The notes beneath the pieces were generated by a model. It ran no database searches. It saw only the letters and a list, made by a program, of their open reading frames with translations, and was not told the origin of the DNA. Position numbers and translations under genes: made by a program. From the NCBI GenBank assembly GCA_963545565.1, contig CAUUJV010000009.1:1593-65592 (forward strand): DNA of 64,000 bases, written 5' to 3'. Shown here piece after piece: positions 1 to 64,000 of this stretch; the stretch's first letter is position 1; each line of letters starts with the position of its first letter. Source of the DNA: an uncultured Alloscardovia sp. Its GTDB lineage: Bacteria; Actinomycetota; Actinomycetes; Actinomycetales; Bifidobacteriaceae.

Positions 1-592
1 CGCCAGCGCCCAAGCCACCTCCACCCAGAGGCACAATAACGTCGGTAACGTCCGGAACGTCCTCAAGGATTTCCATGGCAATAGTGCCCTGTCCACATAG
101 AACTTCGTAGTCATCAAATGGGCGAACGTAAGTCATGCCTTCTTCTTCGGCAAGCTTGTCAGCATAGGCAGAGCTTTCATCGAAGACATTACCCTTGAGC
201 ACAACAGTCGCACCATATTCGCGAGTGGCATCTACTTTGAGAGGAGGCGTAATTTGAGGCATCACAATGGTTGCAGCAGCACCGCGTTCACGAGCTGCAA
301 AAGCCACGCCCTGGGCGTGATTTCCTGCTGATGCAGTAATAATTCCATGGTCGAGCTCTTCTTGGCTTAGAGACGCGATTTTGTTGTATGCACCACGAAG
401 CTTGAATGAGCCAGTCTTCTGCAAATTCTCAGGCTTCAGCAACACCTTATAGCCCGTGCGATCAGTAAGCACCTGAGACTCTTCAATACGTGTGTGACGC
501 ACAGTGCCCTCAAGACGCTGCTTTGCAGCGTTAAGATCTGCTGCATGATCGCGATTCTTATATGCCTTAATTTCTTCTGCTGTAAATGGCAT
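1..592 (-). CDS. PLP-dependent threonine ammonia-lyase (threonine dehydratase), N-terminal part. The gene runs off the left edge.
   Basis: My own minus-strand translation from the ATG at 592 (MPFTAEEIKAYKNRDH...) stays open to position 1. It contains the PLP-lysine motif QKTGSFKLRGAYNK and SAGNHAQGVAF, typical of the Thr/Ser dehydratase family. It is absent from the ORF track because it is truncated. Confidence 0.75.
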   Translation of the reverse strand, partial: MPFTAEEIKAYKNRDHAADLNAAKQRLEGTVRHTRIEESQVLTDRTGYKVLLKPENLQKTGSFKLRGAYNKIASLSQEELDHGIITASAGNHAQGVAFAARERGAAATIVMPQITPPLKVDATREYGATVVLKGNVFDESSAYADKLAEEEGMTYVRPFDDYEVLCGQGTIAMEILEDVPDVTDVIVPLGGGGLGAG

Positions 593-833
593 GATTGTGA
601 CCTCCTCGCACACGGCTTTAACGCATTTTCGCGACTTTATTGTATTTAGTACAGTTTTCGCACGGTTTTAACGTAGCTTTTGAAACCTAGACTATTTCTA
701 ATGGCAGATTACACCGAATCCGTTCTCATCATGTTCCGTGTCCATAAAATTCATAGAAGAGAAAAATATGCAAAGAAAGTAGCAAAACCGTAGTAGAAAT
801 ATATAACTGAGAAGCTTAGAAGCGAGGTGAGGA

Positions 834-2489
834 ATGACCAATAAGGATACCAGCAAAAAGCAAAGTGCTAAGCGCCGTGCTTCCGCCTTTTCTCATTTTG
901 CATATTTCTATCGCCCTAAGAATATTTCTCACACGTATGCTTCGTTGTCTGGATCACGCCGCGTACGCTGGTCAACGGCTTTACGCGGAGTACTCGTTGG
1001 AATCCTTGTGGGGTTTCTCGTAGTGCTTTATCGCTTAGGAATTGAATACGGCACAGATTTCGCCACATGGATGTACGGCGAATTAAAAACGCATTTGCTA
1101 TGGCTACCGCTGTGGTGTACGGCTGCTGTGGTGGCAGGACACCTCATCTATCGGCTTATTCGTTGGGAGCCAATGGCTTCTGGAAGCGGCATTCCACAAT
1201 CTGAAGGAGTATTGCTGCTAGGTCTTAAAATGCGCTGGTGGAGCGTACTAATCACTCGCTTCATGGGCGGATTAGTTGCAGGACTCTTTGGTCTTTCTCT
1301 CGGACGAGAAGGCCCATCAATTCAAATTGGCTCCGCGGGAGCACAAGCAGTTGGAAAACTAGTGAGTCGCAGCGAGTTGGAACAAAAAACACTGATTACC
1401 GGTGGAGCCGCTGCAGGACTTTCTGCAGCTTTTAACGCCCCACTTTCTGGAATGATGTTTGCCCTAGAGGAAGTGCACCGAAGCTTTTCACCTGCAATCT
1501 TGCTTACAGCCACTACCGCCGCCTTAAGCGCAGACTTTGTTTCTAAATATTGCTTTGGCTTAAAACCCGTCTTAAATTTCACCACAGTGCCGCAAATGCC
1601 CTTAGAAACATACTGGTGGCTGATTCCCCTTGGGCTTCTCACAGGACTTATAGGATCTGCGATGAACAAATCGCTGTTGGGATTGCAAACTCTGTATGGC
1701 AAGATTCCTGCACCAATACGTCCTACCGTTGCAATCGCGATATCTTTGCCCGTTGGCCTCCTCATCCCTATGGCACTCGGCGGGGGTGTAAACGTTATTA
1801 AATTTGCTGAGCAAGCAGATAGCGAAGTGTTGTTTATTGCTGTTCTGCTACTTGTACGCATTATTTTTACGAGCACAAGCTTTGGCGCCGGAACACCTGG
1901 CGGCATCTTCATGCCAATCCTTTCAGTAGGCGCATTGACAGGAAGCTTATTTGGGAATATCGCTTATGCCTGCGGGTGGATTCAGTCACCAATGATTGCC
2001 GATTTTGCAGCAATTGCTATGGCGGGAGTGCTGGCAGCTTCAGTGAAAGCTCCTATTACTTCAATACTGCTCGTTGTGGAAATGTCAGGTTCGTTTGTAC
2101 ATATGCTTCCGGTGGCTGCCGTTGTGTTTATTGCAATGCTTGTTTCCGATGCGCTGCATATTGACCCGATCTATCATTCACTGCTGAATAGGTATCTAAA
2201 ATCGACCGGTGATGCAGAGCATGCAGAACAAAGCAATCCAAAAATTTCTAGCGGAATTATGGAACTTCCAGTGGAGATGGGAAGCGTAGTAGACGGCAAG
2301 CAAATGCGCGATATCGATTGGCCCAAAGGAGTGGCTGTAATCAGCGTGCATAGAGCTGGGCGCGACTTCGTACCAGGATTAAAAACCCAATTTCAGTCTG
2401 GAGACGACGTGACTGTAGTGTTTTCAGATGTTTTAGAAAGCGTAGTACGCGAGCGCATGTCTGATTTATGCGAAGCAAAAGTAATCTAA
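834..2489 (+). CDS. ClC-family chloride channel / H+-Cl- antiporter with a C-terminal TrkA-C-like (RCK_C) domain
   Basis: 551-aa polytopic protein with canonical ClC selectivity motifs GSGIPQ, GREGPSIQ and GIFMP. The soluble C-terminal ~80 aa resembles TrkA_C. SD GAGGTGAGG lies before the ATG. Confidence 0.85.
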   Translation: MTNKDTSKKQSAKRRASAFSHFAYFYRPKNISHTYASLSGSRRVRWSTALRGVLVGILVGFLVVLYRLGIEYGTDFATWMYGELKTHLLWLPLWCTAAVVAGHLIYRLIRWEPMASGSGIPQSEGVLLLGLKMRWWSVLITRFMGGLVAGLFGLSLGREGPSIQIGSAGAQAVGKLVSRSELEQKTLITGGAAAGLSAAFNAPLSGMMFALEEVHRSFSPAILLTATTAALSADFVSKYCFGLKPVLNFTTVPQMPLETYWWLIPLGLLTGLIGSAMNKSLLGLQTLYGKIPAPIRPTVAIAISLPVGLLIPMALGGGVNVIKFAEQADSEVLFIAVLLLVRIIFTSTSFGAGTPGGIFMPILSVGALTGSLFGNIAYACGWIQSPMIADFAAIAMAGVLAASVKAPITSILLVVEMSGSFVHMLPVAAVVFIAMLVSDALHIDPIYHSLLNRYLKSTGDAEHAEQSNPKISSGIMELPVEMGSVVDGKQMRDIDWPKGVAVISVHRAGRDFVPGLKTQFQSGDDVTVVFSDVLESVVRERMSDLCEAKVI

Positions 2490-2497
2490 AAAGTAGT

Positions 2498-2917
2498 CTA
2501 AATAGCACATGACAAAACCACTGCGATGCATGCTACTGGAATAATAAACGAAGCAAGAACATAGTATGCGGCAAGTCTGTAATACTTTGGATAATGTTTC
2601 GAGTCTTCCCGTCCACGTGTCAGTAGAGTAAAAGTCTCATTCATGGCAGTAGAAAAAGTAGAAAAACCACCAAGAAAGCCTGTAGTTGCAATCGTGTATG
2701 CAGGAATACTGGCAGAAGCACCCGGAACATAGCCGGTTGCACGATTACAGGAAAAAATTGTGAGTGCAAACAGAATAGCTGCAGTGATGTTGATGACGAG
2801 CGTAGAAATAGGGAAAACTGTTCTCCATGTGCGCTTAATTGCAGTATCGACCACAAAACGCGCTACAGCTCCAAGGCCACCACACGTGCAAATTACTAAA
2901 AGCATTCCTACTGCCAT
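2498..2917 (-). CDS. crcB: Fluoride ion channel CrcB/Fluc, paralog 1
   Basis: 139-aa protein with four TM segments. CrcB motifs are present: GGLGAVARF, TLVINITAAILF and GFLGGFSTFST. Confidence 0.85.
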   Translation of the reverse strand: MAVGMLLVICTCGGLGAVARFVVDTAIKRTWRTVFPISTLVINITAAILFALTIFSCNRATGYVPGASASIPAYTIATTGFLGGFSTFSTAMNETFTLLTRGREDSKHYPKYYRLAAYYVLASFIIPVACIAVVLSCAI

Positions 2918-2927
2918 ATATTTAATC

Positions 2928-4163
2928 CTAAATCCTCACTATAAAAGTTATAGTTTCATCTTTGTAATGCACATCAATCTTGCCTTTGAAAAGCTTGACC
3001 ATATTTTGTGCCATGGATAGCCCGATGCCAAAACCGTTGCTGTTACCATTGGCTGAGGTGTGCGAGGAATCTTCACGGTAGAAGCGCTCGAAGAATTTTG
3101 CAAAGTTTGCATTCTTTCCCTCTTTATAAGTGTTGGACACTTCGAGGTGCGCGCTATACCGTAAATCGCGGGATTTGCGTAGAAGAACTGTGACAGTCCC
3201 TTCAGGATCACAGTACTTATTTGCGTTGTCAACCAAAATATTGACCAGCTCGAAGGCAGACTTTGGCTCAGCCTTAATGCTTACGCCCTCATCAATGGCA
3301 ATCTCAAAATGCTTGTTATCGCGCATAATTGGAGCCTTAAAACTTGTGGCAGCATTACGAACAATCTGCGAAAAGTCAAGAGTTTCAAACTTAATATTTG
3401 GCTGCTCTTCCAAGCGTGCTAACGCAACCATCTGATTGATGAGAGCCGTCATGCGCTCAACTTGCACCTTCGTAGACTCAGTCCATTCCGATGACCCCTC
3501 CATCATTTCTTGCAGCTCATTATTCGCAGAGATGATTGCCAAAGGAGTTTTCAATTCATGACCAGCATTGGTGATGAATCGCTTCTGCTTCTCATAATTT
3601 TCAACGTATGGACGCACTGCCCACCGTGAAAGAATAGCAGCAATCACTACAAAGAAGAGCAATCCACCGGCAACCATCATCAGTGAAAGACGATAAAGAC
3701 TATTCCGGGTCTCCACGTTGGAGTTGATATTCATAGCAGTAAGCCGTACGCCATTGCTCTTTTGCGATTTAAGGTATGAGAAATTTTGGTTATTGATAAT
3801 TACCGTTGACGACGGAAAATCGTTATTGAATATCTGCCGAGCCGCAGACTTGACTTGAGCATCCGTTAAATAATTGATATTAGTTTTATTCGTAATCGTT
3901 ATAGTTCCATTGCTCTTTTTTAGCACACTAAAGAACTGATAATGCTGAAGATCCGCGCTAGTGATAGTGGTGCCAAAGAAGCCACTAATGCCTGATGCTG
4001 GAATCTCCCCGTCATTATTATTGATAACCTGCAAAAGTAGAGTAGTTTCGTAACCTGTTTCCCAGCTCTGGGCAAAATTTAGTACTCCCACCGTTGACAT
4101 AAGCACAACAAGAACGGCAACACTTGCAATTGCGATAAAGCGCAAACGCATTTTCTTAAACAT
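2928..4163 (-). CDS. Sensor histidine kinase with two TM segments and an extracytoplasmic loop
   Basis: H-box HELKTPLAIISANNEL, N-box VDNANKYC and G-box GFGIGLSMAQ. There are two hydrophobic segments in the N-terminal half. Confidence 0.9.
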   Translation of the reverse strand: MFKKMRLRFIAIASVAVLVVLMSTVGVLNFAQSWETGYETTLLLQVINNNDGEIPASGISGFFGTTITSADLQHYQFFSVLKKSNGTITITNKTNINYLTDAQVKSAARQIFNNDFPSSTVIINNQNFSYLKSQKSNGVRLTAMNINSNVETRNSLYRLSLMMVAGGLLFFVVIAAILSRWAVRPYVENYEKQKRFITNAGHELKTPLAIISANNELQEMMEGSSEWTESTKVQVERMTALINQMVALARLEEQPNIKFETLDFSQIVRNAATSFKAPIMRDNKHFEIAIDEGVSIKAEPKSAFELVNILVDNANKYCDPEGTVTVLLRKSRDLRYSAHLEVSNTYKEGKNANFAKFFERFYREDSSHTSANGNSNGFGIGLSMAQNMVKLFKGKIDVHYKDETITFIVRI

Positions 4164-4210
4164 CGTCTACTTTCCGAACTTATTTTAGATTTTTTGAGTT
4201 TGATTCTAAA

Positions 4211-4912
4211 CTACTTCTGATTTTCTTTTATATCGTTTGAATTAGTTTTCAAGCTGTACGGCCCGCCTTCGCTTCCTACCACTTCTACATGAGCGCCGAT
4301 TGCCTTAAGCTTTTGCTTGAGATAGGAAATATAAATCCACACGTATCCGACATCTTTACCATCATTCGACGCAAAAGTATGCTCATAAACTTCATCTTGT
4401 GTGACGGCCTTATTCTGAGCATTCAGCATAAGATATTCTAAGAGCTGCGATTCGCTTGACGAAAGACGCATAGAACTGTGAGCCGTAATTTCTTGTTCAG
4501 TGGTGTTCAATGTAATATCGCCAAAATTAAGCTCTTTGCGCGTGAACTTTTCTCCTAGACGACGCTCTATAGAATGCAGGCGCGCCAGAAGTTCCTTCAG
4601 AGAAATTGGCTTAGTAAGGTAATCATCAGCGCCGTAATCAAGTCCCGTGACCATAGCATCTACTTCAGCCATCGCAGTGAGCATAACGATTTGAGCTTTA
4701 TTGCCGCTCGCACGCATCTCCATAAGAGCTTCAAGACCAGTTTTCACGGGCATCATAATATCGAGAATAATAACGTCGAATGCATGGGCTGCGGCTTCTT
4801 CCACCGCGCGCTGACCATTTTCTACTGCAGTAACCTCATAGCCTGCACGTTCCATTGCCACCGTGTAAGCGCGGCGAAGCTGCTGCTCATCTTCTGCAAT
4901 AAGAATCTTCAT
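4211..4912 (-). CDS. OmpR-family response regulator
   Basis: Receiver-domain motifs (ILIAEDE, DVIILDIMMP, LTKPISLKEL) plus a C-terminal winged-helix region. Confidence 0.9.
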   Translation of the reverse strand: MKILIAEDEQQLRRAYTVAMERAGYEVTAVENGQRAVEEAAAHAFDVIILDIMMPVKTGLEALMEMRASGNKAQIVMLTAMAEVDAMVTGLDYGADDYLTKPISLKELLARLHSIERRLGEKFTRKELNFGDITLNTTEQEITAHSSMRLSSSESQLLEYLMLNAQNKAVTQDEVYEHTFASNDGKDVGYVWIYISYLKQKLKAIGAHVEVVGSEGGPYSLKTNSNDIKENQK

Positions 4913-4925
4913 ATGTTAATCCCTA

Positions 4926-5552
4926 CTAATCCCCGTTAATTAAATGACGAATAGTTTGCATCGATAAATCACACGAGGCTAGTTCGTCTGCGCATCGTTT
5001 TAATTCCGCAGAAATACGCTCTTGATTCTTAATGCCCTTCTTATACTTCATCTGGTGTTCAAGGCTAGCCCATGAATCCATAGCAATCGTGCGAATCTGA
5101 ACTTCAACAAAATACGTTCCCGGCTGGTTACCGTCACAATCAGCATCTTCTGACCGCACCTCAAGAATAGCATGATAAGAGCGGTATCCGTTGGGCTTTG
5201 CGTTAAAAACATAGTCTTTTTCATTCGTAATCACTACGCCATCCAGACCGCTTAAAACTTCAACAACACTATGAATATCTTCAATAAAGCCTGTAATAAC
5301 ACGAATACCAATAGCATCTTTGATAACTTTGAGCGCATTATGCGTAGTCTGTTCGATGCCTTTTCTCTCACATTTTTCGCGCATACTCTCTTCAGACTTG
5401 ATGCGGGAATTAAGATGCTCAAAAAGCTTAAATCCAGTCTGATCATATGCAGTCTTATTCGCCTCTTCTAAGGCAGTAACAACGCGATTGAGCACAGATT
5501 GCAGGACAGGCATATAGTCGGCATAAATCGATGGTTCTGCAGATACTTCCAT
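4926..5552 (-). CDS. Small alarmone synthetase (RelQ/RelP-type GTP pyrophosphokinase, single RelA_SpoT domain)
   Basis: 208 aa with no hydrolase or regulatory domains. The synthetase core NGYRSYHAILEV...VEVQIRTIAMDSWASLEHQMKYK is present. Confidence 0.85.
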   Translation of the reverse strand: MEVSAEPSIYADYMPVLQSVLNRVVTALEEANKTAYDQTGFKLFEHLNSRIKSEESMREKCERKGIEQTTHNALKVIKDAIGIRVITGFIEDIHSVVEVLSGLDGVVITNEKDYVFNAKPNGYRSYHAILEVRSEDADCDGNQPGTYFVEVQIRTIAMDSWASLEHQMKYKKGIKNQERISAELKRCADELASCDLSMQTIRHLINGD

Positions 5553-5607
5553 ATCAGCTCCCTACATACATGCGAACATCAGTCTGCACGTATTGTACGA
5601 CTCTAAG

Positions 5608-6018
5608 CTAGGCTTTTCCTTTGGCCAGCGCAGCCCCACAGCGTGCCCCAAGAAATGCTGCGCCTATGCCAAGTGCAATCGAAATAATCGCATACACCCA
5701 ACCTAAATGGCTGCTTGCAATCTCAAAAGCTAAAGTAGACATAGTAGAAAGGCCGCCGCACATACCCATGCCTAAACCGCGAGAAAGTAAATCGCCTTTA
5801 TACGAGCCGTGCAAATATACAGAAATCAGCACTGTAATACATGCATACACGAAGCAAGCAATGAGATTAGCGGTAAGTGTGCCCCAATGAATACCCATAA
5901 ATTGAGGCATCGGATTAAGCCACAGACCAAGCACATAACGTAGCCCGGTGCCGACAAAGCCTCCGCAGAATACAACAACATAAATCCATGGATCTGAAAG
6001 TGGAGAACGCTTAATCAT
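5608..6018 (-). CDS. crcB: Fluoride ion channel CrcB/Fluc, paralog 2
   Basis: 136-aa protein with four TM segments. CrcB motifs are present: GGFVGTGLRY, GTLTANLIACF and GMCGGLSTMST. Confidence 0.85.
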   Translation of the reverse strand: MIKRSPLSDPWIYVVVFCGGFVGTGLRYVLGLWLNPMPQFMGIHWGTLTANLIACFVYACITVLISVYLHGSYKGDLLSRGLGMGMCGGLSTMSTLAFEIASSHLGWVYAIISIALGIGAAFLGARCGAALAKGKA

Positions 6019-6047
6019 AAACGTATGAGCTCTTAGTAGGCTGGAAA

Positions 6048-7385
<1,338 letters not shown>

Positions 7386-7420
7386 TTACTCTGACGACTA
7401 AACAGAAGACTCAGAGAAGA

Positions 7421-7441
7421 ACGCATCTGCGACTAATGCGT
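7421..7441 (-). terminator. Possible intrinsic terminator downstream of fbaA
   Basis: On the minus strand, ACGCAT-tagtcgcag-ATGCGT is followed by TTCTTCTC. The stem is short. Confidence 0.35.
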
Positions 7442-7473
7442 ATTTGCTAATGCACATTGCTCACTAGTGAGAA

Positions 7474-8532
7474 CTATTTAAGAGCTTTACCAGCAGAGCC
7501 AAGTTCCACGCATGCTTCCACAACGCGCTTTGCCATGTTATTTTCAGCAGCGCGCCCCCATGAGCGTGGATCGTAATCTGATTTATCGCCCACTTCACCG
7601 TCTACCTTGAGCACTTTGTTGTAATTAGTGAACATATGATCTGCCACCGCGCGCGTAAAAGCATATTGGGTGTCAGTGTCAATATTCATTTTGACAACGC
7701 CATGAGAAACCGCTCGGGCAATCTCATCTGCTGAGGAACCAGAGCCTCCGTGGAATACCAAATAGAACGGCTTATCTGCTGGAGTTCCGGGAAGTGTTGC
7801 GAATTCACCCGCTTCAACCGCTCTAGCTACTCCATGCTGAATATCACCAAGCAAATCAGGGCGAAGCTGCACAATACCTGGCTTATACGACCCATGAACA
7901 TTACCAAAAGTGAATGCTGCCATATAGCGGCCATTTTCACCTAGGCCAAGCCGCCGAGCAACTTTCAAAGCATCCTGCGGTGTGGAGTAGAGCTTTTCGT
8001 TAATATCCGCACGATGCCCGTCTTCTTCACCGCCCACAGTACCAATTTCAATCTCAAGAATAGTGTGAGCTTTATCAGATTTTTCAAGGAGTTCCTGAGC
8101 AATATCAAGATTCTCGTCAAGAGAAACCGTGGAACCATCCCACATATGAGATTGGAATATAGGCTCGTAGCCATGTGCAACTTGTTCTGCTTCCATGTCA
8201 AGCAGAGGGCGAACCCAATCGTCTAGATACTGTTTCGCACAATGATCTGTGTGCAAGGCCACCGTGATATTTGGATACTGTTTAGCTACTTCATGTGCAA
8301 AAGCCGCAAATGCAAGTGAACCCGTAACGCGATTCATTACGCGTTGCCCTGAGAGATATGCTGATCCACCCACAGAAATCTGGATAATCCCATCGGACTC
8401 TACCTCAGCCAAACCCTGTAAAGCAGCGTTGAGAGTCTGTGTGCTTGTTACATTGATTGCAGGAAATGCATAACCGCCCTTGCGAGCAGAATCAAGCATA
8501 TGGGCATATTTTTCAGAAGTAGCAATCGTCAT
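7474..8532 (-). CDS. fbaA: Class II fructose-1,6-bisphosphate aldolase
   Basis: VALHTDHC and VFHGGSGS motifs with full-length class II FBA similarity. I prefer the start at Met23 of the tracked ORF (MTIATSEKYAH...); the tracked ORF extends to 8598. Confidence 0.93.
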   Translation of the reverse strand: MTIATSEKYAHMLDSARKGGYAFPAINVTSTQTLNAALQGLAEVESDGIIQISVGGSAYLSGQRVMNRVTGSLAFAAFAHEVAKQYPNITVALHTDHCAKQYLDDWVRPLLDMEAEQVAHGYEPIFQSHMWDGSTVSLDENLDIAQELLEKSDKAHTILEIEIGTVGGEEDGHRADINEKLYSTPQDALKVARRLGLGENGRYMAAFTFGNVHGSYKPGIVQLRPDLLGDIQHGVARAVEAGEFATLPGTPADKPFYLVFHGGSGSSADEIARAVSHGVVKMNIDTDTQYAFTRAVADHMFTNYNKVLKVDGEVGDKSDYDPRSWGRAAENNMAKRVVEACVELGSAGKALK

Positions 8533-8685
8533 ATTTTCATTATGGCTGCACCATAGCCCAATACACACTATTTTTAGCGACTTTGTGAGCGAAAACACAG
8601 ATAAACAAATGCTCTGGAAACTTGCGATAAGCCCAGAGCATTCTGCCTACAAAACCGGAATTACTAATCAAAACTACCGGATTAC

Positions 8686-9585
8686 TTAAACTTCCCCACC
8701 TTCAACAACGATGTCATCCGCATCTACGTCAGTGCCATAGACGGATTTTAGTGTTGCGTTGTAGTCCTTATGGAAGAAGTTCTGCTTGCCCAACTTGACA
8801 ATCTCTTTGTTAATCCACTTGAGAAGAGCAGTATTGCCTTTCTGCACTGCTGGAGCAATAGTGCTGATATCGCCTAGGCTCTTGATGCCCACAGTGTAGC
8901 CCTTATTGGACTTTGCCCATGCCATCACCTCAGTATTATCTGTGGAGAATGCGTCACCGCGACCATCAAGCAAAGCATTATATGCATCTGCATACTGGTC
9001 ATATTTTTGAAGCGTGATATTTGGATAATTATCTTCGAAGTACGTTTCTGCAGTGGTTCCCTTTGCAACGATGAGAGTCTTACCCTCAAGCTGTGAGACA
9101 TCGGCAATCTTTGCATTTGTTGGTGAAACAACACCTAAGGAGACCTTCATATACGGCTTTGCAAAGTCTACCTTCTGCGCACGCTCGGTTGTTACCGTAA
9201 AGTTTGCCAAGGTGATATCAACCTTGTTGGAAGTCAAAACGTCTACACGAGCAGCTGGATCAACGGACGTAAACTCAACCTTAACGCCCATATCTTTTGC
9301 CAAGCGCTTCGCAAAGTAAACATCGTATCCTTGGTAATCGCCATTCTTATCAACATAACCAAATGGAGCTTTATCTGAGAAAACAGCAACTTTAAGTTTT
9401 CCAGATTTTTTAATTTGCGCGATAGTACGAGCGGTGCCAGCGCTGCTTGAAGAATCTGAGCTATCTGAGCTTGCTTCGCTTGGCGTTCCACTCACACTGC
9501 ATGCAGCCATAGAAATCGCCATGACAAATGCTGCTCCTGTAGCTAAAGTATTTCTGATAATCGTTGAAATATTACGCTTTTTCAT
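8686..9585 (-). CDS. Polar amino-acid ABC transporter substrate-binding lipoprotein
   Basis: Signal peptide with lipobox (ISMAAC). It looks like a family-3 SBP fold and is adjacent to the cognate permease and ATPase genes. Confidence 0.85.
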   Translation of the reverse strand: MKKRNISTIIRNTLATGAAFVMAISMAACSVSGTPSEASSDSSDSSSSAGTARTIAQIKKSGKLKVAVFSDKAPFGYVDKNGDYQGYDVYFAKRLAKDMGVKVEFTSVDPAARVDVLTSNKVDITLANFTVTTERAQKVDFAKPYMKVSLGVVSPTNAKIADVSQLEGKTLIVAKGTTAETYFEDNYPNITLQKYDQYADAYNALLDGRGDAFSTDNTEVMAWAKSNKGYTVGIKSLGDISTIAPAVQKGNTALLKWINKEIVKLGKQNFFHKDYNATLKSVYGTDVDADDIVVEGGEV

Positions 9586-9705
9586 GTAATACCTCTCTAC
9601 CTTTTCTATCTTTCCTTCTCAATAAAAATTTCTCAATGAAGCTTCTCAATAAAAACTTGATAAAGATCTCACATAGATAAATATTGCGACCTTAAGTAGC
9701 CGTTT

Positions 9706-10542
9706 TTATTCATGATGCGGGCGTGAATACTCAAAAGTATTTAAGAATTGCTGAGCTCGATCTGTTCGAGGATGAGTAAAGAAAGCATTAGAATCATCAG
9801 ACTCTTCAACAATGCTTCCGCCTTCTAGCAGGATAATTTTGTCTGCCACTGCACGAGCAAACTGCATTTCGTGAGTCACAATAAGCATGGTTTGCCCTTG
9901 TTCAGCAAGCTCAAGCATTACATCAAGTACTTCTCGAACCATTTCCGGGTCAAGCGCTGCAGTGATCTCATCGAAGAGAAGAATCTCAGGGTGCAAAATT
10001 AAAGCTCGGCAAATCGCAACGCGCTGCCGCTGCCCACCCGAAAGCTCATGCGGCCATGAATCTGCACGATCTGCAAGACCTACACGCTCAAGCAGAGCCC
10101 TCGCTTCCTTCTCTACTTCATCTTTTTGACGCTTCTGCACTAACAAGGGCGACATCGTGATGTTGCCCAAGACCGTCTTGTTGGGAAATAGGTCATAACT
10201 TTGAAACACCATTCCAATACGGGTTCGCAATTCACTAGAGCGCTGCGAACGGCCACTTTTCTGATTACCAGGATGCCCAGTCTCGATTACTTGACCATCT
10301 ATGGAAATAGTTCCACCCTGAATTGGCTCAAGACCAGCGATAGCACGTAAAAGTGTGGATTTTCCAGACCCAGAAGGGCCTACTACAACGAGCACTTTGC
10401 CCTGCGAAACTTTAAAAGAAATATCATTAAGCACCGGAGAATCAGCATTTTCATACTGCTTAACGAGATGAGAAACCTCGAAATCAACACCCGCTTTGTT
10501 TAGACTTAGAGCGTCTGCAGTTTTTGTAGTCAGATCAGTCAT
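9706..10542 (-). CDS. Amino-acid ABC transporter ATP-binding protein
   Basis: Walker A GPSGSGKST, signature LSGGQRQR and Walker B ILLFDE. The start is set at MTDLTTK, which overlaps the upstream permease stop (ATGACTGA). The tracked ORF is longer, extending to 10719. Confidence 0.92.
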   Translation of the reverse strand: MTDLTTKTADALSLNKAGVDFEVSHLVKQYENADSPVLNDISFKVSQGKVLVVVGPSGSGKSTLLRAIAGLEPIQGGTISIDGQVIETGHPGNQKSGRSQRSSELRTRIGMVFQSYDLFPNKTVLGNITMSPLLVQKRQKDEVEKEARALLERVGLADRADSWPHELSGGQRQRVAICRALILHPEILLFDEITAALDPEMVREVLDVMLELAEQGQTMLIVTHEMQFARAVADKIILLEGGSIVEESDDSNAFFTHPRTDRAQQFLNTFEYSRPHHE

Positions 10543-11209
10543 GTGACCACCTCTTTTCAAGACGGCGAGCCACAATCGACAATGGCCAGCACACAAAGAA
10601 ATACATAAGGAAAATAACGCCATAGATCCACAGCGTTCCTGTTGGATAGTTAAATCGGTTGGCGTCAATAATCTGCTGGCCAACCTTAATGACTTCAACC
10701 ACACCGAGGAGCACAGCAAGAGACGTTGTCTTTACGATGCGCGTTGCAAGATTTACCGAGCCCGGAAGAAGACGACGAATAGCTTGCGGCAGAATAATGC
10801 GACCAAAAGTCTGGGAAGGTGAAAAGCCAAGAACATAAGCAGATTCATACTGCGACTGCGAAATAGACTCAATAGCACCTCGTACCAGGTCGCCAAGCTC
10901 AGCTCCACCCCACAGCACGAAGACAAGAATGCACGCAGCCTCAGCGTTCAAATTGATATTCCATGCACGTGAAAGACCATAAAAAGCTATAAACAGCAAA
11001 GCAAGCTGAGGCATAATGCGAATAAAATCCAAATATATACGCATAATCACGCGCACTACTCGATTCTTCAACGTCATAAGCCATCCCACAAGCAAACCAA
11101 CAGGAATGCTTAAGCCCACAGAAAGGGCTGCAATCCACACAGTAGTCCACAAGCCCTGCAACAAGCGCAAGAAAACACCAGGCTCAAAAAGAAGGTTAAC
11201 GCCGCTCAT
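10535..11209 (-). CDS. Amino-acid ABC transporter permease
   Basis: Polytopic protein of the His/Glu/Gln/Arg (HisMQ) permease type with an EAA-like loop. The start is uncertain (11209 or 11239). Confidence 0.88.
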   Translation of the reverse strand: MSGVNLLFEPGVFLRLLQGLWTTVWIAALSVGLSIPVGLLVGWLMTLKNRVVRVIMRIYLDFIRIMPQLALLFIAFYGLSRAWNINLNAEAACILVFVLWGGAELGDLVRGAIESISQSQYESAYVLGFSPSQTFGRIILPQAIRRLLPGSVNLATRIVKTTSLAVLLGVVEVIKVGQQIIDANRFNYPTGTLWIYGVIFLMYFFVCWPLSIVARRLEKRWSHD

Positions 11210-11852
11210 AATCGAACTTCCTTTCAAGCCATGTTCCAAACAAGGAAATAGGAAGCAAAATAATCAAATATGTAATTATGAGCAAGAACAGCGATTCATA
11301 CGTGTTGTACTGCGTGCCCATAAGGTCTTTGGTCATGTACATAACGTCTGCGAGCGCAATGGCAGAGACGACAGATGACTCTTTCACCAGGAAAATAACA
11401 TTTGCTACAACGCCTGGAATTGATGTGCTGACTGCTTGAGGCACGATAATTCGTGACAGCGTTTGCCACCTGTTAAAGCCAAGTACATATGCGGATTCGC
11501 GCTGCACATTCGGTACGCTCTCGAAACCGGCGCGTATGGATTCTGCCATATATGCCCCACCGAGGAATCCAAGACCAACAATTGCACACATCTGTGCTGA
11601 CAGCACCACTCCAAGCTTGGGCAGGCCAAAATACAAGAAGTAAAGCTGCACGAGAAGCGGCGTGTTACGACTCAGCTCAACGTAGAACCGCACAATCTGA
11701 TACGCCACGGGAATACGAGAAATTTCAATACTGGCACACAGAACTCCTACTGCGATTGCAAGAATGATGCCGAAGAACGAAATATTAAGCGTCATCAAAC
11801 CGCCATTAACAAAATATGGTGCATATCTGGCTACAAATAACCAATCAAACAT
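11196..11852 (-). CDS. Amino-acid ABC transporter permease
   Basis: Polytopic HisMQ-type permease. The start is set at MFDWLFV, preceded by AAGGAGG. The tracked ORF extends to 11918. Confidence 0.88.
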   Translation of the reverse strand: MFDWLFVARYAPYFVNGGLMTLNISFFGIILAIAVGVLCASIEISRIPVAYQIVRFYVELSRNTPLLVQLYFLYFGLPKLGVVLSAQMCAIVGLGFLGGAYMAESIRAGFESVPNVQRESAYVLGFNRWQTLSRIIVPQAVSTSIPGVVANVIFLVKESSVVSAIALADVMYMTKDLMGTQYNTYESLFLLIITYLIILLPISLFGTWLERKFDYERR

Positions 11853-11973
11853 TGAATTATGCACCTCCTTTGCATGGCGATTTACTTCCTCTAATACTTT
11901 AAAAGCCAAGTGTTGCAAAACATGGAAAATCCCGAATTTTGGCTATAGGAAAAACTAATAGAACGTAAAAGAG

Positions 11974-12044
11974 AGCGGGCGACGGGAGTCGAACCCGCCT
12001 CTGGAGCTTGGGAAGCTCCCATTCTACCGATGAACTACGCCCGC
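11974..12044 (-). tRNA. tRNA-Gly (anticodon CCC)
   Basis: The reverse complement GCGGGCGTAGTTCATCGGTAGAATGGGAGCTTCCCAAGCTCCAGAGGCGGGTTCGACTCCCGTCGCCCGCT folds as a cloverleaf. The anticodon loop is TTCCCAA and the T-loop is GGTTCGACTCC. No CCA is encoded. Confidence 0.93.
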
Positions 12045-12219
12045 GAAGACGGTGCTCTCCTACTTGCACAAATGCACAAAAATGCACAGCTCAAGCGCAT
12101 AACCCAAGTTCACAACCTGAGCGCACAACAAAGCACGACATTCAGTGTAGCATCCCATCAGTATTGGCGTTTTATGATAGACCGTAGGTTATTCAAAAAA
12201 CACAAAGGGGTGTTACAAA

Positions 12220-13583
12220 ATGACGACGAATGAGAGCACACACAAAGAGCTTGCCAGCCCGAAGATTCTATGGCTTTTCGCTGTCGGGCAGCTCGGATGG
12301 CCAATTCTTTCAGGAATTATCAGCAATTGGCTTGTTTACTATTATCAGCCAAGCCAGGATTTACAAGACCGTGGCATGCCTATTTTTATCACCCAAGGTG
12401 CCATTGTTCTAGGCTTAACAGTCATTGGTTTGATTACTGCAAGTGGGCGTTTAATTGACGCATTCCTTGACCCATGGATTGGCGGAAAATCTGATGCTTG
12501 CAAACACCCACTTGGCAGACGCATGTCATGCGCTGGGCAGCTATTCCATTTGGCGTTATCACAACGCTTGTGTTCGTTTCACCAGTGAATCATGAGTCCT
12601 TTATCAACAACGTTGTGCTCTTCGTGCTTGTGCTCGCATTCTACTTCTGTATGACGTGCTATTGCACCCCGTTCAACGCTCTTATCCCAGAGCTCGGCAG
12701 CACACAAGAACTGCGCATCAATGTTTCTACCTCAATTTCCACTACATTCTTTATTGGTACAGCAGTAGCTTATTTGGTACCAAATATTGCTGGATTGCTA
12801 CCTCAAAGCCTTGGATACGCCAATAGTTTCCGCATAACTGTGGGAATCTTGAGCATTATTGCAATCATCTGCATGCTCGTGCCGACTTTCACCATTGACG
12901 AGAAGAAATACGCCAAAATGGAGCCTTCCACAATCGGTGTTTGGGAAAGCCTTAGCAACACTTTCAAAAATCACGATTTCCAAATTTTCATCAGCTCTGG
13001 TGTGCTTTACTGGATTGGCTTGACTATGTTCCAAACAGGTATGCCGTTCTACATCACGCAACTCATGGGCTTTGACGATTCCATGACTTTTGTGTTCTTC
13101 GCAGGCATGACTGTTCTCTCGCTCGCCTTCTACCCCGTGGTGAACATTCTGGCAAAGAAGACCGGAAAGAAGCCGCTCGTAGCTTGCGCATTCATGATTT
13201 TTGTTGTTGGCTTCCTTTTGACCTCTCAGTCAGGAAAGTTCGGCATTCCGGGCATCGTATGGGCTGTAGGCATGATGATTCTCGCTGCTATTCCGATGGC
13301 AATTCTTGGTATTCTGCCACAAGCTGTTCTCGCAGATATTGCGCAGTCTGACTCTATTAAGACTCAGCAGAACCGTGAAGGCATGTTCTACGCTACTCGC
13401 ACGTTCAGCATGAAACTCGGCCAATCTGTGGCAATGATTCTGTTTACTTCTCTGGCACTAGTGGGATCTGCTTCTGATGGGTACCGCATTACCGCAATTG
13501 TGGCAGCAGTTCTGTGCCTCGGCGGCGGACTCATCTTCACGCGGTACAACGAGAAGAAGGTCATAGCAAGCCTTAGCGAATAG
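12220..13583 (+). pseudogene. GPH-family (glycoside-pentoside-hexuronide:cation symporter) MFS transporter, split by a single frameshift near 12515-12530
   Basis: Two overlapping ORFs (12220-12588 and 12498-13583) together make one ~450-aa GPH-type protein: ...DPWIGGKSDACKHPLGRR / VMRWAAIPFG.... The disruption depends on the accuracy of the sequence. Confidence 0.65.
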
Positions 13584-13677
13584 GAAAATAGGCGAATAGC
13601 TTGGAAGCGCCCAGTGCCTCACCCTGCTCCTCAGAGGAATGCTTCGAGGAGCAGGCTCGGGCTTATTCATCAATTAT

Positions 13678-14637
13678 TTATCGACGGCCGGCCTGACTAT
13701 AAGGCTCAAATCCAGTACCTTCCATAGGTTGGCCGGCTGCTTGAGCCGCTTGATTCATTGATGCAGTACCATACATTTCTTCCTGCATATGCATTAGACG
13801 AGCTATGCGATCTTCTGTTTTAGGATGGGTTGAAAAGAGTTGGTTGATGTCAGCTGCGCGGAAGGGACTTGCAATCATAACGGCAGAGACGTTTTGAGTC
13901 GCATTCGTTTTGCGCATCGGCTGGGCTTCAACACCATTCGTAATCTTGTTCAGGGCAGAAGCTAAAGCTGCTGGGTCTTCAGTGAGTTTGCTTCCATCTT
14001 CATCAGCATCATATTCACGAGTACGTGAGATTGCCATCTGAATTAGCGATGCACCTATTGGAGCCAAAATCATAGCAAGTAAAGCCCCAATTCCACTCCC
14101 ACGATCTTCACGGTCGCTTCCAACACCGAAATACATCAAGGAATAGCCCAAATACGTAATTACCATCGACATAGCTGAAGCGATAGAAGACGTCAGAATA
14201 TCATGGTTATACACATGCATCAACTCATGACCAAGAACACCACGAATTTCGCGATTATCGAGCATATTCAAAATGCCTTCAGTGCAGCACACGGCCGCAT
14301 ACTTTTCGTTACGTCCGGTTGCGAAAGCGTTAGGTGATTGCGTTGGGGCAATATAGATGCGTGGCATTGGTTTGCCAGCCTTTGCGCTTAATTCACGCAC
14401 AATCGCATAAAGATTTGGCGCCTCCTGCTCAGACACTTCGCGAGCGTGCATAGAAGCGATGGAAAGCTTATCAGAAAACCAATAGCTGCCTGCTGTCATC
14501 GCAACAGCAATGAGCACATAGAAGCCTAAAGTGGACTGACGACTACCGGTCAAGAACCAGATGACCATAATCAGAGCCCACATAAGCCCAAACAGCACAA
14601 CAGTCTTGAGACCATTTGCATGACCGTGAATCTTCAT
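13678..14637 (-). CDS. htpX: Membrane-bound M48 zinc protease HtpX
   Basis: HELMHV zinc motif, four TM segments and full-length HtpX similarity. The start codon overlaps the fprA stop (TAATG). Confidence 0.92.
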   Translation of the reverse strand: MKIHGHANGLKTVVLFGLMWALIMVIWFLTGSRQSTLGFYVLIAVAMTAGSYWFSDKLSIASMHAREVSEQEAPNLYAIVRELSAKAGKPMPRIYIAPTQSPNAFATGRNEKYAAVCCTEGILNMLDNREIRGVLGHELMHVYNHDILTSSIASAMSMVITYLGYSLMYFGVGSDREDRGSGIGALLAMILAPIGASLIQMAISRTREYDADEDGSKLTEDPAALASALNKITNGVEAQPMRKTNATQNVSAVMIASPFRAADINQLFSTHPKTEDRIARLMHMQEEMYGTASMNQAAQAAGQPMEGTGFEPYSQAGRR

Positions 14638-16085
14638 TACTGGCCAATCTTACGCATTAAATCTGCATCAACAACTTTGATATGCTCACGCCCAGCTTTG
14701 GCGCCCTCGGCACGCTCATACGCATCCACACGCTTCCATGAAGCATAATCAAGCGGTTTAACACCTTTACCTTGCAAATAAGTCAATACGTCTGCAGCAT
14801 CCGGATTCGTTGCTGTACGACCCTTAACATCAGAAGCAGCCCAATCGGCGAGAATATTGTCAACAGTTTCGAGCGCATCAGACTTAGTGGAGCCAATGAG
14901 CCCAACAGGACCACGTTTTGCCCAACCGGTAGTATAAACACCTGCGAGCTGCTCACCGCCTTCCTCAAGAGTTGCCGTATAAACGCGGCCATTCTCGTTC
15001 ATGAGAGTATAGCGAGATTCGTTATAAGGAATTCCAGTCACTTCTGCTGGCTTGTAGCCGATTGCATGGTAAACAGCTTGAACTGGATACTCATCAAATT
15101 CTTCGAGAGAAGTCATAGTGCCATCTGCAGCCGTAGATGTACGCTGAACACGAATACTAGAAACAGAACCATCTGTACCCTTAATCTCAACCGGATTAGC
15201 GTTAAAGTGCAGATAATATTTACGCCGTGCAGGATCACCGTTGAAATCAACTCCGCCAGCATCAGCCATGTCCAAAGCCATATCTTTCACAACGAAAAGC
15301 TCTTCAACCATCTGGCGAGTGAGTTTGTCAGATCCCGCAACCTCAAGCGTTTCTTCATCGAGTTCAAAATCTTCTTCATTGACAATAATCTGTACGCCTG
15401 GAAGTGCTTCAAGTTCACGCAGCTCCTGCACGGAGAACTTCGCTTGAGCCACTCCACGGCGAATAAACACATGAACTTCTTGAGCCTTATTTACGCCGAT
15501 TCCGTCATATACGTTCTGAGGAATATCGGTACCTAACAAATCATCCGGATATCGAACCAGCAAACGAGAAACGTCCATTGCAACGTTTCCACCGCCAATA
15601 ACAGCAACACTTTTAGCCTCAAGCAGCCATTCAAGTGGAGCCGATGGATAACCGTCATACCATTCCACAAAGTGAGCAGCACCGAATACATTCTTAAGAT
15701 CGTGACCCTCAATACGCAATGGGCGATCATCAACAGCGCCTGTTGCGAAAATAATCGCATCGTAACGAGAGTGCATTTCATCAAGATCGATATCTTTACC
15801 AAATTCAACGTCTGCGATGAGGCGAATCTGGGGATTATTCAAAGTCTTTTCAAGAGCACCCATAATGAACTTAATAGCAGGGTGGTCAGGGGCTACACCA
15901 TAACGCACAAGACCGAATGGCACAGGTAGTTTTTCATACAAATCGATGGTGGCTTGTGTGCCAATACCAAGCTCTTCTCCACGCTGAGCAAGTTGACGCA
16001 GAAGAATATCAGAGGCATACACACCTGCAGGGCCAGCACCCACAACAGCTACTCGTAAGGAACGCATTTCATTTGTTTCAGTCAT
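14637..16085 (-). CDS. fprA: FprA-type NADPH:ferredoxin (adrenodoxin-like) reductase
   Basis: VAVVGAGPAGVYA FAD-binding fold, a second GGGNVAMD NADP fold, and about 480 aa as in mycobacterial FprA. The start is at 16085 or 16106. Confidence 0.85.
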   Translation of the reverse strand: MTETNEMRSLRVAVVGAGPAGVYASDILLRQLAQRGEELGIGTQATIDLYEKLPVPFGLVRYGVAPDHPAIKFIMGALEKTLNNPQIRLIADVEFGKDIDLDEMHSRYDAIIFATGAVDDRPLRIEGHDLKNVFGAAHFVEWYDGYPSAPLEWLLEAKSVAVIGGGNVAMDVSRLLVRYPDDLLGTDIPQNVYDGIGVNKAQEVHVFIRRGVAQAKFSVQELRELEALPGVQIIVNEEDFELDEETLEVAGSDKLTRQMVEELFVVKDMALDMADAGGVDFNGDPARRKYYLHFNANPVEIKGTDGSVSSIRVQRTSTAADGTMTSLEEFDEYPVQAVYHAIGYKPAEVTGIPYNESRYTLMNENGRVYTATLEEGGEQLAGVYTTGWAKRGPVGLIGSTKSDALETVDNILADWAASDVKGRTATNPDAADVLTYLQGKGVKPLDYASWKRVDAYERAEGAKAGREHIKVVDADLMRKIGQ

Positions 16086-16105
16086 AACCCCTACCCTATC
16101 GAACA

Positions 16106-16148
16106 AAATGAATCCGCGCCATGCTTATGCACAACGCGGACTTCATTT
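16106..16148 (-). terminator. Possible intrinsic terminator or attenuating hairpin between htrA and fprA
   Basis: A 13-bp stem with one bulge (AAATGAATCCGCG / CGCGGACTTCATTT) is followed on the minus strand by a T-rich run. It lies only ~20 nt upstream of the fprA start. Confidence 0.4.
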
Positions 16149-16189
16149 AACTTTATCTCTTACAATTTCTTACAGAATTGTTTTTTATT

Positions 16190-17866
16190 TTAACTCTCTT
16201 CATTATTCATGGTGGCAGTCACGCTAACGACTTTTCCATCACGAATGATAGTGATCGTTACCTTTGATCCCTTAGTAGTTGCACGAACATATCCAAGAAG
16301 GCTGGAGCTGGACTCAACAGAGTTGCCGTTGTACCCGATGATTGTGTCACCTTCCTTAACGCCTGCTTCATCTGCGGAGCTTCCGGAAGTTACAGACTTT
16401 ACAACTGCACCATAGCGAGTTGTACTATCTGCCGTAGCCTCACCAGTTGTTACTGACACACCGAGGAGAACGTGAGTTGCAGAACCGGAATCAATAATCT
16501 CATTTGCAACAGTCTTTACAAGGTTAGATGGAATTGCAAAGCCAATGCCGATAGAACCAGTAGAGCTAGAAGTACCATCACTGGAGCTTGCTGTTGCAAT
16601 AGAAGAGTTAATGCCAATAAGCTTGCCATCAGAGTTGAATGTTGGGCCGCCGGAATTGCCAGAATTAATGGATGCATCAATCTGGATTGCGTTGGTAACA
16701 ACCGTGGTGGAGCTATCGTCAGAAGTTACAGATACCGGGCGGTTCAATGCAGAAACGATACCGCTTGTTGCAGTGTTGGAATATCCCAAAGGATTACCAA
16801 TCGCAAGAACTTCTTCGCCAACTGCCACAGAGCTGGAATCAGCAAATGAAACAGGGTTCAAATTGCTTGGTGGATTCTTGAGCTTGATAACTGCAATATC
16901 AGTTGTTGCGTCAGTACCAACAAGCTCTGCCTCGTAAATATTGCCATTAGAAAGGGTAACTTCAATAGACTGAGCGTCCTCAATCACATGGTTGTTGGTA
17001 ACGATGTTGCCATTAGTATCGAAGATTGCGCCAGATCCCATTGCATAGCCGTTAGACAGTTTAACGGTAATGGAAACCACAGAGGACGCTACCTTCTTCA
17101 CGACCTTCTTCCATGAAGTGCTTGACACGGAAGAACTGGAGCTGCCAGAGCTGCCTGTGGAATTAGTGTTTACGCTGCTCAAACTCGAAGAGCTCGTAAC
17201 GGTGACCATACCGCTGGAAATAGCATAGAGACCAAATCCAGACACAAGAGCTGCCGTAATAAGAGCTGTAATAATGGTGGTCCAAATGTCAGAGCGCCTC
17301 TTCTTTGGATTTACTGGAGCTGCTGCACTGCCATTGTTTGGCCCCATAGGACCCATCGGCCCAGCTGGGCTGACTGGGTTATTTGGACTAGTCGGGCCGG
17401 TTGGGCCTGTTGGACCGTTTGGCCTTGTAGCACCATTTGAGGAGGTTGAACCAGCTGAACCATTAGACTGAGATTGTGCTGATCCTGCACTGGTTGCATA
17501 CGCACCATACTGCGGTGCAGGGCGTGGCGCAGATGCAGAACCCTGTCCATAATTTTGACCATAACCCTGCCTTGCAGATTGACCATAAGGCTGTGTTGGC
17601 TGATTGTAATTCACCGGACGAGTAGCTTGATTTGGCTGATTCAGCTGGTTCGGCTGAGCAGAAGAAACGGGCGTAACTGGAGTAATTGGCTGCGTTGCCT
17701 GAGTCTCTTGTGCTGCTCCATTTGCAGAGCTAGCAGAATTTGTAGAGTTACTAGTAGCTGCTGAATTGCCCGAATTGCTTGCTTTCTTAATTTCGCTAGG
17801 CTGCCAGCTACCTTCATTATTCTGAGGATTCCAAGGATTTGGAACCTGATTATTATTCGTCATCAA
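16190..17866 (-). CDS. HtrA/DegP-family trypsin-like serine protease with a PDZ domain and a long low-complexity N-terminus
   Basis: Catalytic GNSGGP, an HVIEDA His region and a C-terminal PDZ domain. The N-terminal ~190 aa are Q/N/P/S/G-rich and precede a TM segment. Confidence 0.9.
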   Translation of the reverse strand: MMTNNNQVPNPWNPQNNEGSWQPSEIKKASNSGNSAATSNSTNSASSANGAAQETQATQPITPVTPVSSAQPNQLNQPNQATRPVNYNQPTQPYGQSARQGYGQNYGQGSASAPRPAPQYGAYATSAGSAQSQSNGSAGSTSSNGATRPNGPTGPTGPTSPNNPVSPAGPMGPMGPNNGSAAAPVNPKKRRSDIWTTIITALITAALVSGFGLYAISSGMVTVTSSSSLSSVNTNSTGSSGSSSSSVSSTSWKKVVKKVASSVVSITVKLSNGYAMGSGAIFDTNGNIVTNNHVIEDAQSIEVTLSNGNIYEAELVGTDATTDIAVIKLKNPPSNLNPVSFADSSSVAVGEEVLAIGNPLGYSNTATSGIVSALNRPVSVTSDDSSTTVVTNAIQIDASINSGNSGGPTFNSDGKLIGINSSIATASSSDGTSSSTGSIGIGFAIPSNLVKTVANEIIDSGSATHVLLGVSVTTGEATADSTTRYGAVVKSVTSGSSADEAGVKEGDTIIGYNGNSVESSSSLLGYVRATTKGSKVTITIIRDGKVVSVTATMNNEES

Positions 17867-18047
17867 TACTCCTTAATGACATAAACCACATTTTTATGCG
17901 TTAACTGATGCGTTATTTGCTACACATTTCGTTCTAGTAGCTAGCTAAGTGCACTAATCTGCATGTTAGCTGAGAATTATATAAAAAGAATAATGGAAAA
18001 TAAATATATTTATATAAATGTGACGCCCATCCCCTAAAGTTGAGCGC

Positions 18048-19337
18048 ATGACGAGTAACGAGACCACTGTAAAAAAGCGCTTTACCCCAATTGGAGCAAC
18101 CGACGGAAAGCCTGGAGATCGAAGTGCTTTCAGCTTTGAGGTAAAAACTCGTATCGATGGTCGCCACGGCCGAACAGGCGTAATTCACACTCCTCATGGC
18201 GATATTAAGACTCCTGCATTTGTCCCCGTAGGAACTCAAGCCACCATGAAGGCCGTACTCCCTGAGCAGATGGAAGCTCTCGGCGCACAGTGCGTTCTCG
18301 CAAACGCTTTCCATCTTTTTGAACGCCCTGGCGAAGATGTGCTTGATATGGCTGGCGGGCTTGGCAAATTCATGAACTGGGATAAGCCTACATACACCGA
18401 TTCTGGTGGATTCCAGGTGCTGTCACTCGGCGCAGGTTTCAAAAAAACTTTAGCAATGGACGTTGAGGGGCATAAATCTGACGACGTGATTGCAAATGGT
18501 AAGGAGCGTTTAGCTTTTGTAGACGAGGACGGCGTTACATTTAAGTCGCCTCTCAATGGCAGTAAACATCGTTTTTCCGCAGAAATTTCTATGGGAATTC
18601 AGCACAAAATTGGCGCTGACATTATGTTTGCCTTCGATGAACTAACCACCTTGATGAATACTCGCTCGTACCAAGAAAAATCTGTTGAGCGCACATTCCG
18701 CTGGGCAAAACGCTGCGTCGCAGAGCATGAGCGCCTCACACAGGAACGTCTTGGAAAACCGTATCAGGCATTATTCGGAGTGGTTCAGGGCGCAAATTAC
18801 GAAGATTTGCGGCGACTGGCTGCATCTGAGGCTGCTTCCTTGGACTTCGACGGATTCGGCATCGGCGGAGCTATTGAAAAACGCATTATTGGCGAAACCT
18901 GCTCGTGGATTTGCGACGAGTTGCCAGAGAATAAACCTCGCCACGTACTAGGTATTGCTGCTGTTGACGATATCTTTGCGTCCGTAGAAAACGGCGGAGA
19001 TACCTTCGATTGCGTCGCCCCCGCACGCGTGGCTCGAAACGGTGCTGTTTACACTAAAGACGGTCGCTGGAATATCAAGCGCGCGGCCTTCAAAACTGAT
19101 TTAAATCCACTAGAAGATGACTGCGACTGCTACACGTGCCAGCATTATTCCCGTGCTTATATTCATCACCTGTTGAAAGCAGGCGAAATGACCGGGGCAA
19201 CGCTGATGACTATCCACAACGAACGATTCTTCATCCGTTTACTCGATAATATTCGCGACTCTATTGATGGTGGCTACTTCAACGAATTCCGCGATTCTTA
19301 CCTAGCTCGCTTCTATGCAAACGGTTCAAAGGGCTGA
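18048..19337 (+). CDS. tgt: tRNA-guanine transglycosylase (queuine tRNA-ribosyltransferase)
   Basis: Full-length TGT similarity including the zinc site CDCYTCQHYSRAYIHHL. Confidence 0.93.
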   Translation: MTSNETTVKKRFTPIGATDGKPGDRSAFSFEVKTRIDGRHGRTGVIHTPHGDIKTPAFVPVGTQATMKAVLPEQMEALGAQCVLANAFHLFERPGEDVLDMAGGLGKFMNWDKPTYTDSGGFQVLSLGAGFKKTLAMDVEGHKSDDVIANGKERLAFVDEDGVTFKSPLNGSKHRFSAEISMGIQHKIGADIMFAFDELTTLMNTRSYQEKSVERTFRWAKRCVAEHERLTQERLGKPYQALFGVVQGANYEDLRRLAASEAASLDFDGFGIGGAIEKRIIGETCSWICDELPENKPRHVLGIAAVDDIFASVENGGDTFDCVAPARVARNGAVYTKDGRWNIKRAAFKTDLNPLEDDCDCYTCQHYSRAYIHHLLKAGEMTGATLMTIHNERFFIRLLDNIRDSIDGGYFNEFRDSYLARFYANGSKG

Positions 19338-19397
19338 ATTACGCAACATGTATGAATTGCACAACATGTGAGAGCATGTTAAGATTTCAGTTTGTCT

Positions 19398-19483
19398 GCG
19401 CACGTGGCGGAATGGTAGACGCGCTAGCTTCAGGTGCTAGTGTTCGCAAGGACGTGCGGGTTCAACTCCCGCCGTGCGCACCA
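19398..19483 (+). tRNA. tRNA-Leu (anticodon CAG), CCA encoded
   Basis: GCGCACGTGGCGGAATGGTAGACGCGCTAGCTTCAGGTGCTAG... with a long variable arm, T-loop GGTTCAACTCC, matching acceptor stem GCGCACG/CGTGCGC and a terminal ACCA. Confidence 0.93.
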
Positions 19484-19488
19484 GATTT

Positions 19489-20654
19489 TTATTTCTTGAA
19501 ATTGCTTCCAGAAAATTCTCCTACAAAGAAATCAATAGCATCTTGCATATGAGGAACGAGCTGTTCGTTCTTGCAGCTACCTAATTCATGGCGTGTTCCA
19601 GGCATAAATACCTTCGTGATATCGCCACCAGCATTGCGAACGTTGTCAATGAATTGGTTTTGTAAATCAAGACGCACATAAGTATCTTTCTCAGACTGCA
19701 CTAGCAAAATCGGAGCCTTAATGCGAGCGCAGTTTTTCGGATCAAGTAAACTCTTGGTCATTCGCAAGCTTTCACGAACCCAGCTATAGGACGATCCTGC
19801 AGTCTGATACCGCAAATCTTGAATGCGGAAAGCGTGTAATTCTTTGCAGCGCTCTTGGCTTAATCCTTCATTGAATTCTGCATCATACTCATAGTTAAAC
19901 GGTTGCTGTGTAACTGCAAGATGCTTGCCTAGCCCAAAAGCGCATGCAACTTCGGCAGCGCACCTAGCAACAATCGTTGGAATTCCTGTGTTTGGGCCAA
20001 CCATAGGGCAGCTGAGCACATATTTATCGCTAGCTCAGGGTATTGCTCAGCCACTCCGATTGAAATACCTCCGCCCATAGAATGCCCATACACATAAACT
20101 GGCCCATGAGACTGCGGCTTTACAATAGTGCCCATAAATGTTACCAAATCAGCAACATAACGCCGCCAATCATCGATATACACAACAGAAGAATCTTCCG
20201 TGTCATGTGGTGAGAAGCCGTGCCCGCGGTGTTCCATGACCCACACATCGCAGCCTGTCTGCAAAAAGTAATATGCCATTTCTTGATATTTTGGAGCACA
20301 CTCGGTAAAACCATGCACAAGCACCACGCTTGGCCTGTCTTTTTCAGGGCGCTCAACAGACACTCCACCTGCAGCACGAAAAGCATCGAGATCGTAATAG
20401 TCGTAGTAGAGCTGATTATTATGAGAAACCGCCGGAGCATAGGCACCTACTAAATCGCGAAGTCCTTCGTGCGACGGCGCATCCATCCACCCAGAAGTGC
20501 GCGTAGCAAGCATAAGCGGACGAACTGTGGAATTCATGTCGTCTTCAAAGCGAGAGTCATCCACAAAAGTGATTTTTTGACTAATTTTCTGGCTAGCTTC
20601 TTGACTAATTTCCTGAGTATTCTGCACAGTAGTTTGTTCAATAGTTTCCGGCAT
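19489..20654 (-). pseudogene. Alpha/beta hydrolase (lysophospholipase / monoglyceride lipase-like), split by a frameshift near 20022-20035
   Basis: The N-terminal ORF carries the GHSMGG nucleophile elbow. The C-terminal ORF continues the fold (DKYVLSCPMVGP... in the other frame). The two ORFs overlap at 19929-20019. Confidence 0.65.
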
Positions 20655-20835
20655 GATACGCCTTTCTCGATGTGCGAGCGCTTCTGCGCACCCGCAGCAA
20701 CAACCATGTATTATTCAGAGTAATAGATTTTTAGGGCACACAAAACCAAGGAGCCCATACTTTTAGAACAACGCATAAACGCACAGCGATAAAACATAGC
20801 TACATAGCTTCAGCACTACGAATGTGAGGTAAAAC

Positions 20836-21426
20836 ATGACTGAATCTCGCGTTATCAGCACTCAAGAGGTTCACAACGGACCTATTTTCAATGTGGATCG
20901 CGTAACCGTAGAGCTTAAAGGAGTTAATCTTGACGCTCCTGAAGAAACTGTGACTATTGAGCGAGAAGTCGTGCGTCACGTTCCCGTTGTTGTGATGCTT
21001 GTGCACGATGTGGCAACAGATAAATATCTTCTTGAGCGAGAATATCGCGTTGGGCCAAATGCTTTCGTTCCAGGGCTTCCTGCCGGTTTCATGGAAAAAG
21101 ATGAGAAACCAATTGCTGCCATGGAGCGTGAACTGCGCGAGGAAACTGGTATTACTTCCTCAGATGTAGTGCTCGACTACGTTGGCTCCTTCTACTCTTC
21201 AGAGGGGATGACTGACGAAATGGCAATTGTCGGAATCCTTCATCTGCGTTCCTTTGAACAAGGCCCCTTAGATTTGGACGAAGGTGAATACGTGCATTCT
21301 GAGTGGGTGACTTGGGATGCTCTTCTTGACGCTGGAATCATGTCTTCAAATTCTGTGATTGCGATTGAGCATGAGGCACTTCGCCGCACAAATGACCCAA
21401 ATAATGCAAAAATCTCACAAAAATAA
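20836..21426 (+). CDS. NUDIX hydrolase (ADP-ribose pyrophosphatase-like)
   Basis: NUDIX box GFMEKDEKPIAAMERELREETG. Confidence 0.85.
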   Translation: MTESRVISTQEVHNGPIFNVDRVTVELKGVNLDAPEETVTIEREVVRHVPVVVMLVHDVATDKYLLEREYRVGPNAFVPGLPAGFMEKDEKPIAAMERELREETGITSSDVVLDYVGSFYSSEGMTDEMAIVGILHLRSFEQGPLDLDEGEYVHSEWVTWDALLDAGIMSSNSVIAIEHEALRRTNDPNNAKISQK

Positions 21427-21597
21427 ACGCTTATACACACTAAAAATTGGCATGTAATACGGAGAATTGGAAAAAATAGTTCCTAAACACAGCATAATCG
21501 GGCAGATTGCGCAAAAACTTTGCAATAATAGCGTATGACTTGGCTAAAGTGCGCTTTTGCATGTTTACGATAGAGTCAGCCTAAGAAAGGGACAACT

Positions 21598-22299
21598 ATG
21601 AGCGTTCTCGACCGTTTTGAAAAAAGCGTCGAAGGTGCCGTTAACGGCGTTTTTGCCAGATTCGGCTCTAAAGATTTGAGCGCAGTCGATCTTTCAAGTG
21701 CACTCGAGCGCGAGATTGATTCGCAGACAATGCCCGTTGGTCGCGACCGCACTGTAGCGCCTAATGAGTATCGTTTTAAGCTCTCGACCCCAGACTTCGA
21801 TCATATTGAGCAATGGGGCTCTGAAACACTCGCCAACGAGCTAGCTGACAACCTCACTAAGTATGCAGAAAGTCAGCATTATGCATTTGTTGGGCCTGTT
21901 GTAGTGATCTTTGAAGAAGATTTAGACTTGACACGCGGCGATTTCAAACTCACCAGCGAGTCTGTGCAAGGAAATGCTGCACCCGCAACCAGTGCAAGCG
22001 AAACCACGGACTGCCCAGTACTTGAAATTAATGGTAGGCAATATTTGCTCACTGCAAATAAGACTGTGCTTGGCCGCGGTTCTAACTGCGATATTGTGAT
22101 TGATGACCCCGGTATTTCACGTCGCCATCTTGAGATTGACATTACCGAAAACGGCGTGATCGCACGAGATATGGGTTCCACTAACGGAACTTACGTAGAA
22201 GGTCATCAAGTGCCGGCAGCAACGTTGCTTGACGGTAATACCATCACAATTGGCCGCACTCGCCTCCTCTTCTGGGCATCAGCCGGAACACAAGACTAA
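21598..22299 (+). CDS. fhaA: FhaA: DUF3662 N-terminal domain plus a C-terminal FHA domain
   Basis: The N-terminal sequence MSVLDRFEKSVEGAVNGVFARF is typical of FhaA. The FHA core is GRGSNCDIVIDDPGISRRHLEI. It occupies the conserved position upstream of fhaB-pstP. Confidence 0.9.
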   Translation: MSVLDRFEKSVEGAVNGVFARFGSKDLSAVDLSSALEREIDSQTMPVGRDRTVAPNEYRFKLSTPDFDHIEQWGSETLANELADNLTKYAESQHYAFVGPVVVIFEEDLDLTRGDFKLTSESVQGNAAPATSASETTDCPVLEINGRQYLLTANKTVLGRGSNCDIVIDDPGISRRHLEIDITENGVIARDMGSTNGTYVEGHQVPAATLLDGNTITIGRTRLLFWASAGTQD

Positions 22300-22357
22300 T
22301 TACCGCTTTACGAACTAACTAAGTAACGCGGTAATTAATAGTATTAGAGCTAACATT

Positions 22358-22918
22358 ATGACTGATTTAACATTTGCCATTCTAAAATACGGATTCCTCA
22401 TTCTTTTGTGGTTATTCGTATGGTTAGTTGTGCGCTCGCTTTACCGCGATATTAGTGCTCTGGCTCCCAAATCAAGCGGTCGTAAAAGGCATAAGGGGCG
22501 CCATGGACGCGGCACGAGCGCGAGTGTAGGTGCACAAGCTGGCTTTGACTCTGCCAATGGCGTTTATACTGAAAATTCCACGCATGGTAGCAATAGCGCT
22601 CATAGCGCTCCAACCCCACGAAGTACTGCAACACTGCTAACTATTATCGATGGCCCGCTCTCTGGAACCACTCTTCCACTCGGAACGCAATCCATCACTT
22701 TAGGTAGAGCACCTGGAAACACTGTTGTGCTTGATGACGAATTTGTATCATCTCATCATGCGCGCGTGTATATGGATCCAATCAGTCGCACATGGGCTGT
22801 TGAAGACTTGGCTAGCACGAACGGAACTGTGCTTAACGGATCTCGTATTTCGGGTGCAAGTCCACTTCCAATTGGTGTTCCCGTGCGCATTGGGGCCACA
22901 ACATTCGAGTTGAGATAG
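22358..22918 (+). CDS. fhaB: FhaB (FipA-like): membrane-anchored FHA-domain protein
   Basis: N-terminal TM segment, FHA core LGRAPGNTVVLDDEFVSSHHARV, and conserved synteny. Confidence 0.88.
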   Translation: MTDLTFAILKYGFLILLWLFVWLVVRSLYRDISALAPKSSGRKRHKGRHGRGTSASVGAQAGFDSANGVYTENSTHGSNSAHSAPTPRSTATLLTIIDGPLSGTTLPLGTQSITLGRAPGNTVVLDDEFVSSHHARVYMDPISRTWAVEDLASTNGTVLNGSRISGASPLPIGVPVRIGATTFELR

Positions 22919-22931
22919 AAGGATCGGTTTT

Positions 22932-24533
22932 ATGGGAGATGAAAGCTCACTGATTCTTGTATCGACAACGGTTTCAGACATTGGCTACATGCGTCACGAC
23001 AATCAAGACTCCTCGTTTGCTGGAGAGCATCTTGTTGCTGTATGCGATGGCATGGGCGGTCACGCTGGAGGAGACACTGCTTCAACGATTGCTATACGAT
23101 CTTTGGCTCATCTCGAAAAAGGCAAAATTCCTGAGGAAGATCTCAACAGTGACGGTGTAGTTTCCATTGAGGAAGTGGCATCTACACTTGAGACTTCTGT
23201 AATTGCCGCACATGACGCAATTGTAGGTAAGGCCAAGCGCGAGCGCAGATTAGCTGGTATGGGAACCACCGTCACCGCTCTTACTCTTGTCGATAATTAC
23301 TGGATTCTGGCACACATTGGCGATTCTCGGGCGTATTTACTGCGTAATGGTCGTATTATTCGAATCACAAAAGACCACAGTCTTGTTCAGCATCTTGTTG
23401 ACACTGGCCATATCACTGAAGAAGAAGCGAAAAGCCATCCTCAACGCAACGTTGTGATGCGCGTATTGGGCGACTTTGACATCGATCCACGCCCTGATAT
23501 TGCTATTCGCAAAGCTCATGCTGGTGACCGTTGGATGCTCTGCTCTGATGGATTATGCGGCGTGCTTGAAGATGACACTATAGAGGAAGTTCTTTCTACA
23601 ACGCCTAGTCTTGAAGACTGCGCTCAAAAACTTGTTCTAATGGCATTAAAAGCGGGCAGCTCCGACAACGTAAGTGTTGCAATCGTTGATGCGCTCGATG
23701 CTTCCACTGCTTTAGCCACCTCAGTAAATGGTCGTTACCAGATACCGCTCGTCGGCGGCGCAGCAAGCAAACAATTACAGCCGATTGCAGATACCATCGG
23801 TGAAACTGTTACCCTTGCACCTGAGTTGGAAGATAATTCTGATTCCCCTGCAAGCCGTGCTGCAGCGCTGGCAAATCAAGGTTCTACTGGGAAGCTTCAG
23901 ATGGCTCGCCCATCCCATAAGGCATCTTCTAAGTCTGGAACCAATTCTGACTATGATGTGGCAATGCCAGATACTGGCGAAATTCCAGTTGTACATAAGC
24001 ACGATGGGTCTGTTATCAGCGATCCGCATGACCCTGAAGTTGCACACGCCATTATTGAAGACCGAAACAAGACTAATTCCAAAGCTCGCACGCGTAAGCG
24101 CGTAAAGCGAGTTGCAATCGTTGTTATTATTCTCGCTGTACTCGCTGCCCTCTCTGGCGGCGGATACGCGGCATGGAACTGGTCTCAATCCCAATACTAT
24201 GTAGGCGAATATAACGGCAAAGTAGCTATTTATCAAGGCGTTCCAACAAATATCTTTGGAGTGGCTCTCTCTCACGAGGTTAAAGAAACATCAATCAAAG
24301 TTTCTACTCTCCCCTCAGCATGGCGCCAGCAAATTAAGCAAGGCATCGCTGTATCTTCCTACAAGGCAGCAGTGCAGCATACCAAGGTTATTAAGAAGCA
24401 AGTAGAGCAGTTGAAAGCAAGCAAAAAGAAAGCGTCACAGAAAAAATCAGATAGTTCAAGTTCTTCAGATACCTCTTCTCAGGAATCTCAAAGCTCTCAA
24501 GAGTCCCAAAACTCCCAGGATTCTCAGGAGTAA
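22932..24533 (+). CDS. pstP: PP2C-family Ser/Thr phosphatase PstP with a TM segment and an extracellular tail
   Basis: VCDGMGGHAGGD and CSDGL PP2C motifs, a TM segment near residue 400 and an S/Q-rich C-terminus. Confidence 0.92.
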   Translation: MGDESSLILVSTTVSDIGYMRHDNQDSSFAGEHLVAVCDGMGGHAGGDTASTIAIRSLAHLEKGKIPEEDLNSDGVVSIEEVASTLETSVIAAHDAIVGKAKRERRLAGMGTTVTALTLVDNYWILAHIGDSRAYLLRNGRIIRITKDHSLVQHLVDTGHITEEEAKSHPQRNVVMRVLGDFDIDPRPDIAIRKAHAGDRWMLCSDGLCGVLEDDTIEEVLSTTPSLEDCAQKLVLMALKAGSSDNVSVAIVDALDASTALATSVNGRYQIPLVGGAASKQLQPIADTIGETVTLAPELEDNSDSPASRAAALANQGSTGKLQMARPSHKASSKSGTNSDYDVAMPDTGEIPVVHKHDGSVISDPHDPEVAHAIIEDRNKTNSKARTRKRVKRVAIVVIILAVLAALSGGGYAAWNWSQSQYYVGEYNGKVAIYQGVPTNIFGVALSHEVKETSIKVSTLPSAWRQQIKQGIAVSSYKAAVQHTKVIKKQVEQLKASKKKASQKKSDSSSSSDTSSQESQSSQESQNSQDSQE

Positions 24534-24538
24534 AGCTA

Positions 24539-26179
24539 ATGATTAAAAAACGCCTGAGAGAAACAGCGCTATTACTTATTACGCTAGCCATAGCGTGCGT
24601 GGGACTATTCCAGATGTTCATGCGCGTTGCCAACGAAATTCCGAATAAGTATGTGCTCCCCTTCTGCGTGCTAGTGGCGCTTATTTGCATATTCTGGGCC
24701 TTATTGACTGCTTTCCAAGTATATGCTTCGCAGATTATTTTCTTATGCGTGGTTTTGCTTTCGCTTATTGGAATTACTGAAATAATTCGAATTGACTATG
24801 AGAATGTAACGCTCGGACGTTCTGCAACTTCCGCAGGAATGAATCAGATTATCTGGATGTGCATTGGATTGGCACTGTGTGCCTTCCTTATTGTGTTTCT
24901 CAAAGACTACCGTGTGCTGCGCCGATTCTCTTATCTAAGCATGTTTTTTGGTCTTTTGCTCATGTTCTCACCTTTGATCCCAGGGCTTGGCAAAACCATC
25001 GGTGGTGCCCGAATTTGGATTGGAATTGGTTCCCACACCATTCAGCCTGCAGAATTCGCAAAGCTTTTCTTAGCCTTTTTCTTTGCGGCATATCTTTTTG
25101 ACCACCGTGATCAGTTGGCTGTAGGAGGCAAGAAGATCGGCGCCTTGCATTTACCTCGTCTGCGAGATTTTGGACCGATTATCGTGGTGTGGTTTGCGTG
25201 CATTGGCCTGCTCGTTATGCAAAGGGATTTGGGAACATCTCTTATGTTCTTCGCCATGTTTGTGTGTATGCTCTACGTTTCCACAGGGCGCACAAGCTGG
25301 ATTGCTATTGGTTTCGTGTTCATCGCGATTAGTGCTTTTGCCGCTGCGCATCTGTTCTCCCATGTGCAAAATCGTGTTACTGCATGGCTGCACCCGTTCA
25401 GTCAAAGCGTGTATAACGCAGTTGGTGGCTCCGAGCAACTTGTTACCGGCATTTTCGGCCTATCTACCGGAGGCATGATTGGCACTGGCTTGGGAAATGG
25501 ATACCCTGCACTGACTCCTCTGGCAAACTCAGACTTTATCTATTCTTCACTTGGTGAAGAGCTTGGTCTTACCGGTCTCTTTGCGATTATGGCTATTTAT
25601 CTCGTAATTATCGGTGCTGGAATCATAGTGGCTATACGCATTAAAGACGGCTTTGGAAAGCTGCTTGCTTCAGGCCTCGTATTCACCATGGCATTCCAAG
25701 TTTTCACTGTAGTTGGCGGAATTACGCTTGTTATTCCTTTGACTGGTTTAACGCTTCCATATATGGCAGCGGGCGGATCTAGCCTCATTGCAAATACAAT
25801 ACTTGCAACCTTGCTACTTATTATCTCGAATCAAGCCAACAAGCCGGAAGAAGATATTTCTACTGACGCATTCAACGCGGAAGCGCTTAAAGTAATCCGC
25901 AATGCACAAGCTCTTAAGCAAGCTCAACTTGAACAGGAAGAACAGCAGGCGCGAGCACATTTGGGATCTACGCACACGGCAGCAGCAACGCCCGAAGCAG
26001 AAGAAACAATGGCAATAGTTCACAACGCGGCATCTGTCGAAGCTCCAGTTGCCGCCACAGATACCACAGAATTTATCGCTCGTGCGGACACAACTGAATC
26101 GCCTACAGTAGAAGTAAACATCGATAATGCACGCAACGAAGACCAGAAGCAACCGGAGCAAGGAGAACGCGATGAATAA
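24539..26179 (+). CDS. rodA: FtsW/RodA/SpoVE-family (SEDS) peptidoglycan polymerase with a C-terminal extension
   Basis: Polytopic SEDS protein in the conserved pstP-rodA-pbpA position. The last ~100 aa are hydrophilic and E/Q/A-rich. Confidence 0.9.
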   Translation: MIKKRLRETALLLITLAIACVGLFQMFMRVANEIPNKYVLPFCVLVALICIFWALLTAFQVYASQIIFLCVVLLSLIGITEIIRIDYENVTLGRSATSAGMNQIIWMCIGLALCAFLIVFLKDYRVLRRFSYLSMFFGLLLMFSPLIPGLGKTIGGARIWIGIGSHTIQPAEFAKLFLAFFFAAYLFDHRDQLAVGGKKIGALHLPRLRDFGPIIVVWFACIGLLVMQRDLGTSLMFFAMFVCMLYVSTGRTSWIAIGFVFIAISAFAAAHLFSHVQNRVTAWLHPFSQSVYNAVGGSEQLVTGIFGLSTGGMIGTGLGNGYPALTPLANSDFIYSSLGEELGLTGLFAIMAIYLVIIGAGIIVAIRIKDGFGKLLASGLVFTMAFQVFTVVGGITLVIPLTGLTLPYMAAGGSSLIANTILATLLLIISNQANKPEEDISTDAFNAEALKVIRNAQALKQAQLEQEEQQARAHLGSTHTAAATPEAEETMAIVHNAASVEAPVAATDTTEFIARADTTESPTVEVNIDNARNEDQKQPEQGERDE

Positions 26180-27647
26180 GTCATTACGACGTATTTTTAA
26201 CGTGGTTATTATCCTCTTCGTACTTCTGGGGATTTCTAGCACAATTTTGATGGTATTCGCTGCCGATAGTCTTAACTCTGATACGCGAAACCGTCGAACT
26301 CTTTACAGCCAGTACGCTATTCCTCGTAGTTCGATTCTAGCCGCTGACGGCACTGTGCTAGCAAGCTCAACGGCAGTTAATGACACTTTCAAATATCTAC
26401 GTTCGTATAGCAACGGCCCAGTCTATGCACCTGTAACTGGATACTATTCTGTAACGATTGCGGCAGACCGTGGCATTGAGGCATCGCGTAATGCACTGCT
26501 CAGCGGCACGAGCAGCAGTTTATGGCTCAGTAGACTCAAGACGCTCTTTACTGGGAGTGAAAACTCCGGTGCAATCATTGAAACTTCTATTGACACTGCT
26601 CTTCAAACTAAGGCGTACGAGCTGATGCAGAATTATAAAGGCGCAGTTGTGGCCATTGAGCCAAGCACAGGCCGGATTCTGGCAATGGTAAGCACTCCAA
26701 GCTACGATCCTAATGTTCTCGCCAGCCATGACACCTCTAGCGTGGCATCCAATTACACGTCTCTCATTCAAGACACTGATAATAATTCTTTGCTAAATCG
26801 CGCAACGAGCGAATTGTATTCACCTGGGTCCACGTTCAAACTCGTAGTGGCTGCAGCTGCCCTCGAAAGCGGCAATTACGATACTGATACTGAGATCCCA
26901 GCAGGTTCTAGCTACACACTTCCCAACACGTCAACAAACCTAACAAACACCACTACAGCTGCGGCAGGAACAAACGGCACGATTACATTAAGCGATGCAC
27001 TGGCATATTCGTCTAACACTGCATTTGCTCAGCTCGGCGTAACTCTTGGCCAAAGTACTATCGAAAGTCAAGCGGAGAAGCTTGGTTTTGGCACTACTAT
27101 TAACATCGATGGAAACTCTTCTATGGGCCGCCCAATGAAAGCTGTAGCATCGTCATTCCCGTCAACAACGTCTGTCGATAAGCTGGCGCTTGCTTCCATT
27201 GGCCAAGATGATACAGTGGAGACTCCATTACTAAATGCAATGATTGCTGCAACCATTGCAAATGGTGGAAAAATGATGAAGCCAACACTCGTAGATAGAG
27301 TGCGCGCAAGTGATTTAAGTGTTATTTCAACTCGGTCTAATACCACACTTTCACAGGCATTCTCCTCAGACACCGCAAGCAAACTAACCTCTATGATGGA
27401 GTCTGTAATTACAAAAGAATATCCATCTTTGCAGCTTACAAATTCAACCGTTGCCGCAAAAACTGGTACTGCTCAAACGGGCACATCAAACCAAACAAAT
27501 AATGCGTGGATTACTGGTTTTGCGCCAAGTAACGATCCAAAGATTGCTATTGCAGTAGTAATTAGCGGCTCAACTGAACATGGCGGAGATGTAGCTGGGC
27601 CAATCATGAAAGAACTGATGCAGGAGTATCTCGATGAAACTGATTGA
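26172..27647 (+). CDS. pbpA: Class B penicillin-binding protein (transpeptidase) PbpA
   Basis: STFK, SSN and KTGT motifs. The start MNKSLRR overlaps the rodA stop by 8 nt. The tracked ORF begins at 26127. Confidence 0.92.
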   Translation: MNKSLRRIFNVVIILFVLLGISSTILMVFAADSLNSDTRNRRTLYSQYAIPRSSILAADGTVLASSTAVNDTFKYLRSYSNGPVYAPVTGYYSVTIAADRGIEASRNALLSGTSSSLWLSRLKTLFTGSENSGAIIETSIDTALQTKAYELMQNYKGAVVAIEPSTGRILAMVSTPSYDPNVLASHDTSSVASNYTSLIQDTDNNSLLNRATSELYSPGSTFKLVVAAAALESGNYDTDTEIPAGSSYTLPNTSTNLTNTTTAAAGTNGTITLSDALAYSSNTAFAQLGVTLGQSTIESQAEKLGFGTTINIDGNSSMGRPMKAVASSFPSTTSVDKLALASIGQDDTVETPLLNAMIAATIANGGKMMKPTLVDRVRASDLSVISTRSNTTLSQAFSSDTASKLTSMMESVITKEYPSLQLTNSTVAAKTGTAQTGTSNQTNNAWITGFAPSNDPKIAIAVVISGSTEHGGDVAGPIMKELMQEYLDETD

Positions 27648-28671
27648 GGGACAACTCATACATCACCGCTATCGCCTTGATCGACGCCTTGCTCAAGGCG
27701 GTATGGGTGAAGTGTGGAAAGGCCATGATTTAGAGCTTAACCGCACCGTGGCCATCAAGGCTTTACGCAGCGATCTTACTCAAGAAGAGAGTAAGCTACG
27801 CCGTTTGCGTGCGGAAGCCCATAATTCTGCTAACCTTGCACACCCAAATATTGCTGCACTGTTTGAATACTACGAGCATGATGGTATCGGCTTTCTCATC
27901 ATGGAGTATGTGCCTAGCCCATCTCTGGCAGAAATCTATAAGGCTCAAGGCGCTCTAAGTGCTACTCAGCTGCTTCCTATTCTTATTCAGACTGCCCGCG
28001 GATTATACGTTGCACACTCACATGGGGTAATTCACCGTGATGTAAAGCCAGCAAACATTATGGTTTCCAATACTGGCGAAGTAAAAATCACCGATTTTGG
28101 AGTCTCCTATTCCAATGATCAAGGCCAGATAACGCAAGACGGCATGGTTGTGGGAACAGCGCAGTATATTTCCCCTGAACAGGCACAGGGAGAGCAAGCT
28201 ACTCCGCAGTCTGATATCTATTCTCTGGGCGTTGTGGCTTACGAAGGTTTGTGTGGTCACCGCCCGTTTACGGGTAAAACAGCCGTTGATATTGCTGCAG
28301 CACATGTAAATGAAACTGTTCCACCTTTGCCAGACACTATCGATTGGCAACTGCGTGAATTCGTGATGACGATGCTAGCTAAAGATCCCCAAGATAGGCC
28401 AGCTAACGCCCTCATTATTTCCCGTACTCTAGCAAAGATTGAGCGCAGGCTACTCGACCAAGAGGCATCGATGGATGCTTCAGATACTGGCCCACTCACG
28501 CGAGCCCAACGTAGGGTTGCGAAGAGTAAACCGCATATTCCAACGTATCTTTTCCAAGGTGGCTTACACAGCTCACGAGATTCAAGAGGATCGCAGAACG
28601 TGCATAACCAATATTCATCAATACATGAAGACAACTACTACTCCAATGTCAAGAAGGAAGGTGCGCGATGA
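27634..28671 (+). CDS. pknA: Ser/Thr protein kinase (PknA-like); no obvious TM segment
   Basis: Hanks kinase motifs AIK, HRDVKPANIM, DFG and SPEQ. It occupies the position of pknA. Confidence 0.9.
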   Translation: MKLIEGQLIHHRYRLDRRLAQGGMGEVWKGHDLELNRTVAIKALRSDLTQEESKLRRLRAEAHNSANLAHPNIAALFEYYEHDGIGFLIMEYVPSPSLAEIYKAQGALSATQLLPILIQTARGLYVAHSHGVIHRDVKPANIMVSNTGEVKITDFGVSYSNDQGQITQDGMVVGTAQYISPEQAQGEQATPQSDIYSLGVVAYEGLCGHRPFTGKTAVDIAAAHVNETVPPLPDTIDWQLREFVMTMLAKDPQDRPANALIISRTLAKIERRLLDQEASMDASDTGPLTRAQRRVAKSKPHIPTYLFQGGLHSSRDSRGSQNVHNQYSSIHEDNYYSNVKKEGAR

Positions 28672-30707
28672 GCATGTTCGTACCGAAATCACTTGCAGGC
28701 GGACGCTATATTGTTGGCGACCTCATCGGTCATGGCGGCATGGCTGAGGTACATATCGGAACAGACACCCGCCTAGGGCGTACCGTGGCTATTAAGATTA
28801 TGCGCTCTGATTTAGCAGCAGACGCAATCTTCTTGACGCGTTTTCGCCGTGAAGCACACTCTGTTGCACAGTTAAATAACACAAATATCGTTTCTATCTA
28901 CGATTCGGGTGAAGAACTGCTCACTGATGACAATGGCTCAAAGGTGAATGTGCCTTACATCGTGATGGAATACATCAGAGGTCAGACTCTGCGCGATATT
29001 CTCAAAATCAATGGTGCACTGAGTCAAAAAGATGCAGAGCAAATCATGCTCGGAATGCTTTCTGCACTTGAATACTCGCACCGCATGGGCATTATTCACC
29101 GCGATATCAAGCCTGGCAACATTATGATTAGTGAGCAGGGCGACGTGAAGGTGATGGATTTTGGCATTGCTCGTGCTCTAGATGATTCTTCTGCAACAAT
29201 GACGCAAAATCAAGGCGTTGTTGGCACAGCTCAGTATTTAAGCCCCGAGCAGGCACGTGGCGAGACTGTAGATATTCGCTCCGATTTGTATTCCGCTGGC
29301 TGTGTACTCTATGAAATGCTCACAGGGAAGCCACCATTCACAGGCGATTCCGCAGTGGCGATTGCATATCAGCATGTTTCTGAAGTAGCAACACCTCCAA
29401 GTACTGTTATGCCTAGTTTGCCTGCTCTGTGGGATTCTATCTGTGCCAAAGCTATGGCTAAAGATCGTACAAACCGCTACTCCACAGCAGCTGAATTCCG
29501 TGCCGATATTACAGCAGCTGCAACAGGTGGCACTCTTGTAGCTTCAGCATTTAATCCTCTCACTGATCTTTCAGGCATTCAGGCACGGCGCGAAGAAGAA
29601 GCAACAACAGCTCTGCCTACCTCTCAGCTTGCTAACACTGCAGCATTTAATCCAATTCAAGATTCCTCATCACCCTCACCAACGCGTGCTCAACAGCGTG
29701 CAGCTGAGGCAAAAAAGAAAAAGAAGAAGCGTCGCATTATTATTGCCTGCATTATTGGTGCTCTTGCACTTATCGCACTCATTATTGGTCTCGTAGTTTA
29801 CAACAACAGTCAAAAAGAGACCGTAGTCGTTCCAACAATTAGCACCTCCATGAGTGCAGCTCGCGCACAAGAAAAAATAGAGGCTGCCGGACTCACATTT
29901 GTGAAGAAGACGGATAATAACTCCACTCAGCCCAAGGGCACATTTACAAAGCAAAGCCCAGCTGGCGGCAAAACTGTTGCTAAGGGTTCAAAGGTTTATG
30001 TGTGGTTCTCTTCTGGGCCGAAAACAGGAACAATACCCGACGTATCTGGAATGTCTCAAACAGCCGCGAAAGCCGCACTTAAAGCATCTGGTTTTACAGT
30101 GGCTGGCACGAGTGTAGAAGACTCTGACAGCATTGATAAAAACAATGTTATCCGTACTGATCCGGCAGCAGGAACCGCTGCCGAAAAAGGCACTAGCGTA
30201 ACATTGTATATCGCTTCGGGCACAACGACTGTTCCAACAGGACTTGTAGGCCAAAGCAAAGATAGTGTTCTCGCCACGCTCCAAGCCAAAGGCTTCTCTA
30301 CAACAGTCGAGACCCAGTATTCCTCAACAGTTGCAGAAGGCAACGTGATTAGCGTAAGCCCAAGCGAAGGAGCCAGCATTACTAAGGGTGGCACTATCAC
30401 CGTGTATGTTTCTCAGGGCGTAGAAACGGTAAGCCTGCCCTCCGGCGTTATAGGATCTTCCTACTCAGCCGCAGCCCAGATTCTTCAAAATTCTGGTTTC
30501 ACGGTAAAAACAACAGGTTCTACTGACAGCTCTGCAACTGTTTCAGAAATGCAATATAACGGAGCTTCTGTTTCCTCAGGAACCTCAGTTCCGAAGGGTT
30601 CTACAATTACTTTGGTGGTGACAAGCTCATCAAGCAGCTCAAGCAGTTCAAGTTCCCCATCAAGTTCTTCAGGCTCCTCGGGCTCGTCAAGCTCATCAGG
30701 GAACTAG
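28668..30707 (+). CDS. pknB: Ser/Thr protein kinase PknB with a TM segment, four PASTA repeats and a poly-Ser tail
   Basis: HRDIKPGNIM, DFGIA and SPEQARG kinase motifs. A KKKKKKRR stop-transfer signal plus a TM segment follows, then four ~65-aa PASTA-like repeats. The C-terminus is SSSSSSSSSSSPSSSSGSSGSSSSSGN. Confidence 0.95.
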   Translation: MSMFVPKSLAGGRYIVGDLIGHGGMAEVHIGTDTRLGRTVAIKIMRSDLAADAIFLTRFRREAHSVAQLNNTNIVSIYDSGEELLTDDNGSKVNVPYIVMEYIRGQTLRDILKINGALSQKDAEQIMLGMLSALEYSHRMGIIHRDIKPGNIMISEQGDVKVMDFGIARALDDSSATMTQNQGVVGTAQYLSPEQARGETVDIRSDLYSAGCVLYEMLTGKPPFTGDSAVAIAYQHVSEVATPPSTVMPSLPALWDSICAKAMAKDRTNRYSTAAEFRADITAAATGGTLVASAFNPLTDLSGIQARREEEATTALPTSQLANTAAFNPIQDSSSPSPTRAQQRAAEAKKKKKKRRIIIACIIGALALIALIIGLVVYNNSQKETVVVPTISTSMSAARAQEKIEAAGLTFVKKTDNNSTQPKGTFTKQSPAGGKTVAKGSKVYVWFSSGPKTGTIPDVSGMSQTAAKAALKASGFTVAGTSVEDSDSIDKNNVIRTDPAAGTAAEKGTSVTLYIASGTTTVPTGLVGQSKDSVLATLQAKGFSTTVETQYSSTVAEGNVISVSPSEGASITKGGTITVYVSQGVETVSLPSGVIGSSYSAAAQILQNSGFTVKTTGSTDSSATVSEMQYNGASVSSGTSVPKGSTITLVVTSSSSSSSSSSSPSSSSGSSGSSSSSGN

Positions 30708-30736
30708 TAATCTAGTAATAAGGTTTTTTGAATTTT

Positions 30737-30764
30737 GAGGGACTCAGAGGAATCTGGGTCCCTC
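30737..30764. terminator. Bidirectional hairpin between convergent pknB and the sortase gene
   Basis: GAGGGAC-14 nt-GTCCCTC flanked by T/A-rich sequence. Confidence 0.55.
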
Positions 30765-30789
30765 AACTTATACTCAACCTATTCTGCAA

Positions 30790-31884
30790 TTACTCTACCG
30801 ATACATAATTTGAGGAAACTCGCAGATACGGAATATTCGTTGCAGCCCACGGATACACCCACTGGAAAAGCACCGCAACTGCAGCAATGAACAAAATAGC
30901 AAGTAGAAGCGCACGAACAACACGAATTCCCGGTTGAAGCCGTGCGATCCACCCGTAAATGCTAAAGCTCATAGACTTTCCTTCAGCCAGTTTTTTCTTG
31001 TGCACGCGCATAGCAGGATACTTCCACGCCACAGCGGCTGCAAGATACACAATTGCATAAGCAATTAAAGCAATAAGCAAAATAGTTGTTAATGGCGGAA
31101 TCTTACTCACAATATCTTGCGAATCTTCTTGAGTGAAAGAAACAGAGCCCGAACTACTCTTTGTAGCCAGCTGACTAGGAATTCCCTCACTAACTTTCGA
31201 CCATGAAACAAGTTTCCCATAGCTTATCCAACGTTTTGTAGCCGTAGTATATCGCGGATGACATGTGGTCATAGTAATAATACGTTCTGTAGCCGTTCCG
31301 CCAGAATTTGGTACCGGATTAAGAACACTCGTATGGCTAGGGTCTACTAATTCATAACTTGTGTATTGATAGACATACCAGTAATTATTCGTACGCACTA
31401 TGATGTAATCGCCCTTTTGCAAGGTGTCAACATGTGCGAGCGGCTCGCCATAGCCGGAACGATGGCCAGCAATAGCGAAATTACCCACTTCACCAATTTT
31501 TTGAGTCTGCTCATAATGTCCCATACCATGCCGAGCGAGCTGAGTAGAGTCAGTTCCTTCCACGATTGTGCGAGACCAGTTCGAACCAAACCGAGGAATG
31601 TAAATCTTCCCAATCGTTTCTGCATAAGAATAATTGCCGTCTTCTACCGGCGTCGTATCTACTGAATACGCTTGCGCAATCTTGTAGCTTCCTGAAGTCT
31701 TAGACGGGTTCGTCCATGATTGCACGGTTGTGTCTGAAGACTGAGTTTGATCAGCCTCTACGCCCGTCCACCACAATTGCCACACGATGTAAAGCGCAAG
31801 AATCACTCCGCATGTAATGAGCACCTCGGCTATAACTGCGATTACAGAACTCACAGTTGTGCTCTTTTTCTGATCTTTTCTCAT
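30790..31884 (-). CDS. Class E sortase with additional C-terminal TM segments
   Basis: N-terminal TM anchor and sortase catalytic signature ITMTTCHP with a downstream R. The C-terminal ~110 aa are hydrophobic. Confidence 0.85.
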   Translation of the reverse strand: MRKDQKKSTTVSSVIAVIAEVLITCGVILALYIVWQLWWTGVEADQTQSSDTTVQSWTNPSKTSGSYKIAQAYSVDTTPVEDGNYSYAETIGKIYIPRFGSNWSRTIVEGTDSTQLARHGMGHYEQTQKIGEVGNFAIAGHRSGYGEPLAHVDTLQKGDYIIVRTNNYWYVYQYTSYELVDPSHTSVLNPVPNSGGTATERIITMTTCHPRYTTATKRWISYGKLVSWSKVSEGIPSQLATKSSSGSVSFTQEDSQDIVSKIPPLTTILLIALIAYAIVYLAAAVAWKYPAMRVHKKKLAEGKSMSFSIYGWIARLQPGIRVVRALLLAILFIAAVAVLFQWVYPWAATNIPYLRVSSNYVSVE

Positions 31885-31976
31885 AAAATGCTCTACTTAC
31901 CGTCTTCTCTTTTTGCTGCTTTTGCTGTTTTGCTGTTCTTACTAATCTCGCAGTTTAATTTTCGTGTTACTTTGTT

Positions 31977-32792
31977 TTACTTATTGTTAGAACTAGCTGC
32001 TTGAGCATACTTCAACGACTGCATGGTTGATGTTGCCTTAGCAAACTTGAGGGTCGAAACCTTTTGAACGTCCCATCCAAGGCCGTCAGCTTCCACATAC
32101 TGCTTGTACACTGTGATTGCTTCGGAATCATTGAGTGCATTGATGAGCTTTGTTTGGCTGCCGATTGCTGAAATTTTATATGGAGGAGCATACTGTTTTC
32201 CCTCCAGCGACAACACATTTCCTACGCACCGCACAGCTGTGGTGGGAAGCACTCGCTGGCCTTCAATGGTCATAGCTTCTGCTCCTCCTGCCCATAATGC
32301 ATTAACAACAGCTTCAATATCTTGCTGATGCACAACGTAATCATTGACATTAATGGAATTTGAGTCAGATTCACTCACTTGTTTCCACTGGGGGGAATCA
32401 TCGAGAGTGACCGTTACACCAGGGCCAGTAAGTGCCGGCAAAACCGTAGTAGCAGAGGAATTGGAAGAGGCCGAATCATCGGAAGCGCTGCCTGAATTAT
32501 TGCCAACGACCTCTTTAAGCACATTTATCTGCTCAGTTAAACTTTTAATTTCTTTATGTAGCTCAGAAACTCGCTCAGATCTGCGAGCAATCACACCTTC
32601 CACATTTGTTGGACTAGATTGTTCACCATTTATTTGTTGATTTGCCACAATGATTATGCCAACAAGTGCAAAGACGATGAAAGTAACGACGGAGTCTCGC
32701 ATATAATGATGTTTCTTAGATGATCGACGATGTTCTCCAGACGTAGTTTTTTGTGCAGAACGTGAATTTTTACGCACCATTGTGAGACTCAC
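31977..32792 (-). CDS. DUF881-family membrane protein (Rv0012-like, division-cluster associated)
   Basis: N-terminal TM segment and a coiled-coil region. Conserved DUF881 blocks LTGPGVTVTLDD and WAGGAEAMTIEGQRV are present, and synteny next to crgA is conserved. Confidence 0.8.
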   Translation of the reverse strand: MSLTMVRKNSRSAQKTTSGEHRRSSKKHHYMRDSVVTFIVFALVGIIIVANQQINGEQSSPTNVEGVIARRSERVSELHKEIKSLTEQINVLKEVVGNNSGSASDDSASSNSSATTVLPALTGPGVTVTLDDSPQWKQVSESDSNSINVNDYVVHQQDIEAVVNALWAGGAEAMTIEGQRVLPTTAVRCVGNVLSLEGKQYAPPYKISAIGSQTKLINALNDSEAITVYKQYVEADGLGWDVQKVSTLKFAKATSTMQSLKYAQAASSNNK

Positions 32793-32865
32793 CCTCCTTT
32801 CTATTCGATTCTCTCCACATTAATCGTTACTATGACTTATAGCTATTATCTTAAAGGAGAAATTC

Positions 32866-33447
32866 ATGGCCGATCAGGACCGCAACATCACAACTGATGA
32901 GGAACTGATTGACGAAGACAAGGCAACGACTACGGATGCAACTGCAGACGCTACAGAAAATGCCGAATCTGCCGTCAACGAAGTTACTCAGGAATCTGAG
33001 GGTGCAGCAGACAGCGCTGAAACCGAAGATGACGCGGAAAATTCCGACCCAAAGCATGCTGCTCCAAAAGCAAGTAAGAAGTCTAGGGGCGGGCTCTTCG
33101 GCAAGAAAAAGAATGTGGAGCCTGTAGAGGAGTCTGAGGCAGCAAGAGAAGCTGCAAAGCTTTTGGCTGAAGGCTTGAACGAAGATAATCTCAACCCAAA
33201 TATGAAGCGCATTGTTAAGAAGCAGGCTGAAGAAACTCGACGCGTTGAGAAGTCAATCGAGAATACAAAGTCTAATCCTGCGTGGCTTGTACCTCTCTTC
33301 TGCTTCTTCCTTCTGCTCGGCTTGGCTTGGGTAGTTGTGTATTATCTCAGCGGAAGCTATCCGATTCCGAATATCGGTGCTTGGAACTTGGCGATTGGTT
33401 TCGCAATCATGTTCCTTGGCTTCATCATGTCAATGTGGTGGCGCTAA
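32866..33447 (+). CDS. crgA: Cell-division protein CrgA with a ~130-aa acidic N-terminal extension
   Basis: The C-terminal 60 aa (NPAWLVPLFCFFLLLGLAWVVVYYLSG..PIPNIGAWNLAIGFAIMFLGFIMSMWWR) form the characteristic two-TM CrgA core. Confidence 0.85.
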   Translation: MADQDRNITTDEELIDEDKATTTDATADATENAESAVNEVTQESEGAADSAETEDDAENSDPKHAAPKASKKSRGGLFGKKKNVEPVEESEAAREAAKLLAEGLNEDNLNPNMKRIVKKQAEETRRVEKSIENTKSNPAWLVPLFCFFLLLGLAWVVVYYLSGSYPIPNIGAWNLAIGFAIMFLGFIMSMWWR

Positions 33448-33502
33448 GCCTTACTGACAGCCGTGCACACCACGGGTGTTTGCACATATACTTTCGCATA
33501 TG

Positions 33503-33529
33503 AAAAGCCCTCCACTAAGAGGGCTTTTT
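33503..33529 (+). terminator. Intrinsic terminator of crgA
   Basis: AAAAGCCCTC-cactaa-GAGGGCTTTTT. Confidence 0.8.
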
Positions 33530-33562
33530 GCGTACTATCTCAAAACTGTCTATCTAGAATAG

Positions 33563-33583
33563 TTATCCACATTCTTATCCACA
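33563..33583 (+). promoter_or_regulatory. Two perfect DnaA-box 9-mers (TTATCCACA) in direct orientation, 12 bp apart. A third 8/9 copy (CTATCCACA) lies at 33663-33671.
   Basis: Exact matches read at 33563-33571 and 33575-33583. They lie between the 3' ends of convergent crgA and the rhomboid gene. Confidence 0.6.
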
Positions 33584-33609
33584 CTAGTGAACAAATTACA
33601 CGCATGTAA

Positions 33610-34476
33610 TTAGCCCAGAACAGACAGCAAAGAAACCGCTGGGGCTTGAGTCCACATTACAGCTATCCACACGGCGAGAAGCACAATGGTAACTATTGAG
33701 TCATAAAGTGCCATTCTAAAACCAATACTCTTACCTCGTAATTGAGGAATGCCCTGCATCATGAGCCATGAAATCAATCCCCCAGCAAGAAAACCACCCA
33801 CATGAGCCTGCCATGCGATATTGGTAAAAATAGCTGGCATTATAAAAAGGATTACGAGAAAAATAATTACTGATGTTCTCTGTTGGGTTCCTACCTTTCG
33901 CTGCGCAATAAGAAGAGCTGCGAATAATCCGAAAATTGCACCAGAAGCGCCGTACATAATGGATTGACTCTGATTCTGAGCAAAAAGCACCCAATAAAGT
34001 TCGTAAAAGATGCCGCCGGCAATTCCGCTGGCAAGAAAAAGCCCTAAGAATGGCCAGTGCCCAAGCATTTTTTCAAGAATCGACCCCACGCTCCACAGCA
34101 CAAGCATATTCATCAATATATGAAGGAAGCCTGCGTGGAAGAAAATATGCGTTACGAGCGTCCACGGGAGGTAGCGCCCTACAACGGGATAGATACCTGT
34201 AAACACCATAAATCGCGTGTATATATGTGGGAAAAATTGTAAGAAAATCTGCACAATCCACATGGCAACACAAATCGTTACGAGGAATCGCGTAACAACG
34301 GGTTCATTCATATTCCACTCATTGCGTAAGCGGTTCTTAAACATGCGGCGATTATTTTCGCGCCTACGCTTGCGCTCTTCTTTACTCTCCTGAGGAACAC
34401 TGCCCGGGCGAGGAAAAGGATTGCCATTTGAACTTCCATAGCCATAACTCATAGCAATTACTTTATTAGACATCAC
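33610..34476 (-). CDS. Rhomboid-family intramembrane serine protease
   Basis: HILMNML, catalytic GASGAIFGL and AHVGGFLAG motifs with six or more TM segments. The start is uncertain (34476 or 34452). Confidence 0.9.
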   Translation of the reverse strand: MMSNKVIAMSYGYGSSNGNPFPRPGSVPQESKEERKRRRENNRRMFKNRLRNEWNMNEPVVTRFLVTICVAMWIVQIFLQFFPHIYTRFMVFTGIYPVVGRYLPWTLVTHIFFHAGFLHILMNMLVLWSVGSILEKMLGHWPFLGLFLASGIAGGIFYELYWVLFAQNQSQSIMYGASGAIFGLFAALLIAQRKVGTQQRTSVIIFLVILFIMPAIFTNIAWQAHVGGFLAGGLISWLMMQGIPQLRGKSIGFRMALYDSIVTIVLLAVWIAVMWTQAPAVSLLSVLG

Positions 34477-34664
34477 TAAGCTTCGCTACTTTATGCGCAG
34501 AAAGCATCACGACGCGATCTTGATTTCTGGTAAATTTCAGAAGAACCTCGGATTTCCTCAGAGTTTCTTCAGGTTTTCACACCAAAAAGCCACAAGTTAC
34601 AGCTAGAATAAAATTATGTGTCTGCATGGGTAACATGCAGCAAAACCTACCGAAAGGAGCCAAT

Positions 34665-34925
34665 ATGGAGAATAGGTCTGGAGGCGGCTGGAAGTTCTTC
34701 GCACTTCTCTTCGGCGCCCTACTTGCAGGTCTCGCCGTTGCCTACGTCTACAAGCAGCAGAACCCTGAGTATGACCCATGGGAAGAACCATGGGAGAACA
34801 GCTCTTCACCAGTTGAGTTCGACACTTCTGACGTAGAAGCATCTGAAGAAGCTGATAGTGCAGATGAAGCAAAAACTGTAGAAGACTCTGACGAGGCTGC
34901 TGAAACTGCAACCGCTACAGCATAA
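34665..34925 (+). CDS. Small single-TM protein with an acidic C-terminal tail (function unknown)
   Basis: Strong SD GAAAGGAG lies 5 nt before the ATG at 34665. One TM segment (WKFFALLFGALLAGLAVAYVY) is followed by a D/E-rich tail. The tracked ORF begins at 34626. Confidence 0.6.
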   Translation: MENRSGGGWKFFALLFGALLAGLAVAYVYKQQNPEYDPWEEPWENSSSPVEFDTSDVEASEEADSADEAKTVEDSDEAAETATATA

Positions 34926-34928
34926 GCT

Positions 34929-34976
34929 GGGCGTTGCCTAACAAGGGCGTTGCTCAATAGGGGCATTGCCCGATAG
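34929..34976. repeat. 3 x 16-bp tandem repeat (GGGCGTTGCCTAACAA / GGGCGTTGCTCAATAG / GGGCATTGCCCGATAG)
   Basis: Read directly from the sequence. It starts 4 nt after the stop of the small membrane-protein gene. Unit 3 contains the palindrome GGGCA-T-TGCCC. Confidence 0.8.
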
Positions 34977-35012
34977 AAGTCTACAAAGTTTAATAATTTA
35001 AAATTTAATAGT

Positions 35013-35046
35013 AAAGGCTAGGATCCATCGAAGGTTCCTAGCCTTT
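35013..35046. terminator. Bidirectional hairpin between the small membrane-protein gene and glgP
   Basis: AAAGGCTAGGA-12 nt-TCCTAGCCTTT. Confidence 0.7.
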
Positions 35047-35078
35047 GCTAATTGGTTGATTAGTTACGCTTTATCGCT

Positions 35079-37544
35079 TTAGCGAGGCAATGGGCCTGTT
35101 CCCCAAATGCGCTCCAAGTAATCTTCAATGGAACGATCTGAGCTGAAGTAGCCAGAGTTTGCCACATTAAGCAGAGCCCTACGAGCCCACTCATGTTCGT
35201 CAGCATAGAGTGTCTCAATCTCAGACTGAATATCCATGTAAGAACCAAAATCTGCCAAGGTCATGAAGTAATCCTTAGACAGCCAATCCTTCACAAGATT
35301 CTCGTAAGCACTCTTATCTCCATCAGCGAAGGTGCCATCGGCAACCATATCAATTGCTTGGCTCAGGCGAGGATCGGCTTCATAGTAATCACGAGAAAGA
35401 CCCTTGTCATAACCCTCAGCATAGAGTGCTTCGACTTCGTCAACGGTCATACCAAAGAGGAAGAAGTTCTCTGCCCCCACACGCTCACGAATCTCAACAT
35501 TTGCACCATCAAGAGTACCAACAGTCAAAGCACCATTCAAGGCAAACTTCATATTACCTGTGCCGGATGCTTCCTTGCCAGCCTGAGAAATCTGCTCATC
35601 GAGGTCTGTTGCAGGAATCAAATTGCTTGCAAGTTCGATGTTGTAGTTTGGCGGGAAGAGCACATTGAGGTTTCCGTCTACCTCAGGATCGTTGTTAATT
35701 ACGCGGGAAACATTGTTGATCAAGCGAATGGTTTCCTTTGCAAGAGCATATCCAGGAGCTGCTTTTGCACCAAAGACAACCGTGCGAGGTGTGATATCTG
35801 ACGCATTGACCTTGCCTGACTTAATATCTGCATACTGAGAAATAACAGCAAGAATCTTCAACGACTGGCGCTTATACTCGTGCAAACGCTTCACCATGGA
35901 GTTGATCATGGTGTTAGGGTCAACATCGAAACCATAACGACGCTTTGCGAAGTTAGAGAAATCACGCTTGTTAGCCTTTTTCACCTCAGCGAAACGGTCA
36001 ACAAACTGTGCATCTTCAGCCAATGGGATCAAACCTTCGAGCTGAGAAAGATCAGAAATCCATGAATCCGTGCCTAAGCCCTCAGTAATAAGAGCAGCAA
36101 GGCGTGGGTTTGCAAGGCGTACGAAGCGGCGAGGCGTCACACCATTGGTCACATTAGTGAACTTAGTCGGGAACACATCACTGAAGTCCTTCAATGTGAC
36201 GTCCTTAAGCAGCTGAGAATGCAGCTCTGCAACGCCGTTAACGTGCGATCCACCAGCTGTTGCGAGGAAGGCCATGCGTACCTGTGGATTTGATCCAGTG
36301 GTCATAACGCGCATACGCTCAATCTGATCTGCAGCGACATTCTTGTGCTCAAGCTGTTCCACGAATTTCTTATCAATAAGCTTGATAATTTCAAGATGAC
36401 GAGGAAGAAGCTCGCCAATAAGCTGTGCTGACCACACTTCCAAAGCTTCAGGGAGCAAAGTATGGCATGTGTAATTGAAGCAGCGAGTGGTGATGTCCCA
36501 CGCAGTGTCCCAACCATAGTCGTATTCGTCCATAAGAATGCGCATAAGCTCTGGAATACCAATAACTGGATGAGTGTCGTTGAGCTGGAACACAATCTTG
36601 TTTGGCAAAGTAGTCAAGTCAGGATGCTCTTCAGCACCATAGAAAGTACGGATTGCATCGCGAATAGAAGCAGAAACGAAGAAGTACTGCTGCTGCAAAC
36701 GCAAGGACTTGCCCTGAGGAGTTGAATCTTCTGGGTAAAGAATCTTGGTGATAGTTTCTGCTTTCACCTGTTCCTTAACTGCACCCTCATAATCGCTCTT
36801 ATTGAAGGTGAGCAAGTCGAACTCATCGAGAGCCTTAGCCGTCCACAAGCGCAAAGTGTTGACTCGGCGAGATTCATATCCAGGAACCATGTAGTCCACA
36901 GGAACTGCGCGAACGCCCCAAGAAGGCTCCCACACGCGCTTACCGTTCTTTTCAACAACGGTGCCGCCGAAGTTTACCTGCTGAGCACGGTTATAATCAG
37001 TGTGCCCCCAAGGATTTTCCTCAGTTAGCCAGTAATCAGGGCGTTCAATTTGGTTGCCTTTTTCATCAAACTCTTGCTTGAAAATGCCATACTGATACTG
37101 AATGCCATATCCAAAAGCAGGCACACCAAGGGATGCAAGAGAATCAATAAAACAAGCTGCGAGACGGCCTAAGCCACCGTTACCCAAACCTGGCTCATAC
37201 TCTGCGTCGATAACGTCTTGAGGCTCAAAGCCTAACTCGCGCACTGCAGTGTTGAACTGATCGGTAAGACGAGCATTGAGAAGAGCATTTTCGAGCTGCT
37301 TACCCATAAGGAACTCTGCACTCAGATAGCCCACTGCCTTTGTGGAACCCTCAAGCATATCTGCCTTAGTGCTGGTCCATGAGCCCATAAGATGCTTGCG
37401 AACAGCCAGTGACGCTGCGACATAAACATCTTTAACAGTTGCCTCGCTGACTGTTACACCCTGATGATAGGTAAGCTGATCTGTGATTTCTGCAATGAAA
37501 TCAGAAGCAGAAACAGTGCTGTCAGTTGCATTATTTTGAGTCAT
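35079..37544 (-). CDS. glgP: Glycogen/maltodextrin phosphorylase
   Basis: Full-length GT35 similarity including the PLP site EASGTGNMKFALNGA. The start is set at MTQNNATD, preceded by AGGAAAG. The tracked ORF extends to 37616. Confidence 0.95.
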   Translation of the reverse strand: MTQNNATDSTVSASDFIAEITDQLTYHQGVTVSEATVKDVYVAASLAVRKHLMGSWTSTKADMLEGSTKAVGYLSAEFLMGKQLENALLNARLTDQFNTAVRELGFEPQDVIDAEYEPGLGNGGLGRLAACFIDSLASLGVPAFGYGIQYQYGIFKQEFDEKGNQIERPDYWLTEENPWGHTDYNRAQQVNFGGTVVEKNGKRVWEPSWGVRAVPVDYMVPGYESRRVNTLRLWTAKALDEFDLLTFNKSDYEGAVKEQVKAETITKILYPEDSTPQGKSLRLQQQYFFVSASIRDAIRTFYGAEEHPDLTTLPNKIVFQLNDTHPVIGIPELMRILMDEYDYGWDTAWDITTRCFNYTCHTLLPEALEVWSAQLIGELLPRHLEIIKLIDKKFVEQLEHKNVAADQIERMRVMTTGSNPQVRMAFLATAGGSHVNGVAELHSQLLKDVTLKDFSDVFPTKFTNVTNGVTPRRFVRLANPRLAALITEGLGTDSWISDLSQLEGLIPLAEDAQFVDRFAEVKKANKRDFSNFAKRRYGFDVDPNTMINSMVKRLHEYKRQSLKILAVISQYADIKSGKVNASDITPRTVVFGAKAAPGYALAKETIRLINNVSRVINNDPEVDGNLNVLFPPNYNIELASNLIPATDLDEQISQAGKEASGTGNMKFALNGALTVGTLDGANVEIRERVGAENFFLFGMTVDEVEALYAEGYDKGLSRDYYEADPRLSQAIDMVADGTFADGDKSAYENLVKDWLSKDYFMTLADFGSYMDIQSEIETLYADEHEWARRALLNVANSGYFSSDRSIEDYLERIWGTGPLPR

Positions 37545-37745
37545 AGAAACTCTTTCCTGTGTGTACTGTGTGTACTGTGCAGTAACCATTATGCATTGAA
37601 ATCTGGAAATTTGCACGTTCTAACGTATGTTTTCCCCGTTTCCAAGATTTTTCAAGGGAAACTCCTGCATAATTTCTGTGCTCGAATTTTATGTTCTGCT
37701 ATGCGCTGAGCTGTACCACGATGCGTTGAGTGCAAGAATGGTGAT

Positions 37746-38162
37746 ATGGCAATTATTAAGCAAAGTGACATTATGGCTGGTGAGAATGCTCTGCGAGAAT
37801 GGAAAAACAAGGCGGAACTGCTCATAGGTGACGGCGAGAATGCCTCGACTATCAATCCGCCTATGACTCGTAGTAATCGCGCTATGGCAGTGCGTTATTC
37901 ACTTTATATGACGACTATTGCTTGCCCGGGTGACGGCGTAGAACTACGCGTTGCTCCATATGCTGCCGTAAAAATTCTTGAAGGCCCCAAGTCAGACCCT
38001 CACAACCTCACTCCCCCAGACGTCATCGAGCTTGCACCTGACGTGTGGCTGCGAATGGTCTGCGGATTTACCACATGGTCTGATGAACGAGCAGCCGGTA
38101 ACATCACGGCAGTAGGCGAACGTGACGACCTCTCGCCATATTTGCCATTACCAATCGACTAA
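37746..38162 (+). CDS. Small conserved actinobacterial protein, SCP2 / sterol-carrier-like family (tentative)
   Basis: 138-aa soluble protein. The family assignment is from recollection of similar proteins in bifidobacterial genomes and is not motif-proven. Confidence 0.45.
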   Translation: MAIIKQSDIMAGENALREWKNKAELLIGDGENASTINPPMTRSNRAMAVRYSLYMTTIACPGDGVELRVAPYAAVKILEGPKSDPHNLTPPDVIELAPDVWLRMVCGFTTWSDERAAGNITAVGERDDLSPYLPLPID

Positions 38163-38206
38163 GCTGTTAGCCTAGGTTTGATGAGGCTAGATTTAATGGC
38201 TTAGAT

Positions 38207-39298
38207 TTAGTACTTCATTCCCATTGCTTCGCGAACCTGCTCAAGAGTTTCCTCAGCGATTGCATTAGCCTTTTTGTTGCCGTCATGCAGAATATCGCGG
38301 ATAGAATCCATGTCTTTAGCAAGTTCTTCTCGGCGCTCACGATGAGGAGCGAGGAAGTTGTTCACAGATTCAATAACGTAAGCCTTAAGAGCCCCTGCAC
38401 CAGATTCACCAATTTCTGAAGCAATGTCCTTTGGATCACGGCCAGTCACAAGCCCAGCAGTGGTAAGCAAGGCGGAAACTTGTGGGCGATTAACTGGATC
38501 AAATGTGATGTTGCGATCAGAATCCGTGGGGCTCTTCTTAATAAGCTTCGCAGTCCCAGCAGCCGTTGCGCCAAGCATGATGGAATTACCGTAAGATTTG
38601 CTCATTTTACGGCCATCAAGCCCAGGGATTTCAGGAGCATCAGACAGAATCGCTGATGGCTCTGGAAACACGGGATTTTTCTTGGCATATCGTTCATTGA
38701 AACGACGAGCTATAGTACGGGTAATTTCAACGTGTGGAAGATTATCTTTACCGATAGGAACTACATTTGCCTTGCAGAACAGAATGTCACAAGCCTGATG
38801 AATCGGATAGGTCAACAGCAAGCCAGTCAAAGCATGGCCAGAAGCTTCCATTTCAGACTTCACAGTCGGATTACGATGAAGCTCAGCCTCAGTGACTAAA
38901 GAAAGGAATGGGAGCATCAACTGATTCTCAGCAGGAACAGCAGAGTGGGTAAAAATCATGGTCTTGCTTGGATCAATCCCCGCAGCCAAGTAATCAAGCA
39001 CAAGATTCAAAACATTATCTTCAATATGCTCAGTAGTATCTCGATCTGTAATTACCTGATAATCAGCAATGATGATATTGGTATTCACACCGCGATTTTG
39101 CATTGCTACACGCTCTTTAATAGAGCCGAAATAATGCCCCAAATGCAAACGCCCCGTAGGACGATCGCCTGTGAGCATAGTGAAAGCAGAAGGATTTTTC
39201 TCAAGTTTTGCAAAAGTCGCATCAGAACGCTTTTGTGCCGCCAAAAAACTTGCGCTCAGCTCATTTCCAGCTGCAGTTACTTGCTGCTCATCAGCCAT
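38207..39298 (-). CDS. trpS: Tryptophan--tRNA ligase
   Basis: HIGH-type motif (RLHLGHYFG) and KMSKS. The start is set at MADEQQV. The tracked ORF extends to 39367. Confidence 0.95.
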   Translation of the reverse strand: MADEQQVTAAGNELSASFLAAQKRSDATFAKLEKNPSAFTMLTGDRPTGRLHLGHYFGSIKERVAMQNRGVNTNIIIADYQVITDRDTTEHIEDNVLNLVLDYLAAGIDPSKTMIFTHSAVPAENQLMLPFLSLVTEAELHRNPTVKSEMEASGHALTGLLLTYPIHQACDILFCKANVVPIGKDNLPHVEITRTIARRFNERYAKKNPVFPEPSAILSDAPEIPGLDGRKMSKSYGNSIMLGATAAGTAKLIKKSPTDSDRNITFDPVNRPQVSALLTTAGLVTGRDPKDIASEIGESGAGALKAYVIESVNNFLAPHRERREELAKDMDSIRDILHDGNKKANAIAEETLEQVREAMGMKY

Positions 39299-39442
39299 TT
39301 TGCACCCTGCCTCTACACAAAAAATTGAAGAAATTGTTGGTCTCATGGTAAAAGTTTCAGCCGACAAGCTCTAGTCGTGGTATCCTACTTTGTGGTGAAT
39401 TGGAAACTCGTGTAATCACGCTGAAATCAGCGAGGGGGTCAG

Positions 39443-39862
39443 ATGGGCCGCGGACGTCAGAAAGCAAAGCAAACAAAGATAGCCCGTAAGCTCAAGTATC
39501 TAACGACTGATACGGATTATGACGAGCTCGCCAAAGAATTATCTACTCATGATGATGAGAATTTTGAATCTGTGGATGATTTTAATGGCGCCGACACGCC
39601 CGAGAGCAGAGAAACTTCACAAGCAGAATACGATGCCGAGAATAAGACTGAGGGCGAAGATAAAGGCGAGGTAAAAAAGTCCGAAGAGCTCAATGAGGAA
39701 GAACTCAACGAACTCGATGAGTACGCTCAGTGGGCTGCAGAAGCTGCAAAACGAGCAGAAGAACAACAGCCAGCTAAGAAAGCCGCTCCGCACAAGCCAT
39801 TCCCTATGCCCTTCTCTGGCGTAAAGTCAAAGTCAGAGCCAAAGCCGAAGAGCGCAGAATAG
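39443..39862 (+). CDS. DUF3073-family protein
   Basis: The characteristic N-terminus MGRGRQKAKQTKIARKLKY is followed by an acidic low-complexity region. Confidence 0.75.
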   Translation: MGRGRQKAKQTKIARKLKYLTTDTDYDELAKELSTHDDENFESVDDFNGADTPESRETSQAEYDAENKTEGEDKGEVKKSEELNEEELNELDEYAQWAAEAAKRAEEQQPAKKAAPHKPFPMPFSGVKSKSEPKPKSAE

Positions 39863-39985
39863 AAAAGCACTCTTTTCGCCTTTATTTTGTTTTCATAGCA
39901 CTCTCGTTTTCCCGATCAATCTGTTCGAGAAAGTGAGAGTGTAAATACATGAATACATGAATTCAAAGTATTAAAATTCAAAATA

Positions 39986-41611
39986 TTAAATATCGTAGCG
40001 CCATGAGCGATCAGTGAAAACACGGGCAAGCGCCAGTCCTATCGGCAAGCAAACGATTACCATTACGGCTCGGAAAGTCCAATCCAACGCCAGGCTCGTG
40101 TGAAAATCACCAAGATAATACACAGCTCGATACATATAAAGTCCTGGAACCATAATCACAATAGACGGCACTGTTAAGCCGATTCGTGGATAGCCAAGAG
40201 TTCTATCGATAAGTCCCTTACGAACGGACATACGCCAAGCCGTTGCAAGCAGTCCGGCAGCGAGAGCAGCAAGCAGAGCCGCGAGTTCGATACTCATGCC
40301 ACCATAATCTATGACTTCTAATCGCGCCGTGTTGGCAATAGCTCCAATAGACGCAGCAATAACGGCCATTTTTTGTGGGGAATTAAATAGCACTGAGAAG
40401 CCCCACACACCTCCGAACGAAGCAGCTAAACGCAAAAGTAACTGCAGCCATACGCTGATATCTGGGTTATTAAAACCTGAAGGACGCAGGCGCACAATAT
40501 CCACCACAATCCATGCGCATAACGCAGCCACGAGGATAATCGAAAGCGCGTAAACAAGCCGTTCAATGCCCGACTTCAAATCCAACTTTGCAATATCCAA
40601 TCCGCCCGTGATGAGCGGGAAACCCGGAATAACAAAGAGAATTGCCCCAATATAGGCAGTGTCATGTGAGAGCGCGGAAGGATCAACAATAGCCGAAAGT
40701 CGCAGCACCCCAAGAGTGGCAAAAGCAGCAATCACAACGCTTACAGCAGTCACAAAGAATTGGTTAAGATGACGTCCGCTCATACGACTGCGTACGTACT
40801 GCCCAATCCCTGCACCCACGAAGGCACCGAGAATGTCATACCCCCAACCACCAAGTAAAAAAACGAAGCACGCACACGCAACGGCAGAAGCAAAGCCCTT
40901 CTTAATCGCGCTATAAAGCCCTGCCTTATATTCAATAGCTTCTAAGCGCTCGTGAGCTGCACGTACAGACAATGATGCGCATACGTCTGTACTATTTGCC
41001 TCGTTTACGCTGTTCGCATTGTTTGCAGTACTCACACTATTTGCAGTGCTCACATCGTGGTCATCTTCATGAATATTTTTAATAGAAGTTTCAGACCGGC
41101 GCGAGTTTTCGAGGTGAGAGATGAAATTAGCAGATGAATCTGTGTCAACATGGTATGTTCCAGGCTTTCCCAGACTCACACACAGCCAGTCTGTGTAATG
41201 TTCCATAAGCCAGATGCGTTCTGTATTGACGCCAACAGTTGGTAGATCAACGATCTCAGTAATGCGCTGCTTACCGTCAGAAAAAGATGCGTCAATACTC
41301 GTTAAGCTAATATCTGCACGAACGTTAATCCCCAACGCTTCTGCAATGCGGCTCATCATTTCTTTGACGCGAAAGCTACCCGTTCCGCCGCCTAAATCGA
41401 GCAGGCCAGCACGCATAATAACGCTTGCCTTAGCAGCCAATGATGCTTCTAATAACGGGGTATCCAGCTCAGCTTTTATATCTGCCATGTCCAATGGAAT
41501 GGAATGACTGTGAAATCTGCGTTCATATGTAACTTTGCGCTCAGCCAAACGCTTTCTGCTGTAATTCTGAATCCAACTCACAGTAGCCATTGTTCCCATA
41601 TATGCAGACAC
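39986..41611 (-). CDS. ThrE-family threonine/serine exporter (fused DUF1212 + DUF3815 halves)
   Basis: 541-aa polytopic protein with a soluble N-terminal region. Its architecture is that of the fused ThrE family. Confidence 0.7.
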   Translation of the reverse strand: MSAYMGTMATVSWIQNYSRKRLAERKVTYERRFHSHSIPLDMADIKAELDTPLLEASLAAKASVIMRAGLLDLGGGTGSFRVKEMMSRIAEALGINVRADISLTSIDASFSDGKQRITEIVDLPTVGVNTERIWLMEHYTDWLCVSLGKPGTYHVDTDSSANFISHLENSRRSETSIKNIHEDDHDVSTANSVSTANNANSVNEANSTDVCASLSVRAAHERLEAIEYKAGLYSAIKKGFASAVACACFVFLLGGWGYDILGAFVGAGIGQYVRSRMSGRHLNQFFVTAVSVVIAAFATLGVLRLSAIVDPSALSHDTAYIGAILFVIPGFPLITGGLDIAKLDLKSGIERLVYALSIILVAALCAWIVVDIVRLRPSGFNNPDISVWLQLLLRLAASFGGVWGFSVLFNSPQKMAVIAASIGAIANTARLEVIDYGGMSIELAALLAALAAGLLATAWRMSVRKGLIDRTLGYPRIGLTVPSIVIMVPGLYMYRAVYYLGDFHTSLALDWTFRAVMVIVCLPIGLALARVFTDRSWRYDI

Positions 41612-41881
41612 TAAATGTGCTTACTAGACCTACTAGGAACTGAAAATATCAGATAAAAAGCCGACGCCCATAAAGTAATTTCCGGAACTTCTCAGAAAAA
41701 TTTGTCCACTTTTTAACTAGTTATTCCACAATTTGAAATATAGAAACCTATAATGGTGAGGATTGACTGTCGCTCACGAGGCTTTGGGCTTGGGACGGCT
41801 GGTTTACAAAACTTCGGAGGAGCCGAAGAAGATCAGTTGACAAGCAACCTTTAGGGGCGGTTGAGGAGGTCGTATAAATAA

Positions 41882-44626
41882 ATGTCACAATCTAAAATCC
41901 AAGAAGATTCAAATCTTCGCGCTCTCACAGCAGAACACTTAGCAGAAGAGCAAAACTTTCCTACATCGTTGAACGACGATATGGAATTATGCTTAAGCAT
42001 TCTGCGCGATGTGATTGCTGAGTATGATCCTAATTTGCTTACTAAATTCGATGCTCTCCGTGACGATGCAATTATTGCTGGAGATGCTCATTGGTCAAAA
42101 AGCGAAGATAAGAAGACAGTTTCAGCAGAAGGCCTTGAAGCAGCAGTTTCCGTTATCGACGAAAGCTCTGTTGAAGAAAACACCATGTTGGCGCGTGCTT
42201 TCACCACATACTTCCATCTGGCAAACCTGTGCGAAGAAGCTTACCGCGTTTCTGCTCTGCAAAAGCGCGCAGAAGATGTGGACACCAACTCCCCTATCGA
42301 CCCGACCAACGAGTTGACTATTGCATACAAACAGCTCATTGATGAGGTTGGACTCGCAGGCGCACAAGAGCTCCTCGAAAAGCTTGAGTTCCATCCTGTT
42401 TTCACAGCACACCCAACTGAAGCACGCCGAAAAGCAGTTGAAGGCAAAATCCGCCGAATTTCAGCTCTACTCGCAGCTCGCAAATTCACTAAAGGATCTG
42501 CCCGCGCAGAAACAGACCGCAATCTCTACAACGAAATTGACGCGCTTTTCCGTACTTCTCCAATCGCAGTGAAAAAGCCGACGCCTGTTGAAGAAGCAGA
42601 CACGATTATCGACATTTTCGATAACACTATTTTCAATATCATTCCTCAGGTTTACCGCCGCTTCGATAACTGGGCGCTTGGTAAGAAGTCTGGCACAGTT
42701 CCACCTGTTTGCCCAGCATTCTTCCACCCAGGAAGTTGGATTGGTTCAGACCGTGATGGCAATCCGAACGTCACTGCAAAAGTAAGCCGCAAGGTTGCTC
42801 GCAAGTTCTATGACCATATGGTTAAAACTCTTGAAGAAGCAACTCGCACAGTGGGTCGCAACCTTACTCTTGGTTCGAGCACAACTCCTCCAAATGAAGA
42901 ATTGCGTGCTCTGTGGAATCGTCAGTGCGAAATGAGCGAGCGCCTAACCGGCCACGCAAGCGTTATTTCTACTCAAGAACCACACCGCGCAGCCATGATC
43001 GTGATGGCTGATCGTCTTCATGCAACAATCGCTCGTGATGTTGACTTGATGTATGCAAGTTCTGATGAGTTCCTTGCAGATTTGAGAATTGTCCAGAAGT
43101 CTTTGGCAGATGCGGGCGCCGTTCGCAGCGCTTACGGCCCTCTGCAGACTCTTATCTGGCAGGTTGAAACCTTCGGATTCCACATGGTGGAAATGGAGTT
43201 CCGTCAGCATTCTCTCGTTCATGCACGCGCACTTGAAGATATTCGTGAGCACGGTTTGCACGGTGAACGCGGTGAGCTTGCCCCTATGACTCAGGAAGTT
43301 TTGAACACATTCCGTGCCCTCGGCGCAATCCAGCGTCGCAATGGGCGCAAGGCTGCCGGGCGTTATCTCATCTCCTTCAGCAAGTCTGCACAGCACGTGC
43401 GCGACGTGTATGAGTTGAATCGCCTAGCATTTGCAGATCCAAAGGATGCACCAGAGCTCAACGTTATCCCCCTGTTTGAGCAATTGGAAGATCTTGAGAA
43501 TTCTGCTGATGTTCTTGAAGACATTATCAAGATTCCAGAGATGCAGGATTATTTGAAGAAGCACAATAACCGCATGGAAGTTATGCTCGGTTACTCTGAC
43601 TCTTCTAAAGATGCTGGCCCAACTTCTGCAACATTGGCGCTTCACCGTGCACAGGAACGCATTGCTAAGTGGGCAGAATCTCACAATATTGATGTGACTC
43701 TGTTCCATGGCCGTGGCGGCGCTGTAGGTCGAGGTGGCGGCCCTGCAAACCGTGCGGTTTTGGCTCAGCCTGTAGGCTCTGTGAATTGCCGATTCAAGCT
43801 TACCGAACAAGGCGAAGTTATCTTTGCTCGTTACGGCAATCCAATTTTGGCAACTCGCCATGTGGAATCCGTAGCAGCAGCAACGCTTCTGCAGTCAGCT
43901 CCAAGTATTGAAAAGATCAATACTGAGATGACTAAGAAGTATGACGCTATGACAGCAAAGCTTGACGAGTCTTCTCATAATCGATTCCTTGATTTGCTTC
44001 ATACCGATGACTTTGCTCAATGGTTCTCTATCGTGACCCCATTGACCGAGGTTGGTTTGCTGCCAATCGGCTCTCGCCCTGCAAAACGTGGTCTCGGCGC
44101 TAAGTCTCTTGACGATTTGCGCACGATTCCTTGGGTTTTCAGCTGGGCACAGGCTCGCATTAATCTTGCAGCATGGTATGGCTTGGGAACAGCTTGCGAG
44201 GAGTTCAATGACCTTGAAACTCTGCGAGCTGCATACAAAGAATGGTCGCTATTTACCACCTTTATCGATAACGTTGAGATGTCCATTGCAAAAACAGACG
44301 AGCGTATTGCACGCATGTATCTGGATTTGGGAGACCGCAATGATCTCGCCGAAAAAGTGCTCAATGAGATGAAACTCACCCGCAAGTGGGTTTTGAAGAT
44401 CGTGGGCGATGATTGGCCACTAGAGCATCGCCATGTGCTAGGCCAGGCAATACGCCTACGCTCCCCATACGTAGACGCCCTCTCCCTCGGACAGGTGCGC
44501 GCACTGCGCTCCTTGCGTAAGAAGGCAGACAACGAAGAACTCAGCCAAACACAGACGAGTGATTACATCTACTTCATTCTGTGCACCGTGAGTGGTGTGG
44601 CTGCTGGTCTTCAGAACACTGGCTAA
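41882..44626 (+). CDS. ppc: Phosphoenolpyruvate carboxylase
   Basis: VFTAHPTEARRK, GYSDSSKDAG and C-terminal ...LQNTG motifs; 914 aa. Confidence 0.97.
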   Translation: MSQSKIQEDSNLRALTAEHLAEEQNFPTSLNDDMELCLSILRDVIAEYDPNLLTKFDALRDDAIIAGDAHWSKSEDKKTVSAEGLEAAVSVIDESSVEENTMLARAFTTYFHLANLCEEAYRVSALQKRAEDVDTNSPIDPTNELTIAYKQLIDEVGLAGAQELLEKLEFHPVFTAHPTEARRKAVEGKIRRISALLAARKFTKGSARAETDRNLYNEIDALFRTSPIAVKKPTPVEEADTIIDIFDNTIFNIIPQVYRRFDNWALGKKSGTVPPVCPAFFHPGSWIGSDRDGNPNVTAKVSRKVARKFYDHMVKTLEEATRTVGRNLTLGSSTTPPNEELRALWNRQCEMSERLTGHASVISTQEPHRAAMIVMADRLHATIARDVDLMYASSDEFLADLRIVQKSLADAGAVRSAYGPLQTLIWQVETFGFHMVEMEFRQHSLVHARALEDIREHGLHGERGELAPMTQEVLNTFRALGAIQRRNGRKAAGRYLISFSKSAQHVRDVYELNRLAFADPKDAPELNVIPLFEQLEDLENSADVLEDIIKIPEMQDYLKKHNNRMEVMLGYSDSSKDAGPTSATLALHRAQERIAKWAESHNIDVTLFHGRGGAVGRGGGPANRAVLAQPVGSVNCRFKLTEQGEVIFARYGNPILATRHVESVAAATLLQSAPSIEKINTEMTKKYDAMTAKLDESSHNRFLDLLHTDDFAQWFSIVTPLTEVGLLPIGSRPAKRGLGAKSLDDLRTIPWVFSWAQARINLAAWYGLGTACEEFNDLETLRAAYKEWSLFTTFIDNVEMSIAKTDERIARMYLDLGDRNDLAEKVLNEMKLTRKWVLKIVGDDWPLEHRHVLGQAIRLRSPYVDALSLGQVRALRSLRKKADNEELSQTQTSDYIYFILCTVSGVAAGLQNTG

Positions 44627-44690
44627 TCGTTAATCTACTGGTTTAGCTAGCTACGTTAGTTTCAGTAGCTAATGTAGCTAGCAAATCTTC

Positions 44691-44720
44691 AGCAAAGCCT
44701 CATTTAGCAAAGCCTCATTT
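44691..44720. repeat. Perfect 15-bp tandem duplication (AGCAAAGCCTCATTT x2). Its core is repeated in inverted orientation at 44780-44790.
   Basis: Read directly from the sequence. AAAGCCTCATT (44709-44719) is complementary to AATGAGGCTTT (44780-44790). Confidence 0.85.
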
Positions 44721-44802
44721 TGTGATTTTCTTGTTGAATCCAAGTTTCTTAGAAGCAAGGATTCTTCAGTTTTTCGCAGAATGAGGCTTTCGCATATTTG
44801 AA

Positions 44803-44834
44803 TTTGTGCAAAAGCAAGTTTGTGCAAAAGCAAA
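44803..44834. repeat. 16-bp tandem duplication (TTTGTGCAAAAGCAAG / TTTGTGCAAAAGCAAA)
   Basis: Read directly from the sequence; 15 of 16 positions are identical. Confidence 0.85.
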
Positions 44835-45063
44835 AACATAAATATAAGCATATGTAGTTTTTCAATCGTGCTTTCTCGATCAATCTGTTCACTCATTCGA
44901 ACAATACGTTCGAGAAAACGGTAATAAGAAAAAAACACTCTCCTCCCTTTAATCTGTCCTATAATCCCAATAAGGACTGCTCTTAAAAATCACAAGCAAC
45001 GATTATGAATGATTATGAGCAACAAATCAGACACAACACAACGCAGAACAGGTAGTACAAGCA

Positions 45064-45714
45064 ATGAAGGTAGAAAAAGAAAATCAAGCAAATGCTATTT
45101 GGACGCGTATGTTGTCTGGCAATAAACGCTTTGCCCGCGGCGAAGCTGAGCACCCTTGGCAAGATTCCACTACTCGTCTTGATCTAATTGAAAGTCAAAA
45201 ACCAGATGCCGCTGTGCTTGCATGCTCAGATTCACGAGTTCCTGTTGAAATTATTTTTGATGAAGGCTTAGGCGATATTTTCACAGTTCGCAGTGCGGGA
45301 GCGATGCTTGATCAATCTACTATTGAATCAGTAGAATACGCTGTTGAGACTTTGGACGTAGATGTGCTCGTTGTGATGACTCATCAGCATTGTGGCGCAC
45401 TTACCGCTGCACGAAAAGCCTACGAAGCTCATGATGAAGCTCCCACATATATTCCGTTCACGATTAAGCAAGGAATGCAAACCGTTGAAGCAGCAGATGA
45501 CGGTGGAATTTTTGATGACCTCACCGAAGCCTCCACAGCCGAGGAAATTGAGCAAACTCAGGATGACGTTGAGCGTATCCATATTTCTATGCTGATTGAA
45601 CGCTTAGTTAACGAATCGAATATCGTTCGCAAGCACTTAGCTGACGAAACTCTTAAAATCGTGGGTGCACGCTACGTAATGAACACTGGGCTCGTGGAAG
45701 TTTTGAGTTTCTAA
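45064..45714 (+). CDS. Beta-class carbonic anhydrase
   Basis: Zinc ligand motifs CSDSRV and HQHCGA. Confidence 0.9.
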   Translation: MKVEKENQANAIWTRMLSGNKRFARGEAEHPWQDSTTRLDLIESQKPDAAVLACSDSRVPVEIIFDEGLGDIFTVRSAGAMLDQSTIESVEYAVETLDVDVLVVMTHQHCGALTAARKAYEAHDEAPTYIPFTIKQGMQTVEAADDGGIFDDLTEASTAEEIEQTQDDVERIHISMLIERLVNESNIVRKHLADETLKIVGARYVMNTGLVEVLSF

Positions 45715-45716
45715 AA

Positions 45717-47021
45717 ATGTCAACTCTATGGCTTGATATTGCACTTATCATTATCTTTATGGTTCTTGGAGGAGTTTTCTCCTGCACGGAACTCGCTCTG
45801 GTTTCATTGCGAACATCGCAGATTGAGCAAATGGAGCAGGAAGACGAGCGCGGGGCACGTGTAGCCAAGGTTGCAAGAGATCCAAACCGCTTTCTTTCTG
45901 CAGTGCAAATTGGTGTTACGCTTTCCGGATTCCTATCCGCATCATTTGGCGCGAGCGCAATTGCACCGTATATCGTGCCTATTCTCCGGGATTGGGGAGT
46001 TCCCAGCGGTCTTGCAAGCGGGCTGACCACCGTAATTCTTACTATCGTTATTTCATATTTCTCGATTGTGGTTTCCGAGCTTGTTCCTAAACGCATTGCA
46101 CTACAGCAGTCTGAATCGATTGCGCGAGCGGCTGTTCCGGCAGTAGATGCTTTTGCGAATATTTGTGCTCCTCTTATTTGGCTTATTGGCAAGAACACTA
46201 ATGGCCTTGTGCGCCTTATGGGATTTGATCCTAATGAGGTTGATAGCGAGGTGAGCGACGAAGAGCTGCGCCTCCTTGTATCTTCTAACACTAGGTTGAG
46301 TAAGGATGAGCGCGTTATTTTGGATGATGTTTTCTCATCGTCCGAAACCATAGTGGCAGAAGTGATGCGCCCTCGTGCTGACGTTGTTTTTCTTGACGGA
46401 AATATGTCTTTGAGCGATGCGGCAGATTTTGTGCACGATCAACCATACTCGCGATTCCCCGTTATTGGCAAAGATTTCGATGAGATTTTAGGGTTTGTAC
46501 ATGTGCGCGATTTGCTTGATGTGCGTGACGAAAATGCCACAACCGTAAAAGATGTGACCCGCGAGGGTATTAGTTTGCCTGGCACATCCAAAATTCTCAC
46601 TAGCATGAGTTTGCTGCGCCAACGAGGAATCCATCTGGCAATCGTTATTGACGAATACGGCGGCACTGATGGCATCGTTACCTTGGAAGACATGACCGAG
46701 GAGTTGGTTGGCGATATTCGTGATGAATATGATTTGCCTGAGCAAGATGATTCTAACCACGAGAATGCATTCATCAACGGCGTGATGACTGTTGATGGAG
46801 GCATGACCATCGAAGACTTTAGCGAAGCGTCTGGCATTGAGCTTGAAGACGGCCCATACGAAACAGTTGCAGGCTATATGCAGTCGAAAACCGGTGAACT
46901 TGGCTCCGTAGGAACAACCTACCATTCAGACGATGGTTATGACATGGTTGTTACAGAAGTAGACGGACGCCGTATCCAAACTCTTGAAGTACGTCATAAC
47001 GTGGAACAAAAATCTACATAA
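45717..47021 (+). CDS. CNNM/HlyC-CorC-family membrane protein (DUF21 TM domain, CBS pair, CorC_HlyC domain)
   Basis: N-terminal four-TM DUF21 domain, a CBS pair (VMRPRADVVFLD...) and a C-terminal transporter-associated domain. Confidence 0.85.
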   Translation: MSTLWLDIALIIIFMVLGGVFSCTELALVSLRTSQIEQMEQEDERGARVAKVARDPNRFLSAVQIGVTLSGFLSASFGASAIAPYIVPILRDWGVPSGLASGLTTVILTIVISYFSIVVSELVPKRIALQQSESIARAAVPAVDAFANICAPLIWLIGKNTNGLVRLMGFDPNEVDSEVSDEELRLLVSSNTRLSKDERVILDDVFSSSETIVAEVMRPRADVVFLDGNMSLSDAADFVHDQPYSRFPVIGKDFDEILGFVHVRDLLDVRDENATTVKDVTREGISLPGTSKILTSMSLLRQRGIHLAIVIDEYGGTDGIVTLEDMTEELVGDIRDEYDLPEQDDSNHENAFINGVMTVDGGMTIEDFSEASGIELEDGPYETVAGYMQSKTGELGSVGTTYHSDDGYDMVVTEVDGRRIQTLEVRHNVEQKST

Positions 47022-47142
47022 ATTTACATAAGACTACATAAATCTATATAAAAATTCCCAGAATATTCTGTAAATGTACAATGCGTCACAGTAGCTAATT
47101 TTGTAGCAAAAATCAGTGTAAATCACGCTCATCAGAGGTAGT

Positions 47143-47170
47143 ATTAGAGCTAATCAATTAGAGCTAATCA
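47143..47170. repeat. Perfect 14-bp tandem duplication (ATTAGAGCTAATCA x2), 28 nt upstream of the dps start
   Basis: Read directly from the sequence. Confidence 0.85.
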
Positions 47171-47198
47171 AAATAGGCTACAGATGAAGGAGCATGCA

Positions 47199-47678
47199 AT
47201 GTCTCTGCCATATACAGTTCCAGGACTCAGTGAAGAAGCTGCCGAGAAGGCCATCGCAATTTTGCAAAGTCGCTTGAATCAGGAGCAAGAGGCCGCATTA
47301 GTCTTGAAAACTGCTCATTGGAACGTCAATGGACCAAACTTCATTGCTGTTCATGAAATGCTTGATCCAGAGGTTGAGTCTGTGCTCAATCAGGCAGACG
47401 AAACTGCAGAGCGCATTGTGCAGCTCGGCGGCTCTGCTAACGGTACAGCAGATGCAATAGTTCGCAACCGCACTTGGGCTGACTTTGAATTCAAAGGACA
47501 AGCAAATACCAAGGATTACATCACTGCACTCGTTAACTACTATGACGTTTTCATTGCAGACGATCGTAAGGCCATCGCCGAACTCGACGAGCTTGACGTG
47601 ATCAGCTCCAACATCATTCAAGATCATGTTCAAGATCTCGAAAAATTCCAGTGGTTCCTACGCGCACATCTTGCATAA
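47199..47678 (+). CDS. dps: Dps (DNA-protection-during-starvation ferritin-like protein)
   Basis: HWNVNGPNFIAVHEMLD ferroxidase motif. The start is at MSLPYT, preceded by GAAGGAG. The tracked ORF begins at 47184. Confidence 0.92.
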   Translation: MSLPYTVPGLSEEAAEKAIAILQSRLNQEQEAALVLKTAHWNVNGPNFIAVHEMLDPEVESVLNQADETAERIVQLGGSANGTADAIVRNRTWADFEFKGQANTKDYITALVNYYDVFIADDRKAIAELDELDVISSNIIQDHVQDLEKFQWFLRAHLA

Positions 47679-47756
47679 ATTTTTGCGTAAACTTTCAAAA
47701 CTTGCATAAGTACGTAAGTAAGCCATCGCAGATTTACGCAGACTATACAAATAAAG

Positions 47757-47795
47757 GCGCCTTACTCTAGATTATTCCCAGAGTAAGGCGCTTTT
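47757..47795 (+). terminator. Intrinsic terminator of dps
   Basis: GCGCCTTACTCT-11 nt-AGAGTAAGGCGC followed by TTTT. Confidence 0.8.
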
Positions 47796-47871
47796 ATTAT
47801 TCAATGTTGTTCCTATTACCGTTTTTGCTCTAGACTAAACAATCTAAAACAAATTAGACAATCTGAATAAA

Positions 47872-49197
47872 CTAAACAGAGAGCAAATCAATATCCGTAT
47901 CAATCGTTGTTTCACGAGTAAATAATGTTTTCCCTTCGCGAACAGAGCGAAGTACTGCACACCTTTGATAAACAGCATCAAATTCATCTGCCGCATCAAG
48001 GACGATAAAATTCGCCGGCTTACCCACCTCAATGCCGTACGAATCGCGCAGATTCATAGCAGTGGCACCGTTGATAGTTAAAAGTTTGAGTGCGTTGTTA
48101 ATTTCAGGTAATGACATCATCTGAGCCACATGCAATGCATAATCCAAGATGATCATCATATTGCCGTTACCCAAGGGGTACCACGGGTCTTGCATGGAAT
48201 CTTGGCCAAGAGAAACATTGATGCCCGCATCGGTAAGTTCTTTTATTCGAGTAATACCACGGCGCTTTGGGTATGTGTCTTGACGTCCTTGAAGGTATAA
48301 GTTCTCAGTAGGCGCAACCGCAAAATTAATCCGCGCAGCTTGCAATAGATTTGTTAGGTGGAAGAAATAACTATTGTCGGCAGATCCAAGAGAACATGTG
48401 TGGCTTGCCGTAGTCATTGAGCCTATTCCTTCTTTATATGCGAGTGCTGCAAGCGTTTCTAGATGACGTGAATTAGGGTCGTCAGTCTCATCGCAGTGAA
48501 CATCAATGAGTTTGCCATATTTAGCAGCTAAATCAACCACAGTATGCATTGATTTTTCACCAAACTCGTAGCACTGCTCATAGTGGGGAATACCGCCGAC
48601 GCAATCTGCCCCCATGCGCAATCCTTCTTCAACAAGATCAGCACCGCCAACAAATGAGTACATTCCTTCTTGCGGAAATGACACAATCTGTACAGTGACA
48701 ATATTTTTCAGCTCTTCCTTCAACTCCAAAAGAGCTCGTAGTGACGTAAATTTGAGGTCGCACACGTCGGCATGCGTGCGAATAAATTGCACACCGTTAC
48801 GCATTTCCATCCCAATAGCTTTACGAGCGCGCTGCTTGACCTCATTAACTGTAAGATCAGCCTTAGTTTCACTCCAACGAGATATTCCTTCAAACAATGT
48901 TCCCGTTTCGTTAGTAGCACCAGGCTTACGAGAGGTAAACACATAGTCAAGATGAAGATGCGTGTCACAAAATGGCGCACTAACCAATTTTCCAGCTAAA
49001 TCAACTATTTCAATTGTTTTCGCTAAACCTGTAGAATTCTTCGCTGCTTCTTGTCTTATAGTGGCAGCGCGCTCACCTATCTCGGTAAACTTCCCATTCT
49101 CTACAACAATATCTTGAAGATTCGTAGCGCCGACTAATCGTGCATTAGCAAAAATCACTGTTTTATCAGTTGTTCTATTAGTTATCTCGTTAGTCAT
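47872..49197 (-). CDS. codA: Cytosine deaminase (amidohydrolase superfamily, CodA-type)
   Basis: Collinear similarity to E. coli CodA as I recall it: HLHLD, SGTLFEGI.RW, QIVSFPQEG, IDVHCDETDD, TYPKRRGITR and DPWYPLG blocks. Confidence 0.9.
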   Translation of the reverse strand: MTNEITNRTTDKTVIFANARLVGATNLQDIVVENGKFTEIGERAATIRQEAAKNSTGLAKTIEIVDLAGKLVSAPFCDTHLHLDYVFTSRKPGATNETGTLFEGISRWSETKADLTVNEVKQRARKAIGMEMRNGVQFIRTHADVCDLKFTSLRALLELKEELKNIVTVQIVSFPQEGMYSFVGGADLVEEGLRMGADCVGGIPHYEQCYEFGEKSMHTVVDLAAKYGKLIDVHCDETDDPNSRHLETLAALAYKEGIGSMTTASHTCSLGSADNSYFFHLTNLLQAARINFAVAPTENLYLQGRQDTYPKRRGITRIKELTDAGINVSLGQDSMQDPWYPLGNGNMMIILDYALHVAQMMSLPEINNALKLLTINGATAMNLRDSYGIEVGKPANFIVLDAADEFDAVYQRCAVLRSVREGKTLFTRETTIDTDIDLLSV

Positions 49198-49333
49198 ATG
49201 AGCCTCCCTTGTACATTACATACGCGTTACAAATCAGAAAGTCGTTTACAAAAACCGTGCTGCTCTGTAATGAGATGACCTTATTCTCAAAGCATTCAAT
49301 TTCGATTGGATAAACAACATCATTCGTCAGTTA

Positions 49334-50653
49334 TTGTCAGAAATGGACATATTGTATGAGCATTACGTTGAGCAGCTAACAGCAGTTGGAGTAAGTGCAC
49401 TAGCAGTAGACGTTACTGAATCCTCAGCGTCAATACCACAAGTAATTATTGATGCCGCCAATGATTCAGGGCTTGTGGTGATTGCTCTTACAAAGCGTGT
49501 TCCGTTTGTTGAGCTATGTAAGAGTGTAGATACTGCCATAATTATGTCTTCTCAGCAGCATGCCAGTACATCTTCCATAGTTTCTGAGCTTCCATCTTTA
49601 TTACAGGGATTATCAACCATTCCCGAAATCTGCGACTGCACAGCGCATACTCTGAAGGTTAATGTTCTTCTTTTTTCCAGTAAAGGAGAACTACTATATA
49701 CTGCAAAGTCTCCTTCTAATATAGAAGACTCGTTACATCGAGACCTTATACATATTGAAAATAATGATGTCACAATTGGATCTGTTGAACTGATAGGGAA
49801 CCACACATGGGAAGAATCTTATCTAGAGATTATTTGTGAATGTCTAACAGAAGCTTTTGCACCAATTTTGCATCCTGATCCTCAGCAAACAATGCTTCAA
49901 CTTGCTATGAAAGGTCCACGCAATAACAGGCACGCCTCTTCTGTGGAGGGACAAGATGCGTCAGCATTTCTCTCAAGTTCAGGGTTTAGCGGATCATGCA
50001 TCTACTATCCATTTATGCTGACCATTTCATCTATTGCAGCTCAAAAAGATTATGTAGAGAATCAGCTTTCTCAAGCCTGCACAAAAAATAACTACTCCCA
50101 TGCGTTTGTTGTGGAGGGTAATCTCATCGTTGGCTTCATTGCTGCCAGTGACGCGAGTGGTAATCTCTCTGAATTTTGTGAAACGTGTGCCTCGATTATT
50201 CATACTATTGTCACAACCGTTGGATGTGGCGGACTTATAGATGGAGCAAAGTTAGACGTGATTCGCCTTATCGACGGTTTTGGAATGCTGCGGCTCACAC
50301 TTGCTTATGCGCAGCCGACTTCTGGAATAGTACTTTTTGCATCAGAGTATGCCATTGAAGTTTTTGCTGGACTGTCAAACATAGATGAAGGAGCACGATT
50401 ACTTGCTACATGGTTTCTTGGTTCTACTGTAATAGCAGACAGAAAACTAATTGAAACACTTAGCGTATTCTTTGACTGCTTGGGAAATAAGACTACTGCC
50501 TGTATGCGTCTATCTATTCAGCGGCAGACTCTGTACAGCCGACTCGACAAAATATCTCGCTTGAGTGGATACGACCAAAATGACAAAACGTCATGGGCGG
50601 TTCTCCTTCTCGCAGCGAAACTAGCGGAAGCCCGCTCAATTAAACGCTTATAA
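49334..50653 (+). CDS. PucR/CdaR-family transcriptional regulator (C-terminal PucR HTH); the N-terminal domain appears shortened
   Basis: The C-terminal sequence TLSVFFDCLGNKTTACMRLSIQRQTLYSRLDKISRLSGYD is a PucR_C HTH. The ORF opens with TTG at 49334, and the first ATG is at 49343. Only the distal part of the usual N-terminal PucR domain is recognisable. Confidence 0.75.
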   Translation: MSEMDILYEHYVEQLTAVGVSALAVDVTESSASIPQVIIDAANDSGLVVIALTKRVPFVELCKSVDTAIIMSSQQHASTSSIVSELPSLLQGLSTIPEICDCTAHTLKVNVLLFSSKGELLYTAKSPSNIEDSLHRDLIHIENNDVTIGSVELIGNHTWEESYLEIICECLTEAFAPILHPDPQQTMLQLAMKGPRNNRHASSVEGQDASAFLSSSGFSGSCIYYPFMLTISSIAAQKDYVENQLSQACTKNNYSHAFVVEGNLIVGFIAASDASGNLSEFCETCASIIHTIVTTVGCGGLIDGAKLDVIRLIDGFGMLRLTLAYAQPTSGIVLFASEYAIEVFAGLSNIDEGARLLATWFLGSTVIADRKLIETLSVFFDCLGNKTTACMRLSIQRQTLYSRLDKISRLSGYDQNDKTSWAVLLLAAKLAEARSIKRL

Positions 50654-50858
50654 CACTTATCAGGCCACAGCAGCAAAATCTACACTGCCATAATTTTTTG
50701 ATCCAATTGTTTTGAATGCACCATAGTTCTTCATACAAAATGTCTATCTCTGCCACTTCTGCGTTTACTTTCGAGTCATAGGAACGCAAACGCTGAAACA
50801 TATCGTGTCAATTGTTCACTACGGAACACTACAAGAATTGATACGAAAGGAAGACATC

Positions 50859-52182
50859 ATGGAGGTTTCAACCACACTTCCAATAGTAGCCAGTCAAGAA
50901 CAAGAAGAACAACAATCCATGGTGCGTAAGGTCGCACTAGCATCTTTCCTAGGAAACTTCATTGAATGGTTTGATTATGCGTCGTACTCTTATCTCGCAA
51001 CGATTATTGCAGCAGTATTCTTCCCTGCATCTAATGCAACAGTCGCTCTTATTCAAACTTTCGCAATCTTCGCACTCTCGTTTCTTCTGCGCCCTATTGG
51101 TGCACTCTTTTGGGGTAATTTTGGAGACAAGCATGGTCGCAAACGCACACTGTCAATTTCTATTATTCTGATGAGTGGCGCAACTTTCCTCATTGGATGT
51201 TTGCCTTCATACAGCATAGTTGGACTTGCCGCGCCTCTATTACTACTCTTCCTGCGCATGGTTCAAAGCTTCTCAGCATCCGGAGAATATGCTGGTGCAG
51301 CAACTTTCTTAGGGGAGTATGCTCCAACTAGTAAACGTGGGCTCTATTGCTCTCTTATCCCCGCTTCTACAGCAATTGGGCTCCTAGCAGGCTCCAGCGC
51401 AATTAAGCACTTCAAGTCTGCAAGGCTGGGGCTGGAGATTACCATTCCTTCTCGCTGGGCCTCTCGGCGCTATTGTCTACTACATCCGTACTCAGCTTGC
51501 AGATTCTCCTGTTTACGAATCTATGACCGCCGAACTGGCAGCCAAAAATTCTAACGGGGAAGAAAACTCTTTCCCACTGCGCACTCTTCTTCACGATCAC
51601 TTGCGTGAGGTTATCATCAGTTTTGGTGCAGCAACTTTGAATGCCGTTGGCTTCTATATTGTTTTGACTTATCTGCCAACTTATTTAACCGACACTGTGC
51701 ATATGAGCTCTTCATCTGCTTCGATTGCAACCACTACCGCATTGATTGCTTACGTTGCCATGGTATTTGCAATGGGACATTTAAGCGACACCATTGGTCG
51801 TAAGAAAATTCTCATTACTGCATGCGTTGCCTTCATAATCTTGACAGTCCCAGCCTTTATGATTCTCAGATCTGGTGCTCTTATTCCAGTTATTCTCGTT
51901 GAGCTCGTTATGTGTGCTGCACTTGCTGCAAACGATGGAAGCTTATCCAGCTACTTGACTGAGACCTTCCCAACTTCCGTGCGATTCACTGGCTTTGCTT
52001 TCAGCTTCAACATGGCTAATGCAATTTTCGGTGGGACTGCATCTCTTATCGCAACGAGTCTGATTTATGTAACAGGATCTGTCATCAGCCCGGCAATTTA
52101 TATGGTTGTTATCTCACTGATTGCGCTTGCTGCCATGATTCTTTCCCATGAGAACACTAACAAGAATCTCACTGAAATTTAA
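50859..52182 (+). pseudogene. MFS transporter of the metabolite:H+ symporter (MHS, ProP/KgtP-like) family, split by a frameshift near 51395-51405
   Basis: The N-terminal ORF carries FLGNFIEWFDYASY and GDKHGRKRTL motifs. The continuation WGWRLPFLLAGPLGAIVYYIRTQL... lies in another frame and joins the tracked ORF at 51523-52182. Confidence 0.65.
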
Positions 52183-52277
52183 ATCTGCTTAATTATTCCA
52201 GTAATTATTCTAGGTATTTTAGATTTCTTTCAAAGCTCCAAATTCTAAATCACAAAAAATTGAAAGAGGGAGTAAAC

Positions 52278-53024
52278 ATGACGTATCGTATGGATGAAAT
52301 GACATGGCCACAGTTCCAACAGCGCGCAAGTAAGCCAGTCATCGTTCCTGTAGGATCAACAGAACAGCACGGTCAGCATCTTCCTATCGGAACTGATGCT
52401 CGTATCGCTGAAAGCATAGCAACTGATCTTGCCGCTGCAGTAGACGGCACAGTAATGCCAACCGTTAGCTATGGGTATAAGTCGAAGCCTCTCTCCGGCG
52501 GTGGGCCTTTGTTCCCTGGAACTATTGATATGAGCGGAACAACTGTTATTTCTCAGATACACGATATTCTGCGCGAACTTATTGATGATGGCTTCACCAA
52601 GATAGTTGTACTCAATGCTCATTTTGAAAATGAGGCCTTCATTATTGAAGCTATCGATATGGTTAACCATGAGACTAATGGTGCAGCAACTATTGTGGAA
52701 ACGAACTGGTGGGATCCACTTGATCAAGAGACTATTGATGCGCTTTTCAGTGATGTACCTTTCCCAGGATGGGCTCTTGAACACGCAGCTTTGACTGAAA
52801 CCTCGCTGCTGTTGCATTACACTCCTGAACTCGTGCATATGGATCGCATGGTTGCTAACACAGATGGAGCTGCTCGCCCCTATGTTCGTTACCCTATCAA
52901 GCCAACTGATGTTCCTGCACACGGTGCTTTAGCTGACGCCACAGGATCAACTGCTGAAAAGGGCGAACTGATAGCACGGCGATGCATAGAAATAATCAGT
53001 GCCATATGCTCTGAAGAATCCTAG
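52278..53024 (+). CDS. Creatininase-family amidohydrolase (creatinine amidohydrolase / related formamide hydrolase family)
   Basis: The family signature VPVGSTEQHGQHLPIGTD is present; ~248 aa. SD AAAGAGGGAG precedes the ATG at 52278. Confidence 0.8.
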   Translation: MTYRMDEMTWPQFQQRASKPVIVPVGSTEQHGQHLPIGTDARIAESIATDLAAAVDGTVMPTVSYGYKSKPLSGGGPLFPGTIDMSGTTVISQIHDILRELIDDGFTKIVVLNAHFENEAFIIEAIDMVNHETNGAATIVETNWWDPLDQETIDALFSDVPFPGWALEHAALTETSLLLHYTPELVHMDRMVANTDGAARPYVRYPIKPTDVPAHGALADATGSTAEKGELIARRCIEIISAICSEES

Positions 53025-53065
53025 ATTCCTCTTACCTTTTTATACTTATCTTTCGAATCAATTCC

Positions 53066-53103
53066 AGCGCTTTGCCTTATTCCTCCCGGCAAAGCGCTTT
53101 TTC
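53066..53103 (+). terminator. Intrinsic terminator after the creatininase-family gene
   Basis: AGCGCTTTGCC-11 nt-GGCAAAGCGCT followed by TTTTT. Confidence 0.8.
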
Positions 53104-53277
53104 ATTGTGTTGATGCGCAAATGTACTAGCGTGCTCGATAAATCATTCTTCAATATTCTTCTCAGGATTGCCTCAATTCGTGTATATTGATTTCCTAAGA
53201 CCCTGCCTAGATATCCCCAGTAAGACTATGAGTACAAGGTCTTAGATTTCAACGCAGAGGTCATAGAAGGAGAGAAA

Positions 53278-54183
53278 ATGCCACTCGTTATCGTGCTACT
53301 TGTTCTTTTTGTTCTTATAATTCTGAGTGGAATTTATATTGTTCCTCAGCAGCAGGCCTTTATTATTGAGCGGTTGGGCAAGTTCAAGTCTGTTGAATTT
53401 GCTGGCTTGCATTTGAAAATTCCTTTTATTGATCGAGTTGCTCACAAGACCAGCTTGCGTGTAAATCAGCTGATGGTTCAGGTAGAAACGAAGACTCTTG
53501 ATAACGTTTTCGTAAACGTGGTGGTTTCTACTCAGTTCCGCGTGGATCAGTCAAATGTTGCAACTGCCTACTATGAGCTGAGTGATCCTGCCGGCCAGCT
53601 GCGCTCTTATATTGAAGATGCTTTGCGTTCCGCTATTCCTATGCTGACCTTGGACGATGCTTTTGCCCGTAAAGATGATGTGGCTTCCGACGTTCAGGCA
53701 ACCGTGGGCAAGGAAATGTCTCGTTTTGGCTTCACCGTCATCAAGTCTTTGATCACCTCGATTGACCCTTCTAATCAAGTGAAAGCCGCGATGGACTCCA
53801 TTAACGCAGCCCAGCGCGAGAAGGAAGCAACTCGCGAACGCGCTGAAGCAAATCGCATCGAGATTGAAACTCAAGCAGCTGCAGAGGCTGAGAAAACTCG
53901 CTTGCAGGGTGAAGGCCAAGCTAACTATCGTCGCGAGATTGCAAACGGTATTGTGGATCAGATTAAGAGTCTGCAGGCCGTGGGTATGAACATCAACGAC
54001 GTAAACAATGTAGTGCTATTCAATCAATACCTTGATGTGATGCGCACTCTGGCAGAATCTCGCAACGCTAAGACGGTTGTACTACCATCCTCTACTCCTG
54101 GCGGATTCACTGACATGTATGATCAAATCACGAAGGCAATGCTCACTTCTAACGAAGTTCAGGAAGATGGAACAGTTGCTTAA
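53278..54183 (+). CDS. SPFH / band-7 (stomatin-prohibitin-like) domain membrane protein
   Basis: An N-terminal TM segment is followed by an SPFH-domain-like sequence and a coiled-coil A/E-rich region. Confidence 0.85.
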   Translation: MPLVIVLLVLFVLIILSGIYIVPQQQAFIIERLGKFKSVEFAGLHLKIPFIDRVAHKTSLRVNQLMVQVETKTLDNVFVNVVVSTQFRVDQSNVATAYYELSDPAGQLRSYIEDALRSAIPMLTLDDAFARKDDVASDVQATVGKEMSRFGFTVIKSLITSIDPSNQVKAAMDSINAAQREKEATRERAEANRIEIETQAAAEAEKTRLQGEGQANYRREIANGIVDQIKSLQAVGMNINDVNNVVLFNQYLDVMRTLAESRNAKTVVLPSSTPGGFTDMYDQITKAMLTSNEVQEDGTVA

Positions 54184-54201
54184 GGCAAATTAAGCAATTA
54201 T

Positions 54202-54253
54202 TTGATTACTCGATTGCTTGATTATCTGATTATTTGATTATTTGATTATTTGA
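54202..54253. repeat. 8-bp microsatellite, about 6.5 units (TTGATTAC TCGATTGC TTGATTAT CTGATTAT TTGATTAT TTGATTAT TTGA)
   Basis: Read directly from the sequence, in the 77-bp spacer between convergent genes. Confidence 0.85.
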
Positions 54254-54260
54254 CGGGCGC

Positions 54261-54926
54261 TTAAATCCAATATGAATTGAGTGCCCGTCTTCTTTGCTTC
54301 CAGTCAGGTAAATATACGCTCATTCGTCGCTTGAAACCTTCGCCATGACCTCTCTCATACAGATGCGTTAATTCATGCACATACACGTATTCCAAAAGTT
54401 CCTCAGGCATGAAGGCCAAGGCCAGATTGAGGCGAATCCTACCCGTTACGGGGGTGCACGACCCCCAGCGGCTTGTCATTATGCGCAAAGTGATATGCGT
54501 TGGCTGTTTCTCAATGCGCATGCTCCACTTCTCTTGCAAGCGTGGTAAACACTCTTCAAGAATCTTCTTCGCTTCTTGCACGCGCTCATCTGTCCAATTT
54601 CGTAGAATGCCCTCTTGATTATTAGACGAATATGTAGAGTTCTGCTTCGCTTGTGCCTTGATAATCCATTCTGAATGCGAGTGAATAAACTCTTGGATTG
54701 TTCTTACTGGGACTCTTCGTGGAGCGCTTATTTCAATATGAGAGCCAGAATGAACGCCCGACGGCTTAACTCGCATGTACATATTCTTGATATTTTTGCG
54801 AGTTACAACCACTTTGGCTCTGTGCTCAGTATCAAGCCGCATTTCCCAAACACCAGCATTACCTTTATTTTCAACAGGTTCACACTCTACACGCGCAATG
54901 GTTGAATGATGAGTTTGAGTAGGCAT
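54261..54926 (-). CDS. YgjP-like M48-family metal-dependent hydrolase (DUF45)
   Basis: HELTHL zinc motif near the C-terminus, with size and layout typical of DUF45. Confidence 0.8.
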   Translation of the reverse strand: MPTQTHHSTIARVECEPVENKGNAGVWEMRLDTEHRAKVVVTRKNIKNMYMRVKPSGVHSGSHIEISAPRRVPVRTIQEFIHSHSEWIIKAQAKQNSTYSSNNQEGILRNWTDERVQEAKKILEECLPRLQEKWSMRIEKQPTHITLRIMTSRWGSCTPVTGRIRLNLALAFMPEELLEYVYVHELTHLYERGHGEGFKRRMSVYLPDWKQRRRALNSYWI

Positions 54927-55082
54927 CCCTCTATTGTGCCACTCACTCCCGCATTTTCGCGATTACTGAGTTCCAGTTTGCTATCTCTTCCAAAGACAAG
55001 ACACACCGAAGGAGCAAAGTTGACGAAATCTAATTTAAGTCATAAGATAATCACTTGTGTGATTCAAGAGGATCGCAACGTC

Positions 55083-55156
55083 GGGCCCATAGCTCAGTTG
55101 GTTAGAGCGCATCCCTGATAAGGATGAGGTCGGAGGTTCAAATCCTCCTGGGCCCA
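55083..55156 (+). tRNA. tRNA-Ile (anticodon GAT)
   Basis: GGGCCCATAGCTCAGTTGGTTAGAGCGCATCCCTGATAAGGATGAGGTCGGAGGTTCAAATCCTCCTGGGCCCA forms a cloverleaf with anticodon loop CTGATAA. Confidence 0.93.
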
Positions 55157-55174
55157 CGGCCGCAAGGTCAGCTT

Positions 55175-55247
55175 GGGGGTATGGCGCAGCTGGTAGCGCA
55201 TCTGCTTTGCAAGCAGAGGGTCAGGGGTTCGAGTCCCCTTACCTCCA
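55175..55247 (+). tRNA. tRNA-Ala (anticodon TGC)
   Basis: GGGGGTATGGCGCAGCTGGTAGCGCATCTGCTTTGCAAGCAGAGGGTCAGGGGTTCGAGTCCCCTTACCTCCA, with the G3:U70 identity pair present. Confidence 0.93.
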
Positions 55248-55252
55248 CAACT

Positions 55253-55286
55253 AAGGCTTTCAGAGAAAATCTGAAAGCCTTTTTTC
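55253..55286 (+). terminator. Intrinsic terminator of the tRNA-Ile/tRNA-Ala pair
   Basis: AAGGCTTTCAG-agaaaat-CTGAAAGCCTT followed by TTTTT. Confidence 0.8.
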
Positions 55287-55642
55287 ATGCCAAAAGCCTT
55301 GAAAATACTGGGCTAGCGGGCGTTCTCCTGTTCTTCTGGTTTTCCCGTATAAGACCGAATTTAGATGCTTATAACCTCAAGTTAGGTAACAATTTAGGTA
55401 ACACTTTTTCTCTCTTAATGCGCCACACAGTCTTATTGATTTCGACGCCAGAATTGCATACAGTGTAAGAACGATTGCACATGACTGCATACCTAAAGGT
55501 TTAGTCTGCGCTGGTTCTACTCGACCGAGAGCATTGCTCTCGGTCTTGTTCTATATCTGATACGTATTATCAGAGCTGTCTCATCTTCCTAAACTTCATC
55601 GAGTTTAGGAAAAACACCCTTTTCGTCTTTCTGAGAGCTGAT

Positions 55643-55672
55643 TTGACATTTATCGGCATCTGCGGGTATTGT
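55643..55672 (+). promoter_or_regulatory. Candidate sigma-70-type promoter of the cys leader (TTGACA - 18 nt - TATTGT)
   Basis: A perfect -35 hexamer lies at 55643-55648 and a -10-like TATTGT at 55667-55672. The position is appropriate, ~35 nt upstream of the leader ATG. Confidence 0.45.
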
Positions 55673-55707
55673 CACAACTGTTGCAAGCCAAGTTGAAAGG
55701 AGCCATC

Positions 55708-55779
55708 ATGACAAATCGTACATGTGCATGTTGTCTGGCTTCATTCCTTTCGGCTTGTCTGAAAAGTGACTGTTGTTAA
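55708..55779 (+). CDS. Candidate cysteine-rich leader peptide (23 aa, MTNRTCACCLASFLSACLKSDCC)
   Basis: My own translation. SD GAAAGGAG lies 5-6 nt upstream. Six of 23 codons are TGT. The ORF is too short to appear in the supplied track. Confidence 0.55.
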   Translation: MTNRTCACCLASFLSACLKSDCC

Positions 55780-55836
55780 GACAACGTATAACGCATAAGC
55801 GTAGCGTGTAAAACGACGCACATATCGAAGCTGAGG

Positions 55837-55859
55837 GGACGCAGACGGCGTCCTTTTTT
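55837..55859 (+). terminator. Intrinsic terminator (candidate attenuator) between the Cys leader ORF and cysK
   Basis: GGACGC-agacg-GCGTCC followed by TTTTTT. Confidence 0.7.
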
Positions 55860-56078
55860 ATGGATTCTGCATGTAAAGCGTCATTTCACACGAAGATATC
55901 GATAAAAATTGCTCACCAAAAGTCCACAGGCTTTCTGCACTTACCACACACAATAATCAATAAAAAATCAATCAAAATGAGAATCATTGGCCAAAAATGG
56001 GCTGACACTCAAAACAGCCAATTTTCTTACCAACTCTCACCAACCAAATATTCAGTTGGACATTCCTAAGGAAAAATT

Positions 56079-56990
56079 ATGAAGTACAGCCAGCATATCG
56101 AATCATTAATCGGCACCACACCTCTTGTAGACCTCTCCTCACTCGTTGATGGTAAGGCCACAATTCTCGGCAAATATGAAGCTACGAATCCTGGTGGATC
56201 TGTTAAAGACCGTATTGCACGAGCAATAGTCGACGCCGCTGAAAAAGATGGAAGCCTTAAAGCCGGCGGCACTATTATTGAGCCAACATCAGGCAATACT
56301 GGCGTAGGTCTCGCCATGATTGCTGCCGCACGTGGTTATTCCATGATTCTCGTTATGCCTGAAACCATGTCTGTTGAACGCCGAAAACTTGCCGTAAGTT
56401 ACGGTGCACGCATTGTGCTCACTCCTGGTAAAGATGGCATGAAGGGTGCGATTGCAAAGGCTGATGAGTTGCATGAGCAAACACCAGATTCAATCGTTGC
56501 CGGGCAGTTTGTTAATCCAGCTAACCCTCGTGCTCACTATGAGACGACCGGCCCTGAAATTTGGAAAGACACAGAAGGCCATGTTGATGTGCTCGTTGCA
56601 GGCGTAGGCACCGGTGGCACAGTATCTGGCACGGGTAAGTATCTTAAGGGGAAGAAGTCCAGCACATATGTGGTTGCAGTAGAGCCGGAAGAAAGCCAGG
56701 TTCTTGCAGGTAAGCCGTCGGGCGCACACAGTATTCAGGGAATTGGTGCAGGCTTTGTTCCTAAAACCTATGACGCTAGCGTGGTTGACGAAGTTGTGCC
56801 AGTCACCTCACAAGATGCAATTGATACTAAGAAAACACTTTCAAGTAGTAACGGTCTGCTTGTTGGGATTAGCTCTGGGGCAGCTGTTGCAGCAGCTGTA
56901 AATTTGGGGAATCGTTCTGAATTTGCAGGAAAAACTATCGTAGCAATCTTGCCAGATACAGGCGAGCGCTACCTGTCTATGGATTTGTAA
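56079..56990 (+). CDS. cysK: Cysteine synthase A (O-acetylserine sulfhydrylase)
   Basis: PLP-lysine region NPGGSVKDR, TSGNTG and GTGGT motifs; 303 aa. Confidence 0.95.
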   Translation: MKYSQHIESLIGTTPLVDLSSLVDGKATILGKYEATNPGGSVKDRIARAIVDAAEKDGSLKAGGTIIEPTSGNTGVGLAMIAAARGYSMILVMPETMSVERRKLAVSYGARIVLTPGKDGMKGAIAKADELHEQTPDSIVAGQFVNPANPRAHYETTGPEIWKDTEGHVDVLVAGVGTGGTVSGTGKYLKGKKSSTYVVAVEPEESQVLAGKPSGAHSIQGIGAGFVPKTYDASVVDEVVPVTSQDAIDTKKTLSSSNGLLVGISSGAAVAAAVNLGNRSEFAGKTIVAILPDTGERYLSMDL

Positions 56991-56998
56991 AGAAGACT

Positions 56999-57637
56999 AT
57001 GAACCGTAAAAAAACACGCCAATCAGTCTGGAGAGCACTGGCGCAGCGATATCGCGAAGATGTGACCGTGGCTCTCCAGCGCGACCCAAGTTTGACGAAT
57101 GCCCGTGAAGCTGTGCTTTTTTCCACAGGGCTGCACGCTATCTGGGCATTTCGCCGTCAACATTGGCTGTGGGAGCGCGGTTTCCATACCGTGGCATTGT
57201 TTTTATCACACCGGTCTCGCCGCCGTTGGGGAATAGATATTCACCCAGCGGCTACTATCGGGCGCCGCTTCTTTATCGATCATGGTGAGGGAATTGTTAT
57301 AGGCGAAACAGCCGTTATTGGCGATGATTGCCTTCTGTATCAAGGAGTAACTCTGGGTATGACGGGTCACCACGGCGGTAAGCGCCACCCCACGCTAGGC
57401 AATAACGTTTTTGTGGGAGCCGGAGCCATTATCTTAGGCGATATTCATCTTGGAGATGACTCTAAAGTAGGTGCTGGAGCGGTTTTGCTGCACGATGTGC
57501 CTAATGGAGCAACAGTCACTGGAATTCCTGCACACGTAGTGAAAATCGACTCTCGCTCTTTGAGTGATTTCCTTGTGTTGCCGCACGATCATTCCACAAT
57601 AGACGATGAAAATATTCGCTGGTCATGCGCATTGTAA
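56999..57637 (+). CDS. cysE: Serine O-acetyltransferase
   Basis: The SATase N-terminal helical region is followed by hexapeptide repeats IDHGEGIVIGETAVIGDDCLLYQGVTLG. Confidence 0.92.
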   Translation: MNRKKTRQSVWRALAQRYREDVTVALQRDPSLTNAREAVLFSTGLHAIWAFRRQHWLWERGFHTVALFLSHRSRRRWGIDIHPAATIGRRFFIDHGEGIVIGETAVIGDDCLLYQGVTLGMTGHHGGKRHPTLGNNVFVGAGAIILGDIHLGDDSKVGAGAVLLHDVPNGATVTGIPAHVVKIDSRSLSDFLVLPHDHSTIDDENIRWSCAL

Positions 57638-57705
57638 TGTTGTATCACTGTAATACGTACAGTAATACGGTAACGCGCAGTGGAATTCTACTGTGAGGTT
57701 TGTGA

Positions 57706-58805
57706 TTATTCGTAGTTCGCTGGCTCTAATTTGCCATGATTTTCAATGCGCCCCGGACGGCGATAATCTGGTTCAATCCAAATCTGCAAAGTGTATTGAG
57801 GGAACTGTGTATAAAGCTCTTTCTCAATGTCGTTAATCATATCTTCTACAAAGTATTCGTTGCCAGACTGCTGAGCGGCTGCCTTGTCAATTTCAACTTT
57901 GAATGATGGGTGAATAAAATCTTCAGATTTTTGAGTAATTTCGTATGAGATAACGGATTTGACACCCTTGGCAGATGCCACAATCTCAATCATTCGGTCG
58001 ATAATGTGGCGATGCGGAGCCTCTTCATTAAGCATAGAGGCAATCTTCAACGCTAAGCCTAAACCACCAATTGCAATAAAAGTACCATCTGCCGCACCGC
58101 CGATAGCATCAAACAACTCATTGCCTGTAATGCGAGCAATAATCAAGCCAATCCCAGCAATCACCAGGCCGCACAAGGCCAAAGTGTCTTCTGTCATCAC
58201 CGTTGCCAGTTCAGCAGCCTTAGTCTTTTGCCAGAATTTGAAAATATTAAGATGCTCAATCCCCTCAAGCTTTGCCTGAGATTTGGCTTCAACAAGTGAT
58301 GTATGCAGAGAAATTCCCTCAACAATAAAAGCAAAAATAACTGCGGCGATGCCAAGGTTAAAAGCAAGGCCGTCGATTTGCTCATACCCACCCTCTTCAA
58401 TGATGGAAACAATCTTAGTGACAGAATTCATCAAAGAATACAAACCGCCAACAAAGAAAAGAAGCAGAGCAACAATCAAGCTGGAAACATTACGAAAGTT
58501 TGCCCAGCCTTGGGGATGGCGCTCATCAGGATCATGCTTTTGCGAAAACGTTTACCGAAGATGAGCATAAGCTCATTGCCGCAATCTGCAAACGAATGCA
58601 CAGACTCTGCAAGCATGGACGAAGATTTACCAATAAGAGCCGCAATAAGCTTAAAAAGGAACACTAAGAAGTTCGCAATCAGAGCCGCAATAACAGAGGA
58701 GCCTCCATGCTCATTCTTCTGCGTAGCTTTACGAATATTGCGGGCTTTGAGGTCAGCTTCGTCAATCGGCTCCATAGTTCGTGGCCTTGTAGTGTTGCTC
58801 GTCAT
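57706..58805 (-). pseudogene. Cation diffusion facilitator (CDF) family metal exporter, split by a frameshift in a short homopolymer run (A4 at 58546-58549 on the plus strand)
   Basis: The N-terminal ORF reads ...SMLAESVHSFADCGNELMLIFGKRF. The continuation SQKHDPDERHPQGWANFRNVSSLIVALLLFF... is in another frame. The ATG at 58805 overlaps the ansA stop (ATGA). Confidence 0.65.
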
Positions 58806-59803
58806 AGTGTTGTACTTAATTCTCCAGCAATTGGTCGAGGAATCCACGCAGCTAAGTCAGCACCAGTCAATCCCTGCGAGAGCAAGAACATAATCTTCGC
58901 ATACACTGCTTCCAAAGTCATATCTGAAGAGCCAACTGCACCGGCACGTGAAATAGCATCCCCTGCTTCATAATGGCCAAGAAGTACCTCAGCCTGCTGG
59001 CATTGAGAAGAAACAACCACAGGAACGCCATCATTGATGACTTTTTGAATAACTTCTGTAAGCCCTGGCTCATCAGAAGGAACATTGCCCACGCCGTATG
59101 CGCGCAACAGCACAGCTTCAGGGCGCGGAGTCAAAGCATTTTCAAGGCGTTCAGCAGTAATGCCAGGAGCCATATCAAGCACAAGAACATCATGGCGCTT
59201 ATACGGAGCAGGATTCACCCAACCAGCGCCAATACGCTCAACCGGATACCAGCGCCACGGAGCTCCAGTGCGCGCCAACGGGCCAGTGGCAGGAGCCGTA
59301 AAGCCCTCGAATGCCCACGAAGAAGTCTTCGTCACACGGTTTCCGGCAAAAAGATGATGCCCGAAGAAAAGAGTCACGCCATCAGCCTTATGGCTAATTG
59401 TGGCGTTCAAAGCTCCAGTGACGTTAGCAGTAGCATCAGTTTCAACCATTCCAAGAGGAAGCTGTGACCCGGTCAAAACCACAGGCTTGCCAAACTCTGT
59501 GAGTGCATAGCTCAAAGCAGCAGACGTATAGCTCATAGTATCTGTGCCATGCAGCACTACGAAAGCATCAGCGTCATCATGGTATGCCCACAAATCGTCA
59601 ATAATTGCTTGCCAACTATCTGGAGTCGCATTAGAAGAGTCAATCAAGGGGTCTAAGTCGGTAATAGTCACATTGCCATTACCGAGTTGACTCCCTTCCA
59701 GCACACGATCCAGCCAACCATGCAAATCAGCACCAGGAACAAGCCCCGACGGCGAATCTACCATGCCAATTGTGCCGCCGGTGTATGTAACGTGAATACG
59801 CAT
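58802..59803 (-). CDS. ansA: Type I (cytoplasmic) L-asparaginase
   Basis: N-terminal VTYTGGTIGM and HGTDTM motifs; 333 aa. Confidence 0.9.
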   Translation of the reverse strand: MRIHVTYTGGTIGMVDSPSGLVPGADLHGWLDRVLEGSQLGNGNVTITDLDPLIDSSNATPDSWQAIIDDLWAYHDDADAFVVLHGTDTMSYTSAALSYALTEFGKPVVLTGSQLPLGMVETDATANVTGALNATISHKADGVTLFFGHHLFAGNRVTKTSSWAFEGFTAPATGPLARTGAPWRWYPVERIGAGWVNPAPYKRHDVLVLDMAPGITAERLENALTPRPEAVLLRAYGVGNVPSDEPGLTEVIQKVINDGVPVVVSSQCQQAEVLLGHYEAGDAISRAGAVGSSDMTLEAVYAKIMFLLSQGLTGADLAAWIPRPIAGELSTTL

Positions 59804-59909
59804 GCTAACTCCTTTGTGCTTATTGATCTTCCTATGTTTATTCTATATTCTTTGTATTTTTACTGCTTACTTTCAGACGAGTGCAAAGGCTTCAGATTCT
59901 TTCACCCTT

Positions 59910-61418
59910 TTAGAGCTTGTCTGTTTCTGCAATGCCATCCGTAGTGGTTTCTGTTACAGTTTCAGTCTCCAAAACTTCATCAACATCAGTATCAAGCATT
60001 TCGTCCATAAGATCGCCCTTAATGCGGCCACGAACAAAGAACCAGCCAGCAATCATCGCAAGAATAACGACCACGAAGAGGGCAAGAGTCCAACGCCCAG
60101 ATTCAGACGAAAGATTGGAAAGTACTACAATACCGAAGAACAAAAGCGCAAGATAATTAGTGTACGGAGCACCGGGCATGCGGAATTCAGGGCGCTGTTC
60201 TTTTCCTTCCTTTACTCGCTTCAAGAAAACAAGATGAGTGACAAGAATTGCACCCCATGTGCCAGCAATACCAATGCCTGCAAGATTCATAATGATGTCA
60301 AAAGCATCGCTAGGAAGCACTGCATTAAGCACAACACCAATCAAACCGAGAGCAGATGTGATAATAATGCCGCCGTAAGGAACCTTATTTTTATTCATTC
60401 GTTCCGCAAACTTAGGGCCTGAACCAGCAATTGCCATTGAGCGCAGAGTGCGGCTCGTTGCATAGAGACCTGCATTCAGCGAAGAAAGTGCAGCTGTGAG
60501 CACAACTACTTGAATTATGGAGCCTGCATATGGAACACCGAGGCTAGAGAAGAAAGTAACAAATGGAGATTCGTTGGAGGAATATGCAGTGTAAGGAAGT
60601 ACAAGAGCCATAAGCACAACGGAACCAACGTAGAATACGAAGATTCGAATAATCATGGAGTTGATTGCTTTAGGAAGAACCTTCACAGCGTCTTTAGCTT
60701 CACCTGCTGCAACACCAACCATCTCAGTTCCACCGAATGCATACACAACGCCGAGGGTTAAGGCAAAGATTGGAGTAATTCCCTTTGGAAGTAGACCGCC
60801 ATAATTTACGATATTTCCAAAGCCCGCAGTAGAACCGCCCACATGAGCTCCAAAAATAATTGCAAGGATTGTAATCACCATGAACAAAACAATGGTGCCG
60901 ACCTTAATAGCAGCAAACCAGAATTCTGCCTCACCAAACATCTTCACACTCATCAAGTTGAGCACAAACACGAGTGCGAGAGCAATAAGCGCAATCACCC
61001 ACTGCGGAATGCTTTGGAAAGCACTCCAATAATGCATGTACACAGCAACTGCGGTGATATCAGCCATAACTGTGGTAGACCAGTCAAGGAAGAACAGCCA
61101 GCCAGTAATATAAGCACCTTTTTCACCAAGGAACTCGCGCGCATACGAAACGAATGCGCCAGATGACGGACGGCGCACAGCCAATTCGCCGAGGGCACGC
61201 ACCATAAGGAACGCAAAGACGCCACAGATTGCATACGCAAACATGAGGCCAGCGCCGCCTTGAGCTAAACGCCCACCAGCACCCAAGAATAGACCCGTGC
61301 CGATGGAACCGCCAATTGCAATCATCTGCAAGTGGCGTGCTTTAAGATCTTTCGAATATCCTTGGTCGCCTTTGTCTTGCTTCACTGGCGCGTTGGACTC
61401 TTGTTGGGAAGTCACCAT
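59910..61418 (-). CDS. ansP: APC-family amino-acid permease (AnsP / L-asparagine permease-like)
   Basis: LKARHLQMIAIGGSIGTGLFLGAG signature and 12 TM segments, located upstream of ansA. The start is at the ATG at 61418 or the TTG at 61433. Confidence 0.85.
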   Translation of the reverse strand: MVTSQQESNAPVKQDKGDQGYSKDLKARHLQMIAIGGSIGTGLFLGAGGRLAQGGAGLMFAYAICGVFAFLMVRALGELAVRRPSSGAFVSYAREFLGEKGAYITGWLFFLDWSTTVMADITAVAVYMHYWSAFQSIPQWVIALIALALVFVLNLMSVKMFGEAEFWFAAIKVGTIVLFMVITILAIIFGAHVGGSTAGFGNIVNYGGLLPKGITPIFALTLGVVYAFGGTEMVGVAAGEAKDAVKVLPKAINSMIIRIFVFYVGSVVLMALVLPYTAYSSNESPFVTFFSSLGVPYAGSIIQVVVLTAALSSLNAGLYATSRTLRSMAIAGSGPKFAERMNKNKVPYGGIIITSALGLIGVVLNAVLPSDAFDIIMNLAGIGIAGTWGAILVTHLVFLKRVKEGKEQRPEFRMPGAPYTNYLALLFFGIVVLSNLSSESGRWTLALFVVVILAMIAGWFFVRGRIKGDLMDEMLDTDVDEVLETETVTETTTDGIAETDKL

Positions 61419-61564
61419 GGTCTCCTTCTGCAATATATACCTTGCTTTGTTTATCGCAAAAATGTTTCACAAAAGCAGAAAAACAAGAAAAATGAGACAG
61501 ACAACCAAAAAACTGAGACAACCCAAGTTCAGATTATTTAATTTCTGTGTATGCTGCGCTCACC

Positions 61565-62746
61565 CTACCGAGGAAAACGCAGTTCCAAACCACGCTGACG
61601 AGCATACTCCACAAGACTTGCGGGGTAGGTCAACTTAGCCTTCGTGCGAAGTTCGGCACAGTTTGTACAGCCAGCCAAAGCGAGAAGATTTTTAATCTCG
61701 TGTGACCATTGACATATAAGGCCGACAGTGCCATCAACCCCGTTGTTCATGATGGATTCAAGGAAAACTCCTGATAGCCCAACAACATCTGCTCCTAGCG
61801 CAAGATACTTCATCATATCGAGAGGGTTGCGAACTCCACCGGAGGCTACCACAGTAAGGAACTGCCCACTCATGGATCCTTGTATGGAACTTTGCGCAGC
61901 CACACTATTCTTTACCGAAACAGCTTCAATCACAGCTCTGAGAGTTGAGTTGCCCCAATCTTCCAGATATGCATAATCACTTTCTGCTGCACGTGCTCTA
62001 CGAGCATTCTCAATCTGAATAAAGTTGGTACCGCCAGAGCCTGCAACATCAACAATTCTCACACCAACATTATGCAGTGCGCGCACATTTTCGCGGCTAA
62101 GACCCATGCCAACTTCTTTAACAATAACCGGCACGTTCACAGAGTCTACGATATCTTCAATATTATTCAGCCACTGCGTAAAATCGTGACTACCTTCTGG
62201 CATTACAAGCTCTTGCGCTGCATTTAAGTGAATTTGCAAAGCACAAGCATCAACCGCATCAATAACCCTACGAGCACTTGCGGGAGTGTGCTCTGCTCCC
62301 AAATTCGCAATGAAATGTGCCGTTGGATGAGACTGGCGCAAAGCTTCATAATCTGCCTGAACCTCAGGCTTTTTCACCATAATGCTCATAGATCCAAGTG
62401 CCATAATCGTGTCGGTGCGCTCTGCAACGGTAGCGAGAAGATCATTGATTGCATTCGCTCTATCTGTACCGCCGGTCATTGCATTGATAAAAAACGGATG
62501 ATCTTGCTTGACTCCAGCAAAGGTAACAGATGTATCTACATTGTTTGGAGCTACTCCCGGGAGAGCGTTGTGGATAAAGCGCGTTGCATCAAGCTCAGGC
62601 AAAGCCACATTATTCTCATGGAATTTATGAGCGAATTCGAGATGATCATTTTTACGATTTCCGATAACAAGGCGATCATCACCAAGCATTTCAAAGTCAG
62701 GCTCAGTGTTCTCAAAGTCTTGAGTTTGCTCAATATTTTCAGTCAT
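61565..62746 (-). CDS. fni: Type 2 (FMN-dependent) isopentenyl-diphosphate delta-isomerase
   Basis: TIM-barrel IDI-2 motifs (AMTGG, VKEVGMG, AGSGGTNF). The ATG at 62746 overlaps the upstream stop (ATGACTGA). The tracked ORF starts at the GTG at 62755. Confidence 0.88.
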   Translation of the reverse strand: MTENIEQTQDFENTEPDFEMLGDDRLVIGNRKNDHLEFAHKFHENNVALPELDATRFIHNALPGVAPNNVDTSVTFAGVKQDHPFFINAMTGGTDRANAINDLLATVAERTDTIMALGSMSIMVKKPEVQADYEALRQSHPTAHFIANLGAEHTPASARRVIDAVDACALQIHLNAAQELVMPEGSHDFTQWLNNIEDIVDSVNVPVIVKEVGMGLSRENVRALHNVGVRIVDVAGSGGTNFIQIENARRARAAESDYAYLEDWGNSTLRAVIEAVSVKNSVAAQSSIQGSMSGQFLTVVASGGVRNPLDMMKYLALGADVVGLSGVFLESIMNNGVDGTVGLICQWSHEIKNLLALAGCTNCAELRTKAKLTYPASLVEYARQRGLELRFPR

Positions 62747-63971
62747 TATTTTCACCAGTCAAAAATTCAGTCAAAAATTCGCAGTCTACTGGAATAATTC
62801 CAACATTCTTCCACGCTTTGCGCAAGCTTTCTAAAGAATGTGGAGAAATGGAGTCAGCACAAGCCATTGCAATAGCACAATCTCCACCACCAGCACCCGA
62901 GGACTTCGCAACAAAACCGCAGCTTTCCGCAATCTCACGCAGTCTTGTTAAAGCAGGAGTTTCCACCATGCCATCCGCGAGGTTCGATAAGCGTGTGATA
63001 AGTGCGCTCACCTCTGCATAATCATGTAGAAAAGCTTGCGAATCACTGCGTTTTAAGGCATTCTTCATGCTCAAAACCAGCCGCTCAGAGTCAGCAAGAA
63101 AACGTCTAAATTCCTGTGCTTTATCCGTTTTTACGCGGTGCATTGCTGATACAAGATGAGCAGATGAAGCGGGAGTGGAAGTCCAGCCAACCGCAGTAAT
63201 AATCTCGTGAGGCCATTTCATCACCTCTATTGTCAGCCCACTCCAATCACGTGAAATATAGTTAAGCAGAGTCTCATTCTCGTCTTTTCGCATATTTATA
63301 CTAGGGCGAATATAGAAAATTGGCTGAGCAAAAGCGCAACAGGCTAAATCACCGTATGAGCCGTTATCTCCTAGAAGCTGTTGAACATAGCAAGCAAGCT
63401 TAAAAACAATAGTATTATCAGCATTGCAGTCGGCGTTGCAATCAGCATCGCATGCTTCGTTTGCTTTTCCAGATTTCTCAAGTACCCCACAGAAATCCAG
63501 AACTGCTTTAATTACACCAACAACTACAGCACCAGATGAGCCGAAACCATATTTTTGCCCGTTTGCATCATTCAGGTGTGAATCTATACGAATATCGCAA
63601 GCCGTTGGCTTAACCCCACATTCTCGGACATACTCAAAAGCAACACGAGCAGAAGTCTGTGCGAGAATCATTGGATCGGCAGAATCAAGAGTCCCGCCTA
63701 CTGCCACAATATTTTCTGGAAATTGAGCTGAAAAAATAAGACTTGCCTGTAAAGCTAATTCTTCTGGTACTTGCTGACTTGCAGGAACAGCAGTGACTGT
63801 TAAAAAACGTGTGATAGGAACAAGAATTGCAGGTTTTCCAGCTACCACAGCATATTCGCCAGCAATATACATCTTGCCGGGAACCTGAATGATTGTTTCA
63901 CGTGAAACATTCGATTGATCTGAGGTGTTATCCAACATATCTCTCGTCAGGGATTGCTGTTCACTCTCCAT
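62739..63971 (-). CDS. mvaK2: Phosphomevalonate kinase (GHMP family, Gram-positive type)
   Basis: PGKMYIAGEYAVV N-terminal motif and GHMP ATP-binding motif GFGSSGAVVV. It lies immediately upstream of fni. Confidence 0.8.
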   Translation of the reverse strand: MESEQQSLTRDMLDNTSDQSNVSRETIIQVPGKMYIAGEYAVVAGKPAILVPITRFLTVTAVPASQQVPEELALQASLIFSAQFPENIVAVGGTLDSADPMILAQTSARVAFEYVRECGVKPTACDIRIDSHLNDANGQKYGFGSSGAVVVGVIKAVLDFCGVLEKSGKANEACDADCNADCNADNTIVFKLACYVQQLLGDNGSYGDLACCAFAQPIFYIRPSINMRKDENETLLNYISRDWSGLTIEVMKWPHEIITAVGWTSTPASSAHLVSAMHRVKTDKAQEFRRFLADSERLVLSMKNALKRSDSQAFLHDYAEVSALITRLSNLADGMVETPALTRLREIAESCGFVAKSSGAGGGDCAIAMACADSISPHSLESLRKAWKNVGIIPVDCEFLTEFLTGENND

Positions 63972-64000
63972 ACAGTTCGCCCCATTCTTGCTCTGAGAGT
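63961..64000 (-). CDS. 3' end (last 13 codons, ...LSEQEWGELYGE) of the upstream gene in the mevalonate operon. By usual operon order this is probably diphosphomevalonate decarboxylase.
   Basis: An open frame enters from the right edge, and its TGA stop at 63961-63963 overlaps the start region of the phosphomevalonate kinase gene. Identity is inferred only from the usual mvk-mvaD-mvaK2-fni order. Confidence 0.3.
   Translation of the reverse strand, partial: LSEQEWGELYGE

Follow-up and report, generated by a model that had tools for sequence, protein, structure and literature searches.

What would it mean for a pair of cysteine biosynthesis genes to be preceded by a short open reading frame (ORF) rich in cysteine codons and then by an intrinsic terminator, and could the progress of a ribosome along this ORF decide whether RNA polymerase proceeds into the genes? 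This question is raised by a locus within a stretch of 64,000 nucleotides of bacterial DNA, the whole of which we refer to as the window, position 1 being its first letter. The elements with which we are concerned lie on one strand and follow one another in this order:

55643 to 55672, forward strand: promoter-like pair TTGACA-18 nt-TATTGT (consensus scan, 10 of 12 matches)
55708 to 55779, forward strand: leader ORF of 23 codons, read from the sequence, with the peptide MTNRTCACCLASFLSACLKSDCC
55828 to 55859, forward strand: terminator, made of segments 3 and 4 (RNAfold), with the 5' flank AAGCUGAG
55860 to 56078, forward strand: untranslated spacer of 219 nt from the terminator to cysK, rich in A and C, poor in G and carrying the cysK Shine-Dalgarno sequence (SD), AAGGAA
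56079 to 56990, forward strand: cysK, cysteine synthase A (O-acetylserine sulfhydrylase; TIGR01139, 410.7 bits, cut-off 351)
56999 to 57637, forward strand: cysE, serine O-acetyltransferase (TIGR01172, 215.2 bits, cut-off 210.7)

We consider it reasonably probable that this leader acts as a cysteine-tuned, ribosome-mediated transcription attenuator of cysK-cysE. The type of switch is already known, and the window thus offers a new example, not a new principle. The components named in the original prediction, namely the promoter-like pair, the cysteine-rich 23-codon ORF with its strong SD, the hairpin with six T residues lying 57 nt beyond the stop codon, and the genes cysK and then cysE, are all present as described; the consensus scan recovers the first, RNAfold the hairpin, and both gene assignments stand above their family cut-offs.

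The leader ORF runs from an ATG at 55708 to a TAA at 55777-55779 and carries cysteine at codons 6, 8, 9, 17, 22 and 23 (55723-55725, 55729-55734, 55756-55758 and 55771-55776), such that codons 8-9 and 22-23 form consecutive pairs; all six are TGT. Its SD, GAAAGGAG, at 55695-55702, contains a perfect AAGGAG and ends 5 nt 5' of the ATG, and the ORF is probably translated. Among the 763 ATG-started ORFs of 8-60 codons on both strands of the window it ranks first in cysteine content, the runner-up, with 5 cysteines in 24 residues, lying inside a gene. In random sequence of this composition the probability of at least 6 cysteines in 22 codons is 3.9e-5 per ORF; about 0.03 such ORFs would be expected across the window, and about 3e-4 in the region upstream of cysK. 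Across the 43 genes of the window cysteine accounts for only 0.85% of codons, and these genes use TGC more often than TGT (91 against 53); since TGT is locally the minor codon, the occurrence of six TGT out of six has a probability of 0.0025. A Pfam search with the leader peptide matched no family.

The promoter-like pair at 55643 is the top site found by the consensus scan in 55000-58000 and again by a second scan in 55250-56085, and from its position a transcript would be expected to start near 55679-55681. The number of promoter-like sites in 55000-58000 is not in excess, three being found against 4.0 expected from shuffles. Between the terminator and cysK the consensus scan detected no site with 9 or more of 12 matches, and weak sites with 7-8 of 12 matches are present there. 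The same spacer is weakly structured (folding z-score -0.77), has a GC skew of -0.25 to -0.46, gave no match in an Rfam search and contains a 69-codon ORF filling it, for which Pfam returned no family; folding predicted no stable long-range structure that includes the ribosome-binding site of cysK. The 219 nt lying between terminator and cysK could accommodate an unseen promoter or a further control element. The start of cysE only 8 nt after cysK indicates that the two genes are probably co-transcribed, and nothing in the neighbouring genes points to peptide maturation or sulfur metabolism.

The core arms of the terminator, GGACGC (55837-55842) and GCGTCC (55848-55853), are followed by T6 (55854-55859), and in the RNA the stem GGGACGC/GCGUCCU spans 55836-55854 around the loop AGACG. 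Its calculated energy is -9.4 kcal/mol for the 6-bp core and -13.5 kcal/mol with the stem extended into the U run (RNAfold), and in the modelled ribosome-free leader the stem forms with a probability of 0.996. A consensus terminator scan did not list the hairpin at 55837-55859, presumably because G-T pairs extend into the T run. Upstream of it, folding delineates three further elements:

55686 to 55705, forward strand: segment 1, the 5' UTR including the SD, which pairs with segment 2 as helix A (minimum-free-energy fold, inverted repeat)
55728 to 55760, forward strand: segment 2, the switch strand inside the ORF, codons 7-18 (constrained folds, duplexfold)
55766 to 55821, forward strand: helix B, a branched hairpin in the stretch from the ORF end to the terminator (minimum-free-energy and centroid folds)

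The central observation is that segment 2 has two mutually exclusive partners, segment 1 and the terminator region. In the pairing 1:2 the SD region is joined to codons 10-18 of the leader ORF, in 2:3 codons 7-17 (55728-55756) are joined to 55828-55851, which takes in the 5' flank, the loop and the 3' arm of the terminator, and 3:4 is the terminator hairpin itself, followed by U6. Pairing 2:3 comprises a helix i, between 55728-55737 and 55842-55851, and a helix ii, between 55745-55756 and 55828-55839; the duplex has a calculated energy of -28.8 kcal/mol, equalled by 36 of 2000 dinucleotide shuffles. The 1:2 duplex between UTR and ORF has an energy of -29.6 kcal/mol, a value that only one shuffle in 2000 reaches, as do 0.5% of 72-nt windows taken from the genome. 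The search for a structure competing with the terminator, which had been suggested as a check on the attenuator, therefore yielded one, pairing 2:3, itself excluded in turn by 1:2. Another partner had been proposed, the GACGC at 55815-55819 that duplicates the 5' arm of the terminator; it competes in none of the folds, its pairing with the terminator 3' arm enclosing a loop of about 28 nt and never displacing the local hairpin in constrained folds. Helix B, whose 5' arm contains Cys codons 22-23 and the stop codon, is retained in every fold in which the modelled ribosome leaves it uncovered.

How these pairings would respond to a ribosome was explored with a stalling model, in which folding is restricted to RNA downstream of the ribosome and the probability of the terminator is followed as a function of stall position. 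For a ribosome stalled at Cys codon 6 this probability drops to 0.07-0.16, but only if shielding extends no further than +13; with shielding to +14 or beyond it is 0.85-0.99. Stalls at codons 8-9 give 0.8-0.9, a weak read-through effect. These codons are themselves part of helix i, so that a ribosome waiting there removes half of the antiterminator; in this position the antiterminated state is just 1.4-2.2 kcal/mol less stable than the terminated one. For stalls anywhere between codon 11 and the stop codon the modelled terminator probability is 0.97-1.0, and stalls at Cys codons 17, 22 and 23 thus do not favour read-through (at least 0.97 in each case). If pairing across the ribosome is permitted, helix 1:2 persists and, whichever of the six Cys codons the ribosome stalls at, the terminator probability is at least 0.99; blocking strand 1 in constrained folds lowers it to 0.10-0.37. 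At equilibrium the modelled antiterminator is marginal.

On the favoured reading, that of a cysteine-tuned attenuator, events could be ordered as follows. Transcription would begin near 55680, and with no ribosome on the leader 1:2 and 3:4 would form and transcription would stop at about 55859; termination is likewise predicted after a ribosome has read the ORF as far as its stop codon. Under a shortage of Cys-tRNA, the first ribosome would wait at the first Cys cluster, at codon 6 and then at codons 8-9, between strands 1 and 2. Strand 2 would then emerge just downstream of the waiting ribosome, free to meet strand 3 while the 3' arm of the terminator is still to be transcribed, and the resulting 2:3 pairing would let RNA polymerase read on into cysK-cysE. 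The leader would in this manner respond to cysteine.

The classical leader-peptide attenuators of Proteobacteria, trpL, hisL, leuL, thrL and pheL, provide the natural standard of comparison. With them the locus shares a short SD-led ORF rich in codons for the end product, an intrinsic terminator ahead of the first structural gene, exclusive 1:2, 2:3 and 3:4 pairings, and predicted termination both without a ribosome and after ribosome read-through. It differs from them in being keyed to cysteine, in using its own ribosome-binding site as strand 1, in placing the regulatory codons between strands 1 and 2 and partly in 2 rather than in 1, in having only one of its two Cys clusters, the first, positioned to help, and in the 219 nt that separate the terminator from the gene. 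The attenuator layout originally proposed stands as regards its parts, and a competing structure exists; Cys codons 17, 22 and 23, on the other hand, lie where stalling does not help in the model.

A leader whose terminator forms at a probability of at least 0.8 in most modelled states could also be viewed as a self-contained transcript. On this alternative, the promoter at 55643 and the terminator at 55859 would delimit an independent RNA about 180 nt long, either a small RNA or a messenger for a Cys-rich micropeptide, with no part in controlling cysK, which would have its own, unrecognised promoter in the spacer, which is indeed long, AT-rich and furnished with the 7-8 of 12 sites mentioned above. 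The leader ORF is not conserved in relatives, and its SD is sequestered by the downstream coding sequence, an arrangement typical of tightly controlled small-protein mRNAs. We nonetheless judge this explanation unlikely: it would make a coincidence of the position of the window's most Cys-rich small ORF exactly upstream of cysK-cysE, and it does not accommodate the complementarity of this ORF to the terminator or the recurrence, in other lineages, of Cys-rich ORFs with terminators before cysK, nor are there maturation or partner genes nearby for a peptide that itself lacks a Pfam match.

Somewhat less likely again, in our estimation, is that the ORF senses cysteine without recourse to pairing 2:3, either through an effect of ribosome position on Rho-dependent termination or polarity in the spacer or through a CCUUUC strand acting on the cysK ribosome-binding site, the terminator serving as a constant partial brake. 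That half of the Cys codons (17, 22 and 23) misfit the 2:3 model speaks for it, as does the spacer, whose GC skew (to -0.46) and lack of structure resemble those of Rho-utilisation sites. Precedents exist on both counts. A 2005 study of Actinobacteria predicted Cys leader ORFs, alongside trp and ilvB leader attenuators, and proposed Rho as the mechanism for those Cys leader ORFs that lack terminators (PMC1262725). [quoted passage not shown] The leader resembles these mycobacterial ORFs in belonging to Actinomycetota, in having consecutive Cys codons before cysteine genes and in its proposed use of a pausing ribosome as sensor. It differs in that its ORF, on the predicted start site, follows a 28-nt UTR with a strong SD and is not leaderless, in that it has an intrinsic terminator, and in that 300 nt lie between its stop codon and cysK. 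[quoted passage not shown] Against sensing by either of these routes, the 300 nt beyond the end of the ORF allow no direct coupling to cysK, no stable long-range structure is predicted at the cysK ribosome-binding site, and the complementarity between ORF and terminator is left unexplained.

It is improbable that the whole arrangement is due to chance, that is, a functionless TGT-rich short ORF fortuitously flanked by a weak promoter match and a stray hairpin. An expectation of some 0.03 such ORFs per window, and of about 3e-4 upstream of cysK, argues against it, even though another small ORF with 5 cysteines in 24 residues has arisen inside a gene of the same window; and the lack of any enrichment of promoter-like sites in the region, together with the lack of conservation of the element in relatives, has to be set against a perfect SD at the ideal distance, a helix A equalled by just one of 2000 shuffles and a clean intrinsic terminator standing mid-intergenic on the cysK strand. 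A type I toxin-like small membrane peptide, encoded by an mRNA that hides its own SD, is highly improbable, as the strongly sequestered SD, the terminator belonging to the unit and the hydrophobic centre LASFLSACL of a short peptide are outweighed by a hydrophobic stretch too short for a membrane helix, the absence from the consensus scan of an opposite-strand promoter-like site for an antisense RNA, the peptide's lack of a Pfam family and the unexplained Cys codons and cysK context.

The evolutionary setting bears on the attenuator in a different way. The relatives had been assumed to be Bifidobacteriaceae; the nearest CysK proteins are instead those of Atopobiaceae, Olsenella and Coriobacteriaceae, at 70-83% identity, with none above 83% among 5.8 billion proteins, and an exact look-up of the window CysK in public assemblies returned no record. 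No Cys leader ORF was found at the relatives' loci (L081-L084, L086-L089, L001 and L002), a result which, with the nearest CysK at 83%, reflects an absence of close comparators and is not evidence of loss. Compared by blastn with 89 loci and with the remainder of the window, leader and spacer had no homologue, and a metagenome scan with a degenerate DNA pattern of the first nine codons produced one hit, on a contig (L085) where it falls within a high-GC gene and is a chance match. Instead of the leader ORF, relatives carry a conserved palindromic promoter/operator at cysK; those selected by CysE (L086-L089, 62-69% identity) retain the tight cysK-cysE pair together with a palindromic promoter and have no Cys ORF. 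An operator of this type was sought near cysK of the window and is absent, the sole match in the window being at 23630 with 3 mismatches, consistent with chance. The missing operator makes it plausible that a different control device operates in its place.

We therefore entertain, as a tentative extension that may well prove wrong, the idea that the leader is a recently arisen Cys attenuator of unusual design, which has replaced the palindromic cysK promoter/operator of its relatives in this Coriobacteriia lineage. In such a design, with the leader's own ribosome-binding site as strand 1, a ribosome could load only during a brief co-transcriptional interval, and read-through would be decided at the first Cys codon. 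If so, and taken with the Clostridia ORFs described below, cysteine-sensing attenuators would appear to arise repeatedly and independently in anaerobes. Confirmation of the cysteine-tuned attenuator as such would establish in Coriobacteriia a terminator-type, cysteine-keyed leader-peptide attenuator standing directly before cysK-cysE, and would extend a mechanism that has so far been tested only as mycobacterial translational control and elsewhere only predicted. It would also be a case of regulatory turnover, in which close relatives apparently use a protein operator and this lineage the speed of the ribosome.

The element as it stands is a singleton with no detectable homologues. A search of Rfam 15 with 55250-56150 found no family at the gathering score and nothing relevant at E <= 10. 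A parallel with an intrinsic terminator is uORFC-8-2, located upstream of cysS in Rhodobacterales and proposed by Brewer et al. (2021) to be a ribosome-mediated Cys attenuator, whose 145 members make up a conserved family with a consensus (PMC8632094). Common to both are an ORF with tandem Cys codons in a stem and a second stem followed by a U run, read as an intrinsic terminator. They differ in phylum and in the gene controlled, uORFC-8-2 preceding a tRNA synthetase gene and the window leader biosynthetic genes, and in the placement of cysteine, the tandem codons of uORFC-8-2 lying near 14-15 in the first stem and the Cys codons of the window leader at 6, 8, 9, 17, 22 and 23; the published description of uORFC-8-2 thus sets the window element apart from it. 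With regard to the view that a Cys leader-peptide attenuator would be at least uncommon, the actinobacterial, mycobacterial and rhodobacterial cases render it less unusual than supposed (PMC1262725, bioRxiv 10.1101/834739, PMC8632094).

Further examples came to light among gut Clostridia, in which Cys-rich leader ORFs with terminators lie upstream of cysK at the loci L050, L043/L035, L069 and L070. Across 78 cysK loci, six carry a Cys-rich leader ORF with a terminator upstream of the gene against 1.47 +/- 1.2 in shuffles, and at a stricter threshold three of the same 78 do so against 0.07. In the literature searched, we found no publication on such a class upstream of cysK. The order of elements is that of the window, namely promoter, SD, Cys-rich ORF (with 3-9 cysteines in the Clostridia), intrinsic terminator and cysK, and here too formation of the terminator in the model depends on where the ribosome stalls. 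The Clostridia leaders have no sequence similarity to that of the window; their terminators stand about 30-70 nt from cysK, in contrast to the 219 nt of the window, and several of the loci, unlike the window, bear an ACCTAT..ATAGGT palindrome at the promoter. A catalogue of these ORFs could help in annotating cysteine regulons in metagenome-assembled genomes, a by-product which may outweigh the single case of the window in usefulness. Under the stalling model L050 and L043 behave as textbook switches, and L035 and L069 as partial ones.

The layout claimed by the original prediction is confirmed between positions 55640 and 56080, where a promoter-like pair, an SD sequence, a Cys-rich ORF and a hairpin with a T run precede cysK and cysE:

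55643-55648 and 55667-55672, + strand, promoter-like pair TTGACA and TATTGT, 18 nt spacer (consensus scan)
55695-55702, + strand, SD GAAAGGAG (from the sequence)
55708 (ATG) to 55777-55779 (TAA), + strand, leader ORF of 23 codons, MTNRTCACCLASFLSACLKSDCC (from the sequence)
55837-55859, + strand, terminator hairpin GGACGC-AGACG-GCGTCC followed by T6, starting 57 nt past the ORF stop
56079-56990, + strand, cysK (TIGR01139, 410.7 bits)
56999-57637, + strand, cysE (TIGR01172, 215.2 bits)

The two genes are separated by 8 nt, and upstream of the leader lie tRNA-Ile and tRNA-Ala with a terminator of their own. All six Cys codons of the leader ORF (codons 6, 8, 9, 17, 22 and 23) are TGT. The terminator core amounts to -9.4 kcal/mol, and with A-U and G-U pairs to the U run to -13.5 kcal/mol (RNAfold); its absence from the output of a consensus terminator scan presumably reflects the extension of G-T pairs into the T run by the scan. 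The promoter-like pair, at 10/12 the best match in the region, is a candidate only, since such matches are no commoner there than in shuffles. A consensus scan found no promoter-like site of at least 9/12 from the terminator to cysK. We favour the reading, probable though far from certain, that the leader is a Cys-keyed, ribosome-mediated transcription attenuator of cysK-cysE. The analysis establishes its parts, the statistics behind them, the competing pairings and, within the model, a dependence on ribosome position; where transcription starts, that the ORF is translated and that cysteine elicits a response are inferred.

The free leader folds (z = -2.3) into helices A and B together with the terminator, and blocking the SD strand in a constrained fold brings out a competitor of the terminator, formed when codons 7-17 base-pair with the terminator region through helices i and ii:

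55686-55705 (including the SD) with 55736-55760 (codons 10-18), + strand, helix A, free leader
55766-55821, + strand, helix B, a branched hairpin, free leader
AUGUUGUCUG 55728-55737 with CAGACGGCGU 55842-55851, + strand, helix i, SD strand blocked
UCCUUUCGGCUU 55745-55756 with AAGCUGAGGGGA 55828-55839, + strand, helix ii, SD strand blocked

A competing antiterminator, the object of the folding check proposed originally, is therefore present, but it is formed by codons 7-17 and not by the suggested partner GACGC at 55815-55819, which competes in no fold. The UTR:ORF duplex (-29.6 kcal/mol) is matched by 1 in 2000 dinucleotide shuffles and 0.5% of genomic windows, and the ORF:terminator duplex (-28.8 kcal/mol) by 36 in 2000 and 2.4%, respectively. 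With the terminator itself, these pairings therefore compose the 1:2 / 2:3 / 3:4 topology of classical attenuators, from which the leader differs in that strand 1 is its own ribosome-binding site.

How a stalled ribosome would affect this equilibrium depends on the model. When the ribosome footprint is kept unpaired and pairing across the ribosome is permitted, helix A stays around the ribosome and the terminator probability is at least 0.99 at all six Cys codons; a helix closing so tightly round a ribosome is, we infer, sterically doubtful. A second model restricts folding to the RNA downstream of the ribosome, the position being that of the A site and shielding being counted from the first P-site base.

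Terminator probability in the second stall model
At Cys codon 6 with shielding to +13 or less: 0.07-0.16
At Cys codon 6 with shielding of +14 to +16: 0.85-0.99
At Cys codons 8-9: 0.8-0.9
From codon 11 onwards, stop codon included: 0.97-1.0

When the ribosome waits at codons 8-9, full helix ii leaves a 4-bp terminator remnant, and this state lies only 1.4-2.2 kcal/mol above the terminated one; in the order of transcription, helix ii is fully made before the terminator 3' arm. The modelled switch would thus sit at the first Cys cluster; it is marginal and parameter-dependent, and leaves codons 17, 22 and 23 unaccounted for.

Among ATG-started small ORFs within 350 nt upstream of cysK at 78 loci, at least 3 Cys in 8 codons occur on the sense strand of 6 loci (shuffles 1.47 +/- 1.2; antisense strand 3), and at least 4 Cys at 3 loci versus 0.07 in shuffles. 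The full order of promoter, SD, Cys-rich ORF (3-9 Cys), intrinsic terminator and cysK is found in unrelated gut Clostridia-type genomes:

L050 2770-2975, Cys leader, MTKRMNACCCIRRLF...
L070 2740-2935, Cys leader, MYGMMCCCQQSSCCGG...
L035 60-275 and L043 1190-1420, Cys leaders homologous to each other
L069 2690-2930, Cys leader

Judged by sequence, the leaders of L050, L070, L035/L043 and L069 are independent inventions, and such recurrence supports their being functional. Several Cys-leader loci, and also L033, L011 and L063, carry an ACCTAT..ATAGGT palindrome at the promoter. These unrelated leaders served to calibrate the second stall model: L050 and L043 behave as textbook cases (about 0 at Cys-codon stalls, 0.9-0.98 at later positions), L035 and L069 as partial switches, and L070 shows no switch, so that the equilibrium model evidently misses some plausible attenuators. 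Within this range the window leader takes a middle place.

Among 5.8 billion proteins, a single entry is identical to the window CysK and no other exceeds 83% identity. Because the named entries among the 80-83% matches are Olsenella, Atopobiaceae and Coriobacteriaceae, the affinity of the element, as judged by CysK alone, appears Coriobacteriia-like (Actinomycetota) and not that of Bifidobacteriaceae; CysK of the genome loci in the same group is 70-77% identical, and the window has a G+C content of 46%. No Cys ORF was found upstream of cysK in L081-L084 (83% CysK), L001, L002 or L086-L089 (reached via CysE). Conserved upstream of cysK in the Coriobacteriia relatives is a promoter-overlapping inverted repeat whose 7-nt arms flank a 7-nt spacer (ATCCCAC-N7-GTGGGAT or ATCCTAG-N7-CTAGGAT, for example; also seen as TCCTAC-N7-CTAGGA), followed by TATAAGTGCCATCC:

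L081 2376-2420; L083 2372-2416; L086 1445-1500; L088 1476-1520; L001 1425-1470; L002 2880-2925; L005 about 215-185 nt upstream of cysK

This palindrome, probably the operator of a putative cysteine-regulon repressor, was not found near cysK in the window. L005 (Atopobiaceae, 74% CysK identity) combines it with a probably leaderless ORF, MKIMANIFRCCCTCAV..., after which there is no obvious terminator. Neither a pattern scan of metagenome contigs nor a blastn comparison with 89 loci and the rest of the window found a homologue of the window leader.

Cys-rich leader peptides lacking terminators have been predicted (Seliverstov et al. 2005, PMC1262725); leaderless polycysteine ORFs of M. smegmatis were shown to be cysteine-responsive attenuators (Canestrari et al. 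2020, bioRxiv 10.1101/834739), acting on translation at the locus studied; and uORFC-8-2, upstream of cysS in Rhodobacterales, combines tandem Cys codons with an intrinsic terminator (Brewer et al. 2021, PMC8632094). The principle is thus established, and such an attenuator is not as uncommon as originally supposed. In the literature searched, no such element was described ahead of cysK-cysE for either Coriobacteriia or Clostridia. The window leader is a new, non-homologous instance, and would gain interest if the recurrent leaders before cysK constitute an uncatalogued convergent class.

That the leader is instead an independent small transcription unit is unlikely. Slightly less likely still is cysteine sensing by another route, for example through Rho in the spacer 55860-56078, for which the C-rich, unstructured character of the spacer speaks. 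These 219 nt resemble a Rho-utilisation site in being poor in G, rich in A and C (GC skew to -0.46) and unstructured (z = -0.77). An open frame of 69 codons runs through them from an ATG immediately downstream of the T run to a TAA that lies in the cysK SD; it lacks its own SD and matches no Pfam family. Chance is improbable: of the 763 small ORFs in the window (both strands, ATG start, 8-60 codons) the leader ORF has the highest Cys count, and the next (5 Cys in 24 residues) lies within a gene. At least 6 Cys in 22 codons has P = 3.9e-5 in random sequence of window composition, Cys makes up 0.85% of codons in the window's real genes, and these favour TGC (91) over TGT (53), giving P = 0.0025 for six TGT in six. 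A toxin-like peptide is the least credible reading of the Cys-rich ORF.

Several neighbouring features deserve mention. A perfect 10-bp inverted repeat, TTCCTAAACT-N6-AGTTTAGGAA (55586-55611), lies 32 nt upstream of the leader -35 hexamer; it ends in TCCTA/TAGGA, reminiscent of the half-sites in the relatives' cysK palindrome though at a different spacing, and may serve as a regulator site or form a hairpin. The otherwise empty stretch from the tRNA terminator to the leader promoter (55290-55640) holds a strong 11-bp hairpin, GACCGAGAGCA-T-TGCTCTCGGTC (55523-55545), with a poor T run, no annotation and no Rfam match. The adjacent tRNA-Ile(GAT) and tRNA-Ala(TGC) genes (55083-55248), a pair usually placed in the rRNA operon spacer, have no flanking rRNA genes and are followed by a perfect 12-bp terminator (55253-55281). 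Two overlapping ORFs, 50805-51554 and 51523-52182, each match one half (N-terminal and C-terminal) of an MFS/sugar transporter, and a frameshifted gene or a sequencing error probably explains the split. Convergent with cysK-cysE, a TTG-started cation-efflux (CDF) gene (57706-58479, - strand) matches its profile at positions 73-197 only, and a CDF gene likewise lies near cysK-cysE in L088 (1-682).
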